Below, one piece after another: positions 1 through 34,303 of a DNA stretch of 34,303 nucleotides. Every line of letters begins with the position of its first letter. Position 1 is the first letter of the stretch. Made by a program: the position numbers and the translations under genes. The notes below the pieces were generated by a model. That model ran no database searches and was not told the DNA's origin. It saw nothing but the letters and a program-made list of their open reading frames with translations. The DNA lies in IMG/VR virus record IMGVR_UViG_3300005647_000015; one strand, written 5' to 3'. This DNA comes from a virus.

Positions 1-90
1 AATTCCTTAACTGCATTACCTTGCAATCCATCTACTGGGCTATCATCTTCAAGAATAGATAAACCTAGTGAAGATAAAATAGCTCTTCTC
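1..90. repeat. Terminal direct repeat, copy 1. It is identical to 34214..34303 and marks the closure overlap of a circular or circularly permuted genome.
   Basis: Compared base by base: nt 1-90 (aattccttaactgcatt...aatagctcttctc) equal nt 34214-34303, 90/90. The repeat lies inside one continuous minus-strand reading frame. Confidence 0.95.
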
Positions 91-533
91 TTTGCCTTTG
101 TAATGCATTTCATTTCAGCATTCGCGCGGTCTTGACTTGTAATGCCGCCCATAAACAATTTTCCTACATCATCTGTAAATTGACCATTAGGAAATGTTGC
201 ACGCACCCTAACTGTTTTAATCATAGAATCAGTATCATAATGCTCTTCCATGATTTGGATTGTTAGTTTATTTTTACGAGCTAAAGAAAATGCAGCTTCT
301 GCTGTTGCATATAAAACAGTTTTTCCCCTCATTGAAATAAATCTAAATGGATTTAACACTAATGGAATCTCTAAAGAATCGCACATGTGTTTAATGAATC
401 TCATTCTGTCATCTTCACTGACCTTATCCCAATTTCCAGCCATTGAAGCCTTTACGGCTGCTGCTGGTAAAGCTCTTTGAGCTGCTTTTTTAATTTCCTG
501 TGCTTGCTTTATTACTTCTAAATTTTCAGCCAT
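1..533 (-). CDS. Single-strand annealing protein (RecT/Red-beta-like), N-terminal 177 codons. The gene continues across the circular junction into 33985..34213, about 253 aa in total.
   Basis: ATG at 533..531. The ORF is missing from the ORF track because it runs off the window edge. Hand translation: MAENLEVIKQAQEIKKAAQRALPAAAVKASMAGNWDKVSEDDRMRFIKHMCDSLEIPLVLNPFRFISMRGKTVLYATAEAAFSLARKNKL...SQDRANAEMKCITKAKRRAILSSLGLSILEDDSPVDGLQGNAVKE. The 'NPF' segment, the 'G..v.y.t.eaa..lA' segment and the C-terminal 'A..K...KA.RRA....LG' helix resemble Bet/RecT-type annealing proteins. The frame joins exactly to the 33985..34239 ORF (..LQGNAVKELVKT..). Confidence 0.6.
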   Translation of the reverse strand, partial: MAENLEVIKQAQEIKKAAQRALPAAAVKASMAGNWDKVSEDDRMRFIKHMCDSLEIPLVLNPFRFISMRGKTVLYATAEAAFSLARKNKLTIQIMEEHYDTDSMIKTVRVRATFPNGQFTDDVGKLFMGGITSQDRANAEMKCITKAKRRAILSSLGLSILEDDSPVDGLQGNAVKE

Positions 534-537
534 CTTA

Positions 538-1233
538 CTACCCTACAATCGGTTTTGATTTTTTAATAAACTTAATACCTGCTATTTCTATTGGCTCTTT
601 GCCGTATGATTTTGCGATAGCATTTATTTTCTTCTCATTTAGTGTGTAGTAACTAACAGGAATGAGGGCCTTGTTTTCTATTTCCCAGTCATAATAAGTC
701 ATTTGACCTATAGTGCCTTCACTAGTTCGGATTGTTTGCTTTGCTACTATTGGTTTGTTTGCAATGCGTTCTGAGTTTTTGCTTAACTCTTTTGATTTTT
801 CAAGAGCTGTAATTGATCCAGTTTCAATAGCTAATTGCTTTTCTTCTTTAGCTTTTGCTTCTAATTCTTTTACTTGCTTTTCTCTTTCAATTCTTGCTTG
901 TTCATCAACTATAGCTTGCTGTTTATCCCAGTAAGCACCTAATTTACTTCTAAGGTTTTTATCTACTGATTCTAAAGGCTGTAAAGCACCTCTAATCATA
1001 GCTTCAAAATTTTTAATCCCTTCTTTAATAGGGCCTGTAACGCTGGTTCTTGCTGCTACTATCTTCTTTTTTCTATCTGAAATTAATTTTAGATAAGCCC
1101 CAACTGTTTGAGCATCGTTTTCATTCTCAACTTCTTTTGATTCAAACTTATATAATTCTCTAAGATCTAATAACTGTTTATCTATTTCTAATTTTTGATT
1201 TATCTGTACTGGTTCCATGTATTTTCCCTTCAT
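538..1233 (-). CDS. Coiled-coil protein of the recombination module (DUF1351/Gp157/Mu-Gam-like class). Its function is uncertain.
   Basis: 231-aa ORF ending 5 nt before the annealing-protein ATG. It has a long charged helical centre (AIVDEQARIEREKQVKELEAKAKEEKQLA). The true start is probably ATG 1218 (MEPVQINQ..), preceded by AAGGGA; ATG 1233 has no RBS. A promoter lies at 1253..1281. Confidence 0.5.
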   Translation of the reverse strand: MKGKYMEPVQINQKLEIDKQLLDLRELYKFESKEVENENDAQTVGAYLKLISDRKKKIVAARTSVTGPIKEGIKNFEAMIRGALQPLESVDKNLRSKLGAYWDKQQAIVDEQARIEREKQVKELEAKAKEEKQLAIETGSITALEKSKELSKNSERIANKPIVAKQTIRTSEGTIGQMTYYDWEIENKALIPVSYYTLNEKKINAIAKSYGKEPIEIAGIKFIKKSKPIVG

Positions 1234-1252
1234 GTGAATAATTTATATTATC

Positions 1253-1281
1253 TTTATACACACTAGGGGCGCTTTTGTCAA
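1253..1281 (-). promoter_or_regulatory. Sigma70-type promoter, TTGACA-N17-TATAAA.
   Basis: Minus strand reads TTGACAaaagcgcccctagtgtgTATAAA. The -35 is at 1281..1276 and the -10 at 1258..1253, with an exact 17-nt spacer. The spacer ends in AGTGTG, as in the promoters at 32124..32152 and 30782..30810. Confidence 0.6.
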
Positions 1282-1393
1282 TAGGTTTTAAAAGGCTCGC
1301 ATTAACTTTGTAAGACTCTACAAAGTCTCTACCTAGCTTGCCTATTATTAATATATGCTTTTTCATATTTACACACTCGGAATGTTTTTTTAT

Positions 1394-1540
1394 TTACTTT
1401 TTACAGCTTTCATAAGTTTTGCCTGTTATTGTTTCAAAAGCTGTCTTTTCTGCTTCTTCTCTAGACATTCCGCCCTCAAACTCCATAATGGCTGCACGTT
1501 CTTCATACTCTTCTTTTTGAGCCTCACTTATGAACACCAT
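1394..1540 (-). CDS. Small 48-aa protein carrying the conserved phage motif ERAAIMEFEGGMSREEAE.
   Basis: Hand-translated from ATG 1540 to TAA 1394: MVFISEAQKEEYEERAAIMEFEGGMSREEAEKTAFETITGKTYESCKK. It is below the ORF-track size cut-off. The 'ERAAI.E(F/Y).GG.SR.EAE' motif recurs in phage and plasmid replication-region proteins. It fills a gap otherwise covered only by a plus-strand shadow ORF. Confidence 0.5.
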   Translation of the reverse strand: MVFISEAQKEEYEERAAIMEFEGGMSREEAEKTAFETITGKTYESCKK

Positions 1541-1563
1541 GCTATGATAAATAGTATCACTCA

Positions 1564-2055
1564 CTAATTAAGCTCTTTTAATGGTTTGTTTATCGCTATA
1601 TACTCTTCTAGTAATTCATGTTTTGTTGATAGCGCTTCGAACGCTTTTACATAGTCTTTACACAGCCAGTGTAGATTGTTTTGTGAAGCAGCACCCAATG
1701 ACCTAAGGCCACCTATACAACGTAAAGCTTGTTTTTCTAAATCTGCTAAGTGGTCTATGTTTGCATTACTTCCAATTCTTTGAATTATCTTCATGATTCG
1801 ATTAAACGACTCAACACCATAAATTTCTTTATTACCTTTGATAAATTTTAGAAGTTGAAAAGGTAAAGGAAAAAACCTCCATACGTCTTTAGTATCTTTT
1901 AAACCCATTTTAAAAGCGCGCTTAATTTCTTCTATAGTGCAATCATCTAAGGCATCTGCTGTGATCTCTAATCTTTCTGCTGTTATATTTTGATCATGTG
2001 GAAAAGCGTTTGCATAAAAATTAAGCGTCTTTAGTATTTCATTTTTTTTGCTCAT
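1564..2055 (-). CDS. Replication-module protein, possibly a helicase-loader-like (G39P-type) factor.
   Basis: 163-aa ORF that overlaps the upstream gene by 17 nt. The pattern 'EEIKRAFKMGLKDTKDVWRFFPLPFQLLKFI' and its position next to the Phg_2220_C-type protein suggest a replication accessory role. The similarity is weak. Confidence 0.35.
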   Translation of the reverse strand: MSKKNEILKTLNFYANAFPHDQNITAERLEITADALDDCTIEEIKRAFKMGLKDTKDVWRFFPLPFQLLKFIKGNKEIYGVESFNRIMKIIQRIGSNANIDHLADLEKQALRCIGGLRSLGAASQNNLHWLCKDYVKAFEALSTKHELLEEYIAINKPLKELN

Positions 2056-2599
2056 TTTTTTCTCTTTCTTCAGATAACGCTATAGCTAGTTTTAAACGTG
2101 CTTGGCTTTTCTCGTGTCTTTGTTTTGCTTCATTGTATTGCTGATCATATGCCGTAATAGGTTTTGAACACCATTTATCAAGCCGCTCTCTTTTACCGAA
2201 AAGATACTCTATCCCATTATGTTTAGCCCTATCTTTGAAAGAATCGTTTCTAAAGGCTTTCACAGCGTTTAAAGCTTCTTCATATGAATAAGACGTTATA
2301 GCCTCTTTTATCCATTTTTTGCGTTGCGGTGTTAATTGGTACTTATTTGGGTTTTTATTCCATGACATGCAATATTCTTTAAAAATATCAAATTCAGGTC
2401 CAGTTTGCGATTTTGTGCAAATTGCCTTTGTAACTTCTTTAGATGACGCGACAGCTTTCTTGATGGTCATTTGATGGTCATTTGATAAATAAGAAAGTAA
2501 GGCCATTTTGACAATTCTTGTCTTAGTTGAATAAGTCTCTTTTACATGAGCATTTAGCATAGCTGCTAAATCCTTTTCTAGATTGATATGTAGTCTCAT
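2039..2599 (-). CDS. Ribbon-helix-helix DNA-binding domain fused to a 'phage conserved C-terminus' (Phg_2220_C-like) replication/regulatory domain.
   Basis: N-terminus MRLHINLEKDLAAMLNAHVKETYSTKTRIVKMALLSYL has a beta-strand plus two helices, the RHH pattern. C-terminus QLTPQRKKWIKEAITSYSYEEALNAVKAFRNDSFKDRAKHNGIEYLFGKRERLDKW matches the 'lT..R...I......y..e.....i......w.......yl....LFg....f..w' pattern of DnaD-associated phage proteins. I prefer ATG 2599 over the track start at 2635, which lies inside the operator repeats. Confidence 0.55.
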   Translation of the reverse strand: MRLHINLEKDLAAMLNAHVKETYSTKTRIVKMALLSYLSNDHQMTIKKAVASSKEVTKAICTKSQTGPEFDIFKEYCMSWNKNPNKYQLTPQRKKWIKEAITSYSYEEALNAVKAFRNDSFKDRAKHNGIEYLFGKRERLDKWCSKPITAYDQQYNEAKQRHEKSQARLKLAIALSEEREKNEQKK

Positions 2600-2600
2600 A

Positions 2601-2646
2601 TACACATTTATACACATCTTTGTGCATAAGTACACATTTATGTGTA
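2601..2646. promoter_or_regulatory. Operator-like array: two 16-bp palindromes plus one half-site, directly upstream of the RHH gene.
   Basis: TACACA half-site at 2601..2606. TACACAtcttTGTGCA at 2611..2626. TACACAtttaTGTGTA at 2631..2646. The palindrome centres are 20 bp apart. A TATAAA hexamer (minus strand, 2612..2607) sits 7 nt before ATG 2599. Confidence 0.55.
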
Positions 2647-2652
2647 TTTACT

Positions 2653-3297
2653 TTAAAAACTCAAGACACCTTGTGAAAGTCTTTTGATAGCAACATCACA
2701 GTAATTTTTATTCTTTTCGATTCCTATCGCTTTTCTGTTTAATTGTTTAGCTGCTAAAAGTGTTGTTCCTGAACCCATAAAAGGATCTAAAATTAAATCA
2801 CTAAATCCTTCTTTATCAGCTTTTAAAATACACCACTTCATTAAATCAAGGGGTTTTTGTGTAGGGTGAAACCTTTCTTCTTTGCCTTTTCTTAACATGC
2901 CATGCCACATATGTTTATACATTCTGACGGCCATTTTTAAATTAGTCCAAGCAAGTTCGCAGTCTGCAAAATCTGTCGCCCCATTTACTTTATCCCAAAC
3001 AAACCAACACGGCGAGGGAGGTAAATTATAATAATTACCCCCAAAAATTACACTTTTTTTACTTAGCTTTATAAAATCATTTATTGTTTCAATGTCTATT
3101 GTTTGATTATCCCAATCACTAACGCCGTAATCTTTACTTATTGCAAACTTGCCTCTTGATTTATTTTTACCATTTGCTTCACCTATCCCATAAGGTGGGT
3201 CAGTTAAAAATAAATCTACATTTTTTATTTCACCCAATACATCTACACAATTATTATTGTAAATTACTGTGTAATCATCCTGATAGTAAGGTTTCAT
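2653..3297 (-). CDS. Orphan beta-class DNA methyltransferase (N6-adenine type, or N4-cytosine).
   Basis: Motif IV DPPYGIG lies near the N-terminus (..LFLTDPPYGIGEANG..). Motif I lies near the C-terminus (..ILDPFMGSGTTLLAAKQLNRKAIGIEKN..). The IV-then-I order defines the beta class. No restriction endonuclease gene is adjacent. Confidence 0.85.
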   Translation of the reverse strand: MKPYYQDDYTVIYNNNCVDVLGEIKNVDLFLTDPPYGIGEANGKNKSRGKFAISKDYGVSDWDNQTIDIETINDFIKLSKKSVIFGGNYYNLPPSPCWFVWDKVNGATDFADCELAWTNLKMAVRMYKHMWHGMLRKGKEERFHPTQKPLDLMKWCILKADKEGFSDLILDPFMGSGTTLLAAKQLNRKAIGIEKNKNYCDVAIKRLSQGVLSF

Positions 3298-3795
3298 TTA
3301 TTTCAAAACCCCTGCGCCTTGTAATTCTTCCAACGCTTGTTGTGCTATTTCTTGTGTTGCAAAGCAAACCACACCCAAAGGAACACTACTAACCGAACCA
3401 GCCACCCTGTAATCGTTTAAATAAATATCGTAAAGAATCGCATACTTTTCACAATCTTCAGTTATAAACTCTTGTTTCCATCCCTTAGGATTTAACCTCT
3501 TTGCACACTCCCAAAGTGCTCTTTGTATCTTTTGCTTTTCTATTAAGTCGCTTAGGTTCCATGAGTTAGGGAAAACAATGTAATTATTTATTAGGCATTC
3601 AAAATCTTCTTTATACTGTATTGAATTAGGTGCATAACTAACAGCCTGACCATCTTCGCCGAAAATTTGAAAACCATCTTCATTTTCAGGAATCCAACGG
3701 CCACCATTTTGCTCTTTTTTTGTTAGCTTCTCTAAAGCCTTTGTGTTTTCTTCTATGGACTTGATTAATTCTTTTATCTTTTGTTCTTTATTCAT
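3298..3795 (-). CDS. Hypothetical protein.
   Basis: 165-aa ORF whose stop abuts the methyltransferase ATG. No recognisable motif. Confidence 0.6.
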   Translation of the reverse strand: MNKEQKIKELIKSIEENTKALEKLTKKEQNGGRWIPENEDGFQIFGEDGQAVSYAPNSIQYKEDFECLINNYIVFPNSWNLSDLIEKQKIQRALWECAKRLNPKGWKQEFITEDCEKYAILYDIYLNDYRVAGSVSSVPLGVVCFATQEIAQQALEELQGAGVLK

Positions 3796-4009
3796 CTCTT
3801 AACTCTTTTGCTTTTAACTCTAACTCTATGACAACATCTTCTTTATGGTGGATGTTAAGGCAACTAAGGATGTCATCTTCACACTGCAAAGCCATTGCTT
3901 TTTTTATAGCATCCTTTAATAAGGTATAGGTTCTATCTGGATAGATACTCAATTCAACCATTAACTTTACAACTATTTCATCAACAGGATTTAACTTTTC
4001 ATCATTCAT
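3788..4009 (-). CDS. Hypothetical small protein.
   Basis: 73-aa ORF. Its ATG overlaps the end of the upstream mini-ORF (GATGAATGA). Confidence 0.55.
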   Translation of the reverse strand: MNDEKLNPVDEIVVKLMVELSIYPDRTYTLLKDAIKKAMALQCEDDILSCLNIHHKEDVVIELELKAKELRDE

Positions 4010-4124
4010 CTTCTTCTACCAACGTATAACAAGAACAAATTGGAGCATCTTCGCTTATTGGTTCGTCACAATCATCACAAAACCCACGCTCTATTTGAAT
4101 ATACCAATCTGCTAATTCACCCAT
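4002..4124 (-). CDS. 40-aa Cys-rich mini-protein (CxxC...CxC, zinc-ribbon-like).
   Basis: Hand-translated: MGELADWYIQIERGFCDDCDEPISEDAPICSCYTLVEEDE. Its ATG overlaps the stop of the upstream gene (ATGGGTGA), and its stop overlaps the next ATG. This fills an otherwise unexplained 107-nt gap. Confidence 0.45.
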   Translation of the reverse strand: MGELADWYIQIERGFCDDCDEPISEDAPICSCYTLVEEDE

Positions 4125-4362
4125 TGTTTTTGTGTCCATATTTTTTAAGCCAAAAATTACATTGATTTTTTATAACATTAATATTCGTATTGCTCTCTAC
4201 CGTATCGATCAATGAATGGGCGTGTTTTCTAGCTTCTTGCAATGTTTCAATTTCTTTGAGCATTTCTTCAAAATATAATGAAGCAAATAACGCAACTACA
4301 TGAGAATCTTTTTTCTTAGTCATTTTTTTATATGTTTCTTTTAGTTTTTCTAAATCATTCAT
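4117..4362 (-). CDS. Small paralog 3 of a three-member tandem family.
   Basis: Shares NDLEKLKE, KEIETLQEARK and FWLKKYG with 4355..4609. ATG 4362 follows GGGAGTGAAG and overlaps the upstream stop (ATGAATGA). The track start at 4374 is a TTG. Confidence 0.6.
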   Translation of the reverse strand: MNDLEKLKETYKKMTKKKDSHVVALFASLYFEEMLKEIETLQEARKHAHSLIDTVESNTNINVIKNQCNFWLKKYGHKNNG

Positions 4363-4609
4363 CTTCACTCCCAAACTTTTCTAGCCAAATACTTGGCTGA
4401 CTACTATAATCAACATCATCATTAAGTACGTTGATAATCTTTTCTGCTTCTTTCTTAGCCTCTCTTAGCGTTTCAATCTCTTTGATAAGTTTAGGCATTT
4501 CAGTTAATGCTATTGTTCCTAAATGGTGTGTGTTTTCAAAATCAGACCTTTCATCGCCAGCCAACATTAAATCAAAAATACTTTCTTTTAACTTCTCTAA
4601 ATCAATCAT
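4355..4609 (-). CDS. Small paralog 2 of a three-member tandem family.
   Basis: IDLEKLKE ... KEIETLREAKKEAEKI ... IWLEKFG. ATG 4609 is preceded by GAGGGGTAAGTG. Confidence 0.6.
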   Translation of the reverse strand: MIDLEKLKESIFDLMLAGDERSDFENTHHLGTIALTEMPKLIKEIETLREAKKEAEKIINVLNDDVDYSSQPSIWLEKFGSEDE

Positions 4610-4612
4610 CAC

Positions 4613-4834
4613 TTACCCCTCAAAATACTTATTAATCCACACTTGCAAAATTGCCTTAACTACTAACGGCGTACTTTCTTCATTGTTAATCGCTTCAATG
4701 CGTTCCTTAGCCTCACTTAATGCTTTCACCACTTCTTTAAAATTAAACTGATCACACTTAACAACATGATGAACACCTTTTTTATCCATGTAACTAACTG
4801 GTTGAATTTGTTTAAGTTTTTTTAAGTTAATCAC
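4613..4834 (-). CDS. Small paralog 1, the most divergent of the three-member tandem family.
   Basis: INLKKLKQ ... KALSEAKERIEAI ... VWINKYFEG. GTG start at 4834, overlapping the TGA of a possible upstream mini-ORF (GTGA). Confidence 0.5.
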   Translation of the reverse strand: MINLKKLKQIQPVSYMDKKGVHHVVKCDQFNFKEVVKALSEAKERIEAINNEESTPLVVKAILQVWINKYFEG

Positions 4835-4914
4835 TTTTTTTTGCTTTCTTCATACATACACAACACATTAACTAATGCTATAAACAGACACAAAATTGAT
4901 AAGATTGTAAGCAT
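4831..4914 (-). CDS. Possible 27-aa hydrophobic mini-protein.
   Basis: Hand-translated: MLTILSILCLFIALVNVLCMYEESKKK. It starts 5 nt after the HNH-like stop, and its TGA overlaps the GTG start of the next gene. It could be a chance ORF. Confidence 0.25.
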   Translation of the reverse strand: MLTILSILCLFIALVNVLCMYEESKKK

Positions 4915-4918
4915 TTTT

Positions 4919-5413
4919 TTAACTTGTTATTCTCATTTGTTCACCTGTAATTTTTCTTCTAATGACAGTTTTTTTTCTTTCAACTTTTTTTTTAAAGTTT
5001 TTTTTTAAAGTAATAGGCTTTTTAGTTTCTAAAGGTAAACGCCCTACTCTCTTAAAAAAGTTTCTTCTTTTCCAGTATAAATCACCAATTGAATGCATAA
5101 ATACTGTTTCGTATTTTTGCGTTATCCATAGGTGAGCAGGATTTACACACCAAGGATTGCAACACTCCAACCACACTTGCGAACCTTCTTTTTTTTCTTC
5201 TTTAAAAAACAATTCGCAAACTATCGTTTTCCACATCACCCGTTTTTTTTTATACTTTGTTATTGGGTAATAACTTTTGTTTATTGTTTGTGGTGTTGAC
5301 TCCCAACACTCACTTACATCATTAAACCATCTTTTTTTTTGTAACTTATCTAAGTTTAACTTTTTTTTTATTAGTTCAAATACTTCTGATTCTGTTATTT
5401 GCTTATTTTCCAT
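4919..5413 (-). CDS. HNH_3-like (homing-endonuclease-like) protein. Its catalytic residues do not appear to be conserved.
   Basis: The signature ..SQVWLECCNPWCVNPAHLWITQ.. matches the 'H.C.N..CvNP.HL' zinc-knuckle of phage HNH_3 proteins. Leu/Glu occupy the position of the first His, and no downstream Asn motif is present. It has a very basic K/R-rich tail, and the gene is full of A-homopolymer runs. Confidence 0.5.
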   Translation of the reverse strand: MENKQITESEVFELIKKKLNLDKLQKKRWFNDVSECWESTPQTINKSYYPITKYKKKRVMWKTIVCELFFKEEKKEGSQVWLECCNPWCVNPAHLWITQKYETVFMHSIGDLYWKRRNFFKRVGRLPLETKKPITLKKNFKKKVERKKTVIRRKITGEQMRITS

Positions 5414-5461
5414 TTAGGGTCTTAACTCTCTCTTGTTCTTATTAAGTAATACTCTTATGTT

Positions 5462-5603
5462 ATCCCAATGAGTTTCGGGGCACGGTAAGGCTACTTTACC
5501 CTTTCAAGCTTTAAAGCTATGAACAGTTAAAGTTAAAACCCTTGTAAGTCGATTTAACCTATTGGTTAAGTCATCCCAATTGAGACCGAGACACGTACAA
5601 GGC
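5462..5603. repeat. Imperfect direct repeat of about 30 bp, in two copies about 110 bp apart (iteron-like).
   Basis: Copy 1 at 5462..5491: atcccaatgagtttcggggcacggtaaggc. Copy 2 at 5573..5603: atcccaattgagaccgagacacgtacaaggc. They share ATCCCAAT(T)GAG...CACG.TA.AAGGC, roughly three quarters identical by eye. Confidence 0.5.
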
Positions 5604-5625
5604 ATACACTTCGCAGTATGCGCCC

Positions 5626-5681
5626 TCATTAAAATAAAACTAATTAACTCTTTAAAACATGCACGCATGGCTTTAATTAGT
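5626..5681 (-). terminator. Candidate intrinsic terminator hairpin, which might end the late operon.
   Basis: 9-bp stem ACTAATTAA (5639..5647) / TTAATTAGT (5673..5681) enclosing the mini-palindrome CATGCGTGCATG. On the minus strand it is followed by TTTTATTTTAAT. The stem is AT-rich and the loop is large, so function is uncertain. Confidence 0.3.
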
Positions 5682-5835
5682 CTTTTGCTTGTGAAATTTA
5701 ACAGAAATGTTATGTTAGAATTTCAAAATGCAAAATGAACCTAACGCAAACACAAGGGGTTCGTCAAATGAAAAATTTGATTACTTGTGTTTATCCACTT
5801 CCTTTAAATAATGTGAATTAAAGTTACTTTTTAAG

Positions 5836-6147
5836 TTATTGATTTTTATTATAAATATGAATTATTTGTAAAAGATCTTCATTTTTATCTTTGCAAGTTT
5901 CAAAATTATTATAGATCTTTTTTGATGTTTCTAAATGGTTTTTTATAATTGGATATATTTCTTCTTTGGTTATTTCATCATATTCAAAGCAGCCTACAGG
6001 CTTTCCAAGCTTACATTTGTATAAATGATTAGGAATTTTTATTGGGATCTGGACTGTGTTTGGTTGCTTCTTCAAACAGCCTTGAAAGAGTATCAATATC
6101 ATCAAGGGTGCTAATGTATTGTTTACGTTTTTGTATTTCGCTTTCAC
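5836..6147 (-). CDS. o-spanin-like outer-membrane lipoprotein, overlapped with the i-spanin gene.
   Basis: N-terminus MKAKYKNVNNTLAPLMILILFQGC has a hydrophobic signal ending in a lipobox-like FQGC. It starts inside the 6029..6319 gene in another frame and extends beyond it, the overlapped Rz/Rz1 architecture. At 103 aa it is long for an o-spanin. An alternative start is M16 (position 6102). Confidence 0.5.
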   Translation of the reverse strand: MKAKYKNVNNTLAPLMILILFQGCLKKQPNTVQIPIKIPNHLYKCKLGKPVGCFEYDEITKEEIYPIIKNHLETSKKIYNNFETCKDKNEDLLQIIHIYNKNQ

Positions 6148-6319
6148 TTATACCTGACCTCTCATAGACTTTTATAGTTTTCTCTTTTAAGATTTGAACA
6201 GTCTTTAAGCTTTCATTATCTTGCTTAAGCTCTTCATTCTTTTTTGTTAATTGCCGTCCTGTAAAAAAAGCACCTACAGCAGCGAATATAGCAGCTATGA
6301 GAGCATAAATAGCCGTCAT
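6029..6319 (-). CDS. i-spanin-like protein (N-terminal transmembrane segment plus periplasmic coiled coil).
   Basis: MTAIYALIAAIFAAVGAFFTG is a transmembrane segment, followed by charged helical sequence (RQLTKKNEELKQDNESLKTVQILKEK..). A lipoprotein ORF is embedded/overlapping in another frame. Confidence 0.55.
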   Translation of the reverse strand: MTAIYALIAAIFAAVGAFFTGRQLTKKNEELKQDNESLKTVQILKEKTIKVYERSGISESEIQKRKQYISTLDDIDTLSRLFEEATKHSPDPNKNS

Positions 6320-6320
6320 G

Positions 6321-6521
6321 CTACCCTTGATTATGAACTATAGCTTTATTAGCCCACATGGCCACTTCTTCAAGTTTAGTAATAGTTATAGATTTTTCTC
6401 TAGACTCTTTTAAAACTGTATTTATCAGTTCATATAATTCATTAGCTTTGTTTCTAACTAATTGGAGCTCTACAATACTTTTTTCATTTGGTTGGTTATA
6501 TGTAAATCTTTTATCAATCAT
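6321..6521 (-). CDS. Small conserved phage protein with a C-terminal '..TKLEE..MWA.KAI' helix. Function unknown.
   Basis: 66 aa: ..QPNEKSIVELQLVRNKANELYELINTVLKESREKSITITKLEEVAMWANKAIVHNQG. The same pattern is seen in 32725..32973. Confidence 0.6.
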   Translation of the reverse strand: MIDKRFTYNQPNEKSIVELQLVRNKANELYELINTVLKESREKSITITKLEEVAMWANKAIVHNQG

Positions 6522-6775
6522 TTTTGCTCTCCTAGTACTGGTTTTCTAATTTCTGACCTTGGCTCAATTGTGTTTAATTTAGCCCTTAATCCAATAATTC
6601 CACTTCCAAAAAATATCATTTTTCCACCCTCAATAATTGCTTGGAAAGCTTCAGTAGGGCCTCCAAAGGTATGTGCTCCTTCTGGATTTAAAAACCATAA
6701 TACAGTTTGAACCACTCCCATTAAGATTAGACCTATACCAGATAAAAATGCTTTTCTTCCTGTGCTTTTGAACAT
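6518..6775 (-). CDS. Membrane protein, a holin candidate for lysis cassette 2.
   Basis: 85 aa. Hydrophobic helix AFLSGIGLILMGVVQTVLWFL and a second weaker one, MIFFGSGIIGL. It lies immediately upstream of the spanin-like pair. Confidence 0.4.
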   Translation of the reverse strand: MFKSTGRKAFLSGIGLILMGVVQTVLWFLNPEGAHTFGGPTEAFQAIIEGGKMIFFGSGIIGLRAKLNTIEPRSEIRKPVLGEQK

Positions 6776-6779
6776 AAAC

Positions 6780-8300
6780 CTACCTTTGATTGACTCTTAA
6801 ATATGAACCATTTAACGCTGTCGCATTCGTTCCATCTGAATTATTACGCATCCAGATTTCCACCCTATCATTAACTTTCATTGATATAACTGAATTTATA
6901 TTGAAAGAAGTTACATCTAAGCCCCCTAAAACATTTGATATTTGACGTGAATATGTATCCATATCAACATAAGCGGCTGCTTCACTATCGTATTTTCTTA
7001 CAATTAAATCTATCTGATCATTAGGTCCACCATCTATAGTGATATAAGCAGTTACAATGATATCTGTATTTACTGCTGATTCATAAACAAACTCATTAGA
7101 ATTATCTCCAGAAAAATGCACTAAGTTATCATAGGTAACAGTTCCATTTAGTTTAGCTGGAACATTAAGTGTTAGCGCTGTAGTTGCTTGACCTGTCATA
7201 GTCCAGCGCCCACCTATAAAAGTATTTGTAACGCCAGTACAATCTTTAAAAAATCTCTTAGTTGAATCTTCTGGTAAGTTTGGAACAGGATTTGAAGCTA
7301 AATTAAATCTAGCACCTACTAAATTAAATCCACGATCTAAAGCAAAATTTGAATCTTGAAAATCAAAAACTATTGTAGTTGCATCAATATCAATTGCATT
7401 AATTCCACTTGTAGAGCTTCCCTGAAATACTAAAGAAGTTCCTTCTTTGAAACATGTCACATTTGCTGGAATTGCTAACATGATAGTTTCTGTTATTGAA
7501 AAACCTCCAGCAAAATTACCATTAAAAGTTAAGCCATCGCTTATGCGAATAAATGCACAGTTAGTTAATTTAAATTGTCTATAACCAGTAAGATCACCAA
7601 CTTTTGTACTGCCTGTTGAAAAGTCACCAAAGTTACAACTTATAAACTCGCATGCTGCATTACTTTCATTGTTATCTAGATCTAAAATCTTAGATCCTGA
7701 TCCAGTTAAATAAAAAGAAGTATGGCTTCCTTGAATATTTCCAGCAACTTCACCAGTCTTATTAATGAACATAGTGTAGTTATCTTCACTAGAAAACAGT
7801 TTAGAAATAAAATAATCATGACCTTTAAAAAAAAATCCACTTGCTGGCACTTCAATTTGTTGAGTGCCCATATCTATAATTCCATCAATTAAATAAAGTT
7901 TTGTACTATCTATGTTTGTTAGATCAGAGGGTTGCTTAACTACAATAACGCTATCAGGAATATAAACATTCTTTATTTCATCTACAGCAGTTTGAGCTGT
8001 TACAGCTAAAAGACCACTAGAACTATTATCATAAATAACTTCATTTAATTCTCTTATATTATCGCCAGAAGCTACCCATTCAGAGCCATCACTATAATAA
8101 TATCCAGACTCTTTACGAGTGAATAAAATACCAGTCTTATTTAAAACATACCTAAACTCATTAGGTGTTGTAGTCGGATCTGGCAGAGCTGCAAAATTTT
8201 CAACTCTTACAATTTCAGGAACAACATTTGCTCCACTAGCAACAACACCAGCGCTATTAGTGTTTTGAATTAAATTAGTATTTATTTGTGTATAGCTCAT
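6780..8300 (-). CDS. Tail fibre/tailspike-type receptor-binding protein, probably with a beta-helix body.
   Basis: 506 aa, rich in N/S/T/G. It has repetitive short beta-strand-like segments (..FISCNFGDFSTGSTKVGDLTGYRQFKLTNCAFIRISDGLTFNGNFAGGFS..). The N-terminal motif MSYTQINTN is shared with 8308..8850. Confidence 0.55.
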   Translation of the reverse strand: MSYTQINTNLIQNTNSAGVVASGANVVPEIVRVENFAALPDPTTTPNEFRYVLNKTGILFTRKESGYYYSDGSEWVASGDNIRELNEVIYDNSSSGLLAVTAQTAVDEIKNVYIPDSVIVVKQPSDLTNIDSTKLYLIDGIIDMGTQQIEVPASGFFFKGHDYFISKLFSSEDNYTMFINKTGEVAGNIQGSHTSFYLTGSGSKILDLDNNESNAACEFISCNFGDFSTGSTKVGDLTGYRQFKLTNCAFIRISDGLTFNGNFAGGFSITETIMLAIPANVTCFKEGTSLVFQGSSTSGINAIDIDATTIVFDFQDSNFALDRGFNLVGARFNLASNPVPNLPEDSTKRFFKDCTGVTNTFIGGRWTMTGQATTALTLNVPAKLNGTVTYDNLVHFSGDNSNEFVYESAVNTDIIVTAYITIDGGPNDQIDLIVRKYDSEAAAYVDMDTYSRQISNVLGGLDVTSFNINSVISMKVNDRVEIWMRNNSDGTNATALNGSYLRVNQR

Positions 8301-8307
8301 TTTTTTT

Positions 8308-8850
8308 CTACCATCTGCAAATTAAAGTATATTTAAAATTAGGAACTAACTTACCTCTTCCGCTTTGACCTGCCTTACCTGCATAAACAGGACGTATATC
8401 ATTCACACCAGCAGTTAAGGATTTACGCATGTGAAGTGTTGTCACTGCATAATCTGTTAAGCTATAATTTACATCTAAGCTGCCTGCAAAAATGTCTGTA
8501 ACATCCGCATTAAAATACACTCCATAATTTCCATTAACTACATTAAATAATAATGCAAAAAATGTTTCTGTTATTGCGTCGGTTCTTAAATCAAACTGAG
8601 AGGCTACTTTTATTTCAATATCTACTACTGCATCTTCAGCTAATGTGATTGATTGATTGTTAGGTTCAATAACTCGCCACAATTGCGGATTATTTGTATT
8701 TCCAGCAGTTGAGGCCTGAGAAAATTCTAAAACTTCTTCATTTGTATATTGATGGAACCCAGCAGAGCCACCCCCACCACCTCCAGAAGATTCACCACCA
8801 GAACCAGAAACAGCATTGATATTTATTTGTTCATATCCCATTTTATTCAT
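8308..8850 (-). CDS. Second fibre-like/receptor-binding-associated protein with a glycine linker.
   Basis: 180 aa. N-terminus (MNK)MGYEQININ resembles MSYTQINTN of the 506-aa protein and is followed by SGSGGESSGGGGGGSAG. ATG 8841 is an alternative start. Confidence 0.45.
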   Translation of the reverse strand: MNKMGYEQININAVSGSGGESSGGGGGGSAGFHQYTNEEVLEFSQASTAGNTNNPQLWRVIEPNNQSITLAEDAVVDIEIKVASQFDLRTDAITETFFALLFNVVNGNYGVYFNADVTDIFAGSLDVNYSLTDYAVTTLHMRKSLTAGVNDIRPVYAGKAGQSGRGKLVPNFKYTLICRW

Positions 8851-9172
8851 CCACCACTGTTATGCGTGCTTTTACGTCTACAGCATCAACAATCACGACT
8901 CTTAAAAAAGAAAAATTAAAATCATTTAAATCTTTAAAGTATGGAAAAGTATCTGAATCTAAATCAACACTTTCCCAGCTAGAAGCATCTTCTTTATCAG
9001 ATGTTCCTTGAAGCTCTACACTTGTTGCGCTTGTTCCCCACACATGCAAATTAACTCCAGAAATGCCTTTAGTGCCTATAACCTCAGAAGTTATAGTTCC
9101 TGATTTTACATTTATATCTAATAGATCTGCTGCATCTTTTAAATATTTATTATAGCGTTCTATTTTACTCAT
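8843..9172 (-). CDS. Hypothetical virion-module protein.
   Basis: 109-aa ORF between the endolysin and the fibre-like genes. No motif recognised. Confidence 0.5.
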   Translation of the reverse strand: MSKIERYNKYLKDAADLLDINVKSGTITSEVIGTKGISGVNLHVWGTSATSVELQGTSDKEDASSWESVDLDSDTFPYFKDLNDFNFSFLRVVIVDAVDVKARITVVDE

Positions 9173-9175
9173 TTT

Positions 9176-9613
9176 TCATTCTCCTTTTTTGTTGTGTTTT
9201 CTACGATCATAAAGTTCAATATGACCTAAATCATTAAAATCTTTCTTTCCGCCTCTTTTGCCGTCCCTATCCCAATCGTAGCCCCATCTCAATTTTATTC
9301 CCATTTGGTGACCTACTCCCAAAATAATACCAGCCACTATGCAGTATTGCTGAAGATCTTGATAGTTGTTTGGGTATGGCTGAAAATCAAACGCATCTGA
9401 ATAAGGTTTACCTTTATACGTAGTGTTATGATTAGAGTTTGGATATTGCAATTTAGAAGCGCCGCTTCTAAAATATCTATCTTGTTCTTCTTTATCTCTA
9501 AAGCCACTGACTATAGAAAAATCTACTATTTTAATTGCCTTCCTAGCAATTTTAATTAGTTTAGGATTGCATGTTATGAGCTTCTTTTCAGAAGTTGGAC
9601 CAAATAAATACAT
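9176..9613 (-). CDS. Endolysin: peptidase M15 family, L-alanyl-D-glutamate endopeptidase of the phage T5 Lys type.
   Basis: From memory, it is colinear with T5 endolysin: FGPTSEKKL..NPKL.KIARKA...DFSIVSGFR..EEQ...S.H....YSDAFDF.PY...GIKLRWGYDW....DLGHIELY. It has the Zn ligands of the VanY/M15 fold (H..D...H) and no signal peptide. Confidence 0.9.
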   Translation of the reverse strand: MYLFGPTSEKKLITCNPKLIKIARKAIKIVDFSIVSGFRDKEEQDRYFRSGASKLQYPNSNHNTTYKGKPYSDAFDFQPYPNNYQDLQQYCIVAGIILGVGHQMGIKLRWGYDWDRDGKRGGKKDFNDLGHIELYDRRKHNKKGE

Positions 9614-9994
9614 TTAAAAGGCTGTCCCCATTACAAAACCTAAAGCCAATGCCGAACCTATCCCTATAAGAACATGCTTTTTCTGAATCCCATTTTTTTT
9701 TATTGGATCTTCTGGTATGATTTCTGTTTCTGAAATTAGTTTATTTTTTTGATCTATTAAATTTTTAACGTCTAGTTTTAGTTTTGACTTAGAGGCCTTA
9801 CATTCATTTAAGTTATTAATGTTTTTAATGCCATCCCTTAATGATTGATCTATCTGCATATTTTGTTCCTTTGTATAACATCTAGCTTCAAAAGGTATTA
9901 TAGTTGGTGTAGCTTCCACTATAATAGGTTCAAGTTTTTGAAGCTGTGCAAATGCACAATTAAAAAATAATACTATTAAAATTATCGTTTTCAT
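9614..9994 (-). CDS. Secreted protein with a C-terminal membrane anchor; the architecture resembles a unimolecular spanin.
   Basis: N-terminal signal MKTIILIVLFFNCAFAQ, with an AFA-Q signal-peptidase-I-like site and Cys13 in a weak lipobox context. A helical middle region is followed by an extreme C-terminal transmembrane segment, HVLIGIGSALALGFVMGTAF. Its stop abuts the endolysin ATG. Confidence 0.45.
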   Translation of the reverse strand: MKTIILIVLFFNCAFAQLQKLEPIIVEATPTIIPFEARCYTKEQNMQIDQSLRDGIKNINNLNECKASKSKLKLDVKNLIDQKNKLISETEIIPEDPIKKNGIQKKHVLIGIGSALALGFVMGTAF

Positions 9995-10002
9995 ACCTTC
10001 CT

Positions 10003-10305
10003 TTATTTGCTGCTAATAAGTGCGCTTTGTAATGAACGCATATCAGCTCTAACTTCCCTTCTAAACTCTTCTTCTCTTTTGTCTCTTATAATCCTTAATT
10101 CCTCTTGCCTTTTATCTCTTGCTTGAAGTTCTGTTTTAATGGTTTCTCTAATTCGTTCTTCAAGAGCGCTTGACACTGTTTGTATTGGACTTGATACGCC
10201 TTCGCTTGATTTAAGAGTTTGATACCCATCCAAAGCGAGCTTAAAACCAAAACCAACAAGAGTAGTGGCAACAAATAAAATAGCTTTGATTTGGCTATTT
10301 CCCAT
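10003..10305 (-). CDS. Holin candidate (single N-terminal transmembrane segment plus a highly charged C-terminal helix).
   Basis: MGNSQIKAILFVATTLVGFGFKLAL, then ..EERIRETIKTELQARDKRQEELRIIRDKREEEFRREVR. GGAG lies 11 nt upstream of the ATG. It is upstream of the u-spanin-like and endolysin genes. Confidence 0.45.
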   Translation of the reverse strand: MGNSQIKAILFVATTLVGFGFKLALDGYQTLKSSEGVSSPIQTVSSALEERIRETIKTELQARDKRQEELRIIRDKREEEFRREVRADMRSLQSALISSK

Positions 10306-10367
10306 TTAGGTGGTAGCTCCACAATTACACTGTCTAAATTTATTTCTTTTAAATCTTCCCATTTCAT
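10095..10367 (-). CDS. Alternative-frame membrane ORF that overlaps the holin candidate by 211 nt. Its reality is uncertain.
   Basis: 90 aa with a central transmembrane segment, LFYLLPLLLLVLVLSSLWMGI. Its ATG directly follows the stop of the kinase-like gene (TAAATG). Confidence 0.3.
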   Translation of the reverse strand: MKWEDLKEINLDSVIVELPPKWEIAKSKLFYLLPLLLLVLVLSSLWMGIKLLNQAKAYQVQYKQCQALLKNELEKPLKQNFKQEIKGKRN

Positions 10368-11045
10368 TTAAAGCCCTAAAGAATAAAAAAAAGTACTGCC
10401 TTTTTTATTATTTGATTCTACCCACACTGAGCCGTTATATGATTCTATAATGTTTTTAACTAAACTTAAGCCTATTCCTTGGCCTTCTGTGTTGCCATAA
10501 ACTTTTGTAAAAAGTCCAAAGATGCTACCAAACATTTGTTTTGGAATGCCTATGCCGTTGTCACTAATTGAAATTATAATATCTGATCCAAAACATTCAG
10601 CACCTACATGAATTAAAGGTGCGGTTCCTTTTTTTGCGTATTTGATAGCGTTATCTATAAGGTGTTCAAAAACTGTAACTTGATCATTATGGCTCATTCT
10701 TAATTGTGGTAAATCGTAGAAGGCTATTACTGCATTTGTTTGCTCTATTTTTTCTTTTAAATTAGTGCAAGCAACTTTAATGCACTTAACAGCAGGCACT
10801 AAAGGTTCTGGATAGTGAATCCCATTATAGTTATTCACTTTCTTTTCCAACGGCTCTATGACCTGACCAGTGGCAAACTGGGCAGATGACTTCTCTTCTT
10901 TTTTGTCCGAAATATAGGAATGTTTTTTTTGTAAGGTCGTCGATTTTAGATTTACACGCTTGAGGAGCTTCGATGCTATTACTTCTGAGATTGAAGATAT
11001 TGGGGCATTCAATTGGTACAGCCCTGCTTGTGTTGGTTCTATCAT
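10368..11045 (-). CDS. Histidine-kinase-like protein: a degenerate DHp (H-box His replaced by Tyr) plus an intact HATPase_c catalytic domain. It has no sensor, transmembrane or receiver domain.
   Basis: N box HLIDNAIKYAKKG; G1 box ISDNGIGIP; F box IFGLFTK; G2 box GQGIGLSLVKNIIESYNGSVWVESNNKKGSTFFYSL. The N-terminal GLYQLNAPISSISEVIASKLL aligns to the H-box consensus aSHDLqePLrxIxxfxxlL, placing Y10 at the His position. An AAGGA RBS is present, and an in-frame TAG lies two codons upstream of the ATG. Confidence 0.8.
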   Translation of the reverse strand: MIEPTQAGLYQLNAPISSISEVIASKLLKRVNLKSTTLQKKHSYISDKKEEKSSAQFATGQVIEPLEKKVNNYNGIHYPEPLVPAVKCIKVACTNLKEKIEQTNAVIAFYDLPQLRMSHNDQVTVFEHLIDNAIKYAKKGTAPLIHVGAECFGSDIIISISDNGIGIPKQMFGSIFGLFTKVYGNTEGQGIGLSLVKNIIESYNGSVWVESNNKKGSTFFYSLGL

Positions 11046-11131
11046 ATTCTATTCCTTTTCCTTCCCTACAAAGTATCTCCCATTCATAAAGGGTGTACAT
11101 TGCGCGGTTTATTGTATTTTTCATTATATTT

Positions 11132-13876
11132 TTACGATGCACGCCCTTCTAAATAGTCCATTTTAGTTTGTGAACGATTTGCTATATTTAGTGATTTAGC
11201 GCCTGCTAATGGTTCTGCTTCACTCTCTTGCGAAGCTGATAAACTTGTGAGCATCTTTAAGAAGCCCACACTCATTGTGACATCTGTTGGAGTTTTAAAC
11301 AAAATTCCAAGCTGTATTTTTTTTTGATATGAAATTTTTTCTTTAAGCTCTGCCATGCTTTCAAGCATTTGAGTTTGCATTTCTTGATATAGGTTAGGAT
11401 ATACAACTTCAATAGCTTCTATATATTCATCTGTAAGCTCATTAGTTTGAGCTTTTTCTAAAACACTTAAAGGATCTTGAACCGCTTCTACATATCTTTC
11501 AAAACTAGCTACTTGTTCATCTGAAGGAGTATAATCATCTTGATCTGCAAAAAGTGAATCATGAACAGGCGGATCTGGTAGCTTTTGCGCTAGAAAATTA
11601 ACGGCTGTAGAAACTTGCTGCGTTGCATGTGAAGCCATTTTAGGTGCATATTGCTGCATGCTTTTCATATTAGCGCCCATCAACTCAACTAATAAACTTG
11701 GATTATTTACGAGCTCTTTAATTTCTTTTGCACGTTCTTTGTAAGCATCTTTTCTATTTTCAGCAGTGTTTTTCTTATATGGTGAAAATGACATATCCAT
11801 GAGCATAGATGTTGAAACGTTTCTAAAAGCTTGCGTTTTTGCGCCTGTTGTTAGCAAGTCACTAACATACCCTTTTACTGTTGAGCGCTGCTGTTTTATG
11901 ATCTTTTCTAAAGATGCATACTTATTAACAAGCTTACCAATTGAACTACTTCCACCCTCTATAGCTTGCCTTTTTACTCCAGTTCCAACTTTCCCAAGCA
12001 TGCCCATTACTGTACCAAACATAGTATCCTGAATGGCTCCGCTTGGATTTCTTAAACTTTGCCTTGCAGCGCGTCCCATGTTTTCAAAAGCTGATCCAAC
12101 TTCTCTGCCTACAGCTTTATCTGGAAATAAGCGTGAAAGTACTTTTCTATCGTTATAAATCTCTTGAAATTTAATTCCTGTTAAGTCTTGAAAGTCTCTT
12201 ACTGTCTTTTCCCATGTAGATTTATTTTTAGCAGCACCCTTTAAAGCACCTGTATTAAAGCCATTGTAATTGCGCTCCATTGTTTTAATAAATCTTTGAT
12301 CAAACCAGTTTGTACCGCCTCTGCCTTCAAGTTTTTGCAATCCTTTGAATGTTTGAACCATCTTAGAATAAGGTTGCATAATTTCTGTTAATCCATCAAC
12401 TCGATCTCTCAACAAAGTGTTTAAATCTACATCAACTAAATCTTTTACTATTTCATCTTTTAAAGATATTTCATTTTTTTGATAAGCGTTCTTTATATCT
12501 TTTCTTAAACCTTGAATGAATTTTCTAATACGTGGACCGTCCCATGTTTTGTCTATAATCTTGCCTTCTATATCTCTAGGGATGTTGCCGTCTCTATAGC
12601 TCTGAAGCCTTTTCACTGCTGATTGTGTGCTTTCTGTACTAGGTTCATTTTTAAGATTATCTATTTTATTTACTATTAAATCATCTAGTTCTTTTGTGGT
12701 CATTTGAGCATTTGAACGCTCTATAGCTTCAACGGCTGCCGTCTCACTTTGATTCATCATAGTTTGAAGCTGCTCTACACCATCTTCATACATGGCTGGT
12801 AATTCATCCATAGAAGGTTGTTCTTTTATGCGTTGCTTATTGTTTCTATAATATCTTAATTCATCTGGTGTAACGTCTGCTAATTTTTTAGCTGTTACTT
12901 TTTCTTCTGTAGTAAAAGGCCTCACATCATCTGTTAATCTTTTAATGTCGTCTAGTTCATCTTCAATAGGTTTAAAGATCTTATTAGCTGCTTTGCTTCC
13001 AAGTTTGTTAAAAGCAACACCACCCACTCCAACAGCACCACCTATAGCACCACCTAAAAGCGTTCCAACTCCTACAGTGCTTAATACAGTTTCAGCATTT
13101 AGTTCAACATTTCCTAAAGCTTCTTCACTGATAAGATGCCCTGCACCATAAAACGCACCTTCAACAGCAGAACCAGCCGCTTTTGGCAGTGCTTTTTCTG
13201 CTATCAATCTAGCAACACTTTTAGCTGCTCCTTTTGTAGCGCCTGACACTGCGAGCTTTTCAGCAATCATTTTAGTTACAGCTTGAGCTGCTTTTTTTTC
13301 TGCTCCTATTCCTAGCTTTGCAACAGCGCGAGGCAATACACCTGCTGCTCTAGTTGCTTTGGCTGCAAGTGATGCACCTTGAGCGGCTTTAGCACCTGCG
13401 ACGGCTGGCGCGGCCGTTCCACCACTTAATAAAAGCGGAGCCGCAACACCTGCTACTTCACCTGCTATAGCAGCGCCTTTATTTCGCTTTTGATTTTCTC
13501 TTAAAAACTCTTCACTAACACCTGCTTTTTTTGCAAGTTGATCTGATAAGCCAAAACTCAATCCACGCGCTACACCTAAAGCTCCAGCAGAAACTGGCGA
13601 ATTGCCATATTCATCTTTTAAAAACTCTTCTTTGGTTTTTTCATAGCTTTCAAGATTAAAGCCTTTAGCTAAAAGAGCTTCTAGATCCTTGCCTTGAGTA
13701 GTTCCCCTTTTTCCATTTGGTGAAACTAAATCTATTTCAGCATCTGGATCTATGCCATAATTTCCAGTCTGGAAAAGCTGTCCAACTGTTTCACGTGGAA
13801 CATCTTCCCATGCGCTCGACGCTTTATTAAACATCGATACAGTTTTAGATCCTTTGAATTTTGTTTCATTTTCCAT
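11132..13876 (-). CDS. Large internal virion/ejection protein with Ala/Gly-rich membrane-like segments.
   Basis: 914 aa. Residues about 135-290 are A/G/V-rich hydrophobic helices (GAAIAGEVAGVAAPLLLSGGTAAPAVAGAKAAQG..VGVGTLLGGAIGGAVGVGGVAF). It is the last large gene of the virion block, in the position of podovirus core/ejection proteins. Confidence 0.45.
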   Translation of the reverse strand: MENETKFKGSKTVSMFNKASSAWEDVPRETVGQLFQTGNYGIDPDAEIDLVSPNGKRGTTQGKDLEALLAKGFNLESYEKTKEEFLKDEYGNSPVSAGALGVARGLSFGLSDQLAKKAGVSEEFLRENQKRNKGAAIAGEVAGVAAPLLLSGGTAAPAVAGAKAAQGASLAAKATRAAGVLPRAVAKLGIGAEKKAAQAVTKMIAEKLAVSGATKGAAKSVARLIAEKALPKAAGSAVEGAFYGAGHLISEEALGNVELNAETVLSTVGVGTLLGGAIGGAVGVGGVAFNKLGSKAANKIFKPIEDELDDIKRLTDDVRPFTTEEKVTAKKLADVTPDELRYYRNNKQRIKEQPSMDELPAMYEDGVEQLQTMMNQSETAAVEAIERSNAQMTTKELDDLIVNKIDNLKNEPSTESTQSAVKRLQSYRDGNIPRDIEGKIIDKTWDGPRIRKFIQGLRKDIKNAYQKNEISLKDEIVKDLVDVDLNTLLRDRVDGLTEIMQPYSKMVQTFKGLQKLEGRGGTNWFDQRFIKTMERNYNGFNTGALKGAAKNKSTWEKTVRDFQDLTGIKFQEIYNDRKVLSRLFPDKAVGREVGSAFENMGRAARQSLRNPSGAIQDTMFGTVMGMLGKVGTGVKRQAIEGGSSSIGKLVNKYASLEKIIKQQRSTVKGYVSDLLTTGAKTQAFRNVSTSMLMDMSFSPYKKNTAENRKDAYKERAKEIKELVNNPSLLVELMGANMKSMQQYAPKMASHATQQVSTAVNFLAQKLPDPPVHDSLFADQDDYTPSDEQVASFERYVEAVQDPLSVLEKAQTNELTDEYIEAIEVVYPNLYQEMQTQMLESMAELKEKISYQKKIQLGILFKTPTDVTMSVGFLKMLTSLSASQESEAEPLAGAKSLNIANRSQTKMDYLEGRAS

Positions 13877-15357
13877 TATTTAGGCTTAAACCTCTGGTCA
13901 TCTTCTGGGAACCCTTGCCATCCAATGATGTTGTTTTTATAGAAACTGTCTGCTTTTGTATTTAAAGTCTTTTGGAATGTTTCATAACTTTTTAAAACAA
14001 AACCAACATCAGAACCATCTGGAATAGCTTTTTTGATCATTTTTAAATCATCACCTGACAATGCACCCAATTCAAAAACAGCTTTGTTAGCTAAAGTTTG
14101 AAGCGTTGCACTAAGGTTGTTTAGTTCTGTTTTTGCCTCACTAGGTAATTTTTTAGCTCCATATTCTTTGCGTAATTCTATCAATCTATTAAGTGTGCTG
14201 TTCATCACTTCATGATCAGTGCTAAATGATCTGGCTTTATTTGCGCTTTCTTTACTATAAGCCATTCCTTTTCCAGCTATATACCTGTCTATCCCTTGTG
14301 CTGATTTATTAGCTTGAGCTTTTGCAAACTGATCTAGCTTAATATTAGATTCTGCTTTTTTCTGGTCTAGCGCTGCTATGCTTTGTTTTGCGGCTGCTTG
14401 AGCTTCTTTACTAGAAGCGTTTGATGTCATTTCTACCAAACGCATTTTAGTTTGATCTATTAAGCTTGATTTGGCTGCTTCCATTGCTGCTGATTCATTG
14501 CCAAATTTACTCATAGCCATCTGGTAAAGGTTTTGCTGTGTTCCAGCTTCTCTTCCTTTTTGTGCAATGTTATCTCTTTGCGCTTGAATGTCTTGATCAA
14601 TTTGGCTCATGATAATATCAAGTGCTGCATTTCCATTCATTCGGCCGCCTGCTGCTTGATTTATAGCTGTTCCCATTGTTCCAGCCATAATAGATAATGC
14701 GGCTCCAACTTTTCCGAATGAGCTTTTATTTTTCCAATACTTCCTAGGATCAACACCTTGCGAAGCTTCAGCGCTTAAAGCTTCTATATTGGTTTTGTAC
14801 TTTTCAAACTCTTGATTATAAGCTTGCGTCATTTCTTTTCTGTTTGCGTCTATGCTTTCCATCTGTTGACGGCTTTCTTCATAAACTTTTCCAGTAGCTA
14901 ACTCTTTTTCTGCTCTTGCTTCACCTATTTCATTAATGGCCTTTTTTTCATCATCATAAGCTTTATTTAAACCAAAACTATTAACAGGCTTAGGCTTATT
15001 CATATTAAACCCACCTTGATTAGTGGGTTGCACACCTGAAGCAAAAACAGGGGCCTTTTTTTCAGGTACATCTGGAGCAATTTCAACTGAATTAGGCTGA
15101 TTCATCATGCTTTCTTGAGGTGTAGGTGTAGGAACAGGCGTAGGCATTGGAACTGGTCTACTGCTTGGCATGGGTGGAGCTATAGGTGTGGGCATTGCTG
15201 ATTGCATAGGCATAGGAGGCGCTGGAGGTACAGGCGCTGGCATTGGTGTTTGAGGCACTCCTCCACCATATTGATTTAAAGTGTTTGGTGAAAGTGCATT
15301 TTCCGCAACTTGGATAGTTTGCCCTGTTTGAGGGTTTGTTATCGTTTTAAGTGGCAT
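13876..15357 (-). CDS. Internal virion protein with a Met/Pro-rich N-terminus and a helical body.
   Basis: 493 aa. Residues 36-82 read PMPAPVPPAPPMPMQSAMPTPIAPPMPSSRPVPMPTPVPTPTP. The remainder is Ala/Gln/Lys-rich and helical. Start and stop overlap the neighbouring genes (ATGA-type junctions). Confidence 0.4.
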   Translation of the reverse strand: MPLKTITNPQTGQTIQVAENALSPNTLNQYGGGVPQTPMPAPVPPAPPMPMQSAMPTPIAPPMPSSRPVPMPTPVPTPTPQESMMNQPNSVEIAPDVPEKKAPVFASGVQPTNQGGFNMNKPKPVNSFGLNKAYDDEKKAINEIGEARAEKELATGKVYEESRQQMESIDANRKEMTQAYNQEFEKYKTNIEALSAEASQGVDPRKYWKNKSSFGKVGAALSIMAGTMGTAINQAAGGRMNGNAALDIIMSQIDQDIQAQRDNIAQKGREAGTQQNLYQMAMSKFGNESAAMEAAKSSLIDQTKMRLVEMTSNASSKEAQAAAKQSIAALDQKKAESNIKLDQFAKAQANKSAQGIDRYIAGKGMAYSKESANKARSFSTDHEVMNSTLNRLIELRKEYGAKKLPSEAKTELNNLSATLQTLANKAVFELGALSGDDLKMIKKAIPDGSDVGFVLKSYETFQKTLNTKADSFYKNNIIGWQGFPEDDQRFKPK

Positions 15358-16667
15358 TATTTTTTCCCCTCTAAATCTTTAAGCCTACTATGCAAAGCCT
15401 TAGTAGCAGCTAACACCGCTCCAAAACCCTTAATAGTATCAACTGTTTTTATGCCCTCTTGCGTCTCATTAACTAAGCTTTTACCTACGTTAGATTTTTC
15501 AAGATCTTGAGCCATAATGCCATAAACATCATTTTGAGTGTCACCATAATCTTCTTTAGTGTACTTATATTTATAAGCGTCTAGCTTATCTAGAAAGTCA
15601 TTTACATCTGAATCTGCTCTTTCAATGTCTGTTTTTACATTTTCATCTGAAAACATAGCACCAACTGCTCCAACTCCAGAAATAACGCTACCTACAATTT
15701 GACCTGTTTTATCTGGCTGAGCCATTTCAGCAGCCGTCAAGCCTGCGTTTGTTTGTTGCGCTGTTTGATGTTGTTGCGCTCTTAATTGCTCAAGTTGCAT
15801 ACTAGCTTGCATTTGCGCTTGATCCAGTGTCATGCCTTGACTCATAAAATATTGCGTCATTTGGTCATTCATTTGCCCTTGTTGCATTTGTGCTTGCAAG
15901 TTTACTGTATCCATTTGATTTCTATTCTGTAGCATTTGTAATTCAGCATTTTGATTAGATAATTCAGCTTGATTTGCATAGCCTTGATTAGTTTGAGCTA
16001 TCCCAATATCTTGACTTCTTACGTTGCCATATTGATCACCTAAAGCCATCAAGTTTTGATTAGCTTGCTGGGCTTCTGCTGCTCTTGCCACTCCAGCCTG
16101 TTGCATAAAGTCAGAACTAGCTTGATTCATTGAATTACCTGCTTGCCTTGAAGCGGCTGCTACATTTCCACCTCTTGCGCTTGACTGTATAGCTAAAGCA
16201 TTGTTTAAGGCTTGATCTCTTTGCATGCCTATTGCCATTTCACCAACTGAAACTTGATTACCAGCCGCTTGATTTTGATACTGACCTTGTAAGCTTTGAA
16301 TCATTTGCATTTGCTGTGCTCTTGCTTGATCTGATACGGCTTGACTTTGGTCTATAGCTTGAACTGTTGGAGTGCTGCCTTCATAGGGCATGACTTGCGG
16401 AGCCATCCTATTATCAACTTGATCAAGCCTATTAGTTAGCTGTTCTTGCCATTTGGCACTGTTAGGATCTTGAAAAGCCTCTTCTTTAAAGTCATATGGC
16501 CTTGCTTCAACACTGTATCCATCTTCCTTTAAGCGCCAGTCGTTTATATCTCTTACTGATCTAGAAGATCTTCTTTCCCCACTGTCTTTGTATCGGTCTG
16601 CATCTTGTGAAACATCTACAGTAGTTACTTTATAAGGATTGTCATTTGTTGTTGTATTATTAACCAT
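15357..16667 (-). CDS. Tail fibre/spike-type protein: a Q/N-rich low-complexity shaft plus a C-terminal peptidase-S74 intramolecular chaperone domain.
   Basis: The C-terminus FSDENVKTDIERADSDVNDFLDKLDAYKYKYTKEDYGDTQNDVYGIMAQDLEK...VDTIKGFGAVLAATKALHSRLKDLE matches the S74 pattern 'SD...K.nI......l..l..l....Y.Y........G.iAQ.l....P..v........vdy..l...l..a.q.l...i..Le'. The middle roughly 200 aa is dominated by Q, N, A and M. Confidence 0.8.
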   Translation of the reverse strand: MVNNTTTNDNPYKVTTVDVSQDADRYKDSGERRSSRSVRDINDWRLKEDGYSVEARPYDFKEEAFQDPNSAKWQEQLTNRLDQVDNRMAPQVMPYEGSTPTVQAIDQSQAVSDQARAQQMQMIQSLQGQYQNQAAGNQVSVGEMAIGMQRDQALNNALAIQSSARGGNVAAASRQAGNSMNQASSDFMQQAGVARAAEAQQANQNLMALGDQYGNVRSQDIGIAQTNQGYANQAELSNQNAELQMLQNRNQMDTVNLQAQMQQGQMNDQMTQYFMSQGMTLDQAQMQASMQLEQLRAQQHQTAQQTNAGLTAAEMAQPDKTGQIVGSVISGVGAVGAMFSDENVKTDIERADSDVNDFLDKLDAYKYKYTKEDYGDTQNDVYGIMAQDLEKSNVGKSLVNETQEGIKTVDTIKGFGAVLAATKALHSRLKDLEGKK

Positions 16668-16675
16668 TTTTGCTC

Positions 16676-19600
16676 CTAACCTGATCTTCCAGAATCAGCT
16701 ATTTTATTAACGCCACGTTTCAAACCTGTTTCAATCATTATTGAGCTTAATTCAAAAGCCTCTCCTTTATCTGGAGTGTTTGAGGTCTCAACAAATGCAA
16801 TTTGTAAGGCTTTGCATTTTTGCCTAGGTAAGTGAATTTCTGTTTCTTCATTGTTTACTGGTGTAGGATTTACTACATCTAAGGAACTGCTTTGAATGTG
16901 GTCAAAATAAAATTGCCACGTATAAATAAAATTATCATTAAAATTACCTAATGCCATTATTTTTCTAATTCTTTGAAAACCAGAAACTTTAGAAAGCTGA
17001 AGCCATGCTGTTAGAAACTCTACAAGCACTGGCGTTGTATCATCTGCAAAAATATCTGTTCCTGAATTTCTTTCTGTATAGGTTTCACCATTGGTTCTAA
17101 CGTAGGTAAAAGCCCCATTAAAGAAACAAGCCCCCATGCCTAAATGGTTAGTCCATCTGTACCACTGTTGATAGTAGTGATCATAAACTAAACAATCACC
17201 ATCACTGTGAATGATTCTTACTTGATGCGTGTTAGGTATATGAATAGCTTTAGATACTGTTGAATCATTAAAATCTTCTACCATTGAGCCTACATAGTCC
17301 ATGCCTAAGCCACGGTTTAAGCGATACCATCCCTTTAATGACTTAAACAGAACACCTTCTGCTCCACCTTGACCAAAAATCACACTAACGCTATTAGGCT
17401 CGCTGGTTCCAGCGTCTCTAGAGATAAATTCCGCATCTGTTAGTGTTTCATTAAGCCCTAAATCATCTGGACCTGTACCCAATAGATAAAGCGTTGCGTT
17501 TTCTTCAAACACAATCAACTTTTCATCCATCATGGTTAATGCCTTAACTGGACCTCCAAAAGGATCAATTTTTTTAATAAAGGTATCATTAAAATTTATA
17601 CCCTCTTGAGTCACAAGCTCCTTTGAAAACCATATTTCATTGGGAAATTCTGCAAAGCCCCCCAAAACAATTCTATTTCTATAAGAGGTTAAAGCATTTG
17701 GGGTGGGTGGGTTTATATTGGCTACGGCTCCACCTTGAGTGTAAAGAATCTCATTTGTGTTTATTAAAGAATCTGGTGTGATGTCATGAAAACCTATCCA
17801 AGGCTGGGAAATGAAATTTTTTGTGTAGCTTGTGACTACTAGCGTTGGAAATGCTGAGGCTCTTTGGTCACCAATTCTATAGAAAATACTTCCATTGGCT
17901 TCAGTTCTATAAATCACTACCTTTACATCTGCTATTGGAACACCATTAATGTACTGGTATTTTCTGGTGAACTGTAAACTAGGGATGTTGATACCGCTTG
18001 AGTTTACGGCACTTCCAGCGCTTAAAGTTATGCTAGTTGTTGGACTTGGAGCAGATCTATATATATTACCTTGCGAATCTTCCCATTCATAAATGGCTTT
18101 GTATTGATAAGTGCCATCTTCTATTTTTCCATAGCCTGTTGTTAAAAAAGTAAGTGGCGCTGTAGGATCTGTTGTTACTCCATTAGCTGATCTAGTTACT
18201 CTAATAGTTGGATATCCGCTTGGAGCTTCTACGGCTGTAAAATCTGATCCTGTATTTAATTCCGCTTCTACTTTCTTTGCAACGTCTATAGCTGAATCAT
18301 AAGAATTTATATAAACATCATAAAGCGTTCCACTTAAAGTTAAATCATCAACTGTAAATCTCACTTCTTCTGGTATGTAAAATCTTTGCCCATCTGAAAT
18401 TTTAGAACCTGCTATCAATGTTATATCTGTAATTTCAGGAAGTGATGCGGAGCCTTGCTGCTCTACATTAAATTCTACTAAATCATTATTAACGCTTATA
18501 TAATCAGGGTAGATATGAAAGCCTAATTCATTAACTACAGTCCCATCATACACAAGTAAATCTGAGCCTGTCAGTAGTAAGACTCCATTTTGTTCTGCGC
18601 TCATGATTTTCTTATCTGGATCTAAATCAATTTCAACTAAAGTAATTTTAGTATTATCTTGATTGATTTCATCTAAATCAAACTTTATCCTTCCAGTAAT
18701 TGTGAACACTGAAAATCTAAATTTACCAGTTTCATATGATGTTATTCCAGAAGTGATAGCAATTGATCTACCTAAATAATTAGGAGTGTACCAAAGTTGG
18801 GAGTTTAAAAACTTACCTACAATTCTATAAGCTCCAGCTTCTACATTATCATCAAGGCGAACTGTAAAACCTGTCATTTGATATGCTTCATTGAATCTAG
18901 CAAAGTTACTAAATAAATATCCTAAGTTTACATATAGATTTCCATCAAATAAAAATGGATCTGTAAGCATTTGACATCTATTTTTTATAAGCGTTGTATT
19001 TGTTACTGATCCTAAATCAGTGCATTCTATAAGCGTACATCTTTTTAGTTGATCATCTGCAAAGCCTTTATAATCTACATCTTTTTCTTCTATAACTATT
19101 TTAGCTTCAGCTTCTTCTTTAAAAATTAAAGATATTTTAGAAACTATATTAGAAGTTGTTTCTGGTGTGTTTCTTGTGTAGACGTTTGTTTCTGGTAATG
19201 AATTAGCTAAAGTAGATCCATTAAAAGCAGCCATGTTTATAGTATGATTTGTTCCACTAAAAAACTGTTCTGCATAAGCTATATAAATTTCATTAGTGTT
19301 TGGCTGTATCGCTAAAGAAAATAAATAGATTTGATTAAATGCAGTAGTGTAATTAATTTTAGCAGGGTAGCCATTAGTTCCATCACCTACTGTTCCATCT
19401 GTTTTTATAAATCCAATTGAAATGTAGTTATTTAATACATTATCAGGATAAACAAATACGCATGCATCACTGGCATACTCAACTATATCAACTATTCCGC
19501 TTGGCACTAAACCAGTATCAATAGTAGTAACTGAAGAAAGAATAGAAGGATCTGCTATATCTATGATTGCACATTTAACAGCGCTTGAAGCTCCAACACT

Positions 19601-20179
19601 TGAAATATATAAAATAAAAACAAAGTTACCAGCTTTAGATAAAGATACTTTAAAAATTCCTAATTGACTTGTTCCAGCATCTGCTATGGTATTTTCTGAA
19701 GTTATAACTGTTTCACGTTCAATGTCATAAGCTGAATATCTAATGCCAAAATCATCAACCCATGCTGTGATTTGTATTGAGCCATTCACAATAGAATCTA
19801 CATTGCTTTGCCCTTTTGGTGATGTTTGGATATCTTCTACACTTGAATCAAAAACATCAATAGGGCCTTTTCTTATCTGTTCATTTTGTGCTGTAGAATA
19901 AGAATATAATTCTTTGCCTGTTTCTGAATTACCATCCGCAACAGTTAGAAGCTCTTTTTTATAAGTCCCCTGCCATAATGGACTTAACACAGTATCAGAA
20001 CTATCATAGATACTATTTCCAAGGTTTTCATATCCGTTGCGTTTGGTAATTTTCCCAGTCTTTTGTTGGTAAACATTTTTCATTTCTTCAAATTGATTTA
20101 ATGGTATGTTTTTGGAATCGCTTTTAGCATCGCGTCCCCCATTAAATAACAAATTGAATTGCTGCCATCTTAAAGCCAT
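16676..20179 (-). CDS. Large tail structural protein, in the position of a nozzle/tail tubular B protein.
   Basis: 1167 aa, beta-rich composition. It lies downstream of the adaptor-like gene and upstream of the fibre and internal proteins, as in T7-like gene order. No sequence motif recognised. Confidence 0.4.
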   Translation of the reverse strand: MALRWQQFNLLFNGGRDAKSDSKNIPLNQFEEMKNVYQQKTGKITKRNGYENLGNSIYDSSDTVLSPLWQGTYKKELLTVADGNSETGKELYSYSTAQNEQIRKGPIDVFDSSVEDIQTSPKGQSNVDSIVNGSIQITAWVDDFGIRYSAYDIERETVITSENTIADAGTSQLGIFKVSLSKAGNFVFILYISSVGASSAVKCAIIDIADPSILSSVTTIDTGLVPSGIVDIVEYASDACVFVYPDNVLNNYISIGFIKTDGTVGDGTNGYPAKINYTTAFNQIYLFSLAIQPNTNEIYIAYAEQFFSGTNHTINMAAFNGSTLANSLPETNVYTRNTPETTSNIVSKISLIFKEEAEAKIVIEEKDVDYKGFADDQLKRCTLIECTDLGSVTNTTLIKNRCQMLTDPFLFDGNLYVNLGYLFSNFARFNEAYQMTGFTVRLDDNVEAGAYRIVGKFLNSQLWYTPNYLGRSIAITSGITSYETGKFRFSVFTITGRIKFDLDEINQDNTKITLVEIDLDPDKKIMSAEQNGVLLLTGSDLLVYDGTVVNELGFHIYPDYISVNNDLVEFNVEQQGSASLPEITDITLIAGSKISDGQRFYIPEEVRFTVDDLTLSGTLYDVYINSYDSAIDVAKKVEAELNTGSDFTAVEAPSGYPTIRVTRSANGVTTDPTAPLTFLTTGYGKIEDGTYQYKAIYEWEDSQGNIYRSAPSPTTSITLSAGSAVNSSGINIPSLQFTRKYQYINGVPIADVKVVIYRTEANGSIFYRIGDQRASAFPTLVVTSYTKNFISQPWIGFHDITPDSLINTNEILYTQGGAVANINPPTPNALTSYRNRIVLGGFAEFPNEIWFSKELVTQEGINFNDTFIKKIDPFGGPVKALTMMDEKLIVFEENATLYLLGTGPDDLGLNETLTDAEFISRDAGTSEPNSVSVIFGQGGAEGVLFKSLKGWYRLNRGLGMDYVGSMVEDFNDSTVSKAIHIPNTHQVRIIHSDGDCLVYDHYYQQWYRWTNHLGMGACFFNGAFTYVRTNGETYTERNSGTDIFADDTTPVLVEFLTAWLQLSKVSGFQRIRKIMALGNFNDNFIYTWQFYFDHIQSSSLDVVNPTPVNNEETEIHLPRQKCKALQIAFVETSNTPDKGEAFELSSIMIETGLKRGVNKIADSGRSG

Positions 20180-21136
20180 TTAATAATACTCCTCAATCCA
20201 ACAAAATCCATCGCCACCATCGCCGCCTGATCTAGCTGGGTTACTGTTAGAGTAGTTTATACCACCTAGCCCCCCAACTCCTACTGAGCTTACGTTAGCG
20301 CCATTTCCTGAATTGCTTCTATATCTTTTGCCGCAATTAAAATGATTTCCACCACTAATGCTAGAAGGGTATGGCACGTTAGAGCTTACTCTACTAAGTC
20401 CAACCTCTTGGCCATCAAAGTTATAATCACCACCTATTCCTGTACCGCCCTGACCTCCAAAAATCAAAGATGGTCCGACAGTGTTGGCTCCACCAAAACC
20501 GTGCTTACCTCCAGTGGCTGAAAAATAAGAGCCAAAACTTGTTGTTCCTCCATCTGTTCCATTATTATTACCAGCCGATCCACCAATTCCACCAGCTCCA
20601 ATAGTTACAGTTTCAGAAGCTCCTAATTCACTAACATCAAACCACCTAATTGACACACCAGATCCTCCTCCATGTCCTCCGATAGATTTTCCTGTTCCTG
20701 TACTGGCTGCACCACCAGCACCGCCTCCAGCTCCTGATAACGTGGTCCTTATTTTTCTAACACCTGCACTTGGAATATATATTCCTGAACTTGCAAAAGT
20801 AACTAACTGTTTAAAATCACCATTAGAAAAACCTGAAAATATTCCATTGATTGCTTGAACATCACCAGCGCTGGCTATTAGATTTCCAGTGTTTGAAGTT
20901 ATGTTTCCTTCTGTTGTAAATGAAGTATTTAAAGCTGCTAGTGTTGTGTTTATAGAATCTATTGAAGCTTCTATAGAAGTTAAATCAACTCCTTCTAATT
21001 CTGTTGAAAGAGTCGTAAGATTATTATTAATTGTGGTAAGTGCGTTGCCTGTATCTGAGAAAAGCTCTCTAACATACTCTTGAAACTTATCTAAGTTGAT
21101 GTCGTTGGACTGTAACCTTTTAAGCTCTTTGATCAT
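20180..21136 (-). CDS. Glycine-rich virion protein (N-terminal coiled coil plus GGxGG repeat domain), of the minor tail/fibre class.
   Basis: 318 aa. N-terminus LTTINNNLTTLSTELEGVDLTSIEASIDSINTTLAALNTSF, then SGAGGGAGGAASTGTGKSIGGHGGGSGV..GAGGIGGSAGNNNGTDGGTTSFG..GGQGGTGIGGDY..GVGGLGGINY..SGGDGGDGFCWIEEYY. This resembles the glycine-rich domains of phage minor tail proteins. Confidence 0.5.
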   Translation of the reverse strand: MIKELKRLQSNDINLDKFQEYVRELFSDTGNALTTINNNLTTLSTELEGVDLTSIEASIDSINTTLAALNTSFTTEGNITSNTGNLIASAGDVQAINGIFSGFSNGDFKQLVTFASSGIYIPSAGVRKIRTTLSGAGGGAGGAASTGTGKSIGGHGGGSGVSIRWFDVSELGASETVTIGAGGIGGSAGNNNGTDGGTTSFGSYFSATGGKHGFGGANTVGPSLIFGGQGGTGIGGDYNFDGQEVGLSRVSSNVPYPSSISGGNHFNCGKRYRSNSGNGANVSSVGVGGLGGINYSNSNPARSGGDGGDGFCWIEEYY

Positions 21137-21838
21137 CTAATACATATCCGAATAATCATCAAATCCATCACCTGCATAAATGTCTGTAGCTTGGTTTTCT
21201 TCTCCTATATCTCTATTTTCTGCCATTGACTCTACATGCCGTTCAACTTTTTGCATGTCTCTTTCAATTTCTGAAACATCCGACTCTTCTTTTATTAAAG
21301 CTTTTCTAGCTGCGTAATTTACTATGTAACTTTCCCAATGGTTCTGCGCTTGAAAAGTATCAGTATCATCTACCATCTTTGGCATACTTGGAACGTACCA
21401 AACTTCTATTTGATAAGTGCCAATAGGGGATGGTCTTAGCCATAACTTATCCCCTCTTAGTCTGTATCTAATACCTCTATAAGTGCTATCACTCCATGCA
21501 AAAGGTGTTTGCCCTCTTGAGCGCTCATTGAAATTAAACTTTCTTAAAGGCTTAGCATTGTTACCTGAAAATAAAATGCTCACTCCCACAAGTTTATAAA
21601 AATCATCAATGCCTACTGACTCAAAATCATACGCATCTTGACCACTCACAGTGCTAAAGGTTACAGGATCAGCTACAAAATAATCATTACCATATGCACC
21701 AACTTGCATATCATAAAGCATAGCAGCGCCTTCATTTATCCATGAATCCCAATTTTCATCATTGATAAAGTTTGAATTGGTCATGTCTGCAAGCTCTTTA
21801 GCTCGCTTTCTTATTTCCAATAAAGACACTTTAGCCAT
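21137..21838 (-). CDS. Head-to-tail adaptor / tail tubular A-like structural protein.
   Basis: 233 aa. The N-terminal pattern LLEIRKRAKELADMTNSNFINDENWDSWINEGAAMLYD is typical of podovirus adaptor/connector-proximal proteins. The call rests mainly on position. Confidence 0.35.
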   Translation of the reverse strand: MAKVSLLEIRKRAKELADMTNSNFINDENWDSWINEGAAMLYDMQVGAYGNDYFVADPVTFSTVSGQDAYDFESVGIDDFYKLVGVSILFSGNNAKPLRKFNFNERSRGQTPFAWSDSTYRGIRYRLRGDKLWLRPSPIGTYQIEVWYVPSMPKMVDDTDTFQAQNHWESYIVNYAARKALIKEESDVSEIERDMQKVERHVESMAENRDIGEENQATDIYAGDGFDDYSDMY

Positions 21839-21840
21839 TG

Positions 21841-22065
21841 TTATTTTTCTTCTTCCTGATCAAGGCATAAGGCTATTAAATCTTTAATGGCATAAGCTAC
21901 TATAGATCCATCTTCTTCTTTAATGCCTCTAATGATTCTATTTCCACATCCTTCAAAAGCCAATGAATGCATTTCATATTCATCTATTCGCTTTTCTGGT
22001 TTATGGCTTTCCTTAAGCTTTGATAAGATTCCTAAAACTGGATTATCACCTGCACCTTTTACCAT
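21841..22065 (-). CDS. Hypothetical small virion-module protein.
   Basis: 74-aa ORF, tightly spaced between its neighbours. Confidence 0.5.
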   Translation of the reverse strand: MVKGAGDNPVLGILSKLKESHKPEKRIDEYEMHSLAFEGCGNRIIRGIKEEDGSIVAYAIKDLIALCLDQEEEK

Positions 22066-22066
22066 T

Positions 22067-22450
22067 TTAACGCCCTCTTAGTTTTGTGTTCTGAAAGTAC
22101 AAATTAAAGCTAACTCTGCTGTTTGGATCTGCTGCGATATCTACAACAGCTCCACCAGATCTATCAAAGGTATAAACCTTTATAGTTTTAGCTTCTGAAT
22201 CATACTCACCTACTACTGTAAATTGATCTGTTCCATTCGCTAGCTGGATTTGTGCAAGTGCGCTAATAAGATTCACGTACTTATCTTCAAGCGATAATGT
22301 AAACTCTCCTACATCTGTTCTAGATACTGAAAACCCTTTACCAAAAACGTCTGTAACTTCGCTTGTACTGTTTGGAGCAAAAGAACCAGTTACTATTTTC
22401 ATTTCTTTGGTTAATGATTGAGTATCAAAGAAACGTCTATGCGCTACCAT
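22067..22450 (-). CDS. Tandem paralog B of a small capsid-proximal protein (possibly a decoration or head-tail protein).
   Basis: 127 aa. It shares GSFAP, G.GF.V.RT..GEFTL.LEDKYV, AQ.QLA, VVG, AKTI and AD.N.RV.F.L with 22454..22831, about 40-45% identity by eye. Confidence 0.6.
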   Translation of the reverse strand: MVAHRRFFDTQSLTKEMKIVTGSFAPNSTSEVTDVFGKGFSVSRTDVGEFTLSLEDKYVNLISALAQIQLANGTDQFTVVGEYDSEAKTIKVYTFDRSGGAVVDIAADPNSRVSFNLYFQNTKLRGR

Positions 22451-22453
22451 GAT

Positions 22454-22831
22454 TTATTTTACACTCGAATTGCGAAGATTTAACACAAAGTTTACACGAT
22501 TATTGGCATCTGCTGTTATATCTTGCGGACTGTTTGAGCCTGTATCCATGTTAGTTAAAACAATTGTTTTAGCATCTGAAACGTCAGAAGCTCCAACAAC
22601 TATGTTTTGATCATTCGGTGTAGCTAATTGAAGTTGAGCATTAGCGCTTAACATCTCTACATACTTATCTTCTAAAGTTAATGTAAATTCGCCTGTTCCT
22701 GTTCTTGCTACTGTAAAGCCACGGCCTTTAATATCCGTAATTTCACCAGAACCATCTGGAGCAAAAGAACCAGCTATAATTTTAACTTCTCTATTAATTG
22801 CTTGAATTGGGTGGAATGTTCTACTTGCCAT
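22454..22831 (-). CDS. Tandem paralog A of a small capsid-proximal protein.
   Basis: 125 aa. A strong AAGGAG RBS follows directly after the capsid terminator. It is a paralog of 22067..22450. Confidence 0.6.
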   Translation of the reverse strand: MASRTFHPIQAINREVKIIAGSFAPDGSGEITDIKGRGFTVARTGTGEFTLTLEDKYVEMLSANAQLQLATPNDQNIVVGASDVSDAKTIVLTNMDTGSNSPQDITADANNRVNFVLNLRNSSVK

Positions 22832-22847
22832 TTTTTCTCCTTAAAGC

Positions 22848-22884
22848 AAAAAGGAGCCCTGCGCTATGCGCAAAACTCCCTTTT
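22848..22884 (-). terminator. Rho-independent terminator downstream of the major capsid gene.
   Basis: Minus strand reads AAAAGGGAGUUUUGCGCAUAGCGCAGGGCUCCUUUUUGC. The stem is about 12-13 bp including G-U pairs, the loop is AUA, and a U5 run follows. Confidence 0.8.
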
Positions 22885-22911
22885 GATGTTTAGTTAATTA
22901 AGAGTCACCTC

Positions 22912-24117
22912 TTAAGATGCTAAAGTTACTACTGAGTTATATCCTGGTGCTCTGCAACCTAGCTGAGCATAGTAACCAGAGCGGACTTCAACGGCATCTG
23001 CATCTGTTTCGCGTAGCATTTTGTTACCATCGCTAGTAAGCAATTTAGGAGCTTCACCTAATGAATAAAGTTTCCAGAAACGCATATCTAACAAATAAGC
23101 TTTATCTGATTGACAGTTTTGATCAGCATACACTTCAACAAATCCTTTTGGACTTGCAATGCGGATACCTCTAAAACCAATGTCACCTTGCGCATGGTCT
23201 ACATAGTTTACTTTAGAGCCCAAAGATTTCTCTAAGTCACTCCAACGGCTGTAGTTTAAAAATGCATGTGATGGCTTTCCACCTTCACGACATGTTAAGC
23301 TCATTGCGCTTTGTAATGCTTCTTCAATTGATTCACTTGAACCATCATAAGAAACACCAGCTAGACGCGTTCTATCTACTGTTCTATCAACTCCAAAAAA
23401 TGGGTCACTAGTTACAGTTCCAGAAACAAGCCAAGCGCTCAATCCCTTAACTTTTGCACCTGCATCACCTTCAACAGAAATATAATCATTAGCTGTTAAT
23501 CCAGTGATTCCTGATAAATCTTCATCAACTGTTAAAACACCTGCGACTCTATCTACACCAATTACTCCAATAGCTTGCCCTGAATCTCTAAGACCAGAAA
23601 CAGTTCCATCTGAAGTGAAATAGATTTCCATTCCTACCTCAAAATTTACTACTTCATCTTTATCAGTCAATGTGATTGTAGTTCCTGAAGTTTCAGTAGT
23701 ACGACCAATAGAACCAGAACCATCTCTAAAAAGAGCAGTAGCTAGTGAACGGCCGCATGATTGAATAGCTCCATCGACTTCACTTTCAACAGCTTCTAAA
23801 AAAGCATCTGCATCATGTTGTGAAGCGTCTATAGTTTCATTATCTAAAGAAGCTAATGAATAGTCTTTAGCTCTAGTTAATACAAAGTCTGTATAGTTAG
23901 AAGCTTTTTTGTTTTGTTTGGCTTTTGCAAAGCTTGCGCTTCTGCCTTGAGGTGTTCCATAACGGATTGGAATAGGAAGGTTCTTACCACCAAATTTAGT
24001 GTATTTGGGAACCATCGCTAAAAATGGGTTATCTTGATATGCTAAGTTTTCAATATCATCTGAAGTGTAATGTACCTTCAGAGCTGCGTCAAAAGTTGTT
24101 AAATCTAATGCGGACAT
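22912..24117 (-). CDS. Major capsid protein.
   Basis: 401 aa, directly after the scaffold-like gene and followed by the only strong terminator in the genome. The portal-scaffold-capsid order is canonical. No motif-level confirmation was possible by eye. Confidence 0.7.
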   Translation of the reverse strand: MSALDLTTFDAALKVHYTSDDIENLAYQDNPFLAMVPKYTKFGGKNLPIPIRYGTPQGRSASFAKAKQNKKASNYTDFVLTRAKDYSLASLDNETIDASQHDADAFLEAVESEVDGAIQSCGRSLATALFRDGSGSIGRTTETSGTTITLTDKDEVVNFEVGMEIYFTSDGTVSGLRDSGQAIGVIGVDRVAGVLTVDEDLSGITGLTANDYISVEGDAGAKVKGLSAWLVSGTVTSDPFFGVDRTVDRTRLAGVSYDGSSESIEEALQSAMSLTCREGGKPSHAFLNYSRWSDLEKSLGSKVNYVDHAQGDIGFRGIRIASPKGFVEVYADQNCQSDKAYLLDMRFWKLYSLGEAPKLLTSDGNKMLRETDADAVEVRSGYYAQLGCRAPGYNSVVTLAS

Positions 24118-24142
24118 AAGCCAGCCTTTCTAAAAAAGTTAA

Positions 24143-25219
24143 TTAATCGTTCCATTTCAAAGTTTTCTTAGCTAATTCACGTCTTTCATCTCGTGTAAGC
24201 TTGCGGTTTTCACCTGTTGTAGGAGGTGCGCTTAAGTCATTTGTCATTGTTTGGGACTCTCTAGAAGCTTGCTGTCCATGCTGTTTTGGCTCGCCTTCGG
24301 TCTCTTGTGGAGCATTAGAAGGTTTATTGTTTAAAAGGTCTTTTAGCTTTTGCGCTTGTGAAGCAGGTTTTACCCTTGTTTCATAAAGCCATTTTTCAGT
24401 GGCTTCAAGTGCATCTTCATATGATAAGACTCTTTGATTTTCAGTATAATAGTTGTCCATCACATTGTAAACAATATCCACCGCTTCAGAGCCATATATT
24501 TTACATAGTTCATAATTTTGCTCATTTTTTGATATCAAATTAGTAAGATCACTTTTAACACCATTAATAGCTGTTTTTAATCTCTTAGATGCTGCCTCTT
24601 GCTTATCCTTTTGAAGCTGGGCCTCAATTGCATCTTGCTTCTTTTTGATGGCTTCTATTTCTGGATTTACTTTAGGCTCTTCACTTAAAGGGCTTTCTAG
24701 TTTATGCCGTGTTAGCTTGTCATAATCCCATCCAGCATGTTCTAAAAACTTTTCAGGATCTTGTTTAGCAAGTGCATACAAATCACCTAATTCTTTTAGC
24801 TCTGCTTCTTTTTGCTTAATGTTTTGGGAGCGCTCTTGCAGATCTCTTTCCCTTTTGTTTAGCTTGTTAAAAGCTTGAGTAAAACGCTCATTAGGATCTA
24901 CTTCTGGTTCTGGTTCTTTTGATTCTATAACTGGCTTGGCTGGTAAATCCTTTGGAGCTTCTGCCTCCTTAGTCATTTCTACCTTTGCTTCAGGTTCCTT
25001 AACTTCTTCTTTTACCTCACCTTTTACAGCCGCATCAATAGCATTAGTAAAAGCTTCACGCCTTTGCGCTCTTCTTTCCTTTAATGATTGTGCTGGAGTC
25101 TTTTCAACTTCAACAGATTGAGTAGGTTCATTAACTACAGGCGCTGTAGTTTCTACTGTTTCAACAGGTTTAGCTGCCTCTGCTGGTGCTTCAACATGAG
25201 ACTTCAAATTATTTTCCAT
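24143..25219 (-). CDS. Scaffolding protein.
   Basis: 358 aa, highly charged (E/K-rich), predicted helical/coiled coil (..KQKEAELKELGDLYALAKQDPEKFLE.., ..IEAIKKKQDAIEAQLQKDKQEAASKRLK..). It lies between the portal and capsid genes. Confidence 0.6.
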   Translation of the reverse strand: MENNLKSHVEAPAEAAKPVETVETTAPVVNEPTQSVEVEKTPAQSLKERRAQRREAFTNAIDAAVKGEVKEEVKEPEAKVEMTKEAEAPKDLPAKPVIESKEPEPEVDPNERFTQAFNKLNKRERDLQERSQNIKQKEAELKELGDLYALAKQDPEKFLEHAGWDYDKLTRHKLESPLSEEPKVNPEIEAIKKKQDAIEAQLQKDKQEAASKRLKTAINGVKSDLTNLISKNEQNYELCKIYGSEAVDIVYNVMDNYYTENQRVLSYEDALEATEKWLYETRVKPASQAQKLKDLLNNKPSNAPQETEGEPKQHGQQASRESQTMTNDLSAPPTTGENRKLTRDERRELAKKTLKWND

Positions 25220-25231
25220 TTACTCTCCTAG

Positions 25232-27094
25232 TTATTGATTGGGAGCGTTTGGAATTAATTCAGAAACTGGAGGGGCTTCTGCTACTGCTTGAGGTGCTAA
25301 TGCATCTTCTGGTGGTAAAGATCCTTCTGGAGCCATTGGAGGTGCTACTGGTTCAGGATTCATAATTTTATTTGCGGCCTTGATCCATTTCCGAATTAGC
25401 TCTAGCTTTTCTTCTGGAACGCTATCATGACGCGCTTTTATGTAAGCATCATTCATAAACTTAGTGGCACGTTCCAAATATGGAGCTTCAAACGGCTCTG
25501 GTGTGTGAAATGTACCATCTTCAAGTATATCTTCAAGTGTTCTCTTCATTAAATTGTTATGGGCATAACGTAAATTTGTTACGCTCTCAATGTCTGGATA
25601 GTCAAGGAGTTGCGCTCCATCTTCTGGAGGTATAAAACCACTTTGTATCATTTCTTGAACATAAGCCATGCGTCCTGAAGGCGTACGCGGTAGCATATTT
25701 GTTGGATACATTTTCATTTGATAATGATTTTCTTCTATATCGACATCTTTCCACTTGATAAACTCTAAGCCTCTGCCCTTGCGCTCATACTTTACTTGAA
25801 AATTAGGATCATCTTTAGCTGCTTTTTTAGATAGGTTAATGATTAACCACGCTGCATCTAATGCTGTTCTTTGATAGGCTTTAGCCTGTGTTACAAATCT
25901 ATCACTTTCAATGTCCATATACTCTCTAAGTGCTACCCTTGAATCAAGTCCAGAAGGTTTTTTAGATTGTGATGATAATTGTGAAACTCCAACAACTTCA
26001 AAAGCTTTGTTATATAAGTTTTCTAACTGCTGAAACAGCTCAGAACTAACAGTGTTGGATTTTTCTACAGTAGGCTTAACACCAGTGTACTTTACTTGTC
26101 CCATGATCATATTTGACCAGCCAGCGACTTTAGAGCCTGCTTGAATAAACACCTTTGGAACACTAAACTTCAATGCTGCTTGAATGATTCTTAAGATCTT
26201 ATTGATTTCTATTTGGATTCCTACAAGGATTTCAACTACACCCTGACCATACCAGCCTGCAAGACGTTCACCAAAACGATATGTTAAGAATGGGAACCGC
26301 TCAAGCTCGTACTTTTCTTCAAATAAAGTCTTATTTTCGAGGCAAATGACGTGCTTTCCATTTTTGCCATCTGCATCTGGTAAGTGCCACGCTTCAGCTA
26401 TGTTGATCATATCCGCTTGCCTTAAGTTTTTTGAAGATGGTGTTAGTTGTTTTGCTGCTAGTATTGCGTTTCTTACTTTTGGATCTTTTCCCCACTTATC
26501 CAGTACAACAGAACGCGCTACAGGCTTATGCCTATACAATGATTTTGGGTTGCCGTGAAATGCTTCTGCTTCATCTACTAGAATTTCATTAGGGAAAACG
26601 CGTTCACAGTTTAACTTACCACCAGAAACATAGAAATGTAGATAGCCATTATCAAATACGCCTCCATCCCTTACAAGGCCTTCAAACTTTTCTTGCATGC
26701 CTAATTCATAAAACACACCTTCCACATAGCGTGTTAGCTTCTTAGCTTTCATTTGCATGGTGTGATTTCCACCATCTGTTAAAAACATAACGCGTGGCGT
26801 GTCTTTTGTGAGTTTAGCTACAACTGTATCAACAACGGACTTGCATATATTTAGCTTTATTTTGTTTTGTGGTTTTGTTGAATTGTCTCTTGAATAGTCT
26901 TTATAGCTTAAGCCTCCTATATCCATATTGCCATAAAGCCTCATATGTAGAAGGTTTCTATCCCTTAAGTAACTTTGATTTTTGTTAAGGAAGTTTAGGA
27001 TTTTCCATATTTCATTATGTGGTTCTTTTGTGTTCCACCAGTACTGATCTTTAGAATGTAGTTTAGCTTTAGTTAATTCATAGTCTCTTGCCAT
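25232..27094 (-). CDS. Portal protein.
   Basis: 620 aa, immediately downstream of TerL (with one small ORF between). Size and position are typical. The C-terminal tail is Pro/Ala-rich (PEPVAPPMAPEGSLPPEDALAPQAVAEAPPVSELIPNAPNQ). Confidence 0.7.
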   Translation of the reverse strand: MARDYELTKAKLHSKDQYWWNTKEPHNEIWKILNFLNKNQSYLRDRNLLHMRLYGNMDIGGLSYKDYSRDNSTKPQNKIKLNICKSVVDTVVAKLTKDTPRVMFLTDGGNHTMQMKAKKLTRYVEGVFYELGMQEKFEGLVRDGGVFDNGYLHFYVSGGKLNCERVFPNEILVDEAEAFHGNPKSLYRHKPVARSVVLDKWGKDPKVRNAILAAKQLTPSSKNLRQADMINIAEAWHLPDADGKNGKHVICLENKTLFEEKYELERFPFLTYRFGERLAGWYGQGVVEILVGIQIEINKILRIIQAALKFSVPKVFIQAGSKVAGWSNMIMGQVKYTGVKPTVEKSNTVSSELFQQLENLYNKAFEVVGVSQLSSQSKKPSGLDSRVALREYMDIESDRFVTQAKAYQRTALDAAWLIINLSKKAAKDDPNFQVKYERKGRGLEFIKWKDVDIEENHYQMKMYPTNMLPRTPSGRMAYVQEMIQSGFIPPEDGAQLLDYPDIESVTNLRYAHNNLMKRTLEDILEDGTFHTPEPFEAPYLERATKFMNDAYIKARHDSVPEEKLELIRKWIKAANKIMNPEPVAPPMAPEGSLPPEDALAPQAVAEAPPVSELIPNAPNQ

Positions 27095-27106
27095 TTGTTT
27101 TACTCC

Positions 27107-27355
27107 TTAAGTTGAATGCAATAAAATCTCTTCTTCATCTTCATCTGAATCAAAAAAGGGATCTTTATTCTTTTTAAGGTTCTGGTCTAAGTCGCCACTT
27201 TGTTTTTTGTGGCGTTCTATTTCTTTGCTTGCTTCACCTGTGCTATTAAAAGCGTCTAGAGATAAGCTTAGCTCAATTTCATCAAACTTTAAATGTTGAA
27301 CATGGTTTTTAGTCATAAATTTAACCATTTCTTTGATTTCCTTGAGTTTACTCAT
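27107..27355 (-). CDS. Small acidic protein between TerL and portal.
   Basis: Preferred start is ATG 27355 (MSKLKEIKEM..), 2 nt after the TerL stop. The track start at 27394 would overlap TerL by 47 nt. The C-terminus is DPFFDSDEDEEEILLHST. Confidence 0.5.
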   Translation of the reverse strand: MSKLKEIKEMVKFMTKNHVQHLKFDEIELSLSLDAFNSTGEASKEIERHKKQSGDLDQNLKKNKDPFFDSDEDEEEILLHST

Positions 27356-28793
27356 CGTGTCCAAAGATTCCGTTTTCATCGTATCCTTCTTCATAGCTTT
27401 GCTCCTTTTCCATTTTTTCTGATTCTTCTTCCCAGTACTTATTCATATATTCATCTGTATTAGGGTCTAGTTTTTCTTCTGGTTCCTGATAAACCCAGTG
27501 CTTCCCTTCCCTCCAGTTATACAGCACCGAATCACACCAATCATTTTTATAACGTTCATCTTCTTTTTTGCGCTTTTCATCCCATTGCAACACTTTGAAC
27601 TGTGAAGAGCATTCTTTGAGGTGTGAACTGATTTTAAGGTTACCTCTTTCAAAGTCGGAGTTCATATGCTCTATAAAGTCTTTTTTATTGGTCTTTTCTG
27701 CTGCTTCAACTGGGATGCTGTACCGCTCTATAAACTCTTCAACTATTGATTTTCCAAGTCCGCCTGTATCGCATTTGATTTTAACAAATTCATATTGCTT
27801 CATATAAGACTTGATTCTTTTGGCTATCTGGTGAGGTAGCATGTTACTTTCCCCCATGCCGTCAATGATATAATAATCTGGTGATGATTCACTAAAAGCA
27901 CCTACAGTGATAACAGTTTGATCATGATACCCTAAGTCAATTGAAAGAATGTACATTGAATCTTTCGGATATTCACCTTCTTCAAAGATGTTTCTTTTTT
28001 CATCAAATCGATACACCAAAGAATCTAAAGAACGCACCCATCTTCCAAGCCATTCACGCATAACTACTGGGTGCTTCCATGACAGTTTACGCTTTTCAAT
28101 GATGTTTTTTTGAACCCAAGTTTTTGCATGAGGTATAAACGGATTATCGTACACAGTCCATTCATGATTAGACCAGCCAGCCTCTATGCCATTTGTAACG
28201 TCATGGAATTTTCCAACGCATGCTGCATTAGGTGTTCCAGTTAGAATTATAGTTCCATTACCATCAAGCAAGGTAGGTTCTAAGATTTCTGCTACCATCG
28301 CTTCAATATGCGGACCGAATGAACCAGCTTCATCAATGGCTGCTAATTTGAATGCATGCCCTCTAAGCTTTTCCATTTCAGCCTTATCTTCTGCACCCTT
28401 TAGATAAATGATTGATCCGTTTTGTGTGGTCATTGTCAAATCAGATATATTAGGCTTCATACCTAGCCTGTATTTTCTATTCATTTGCATAAGAACAGGC
28501 CACATCAATTCCTTAGCATTTTTACGCGTCAAAGTTATATAGGTAACTTCGCAGTTATCCCATGACTCAGCTTCTTTGATTAAATATGCACCTGTAGAAT
28601 GAGTTTTGCCAGCACGTCGAGTGCATAGCGCTGTTTTTGAAGTTGAGGGATCATTGATAAATGCTTTTTGTTCTTTAAATAAAGCATCGTAATAGGGATA
28701 ACTTTTTGTGTTTGGTTTTTTTTGCTTAGTTGCTGGAGCCGCTCCCCTTCGTTTGATTTCCGCAAGAACGGCTCTAGCTTTTTCAACATCCAT
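27348..28793 (-). CDS. terL: Terminase large subunit.
   Basis: 481 aa. Deviant Walker A ..CTRRAGKTHS..; Walker B ..FKLAAIDEAGSF..; C-terminal nuclease-type acidic motif ..YILSIDLGYHDQTV.. and ..KIKCDTGGLGKS... It sits upstream of the portal gene. Confidence 0.85.
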   Translation of the reverse strand: MDVEKARAVLAEIKRRGAAPATKQKKPNTKSYPYYDALFKEQKAFINDPSTSKTALCTRRAGKTHSTGAYLIKEAESWDNCEVTYITLTRKNAKELMWPVLMQMNRKYRLGMKPNISDLTMTTQNGSIIYLKGAEDKAEMEKLRGHAFKLAAIDEAGSFGPHIEAMVAEILEPTLLDGNGTIILTGTPNAACVGKFHDVTNGIEAGWSNHEWTVYDNPFIPHAKTWVQKNIIEKRKLSWKHPVVMREWLGRWVRSLDSLVYRFDEKRNIFEEGEYPKDSMYILSIDLGYHDQTVITVGAFSESSPDYYIIDGMGESNMLPHQIAKRIKSYMKQYEFVKIKCDTGGLGKSIVEEFIERYSIPVEAAEKTNKKDFIEHMNSDFERGNLKISSHLKECSSQFKVLQWDEKRKKEDERYKNDWCDSVLYNWREGKHWVYQEPEEKLDPNTDEYMNKYWEEESEKMEKEQSYEEGYDENGIFGHDE

Positions 28794-29215
28794 TATTCAA
28801 AAGGGCAAATATAAATAATATTTCCTATTGGTACAATGGTTGTCTTTTGCGTCTTTCTGCTTTTGATATGAAGAAAGTTATTATCTATCACCATATCTAC
28901 ATAAGCTCCGCCTCCCCTTAAGTCTGCACTTGCTGAGTTTAGTGGTCTATTATCTATTTTTACTGGCTGTGCAAATCTTACAAGTTCAATCTTAATTGAA
29001 CCCATGTCTATAGGTGTAAATGATTTAGGCATTCCACCATCTAGAACAGGCGGCTTAAGTACTGTTTTTTCCTTTGCCACTTTCTTAGGAGTTTCTTTTT
29101 TAACCTCTACCTTAACTTCTACTTTTTTTGGTTTGGGTTCTGAAACTTCTAACACCTCTTTAGATTTGTTGACTTGCTTCTTTGCCTGTTTCTTGTTTGG
29201 TTTCTTTTTTGCCAT
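28793..29215 (-). CDS. Lysine-rich protein (possibly DNA-binding; an alternative small-terminase candidate).
   Basis: 140 aa. The N-terminal 55 aa are about 40% Lys (MAKKKPNKKQAKKQVNKSKEVLEVSEPKPKKVEVKVEVKKETPKKVAKEK). Its stop overlaps the TerL ATG. Confidence 0.5.
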   Translation of the reverse strand: MAKKKPNKKQAKKQVNKSKEVLEVSEPKPKKVEVKVEVKKETPKKVAKEKTVLKPPVLDGGMPKSFTPIDMGSIKIELVRFAQPVKIDNRPLNSASADLRGGGAYVDMVIDNNFLHIKSRKTQKTTIVPIGNIIYICPFE

Positions 29216-29651
29216 AGTTTACGCCCTTCATTAAAAAAAATGGATTATACCTAGCACTTAAAGTGCTAACTAAGCCTTTTGCATAGTGTGTGTAGTGTGT
29301 ATAAAATTCAATGTCATTGTTTTTGCTAAACTCATTGCATAGGGTTTTAGCAATTCCAAAACGTCTAAAAGGACTTTTAACATAAACATAATGCACTACA
29401 CCTTTATTGGATACAGCATAACCATAGATTTGATTTTTGTCATCTATCGAGTGTGCAATGTGTACTGTTGAATGTTGTAAAAGTGTTAAAATTACTTTCC
29501 TATACCCATCTGTATAATCTTTGGAAGAGATAAAACTTTTAAATGTTTTGCTGTGTTGTCTGTAGGATTTAAGCCAAGTATCAAGAATAAAATTCAGATC
29601 TTCAACATCTGGACTTCTGATATCAAAAGGAATCTTAGTGCTTGACGACAC
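29160..29651 (-). CDS. GNAT-fold N-acetyltransferase-like protein.
   Basis: 163 aa. ..IYGYAVSNKGVVHYVYVKSPFRRFGIAKTLCNEF.. contains a beta4-alpha3 acetyl-CoA motif R-x-x-G-x-A (RRFGIA). Its last 18 codons overlap the Lys-rich gene. Confidence 0.5.
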   Translation of the reverse strand: MSSSTKIPFDIRSPDVEDLNFILDTWLKSYRQHSKTFKSFISSKDYTDGYRKVILTLLQHSTVHIAHSIDDKNQIYGYAVSNKGVVHYVYVKSPFRRFGIAKTLCNEFSKNNDIEFYTHYTHYAKGLVSTLSARYNPFFLMKGVNYGKKETKQETGKEASQQI

Positions 29652-30261
29652 TTTCCCCTTTTATATTTTCAGCTATTATTTTCAAAGCTTTTTTAGATTC
29701 TGCTACTAGTTCTTTATCGCTTAAAGCTCGCGTTCCACCTTCTGCAAGTTTGTCTGATTGCCCTACCATTTCTGATACAACTTTAGATAGTTGAACAAGG
29801 GAACGTGTTTCATCTGAATTAAGCCCTTGAGATTTTGATTTTTGCTGTAAGTGTGAAAGCTCTATAGCTGCTGCTCTCATAGTTTCTGATATCATTTCTT
29901 GAACTGTTGGTACTTTGTTCATATATTTTTCTGTACGTGCTTTAGATATAAGACGCTCTAAGAAAAAAGATAATGTTTGTATATTACCCACCTTGAGCGC
30001 TTCACTTAAGACTTTAGCTATCATACCTTCAATGACGTTCATGTGTTCCATGTTGCCACGATTTTTATCTACCATGTCATGCAATTGGTCTGCTGGTAGA
30101 TGTAGATATTTATGTGATATCTCTTCAAATTTCGCACGTGTTAGCTTTCTTGCTTCTTTTAAGCCTGTGCTGTCTTTTGGTCTGCCTTCTTTTCCAAGAG
30201 TGTTACCAGCTTTGAAGTGGTGACTCTTGGAGGCTTTTTTTTTGGTGGTTTTCTTTTTCAT
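29635..30261 (-). CDS. Putative terminase small subunit / DNA-binding packaging protein.
   Basis: 208 aa. The basic N-terminus with FKAGNTLGKEGRPKD resembles the 'F.kGqSGNP.GRPkG' motif found at the N-terminus of many proteins encoded upstream of terL. The body is helical. Confidence 0.35.
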   Translation of the reverse strand: MKKKTTKKKASKSHHFKAGNTLGKEGRPKDSTGLKEARKLTRAKFEEISHKYLHLPADQLHDMVDKNRGNMEHMNVIEGMIAKVLSEALKVGNIQTLSFFLERLISKARTEKYMNKVPTVQEMISETMRAAAIELSHLQQKSKSQGLNSDETRSLVQLSKVVSEMVGQSDKLAEGGTRALSDKELVAESKKALKIIAENIKGESVVKH

Positions 30262-30296
30262 ACGTTTTTTAAAGGTATATAAATCTTACATTAATA

Positions 30297-30746
30297 TTAT
30301 TCAGAATAAAAGCTTTCACAGTATGTGGGTACATAGTCATTATAATATTGAAGGAATTGGTTATGATTTTGATCATAGTTTTCAAATCCGCCTTGACCAT
30401 TATCTTCATATGCATAAGCTTGACCATATTCAGTCATGATACCTATACATAATTCATATTCTGTAGCGATATCCGCAACTACGATAGATTCGCCTGTGTA
30501 ACAAGTGCGATCTGCTCCGCAATACATTTCTAAATCTTCTGTATTAGGTGAAATACTATAATGATTGATATGCTTAAAGCCTCTATCATCACCAAAGTAA
30601 TGAATAGCGCTTTGTTCAAATTGTTCTATAAGGGGTTCTGTAAGTGTAAGACATTCCGCTTCACCTCTGCATTTAATAATGCTGCTTGAGGTTCCACAAG
30701 AAGTAAGGATTAAAGTTAAGGCAATTAATAAAAGTTGTTTTGTCAT
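30297..30746 (-). CDS. Cys-rich lipoprotein (a moron-like gene with its own promoter).
   Basis: MTKQLLLIALTLILTSCGTSS has a canonical lipobox, L-T-S-C. The mature part has at least 6 further Cys residues. An AGGAG RBS is present, with a promoter at 30782..30810. Confidence 0.7.
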   Translation of the reverse strand: MTKQLLLIALTLILTSCGTSSSIIKCRGEAECLTLTEPLIEQFEQSAIHYFGDDRGFKHINHYSISPNTEDLEMYCGADRTCYTGESIVVADIATEYELCIGIMTEYGQAYAYEDNGQGGFENYDQNHNQFLQYYNDYVPTYCESFYSE

Positions 30747-30781
30747 TGGTACGGCTCCTGTTTAAGTTATGCTATACCTAT

Positions 30782-30810
30782 ATATTAACACACACTGGGT
30801 GTGTATGCAA
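30782..30810 (-). promoter_or_regulatory. Sigma70-type promoter, TTGCAT-N17-TAATAT, with a palindrome in the spacer.
   Basis: Minus strand reads TTGCATacacacccagtgtgtgtTAATAT. The -35 is at 30810..30805 and the -10 at 30787..30782. The spacer contains ACACAC-N3-GTGTGT (30790..30804). Confidence 0.6.
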
Positions 30811-30861
30811 GTACTAAATTAATATATAAAATGACGAACTAAATACCATTAATATCAGGAA

Positions 30862-31071
30862 CTAGTTTTCTACAACTTTTGGAGCATTTGTTGTAGCTTG
30901 CTCTAAGCCTTCTTTAATAACTTCTTCATTTGATTTAATTTCTGTTTGAATTTCTGGTGTTTCTATAGCGGTTGCTTCAACTACTTTAGGTGCTTCATTT
31001 TTGATAATTCCACACAAAGTAAGGATAGCTATTAATACACCAACTGCAAATATGATTTGTTTCTTTTCCAT
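30862..31071 (-). CDS. Small membrane-anchored or secreted protein.
   Basis: 69 aa. N-terminal hydrophobic segment IIFAVGVLIAILTLCGII, followed by an acidic tail. Confidence 0.5.
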   Translation of the reverse strand: MEKKQIIFAVGVLIAILTLCGIIKNEAPKVVEATAIETPEIQTEIKSNEEVIKEGLEQATTNAPKVVEN

Positions 31072-31108
31072 AGAGCTAATTATGAATAAGTTTATAAATA
31101 AAGCAAGT

Positions 31109-31333
31109 CTAATGAATTTCGGTAGGGATAAACTTTTTAAGTAGATTTAAGGCTTCAGCATTTTCATTAACAGCTTCTAATATCTTTTCTTGCCTACCAT
31201 CAATGAATTTTGTTCTTTCTTTAATCTTTACGCTTATTTTTATTAGCGTTTCAATAGTATCTAGCATTACTTCTGTTTTAGAAAGAAGCTCTTCAACTTT
31301 ATCTTGATTAACTGGAAAACTAATTTTTTTCAT
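31109..31333 (-). CDS. Hypothetical small helical protein.
   Basis: 74-aa ORF with an AAAGGAACC RBS-like sequence upstream. It is preceded by the 10-bp inverted repeat. Confidence 0.5.
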   Translation of the reverse strand: MKKISFPVNQDKVEELLSKTEVMLDTIETLIKISVKIKERTKFIDGRQEKILEAVNENAEALNLLKKFIPTEIH

Positions 31334-31361
31334 GGTTCCTTTTGGTTAAATAAAGTTAGGT

Positions 31362-31408
31362 GTGAACGGATCACACAGGGGAAAGTACATAAATCGCAAT
31401 CCGTTCAC
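31362..31408. promoter_or_regulatory. Perfect 10-bp inverted repeat with a 27-nt spacer (an operator or an RNA stem).
   Basis: GTGAACGGAT (31362..31371) and ATCCGTTCAC (31399..31408). A second stem, AACAGG-N10-CCTGTT, lies at 31414..31435. Confidence 0.5.
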
Positions 31409-31441
31409 TTTCTAACAGGCTTCCTCATACCTGTTAAAAAC

Positions 31442-31582
31442 TTAAGAATTTATCATAGTTTGATTCAGTATCTTTTCAGCATTCTTTAAAGCCTTCTGAT
31501 AAGTTATAATCAAAACTTCCTTTAAGTCATATTGATTCATTACATAATGATCTTTATCTTTATAAAGGTCTAAGTCTTTCAT
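31442..31582 (-). CDS. Possible 46-aa ORF downstream of the HTH gene.
   Basis: Hand-translated: MKDLDLYKDKDHYVMNQYDLKEVLIITYQKALKNAEKILNQTMINS. The RBS is weak. It fills part of a 264-nt gap. Confidence 0.3.
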   Translation of the reverse strand: MKDLDLYKDKDHYVMNQYDLKEVLIITYQKALKNAEKILNQTMINS

Positions 31583-31598
31583 GATTTTTTCAATGTCT

Positions 31599-31820
31599 TT
31601 ACTTGCTGTTTTTTTTGACACGTTTCACTCTTCTTTCAAAAGGTTTTAAAGCTTCATTCATTATGAAAGTTATATAAGATCTTACAGCTTGACTAGGGAT
31701 TTTTTCTCCAAGCTCCCATGATTGATAAGTACGGTATGGAACATCTAAGGCTTCTGCCATCATTAACTGTGTGAGGCCCCATTTTTTTCTAAAGTTTGTT
31801 AAGACTTTGCTTTTTGCCAT
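31599..31820 (-). CDS. XRE-family helix-turn-helix transcriptional regulator (Cro/Aca-like).
   Basis: MAKSKVLTNFRKKWGLTQLMMAEALDVPYRTYQSWELGEKIPSQA contains the classic 'lTQ..lA..lgv....is.wE.G...P' HTH_3 pattern. Preferred start is ATG 31820 (the track start at 31829 is TTG), overlapping the upstream stop as TAATG. Confidence 0.75.
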   Translation of the reverse strand: MAKSKVLTNFRKKWGLTQLMMAEALDVPYRTYQSWELGEKIPSQAVRSYITFIMNEALKPFERRVKRVKKNSK

Positions 31821-31960
31821 TATTTCCAACTTTCTAGAATCTTCTTCCAGCGCTTTAGGTCGCTTTGATACATTTTTTTATACTCTATATTAGTTTCTTT
31901 TAATATATCGTGTTCTAATACATTAACTCTATTAAGTGCATATTCTTTTAAATTATCCAT
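31820..31960 (-). CDS. 46-aa ORF, second gene of the early mini-operon.
   Basis: Hand-translated: MDNLKEYALNRVNVLEHDILKETNIEYKKMYQSDLKRWKKILESWK. Its ATG overlaps the upstream stop (ATGGATAA), and its stop overlaps the HTH ATG. Confidence 0.4.
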   Translation of the reverse strand: MDNLKEYALNRVNVLEHDILKETNIEYKKMYQSDLKRWKKILESWK

Positions 31961-32117
31961 TGATCAACTCCAAAGACTTAGACCATTTAGTAGCTTTCTT
32001 AAGATAAGCTGCTTCATCAGTCATGTTTTTACTTTGCTTGGCTTTATCAATGTAAAACTTAATTTTTTGTTTTGCTGTAGTTACGAATGGATCTGTATTT
32101 GTATTTGTTTTGCTCAT
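31953..32117 (-). CDS. 54-aa ORF, first gene of the early mini-operon, apparently leaderless.
   Basis: Hand-translated: MSKTNTNTDPFVTTAKQKIKFYIDKAKQSKNMTDEAAYLKKATKWSKSLELING. ATG 32117 lies 6 nt downstream of the -10 hexamer. Confidence 0.4.
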   Translation of the reverse strand: MSKTNTNTDPFVTTAKQKIKFYIDKAKQSKNMTDEAAYLKKATKWSKSLELING

Positions 32118-32123
32118 ACTTAT

Positions 32124-32152
32124 AGTATACACACTAAGTGCGTTTAATGCAA
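32124..32152 (-). promoter_or_regulatory. Sigma70-type promoter, TTGCAT-N17-TATACT, with an imperfect palindrome in the spacer.
   Basis: Minus strand reads TTGCATtaaacgcacttagtgtgTATACTataagtATG. The -35 is at 32152..32147 and the -10 at 32129..32124. The spacer holds ACGCACT-T-AGTGTGT, with arms matching 6 of 7. Confidence 0.65.
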
Positions 32153-32178
32153 GTAAATAATGGTACTAAAATGGGGGC

Positions 32179-32385
32179 TCATTTTGATACTGAATTATTT
32201 GATTCATGCTGTTTCTTAAAAGCTTCCAATCTATGTGTAGAGATTCTATCAGCAAAATTAAGAACAAAGCGCGCGCGCTCTCTATCGGTTCTGTAACTTC
32301 TTAGATCTCTTATCACTTGCTTTTCCATTGGTGTAGGCTCTCCTAGTATTGCATTGACTTTGTTTTTTAGGATTTTACGCTTCAT
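32179..32385 (-). CDS. Hypothetical small basic protein.
   Basis: 68-aa ORF with a 4-nt overlap with the upstream gene. Confidence 0.5.
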   Translation of the reverse strand: MKRKILKNKVNAILGEPTPMEKQVIRDLRSYRTDRERARFVLNFADRISTHRLEAFKKQHESNNSVSK

Positions 32386-32741
32386 TTAATTAACCTCACT
32401 TTATGCCAGTACTGCTGTACATGTTCTTTTGGTGTCTCTTTTACTCTAAGAGGGGGCCTTATCTGTAGGCTTTCCCCTTTTCTAAAAAACTTCGCTTTGA
32501 TGCCCTTGGCTGCTTCCCATGATAATTTCAAAGGCTTTCCATTTCCATCATGCATCCCATATATAAAAGATACCCAATATTCACCCTCTATAGGCTGCAC
32601 TCTAAAATCAATAACTAAGCCGCTCTCATGTTTCACTAGATAGCCTATGCCGTGTTTATCTAACACTTTCCAATCTGATGACATCGTGGCCTGCTCAAAT
32701 CTAAACAGCCAATCCTTTTGCGCTTTATGCATCTTCTGCAT
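32382..32741 (-). CDS. Hypothetical protein.
   Basis: 119-aa ORF. No motif recognised. Confidence 0.55.
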   Translation of the reverse strand: MQKMHKAQKDWLFRFEQATMSSDWKVLDKHGIGYLVKHESGLVIDFRVQPIEGEYWVSFIYGMHDGNGKPLKLSWEAAKGIKAKFFRKGESLQIRPPLRVKETPKEHVQQYWHKVRLIK

Positions 32742-32973
32742 TTCCTAAAGAAGAGCCGCACCAAATTAGAGACTCTTTTAATTTTTTGATTGATAGGGCT
32801 TTTTGTTTGTTTTCAGGGCAAATAAGAAAAACCTGCTCTACTATTTCTTTATGTAAATTAGTTAAAATTTCTAATCTTTTTTTTTGATCAGGATTAGGAT
32901 TAACAAAATTATAAAACAATTTTAGCTCTTTAATGACGGTAAATCTATCGTCACTTTCGGTTTTCTTTTCCAT
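32725..32973 (-). CDS. Small conserved phage protein of the '..KL.E..-W' helix family, a distant paralog of 6321..6521.
   Basis: ..NPNPDQKKRLEILTNLHKEIVEQVFLICPENKQKALSIKKLKESLIWCGSSLG is colinear with ..QPNEKSIVELQLVRNKANELYELINTVLKESREKSITITKLEEVAMWANKAIV. Confidence 0.55.
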   Translation of the reverse strand: MEKKTESDDRFTVIKELKLFYNFVNPNPDQKKRLEILTNLHKEIVEQVFLICPENKQKALSIKKLKESLIWCGSSLGNAEDA

Positions 32974-33043
32974 TGCCTTATTTTTATATCAAGTAAGAGA
33001 ATAAAACCAAAAATAAAAACAGTGCTGCTTAAAATTAATAAAA

Positions 33044-33445
33044 CTAATCTGAATAACTCCAACATAAAACCTCAATTCTAGAATTTTTTTTGTCGTTGTC
33101 AAAACGCTCTACAAAGAACGCTTTTATTTGTTTATCATCTTCATAAAAACCAAAACCATAATTTGTTTTAGCCTGTAAAGCATCGCATAAACTTTTCCAT
33201 CTATCAGGTACATCTCCACTTTTTGTTTTACGATACCATTTTATGCAAAAAAATACGTCCCCGTCAAAAGGTATTATACTTTGATCAACACACTCTGCTT
33301 TAACATAATCAAAATAATTTCTATTCGCTTTGTTTTTAACAAGCCTTCCATTAACAGGAATTAATCTATGATTTGTTATAGGTGGGACATCAAAAGTGCA
33401 TTTGTTTACTTTGCGATTCCTTGGCGGCTTTAAGTCCATCTTCAT
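33044..33445 (-). CDS. rusA: RusA-family Holliday junction resolvase.
   Basis: ..FDVPPITNHRLIPVNGRLVKNKANRNYFDYV...FDGDVFFCIKWYRKTKSGDVPDRWKSLCDALQ...GFYEDDKQIKAFFVERF matches the RusA pattern 'pPS.N......gr...s...+.y.........p..g.v.v.i.f......D.DN..K...Dal....v..DD.qi..l...k'. Its start overlaps the upstream gene by about 50 nt. Confidence 0.7.
   Translation of the reverse strand: MKMDLKPPRNRKVNKCTFDVPPITNHRLIPVNGRLVKNKANRNYFDYVKAECVDQSIIPFDGDVFFCIKWYRKTKSGDVPDRWKSLCDALQAKTNYGFGFYEDDKQIKAFFVERFDNDKKNSRIEVLCWSYSD
33075..33102 (-). promoter_or_regulatory. Candidate internal promoter, TTGACA-N16-TAGAAT, inside the 3' end of the RusA gene.
   Basis: Minus strand reads TTGACAacgacaaaaaaaattcTAGAAT. 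The -35 is at 33102..33097 and the -10 at 33080..33075. It would transcribe 32973 onward. It could be a chance match in AT-rich DNA. Confidence 0.3.
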
Positions 33446-33794
33446 ACCCTTTTTGATAAGCTATATCTATTTTACGTTTCTTTTTAATTCTTACACTTGG
33501 ACTTTTTCCGTTCCATTTCCATACTGTAGCAATCCGCCCTGTAACATTGCATTCTCTTTTATCGTATCTGATTAGGCATTTTCTTTCTTCAAGCTCAATA
33601 CACCTTGCTCTTATGTTTGTAAAAGTTACGTTTTCAGTATCCATAAATGTTAAAAGCTCTCTAGCAGTATTGGCTCCATACTCCATGAAATAAGCTAAAA
33701 TATTTAGTTGGTTTCTTCCTATTAATCCGCTTTCTAAAACTTCTTTATACACTTGTTTAGAAATAGGATTTATATTTGGTTCGTAAATTTCCAC
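33390..33794 (-). CDS. Winged-helix (MarR-like) DNA-binding protein.
   Basis: ..NILAYFMEYGANTARELLTFMDTENVTFTNIRARCIELEERKCLIRYDKRECNVTGRIATVWKWNG fits helix-turn-helix plus a beta-wing ('T.rEl.......v..R..eLe..g.i........tgr....w'). Confidence 0.5.
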   Translation of the reverse strand: MEIYEPNINPISKQVYKEVLESGLIGRNQLNILAYFMEYGANTARELLTFMDTENVTFTNIRARCIELEERKCLIRYDKRECNVTGRIATVWKWNGKSPSVRIKKKRKIDIAYQKGYEDGLKAAKESQSKQMHF

Positions 33795-33796
33795 CC

Positions 33797-33988
33797 TTAA
33801 TCCTCCGCATCATACATAAACGATACCCATGTATGCACTAAGTCTATTTTCTTTTCTTCATCTTCATCTAATAAGCCCCATGTTATTAAATCTTCTTTTA
33901 AGTCTGCTGGGTTTTTGTCTGAAGCCTGCATGTAAAGCCTGTTCCATTTAAAATCTACTGGTGGTTCTATATCGTGATCATAGTTCAT
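33797..33988 (-). CDS. Small acidic hypothetical protein.
   Basis: 63-aa ORF rich in D/E. Its start overlaps the annealing-protein stop by 4 nt. Confidence 0.5.
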   Translation of the reverse strand: MNYDHDIEPPVDFKWNRLYMQASDKNPADLKEDLITWGLLDEDEEKKIDLVHTWVSFMYDAED

Positions 33989-34303
33989 ATTGGCAACACC
34001 TCTTGAACTATATCTTTATGCGCTTCTTTAGCTTGTTCTAAAATCTCTTCACACTCTGCTGCATTTAACTTCATTAAAGTTTTTCCAGAACATTCTTTTA
34101 CAAATCTATTAAAGGTTTCTATATCACCTTCAAAAGGTCCGTTTGTATCTACACAAAAATCAAAAAGCTTTTCACGCCATTCTTGAATTTCTGTTTCATC
34201 TGGAGTTTTAACTAATTCCTTAACTGCATTACCTTGCAATCCATCTACTGGGCTATCATCTTCAAGAATAGATAAACCTAGTGAAGATAAAATAGCTCTT
34301 CTC
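33985..34303 (-). CDS. Single-strand annealing protein, C-terminal part. This is the same gene as 1..533, read through the circular junction.
   Basis: The track ORF 33985..34239 begins at an internal TTG. The frame stays open up to the window end, and nt 34214..34303 duplicate nt 1..90, so ..VDGLQGNAVKE|LVKTPDETEIQEW.. is continuous. Confidence 0.6.
   Translation of the reverse strand, partial: RRAILSSLGLSILEDDSPVDGLQGNAVKELVKTPDETEIQEWREKLFDFCVDTNGPFEGDIETFNRFVKECSGKTLMKLNAAECEEILEQAKEAHKDIVQEVLPI
34214..34303. repeat. Terminal direct repeat, copy 2 (identical to 1..90).
   Basis: 90/90 identity to the window start. Confidence 0.95.

What the first reader, a model, noticed from the sequence alone, without database searches (positions are those of the whole stretch)
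10368..11142. Phage-encoded, sensor-less histidine-kinase-like protein with Tyr at the phospho-acceptor His position
The 225-aa ORF has a complete and apparently functional ATP-binding domain: N box HLIDNAIKY, G1 DNGIGI, F box FGLFTK, and G2 GQGIGLSL followed by GSVWVESNNKKGSTFFYSL. The preceding helix still aligns to the H-box: GLYQLNAPISSISEVIASKLL against the consensus aSHDLqePLRxI..f..lL. In that alignment the phospho-acceptor His is Tyr10 and the neighbouring Asp is Gln. There is no sensor, transmembrane or PAS domain, and no response regulator anywhere in the genome. An in-frame TAG two codons upstream and an AAGGA RBS show this is a bona fide short gene rather than a truncated call. It sits after an 86-nt gap at the end of the virion gene block and before the lysis genes, so it should be expressed late. 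Two-component kinases are rare in small lytic phages. A DHp+CA-only protein could heterodimerise with a host kinase and poison or rewire it. It could also act as a phosphatase or decoy for a host response regulator, or use Tyr as an acceptor.
Basis: partly seen in the sequence, partly recalled or inferred. Interest (0 to 1): 0.8.

Follow-up and report, generated by a model that had tools for sequence, protein, structure and literature searches.

The report
Phage histidine-kinase remnant lacking its histidine
A small uncultured phage carries a one-of-a-kind 225-residue gene made of an intact ATP-binding half of a bacterial sensor kinase joined to a scrambled leader with no phosphorylatable histidine, so it cannot work as a normal sensor kinase, and the claimed tyrosine at the histidine position does not hold up.

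Summary
The ORF is real: window 10368-11045, minus strand, 225 aa. It has an AAGGA ribosome-binding site, an in-frame TAG two codons upstream and an 86-nt gap after the preceding gene. It lies in a closed 34.2-kb phage genome, between the virion genes and the lysis genes.

Residues 81-225 are a canonical histidine-kinase catalytic (CA) domain: Pfam HATPase_c E=2.8e-21, all N/G1/F/G2 residues present, AlphaFold pLDDT 94-98. There is no sensor domain and no response regulator in the genome.

The H-box claim is not supported.
- Residues 1-80 match no DHp family in Pfam.
- A 137-member profile of the closest kinases leaves them unaligned.
- hhalign gives 1.4% probability.
- Different methods place the acceptor histidine opposite Tyr10, Ser25 or Gly60. 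Ser25 is preferred by the closest family.
- No register supplies a histidine.
- This segment also has weak codon-usage signal, low model confidence and no amphipathicity.

The protein is a singleton among 1.84 billion cluster representatives, and related phages lack it.

Best reading: an accessory gene derived from the transmitter half of a kinase, in which only the ATP-binding module is maintained. If active, it acts in trans on a host partner. A functionless passenger gene is a serious rival. Interest is moderate to low.

The parts
10368..11045 (-). Complete 225-aa ORF, stop codon included: a histidine-kinase-derived protein.
   Evidence: ORF list. The identical gene was called on four other contigs. 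Codon-usage log-likelihood is +0.34 per codon, like other phage genes.
10371..10805 (-). Residues 81-225: canonical histidine-kinase catalytic/ATP-binding (CA, HATPase_c) domain.
   Evidence: Pfam PF02518 E=2.8e-21. PDB sequence hits to WalK, HK853 and VicK cover the CA domain only. AlphaFold pLDDT is 94-98. Closest-family HMM scores 157.7 bits over residues 79-223. Codon LLR is +0.53 per codon.
10638..10664 (-). N box HLIDNAIKY (residues 128-136; N132, K135).
   Evidence: N132 is invariant, and A133 and K135 are at least 90% conserved, in the 93-sequence alignment.
10545..10562 (-). G1 box DNGIGI (residues 162-167).
   Evidence: D162, G164 and G166 are at least 90% conserved. The DNA was read directly.
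10503..10520 (-). F box FGLFTK (residues 176-181).
   Evidence: F176 is at least 90% conserved and F179 is invariant in A1. The DNA was read directly.
10461..10484 (-). G2 box GQGIGLSL (residues 188-195). The ATP lid before it is 2 residues shorter than in the closest family.
   Evidence: G188, G190, G192 and L193 are conserved. The lid gap is seen.
10806..11045 (-). Residues 1-80: degenerate leader in the position of the DHp domain, with no recognisable H-box and no acceptor histidine.
   Evidence: No DHp family in Pfam at E<=10. Unaligned by the closest-family HMM. hhalign probability 1.4%. pLDDT 46-67. Codon LLR +0.10 per codon, below 99% of control windows. Helices are not amphipathic.
11016..11018 (-).
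   Evidence: The broad HMM gives this register at 3.7 bits, and 43 of 2000 shuffles score as well. It is chosen in 28% of 248 pairwise alignments.
10971..10973 (-). Ser25: the alternative acceptor-equivalent residue, preferred by the closest family.
   Evidence: MAFFT. phmmer against P0146 and P0102. It is chosen in 35% of 248 alignments, and 51 vs 23 within the family with 114-residue His-to-N-box spacing.
11046..11131 (-). 86-nt intergenic gap containing AAGGA (11053-11057) and the in-frame TAG (11049-11051).
   Evidence: Sequence read directly. The scan reports no promoter or terminator site in the gap; a TATAAT read by eye just after the upstream stop has only a 3/6 -35 match. RNA fold z-score is -0.44.
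11132..13876 (-). Upstream 914-aa gene, the last gene of the virion block. It is conserved in related phages.
   Evidence: tblastn matches to relatives. Homologues of 861 and 794 aa are present in L045 and L047.
10003..10305 (-). Downstream 100-aa protein with an N-terminal membrane helix and a charged coiled tail; a candidate lysis-cassette member.
   Evidence: Translation. Codon LLR is +0.48 per codon in the overlap, against -0.34 for the competing 90-aa ORF. It has no family hits.
9176..9613 (-). Endolysin.
   Evidence: phrog_465 endolysin, E=4.7e-34.

Best explanation
The gene is an accessory ('moron'-type) gene of an uncultured 34.2-kb podovirus-like phage. It descends from the C-terminal transmitter half of a HisKA-class bacterial sensor kinase of the 'ASHDLQEPLR' clade.

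Only the ATP-binding catalytic domain (residues 81-225) has been maintained. The segment that once was the dimerisation/phosphotransfer (DHp) domain (residues 1-80) has drifted beyond recognition and holds no acceptor histidine. The protein therefore cannot be a conventional autophosphorylating kinase feeding a response regulator.

Shown here: gene integrity, an intact ATP-binding motif set, loss of the H-box, uniqueness, and absence from relatives.

Inferred:
- It is co-transcribed late with the virion and lysis genes.
- It binds ATP.
- If it is active, it acts in trans on a host-encoded partner. It could supply kinase or ATP-lid activity to a host kinase or phosphotransfer domain, as one half of a split kinase does. 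Alternatively it could bind and perturb a host two-component protein, as pseudo-kinases do.
For: Gene integrity:
- The ORF is complete with a ribosome-binding site.
- Four assemblies are 100% identical.

Catalytic domain:
- HATPase_c E=2.8e-21.
- All conserved ATP-binding positions are kept although the nearest relative is at most 49% identical.
- The model is very confident, pLDDT 94-98.
- Foldseek's top hits are transmitter cores of HK853, WalK, a bacteriophytochrome kinase and DivL.
- Codon usage of the CA part matches the phage's core genes at +0.53 per codon. The leader scores +0.10, below 99% of control windows. This asymmetry points to domain-specific constraint.

Degenerate leader:
- Residual but non-significant kinase-like signal sits at the right distance from the N box. 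Two registers are each chosen in 28-35% of alignments, against at most 4% for any position after shuffling. This fits descent from a DHp domain.
- No histidine appears in any register.

Context:
- No response regulator is encoded in the genome.
- The gene is absent at the syntenic site of relatives with 57-59% MCP identity.
- It is a singleton among 1.84 billion representatives.

Precedents for trans action:
- CheA4 lacks the acceptor domain and phosphorylates CheA3 (PMC3591291).
- RetS acts on GacS by direct kinase-kinase contact (PMC8498467).
- DivL has no histidine, lacks kinase activity and works by binding DivK~P (PMC4211667).
Against: - There are no orthologues, so purifying selection cannot be measured. 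Intact motifs could reflect a recent capture from an unsampled host.
- The leader shows no amphipathic helices and only low-confidence helices. Single-sequence folding was uninformative. A stable DHp-like dimer or heterodimer interface is therefore doubtful, and an untethered CA domain would have low affinity for a foreign DHp.
- The host and any partner are unknown.
- No promoter, expression or biochemical evidence exists.
Confidence: 0.45

Rival explanations
1. Functionless passenger. A fragment of a host kinase gene was captured by illegitimate recombination and is being eroded. The open frame and intact CA motifs reflect recency rather than selection.
For: - It is a singleton with no orthologue in 1.84 billion representatives or 185,579 species genomes.
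- It is absent from all related phages examined.
- The leader is degenerate by profile, structural and codon-usage measures.
- Kinase genes starting at the H-box do turn up at the edge of phage records: Bacteroides phage p00 has a 221-aa protein starting MSHEIRTPL about 50 bp from the record end, in the end region that also holds the transposase gene.
Against: - The 225 codons contain no stop in a 35% GC genome.
- A good ribosome-binding site precedes the start.
- The nearest known kinase is at most 49% identical, yet every ATP-binding residue is kept. That is unexpected for neutral drift over such a distance.
- Codon usage in the CA part is as phage-like as in core genes.
- The genome is compact and tightly packed.
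Confidence: 0.3
2. Hydroxyl-directed protein kinase. The GHKL domain phosphorylates Ser, Thr or Tyr, either on itself (Tyr10 or Ser25) or on a host protein. This would resemble the anti-sigma kinases SpoIIAB/RsbW or the mitochondrial PDK/BCK kinases. It is the first reader's 'Tyr as acceptor' idea.
For: Both candidate acceptor-equivalent residues carry hydroxyl groups. The ATP-binding site is intact. GHKL-fold Ser kinases exist (established knowledge, not tested here).
Against: - There is no match to HATPase_c_2, the anti-sigma kinase type; only PF02518 and PF14501 match.
- No STAS or anti-anti-sigma partner is on record in the genome.
- The register is undefined, so neither residue can be said to face the ATP site.
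- DivL, the one well-studied kinase with Tyr at this site, lacks kinase activity (PMC4211667).
Confidence: 0.1
3. Conventional histidine kinase that uses another histidine (H42 or H77) and phosphorylates a host response regulator.
For: Two histidines lie in the leader. H42 aligns with the non-acceptor 'RRH/RRY' position of the closest family.
Against: - H42 to N132 is 90 residues and H77 to N132 is 55. The 248 kinase units compared have spacings of 111-123, mostly 114-119.
- The sequence around H42 (KKHSYISD) lacks the acidic +1 residue and the +5 proline.
- No DHp-type family (HisKA or any related model) is detected by Pfam.
- H42 lies in the predicted loop 36-43, and H77 lies in the linker before the CA domain.
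Confidence: 0.03
4. An ATP- or nucleotide-binding protein with a role unrelated to two-component signalling, for example nucleotide sequestration, counter-defence, or an assembly or lysis-timing factor.
For: - The gene sits next to the lysis cassette.
- The genome carries an Acb2/Tad1-family counter-defence gene.
- There are weak CA-only matches to a candidate defence-system component, PDC-M43B, at 1e-6.
Against: No specific evidence supports it. The CA domain is an ordinary kinase-type domain. The PADLOC hits are generic GHKL similarity.
Confidence: 0.12

Closest known systems
HisKA-class sensor histidine kinases of the 'ASHDLQEPLR' clade (bacteriophytochrome-type and PAS-linked kinases; e.g. 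P0002, P0003, P0146; PDB 8f71 RpBphP2 kinase domain, HK853, WalK)
   Same: The CA domain shares up to 49% identity (37-49% among the best hits). All N, G1, F and G2 residues are kept, including the family-specific 'FEHLIDNAIK' N-box context. The predicted fold is the same.
   Different: There is no recognisable HisKA/DHp domain, no acceptor histidine, no input domain and no partner regulator. The protein is 225 aa and is encoded by a phage.
DivL of Caulobacter crescentus (pseudo-histidine kinase, Tyr550 in place of His; PDB 4q20)
   Same: It is a kinase-fold protein without the acceptor histidine. Precedent shows such proteins act by binding rather than by phosphotransfer (PMC4211667). It is a structural match in Foldseek.
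   Different: DivL keeps an otherwise conserved H-box and all other boxes, has PAS domains, dimerises through a normal DHp domain and is conserved across alpha-proteobacteria. Here the whole H-box region is unrecognisable, and Tyr10 is only one of three weak registers. It is not an orthologue: the sequence match is CA-only, E=4.7e-8.
Split kinases such as Rhodobacter sphaeroides CheA4/CheA3
   Same: This is a kinase-domain protein that lacks its own acceptor and so can only phosphorylate a partner in trans (PMC3591291).
   Different: CheA4 is a CheA-class protein with P3-P5 domains and a known partner encoded in the same organism. Here no partner is known, and the class is HisKA-type.
Kinase genes already found in viruses: AgrC homologue of Clostridium difficile phage phiCDHM1, PHROG families 857/10912/20458, BFVD and IMG/VR kinases
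   Same: All are virus-borne genes with a kinase CA domain (PMC3901668).
   Different: Of the 27 IMG/VR kinase ORFs inspected, most are 227-1246 aa and sit on much larger contigs. Those of the same clade keep an intact SHDLQEPLR H-box (L054, L056, L058). The phiCDHM1 gene belongs to an agr cassette. The gene here is the shortest, has no histidine and lies in a 34-kb genome.
RetS-GacS type kinase-kinase interference
   Same: It is a model for how a kinase-like protein could perturb a host kinase without phosphotransfer to a regulator (PMC8498467).
   Different: RetS uses a well-formed DHp domain to engage GacS. The leader here shows no evidence of a competent DHp interface.

Membership tests
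GHKL ATPase superfamily, histidine-kinase CA domain (Pfam HATPase_c PF02518) | Profile match above the curated threshold | tested here: met
   76.5 bits against a cut-off of 26.4, E=2.8e-21, residues 124-221.
GHKL ATPase superfamily, histidine-kinase CA domain (Pfam HATPase_c PF02518) | N, G1, F and G2 nucleotide-binding motifs present | tested here: met
   N132, K135, D162, G164, G166, F176, F179, G188, G190, G192 and L193 are all conserved.
GHKL ATPase superfamily, histidine-kinase CA domain (Pfam HATPase_c PF02518) | ATP binding or hydrolysis | not testable with these tools
   This requires purified protein.
HisKA-class two-component sensor histidine kinase | Recognisable DHp/HisKA domain N-terminal to the CA domain | tested here: not met
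   No HisKA or any other DHp family at E<=10. The closest-family HMM leaves residues 1-78 unaligned. hhalign probability is 1.4%. A broad HMM scores 3.7 bits, and 43 of 2000 shuffles score as well.
HisKA-class two-component sensor histidine kinase | Conserved phospho-acceptor histidine in the H-box, about 111-123 residues before the N-box Asn | tested here: not met
   The residues at the candidate positions are Tyr10, Ser25 or Gly60. The only leader histidines, H42 and H77, lie 90 and 55 residues from N132.
HisKA-class two-component sensor histidine kinase | Input (sensor, TM, PAS, HAMP) domain | tested here: not met
   There are only 80 residues before the CA domain and no domain hit. This feature is usual but not obligatory for the family.
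HisKA-class two-component sensor histidine kinase | Cognate response regulator encoded nearby | tested here: not met
   No PF00072 hit is on record for any called gene across the whole genome.
DivL-type pseudo-histidine kinase | Tyr replacing His within an otherwise conserved H-box | tested here: inconclusive
   Tyr10 is one of three weak registers, and the surrounding H-box is not conserved. The closest family prefers Ser25, 51 vs 23.
DivL-type pseudo-histidine kinase | PAS domains plus a competent DHp dimer that binds a phosphorylated regulator | tested here: not met
   No PAS domain is present. The leader has low confidence and is not amphipathic. Binding itself is not testable here.
Anti-sigma-factor Ser kinases (SpoIIAB/RsbW, Pfam HATPase_c_2) | Match to PF13581 and a STAS-domain partner | tested here: not met
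   Only PF02518 and PF14501 are reported. No STAS hit is on record in the genome.
Split kinase (CheA4-like kinase half) | Kinase-domain protein without an acceptor, plus a separate acceptor-bearing partner | tested here: inconclusive
   The first half is met: intact CA domain, no histidine. No partner is encoded by the phage, and the host is unknown.
Phage accessory gene ('moron') | Present in one lineage, absent at the syntenic site of relatives, and not part of a core module | tested here: met
   Relatives L045 and L047 have unrelated fibre-like genes after the 914-aa homologue. No orthologue was found anywhere.
Phage accessory gene ('moron') | Own promoter and terminator, or deviant base composition | tested here: not met
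   The scan reports no promoter or terminator site in the gap; a TATAAT read by eye there has only a 3/6 -35 match. GC is 35.3% and GC3 is 29%, both within the genome's range.

The most novel reading that the evidence does not exclude
The phage makes, late in infection, a free-standing kinase ATP-binding module that has shed its own acceptor. It docks onto a host histidine kinase or phosphotransfer protein and phosphorylates it, or locks it, independently of the host's sensor. This would be a viral 'split-kinase half' that rewires a host two-component pathway.
Probability: 0.1. Interest if true: 0.75.

Novelty: new variant of a known kind. Interest (0 to 1): 0.3.

Why it matters
If the protein is active, it would be the first example of a small lytic phage using a minimal, histidine-less kinase catalytic module to interfere with bacterial two-component signalling. 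It would also offer a natural minimal CA-domain tool for studying phosphorylation in trans.

As the evidence stands, it is a single unconserved gene of unknown host. Its main value is as a caution. An intact ATP-binding domain next to a helix can be over-read as a 'DHp with Tyr at the His position', when the H-box register is in fact not determinable.

Tried and rejected
- Pfam, PHROGs, NCBIfam and PADLOC scans of the protein gave CA-domain hits only. Nothing matched residues 1-71.
- I tried to fix the H-box register with six methods: MAFFT, a broad HMM, the closest-family HMM with hmmalign, an ungapped PSSM with shuffles, 248 semi-global pairwise alignments with a shuffled control, and hhalign. 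They disagree (Tyr10, Ser25, Gly60) and none is significant.
- Single-sequence AlphaFold was uninformative, mean pLDDT 38.5.
- Searches for orthologues found only the protein itself. These covered a word-indexed search of 5.8 billion proteins, an exhaustive phmmer search of 1.84 billion representatives, cluster look-up, GTDB species genomes, INPHARED and IMG/VR.
- Searching for the 914-aa neighbour as a single protein in IMG/VR found nothing. An alignment of its N-termini was too divergent to give patterns. I reached the syntenic region by walking from capsid-protein relatives.
- Host inference failed. There are no tRNAs. The nearest cultured phages are only distant: Pelagibacter phages share about 29% identity over part of the terminase. 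The sample identifiers are not described in the searchable literature.
- Alternative starts at L12, L66, V70, V83 and M117 have no ribosome-binding site.
- The overlapping 90-aa ORF (10095-10367) and 103-aa ORF (10831-11142) were rejected as genes on codon usage.
- I rejected a fusion with the upstream 914-aa gene. The two are in different frames, and a TAG lies 2 codons upstream.

Full report
**1. What is in the sequence**

The ORF lies at window 10368-11045 on the minus strand and encodes 225 aa. The finding's upper coordinate, 11142, adds the intergenic gap and a spurious overlapping ORF.

I read the following directly from the DNA:
- The ATG is at 11043-11045.
- AAGGA lies 7 nt upstream, at 11053-11057.
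- An in-frame TAG is the second codon upstream, at 11049-11051.
- The preceding 914-aa gene ends at 11132, leaving an 86-nt gap.

The gap contains no terminator, and the consensus scan reports no promoter there. By eye there is a TATAAT just after the upstream stop, with only a 3/6 -35 match. The RNA has no unusual structure (z = -0.44). Other possible starts at L12, L66, V70, V83 and M117 lack a ribosome-binding site.

**2. Genome context**

All genes lie on the minus strand. The family hits are:

| Gene product | Evidence |
|---|---|
| Large terminase, portal/adaptor, major head protein, tail-fibre protein | PHROGs |
| Endolysin, 9176-9613 | PHROGs |
| DNA methyltransferase, exonuclease, HNH endonuclease | PHROGs |
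| SU10_MCP (faint), SU10_adaptor, Peptidase_S74, RusA, HTH_3 | precomputed Pfam |
| Acb2/Tad1 | precomputed Pfam |

The window has an exact 90-nt terminal repeat, so it is a closed genome of 34,213 bp. Three other assemblies are 100% identical. Precomputed Pfam hits for every called gene around the circle include no response-regulator receiver domain.

The gene sits between the last conserved virion-block gene (914 aa) and the lysis region. That region holds a 100-aa membrane protein, a 126-aa protein with a lipoprotein-like signal and a C-terminal membrane helix, and the endolysin. About half of the genes have Shine-Dalgarno motifs. There are no tRNAs. No cultured phage is close. The host is unknown.

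**3. The C-terminal domain is a canonical kinase CA domain**

- Pfam HATPase_c scores 76.5 bits against a cut-off of 26.4, over residues 124-221.
- phmmer against PDB sequences hits WalK/YycG, HK853, VicK and others, in the CA domain only.
- A 93-sequence alignment shows the phage protein keeps every invariant or at least 90% conserved column. These are N132, A133, K135, D162, G164, G166, F176, G188, G190, G192, L193, G205, S211, G216 and F219.
- The ATP lid is two residues shorter than in the closest family.
- AlphaFold2 with this alignment gives pLDDT 94-98 for residues 81-225.
- Foldseek's best matches are the transmitter cores of HK853, WalK, ZraS, a bacteriophytochrome kinase and DivL.
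- The nearest relatives are at most 49% identical and match essentially only from residue about 80 onward.

**4. The N-terminal 80 residues are not a recognisable DHp domain, and the acceptor register cannot be determined**

- No DHp-type family appears in Pfam at E<=10.
The score is only 3.7 bits, and 43 of 2000 composition-preserving shuffles do as well.
- A tight HMM of 137 units from the closest family scores 157.7 bits on residues 79-223 and leaves residues 1-78 unaligned.
- Ungapped PSSM scores are negative for every register. The Tyr10 and Ser25 registers are matched or beaten by 49% and 59% of shuffle maxima.
- MAFFT and phmmer pairwise alignments with the two homologues that align furthest toward the N-terminus place the histidine opposite Ser25. 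For P0102 the alignment is AEVMAHHLQEPLRRV against SEVIASKL---LKRV. For P0146 it is ungapped.
- Across 248 kinase units aligned semi-globally, the histidine falls on Ser25 in 35%, Tyr10 in 28% and a gap in 22%. Within the closest family it is 51 against 23. After shuffling residues 1-78, no position exceeds 4%. A faint kinase-like periodic signal therefore remains, in two incompatible registers.
- hhalign offers a third register, with the histidine opposite Gly60 and EPL matching residues 64-66, at 1.4% probability.
- None of these registers provides a histidine. The only leader histidines, H42 and H77, lie 90 and 55 residues from N132. The kinase units compared have spacings of 111-123, mostly 114-119.

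Three independent measures also mark this segment as degenerate:
- pLDDT is 46-67 for the predicted helices 6-35 and 44-72.
- The hydrophobic moment is no greater than in shuffles.
- The codon-usage log-likelihood is +0.10 per codon, against +0.53 for the CA part. Windows of 78 codons in the phage's long genes average +0.62 ± 0.20, and only 0.7% of them score this low.

**5. Distribution**

- The protein is the sole member of its cluster.
- It is the only full-length match among 1.84 billion representatives. The other 468,299 hits are ordinary kinases matched through the CA domain.
- GTDB species genomes contain no close relative.
- Phages sharing the structural module exist in IMG/VR, with 45-60% capsid-protein identity and conserved gene order.
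- Two of them were walked to the syntenic site, L045 (57% capsid identity) and L047 (57%). After the 914-aa homologue they carry a 116-119-aa protein and repeat-rich fibre-like genes, not a kinase.
- tblastn finds kinase-like sequence in only 12 of 50,697 phage records.
- Of the 27 IMG/VR kinase ORFs inspected, most are 227-1246 aa and mostly lie on large contigs. Those of the same clade keep an intact SHDLQEPLR motif.
- Viral kinases in BFVD are mostly 370-1186 aa.
- Bacteroides phage p00 has a 221-aa protein that starts exactly at an intact H-box (MSHEIRTPL). It lies about 50 bp from the end of the record, in the end region that also holds the transposase gene, so it may be flanking host DNA.

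**6. Interpretation**

The asymmetry is the main clue. One half of the gene is as well preserved as any kinase CA domain and uses codons like the phage's own genes. The other half has lost every defining feature of a DHp domain.

This fits descent from a kinase transmitter half, followed by constraint on ATP binding only. The protein cannot be a classical autophosphorylating kinase. The reading 'DHp+CA with Tyr at the acceptor site, like DivL' is not supported. DivL keeps a conserved H-box around Tyr550 and still lacks kinase activity (PMC4211667).

If the protein is active, it must act in trans. Two precedents apply:
- In split kinases, a kinase half without an acceptor phosphorylates a separate acceptor protein. 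CheA4 and CheA3 are the studied case (PMC3591291).
- Kinase-kinase interference occurs between RetS and GacS (PMC8498467).

Against a DHp-mediated heterodimer, the leader shows no sign of a competent helical bundle.

A functionless passenger gene remains a serious alternative, because there is no orthologue with which to measure selection. Counter-arguments are the open frame, the ribosome-binding site, the complete motif set at no more than 49% identity to anything known, and the compact genome.

**7. Verdict**

The gene, the CA domain, the absence of histidine, sensor and regulator, and the genomic position all hold. The H-box alignment and Tyr10 do not.

This is a new variant of known kinds: virus-borne kinase genes and histidine-less pseudo-kinases. 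It is unique so far and of moderate to low interest until a host, expression or an activity is shown.

Noticed in passing
window 6321-6521 (-): A 66-aa gene matches the Pfam Acb2/Tad1 hairpin domain (PF24729, E=4.1e-14, 53 bits against a cut-off of 27). This family is known (from memory, not checked here) as sponges for cyclic-nucleotide immune signals, anti-CBASS and anti-Thoeris. The phage therefore carries a recognisable counter-defence gene about 4 kb downstream of the kinase-like gene.
   Followed up: partly
window 1-90 and 34214-34303; window about 11609-11644: The window has an exact 90-nt terminal direct repeat, so the genome is a closed 34,213 bp. Three other assemblies of the same phage (JGI 3300009073, JGI 3300027509, ENA ERZ27241782) are 100% identical. 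All of them end at about 11609 and 11644, leaving a gap of about 34 nt inside the 914-aa gene. No repeat or hairpin explains this. It may simply reflect the same reads and the same assembler.
   Followed up: partly
window 10095-10367 (-) and 10003-10305 (-): Two membrane-helix ORFs overlap by 211 nt in different frames. The 90-aa ORF starts at the TAAATG junction with the kinase-like gene's stop codon. Its codon usage in the overlap is -0.34 per codon, against +0.48 for the 100-aa ORF, so only the 100-aa gene looks real.
   Followed up: yes
window 10831-11142 (-): A 103-aa ORF with a GTG start is open in another frame across the intergenic gap and codons 1-71 of the kinase-like gene. Its codon-usage signal is about zero. 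It probably reflects the weak constraint on this stretch rather than a gene.
   Followed up: yes
window 9614-9994 (-): This 126-aa protein has an N-terminal lipoprotein-like signal (MKTIILIVLFFNC...) and a C-terminal membrane helix. It lies between the 100-aa membrane protein and the endolysin. The layout resembles a unimolecular spanin, which would imply a Gram-negative host. It has no family hit.
   Followed up: no
L045 13008-14978 and L047 12889-14244: Related phages carry, just after the 914-aa homologue, fibre-like proteins of 451-656 aa. These are built of many repeats of a roughly 30-40-residue motif ('GKDFATQTTLAALLTELQ.KADL.ETQPVSA.SLPLPTGAATEATL'). An inserted endonuclease-like gene follows. 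The phage studied here has none of this at that site.
   Followed up: no
L056 3347-4465 (IMGVR_UViG_3300027509_000002, 99 kb): A much larger viral contig from the same JGI sample as this phage encodes a 372-aa kinase of the same clade with an intact SHDLQEPLR H-box. It is 32% identical to the CA domain here. It is not an obvious donor.
   Followed up: partly
L051 2767-3432 (Bacteroides phage p00, OY725603.1 42922-43587): A 221-aa 'hypothetical protein' begins exactly at an intact H-box (MSHEIRTPL). It ends about 50 bp from the end of the record, in the end region that also holds the transposase gene. It is probably a truncated host kinase in flanking DNA rather than a phage gene.
   Followed up: partly
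window 15357-16667 (-) and 20180-21838 (-): The structural module carries Peptidase_S74 (the intramolecular chaperone of tail spikes and fibres), Gly_rich_2 and SU10_adaptor domains, plus a faint SU10_MCP hit. This suggests an SU10-like podovirus architecture, although there is no close cultured relative.
   Followed up: no
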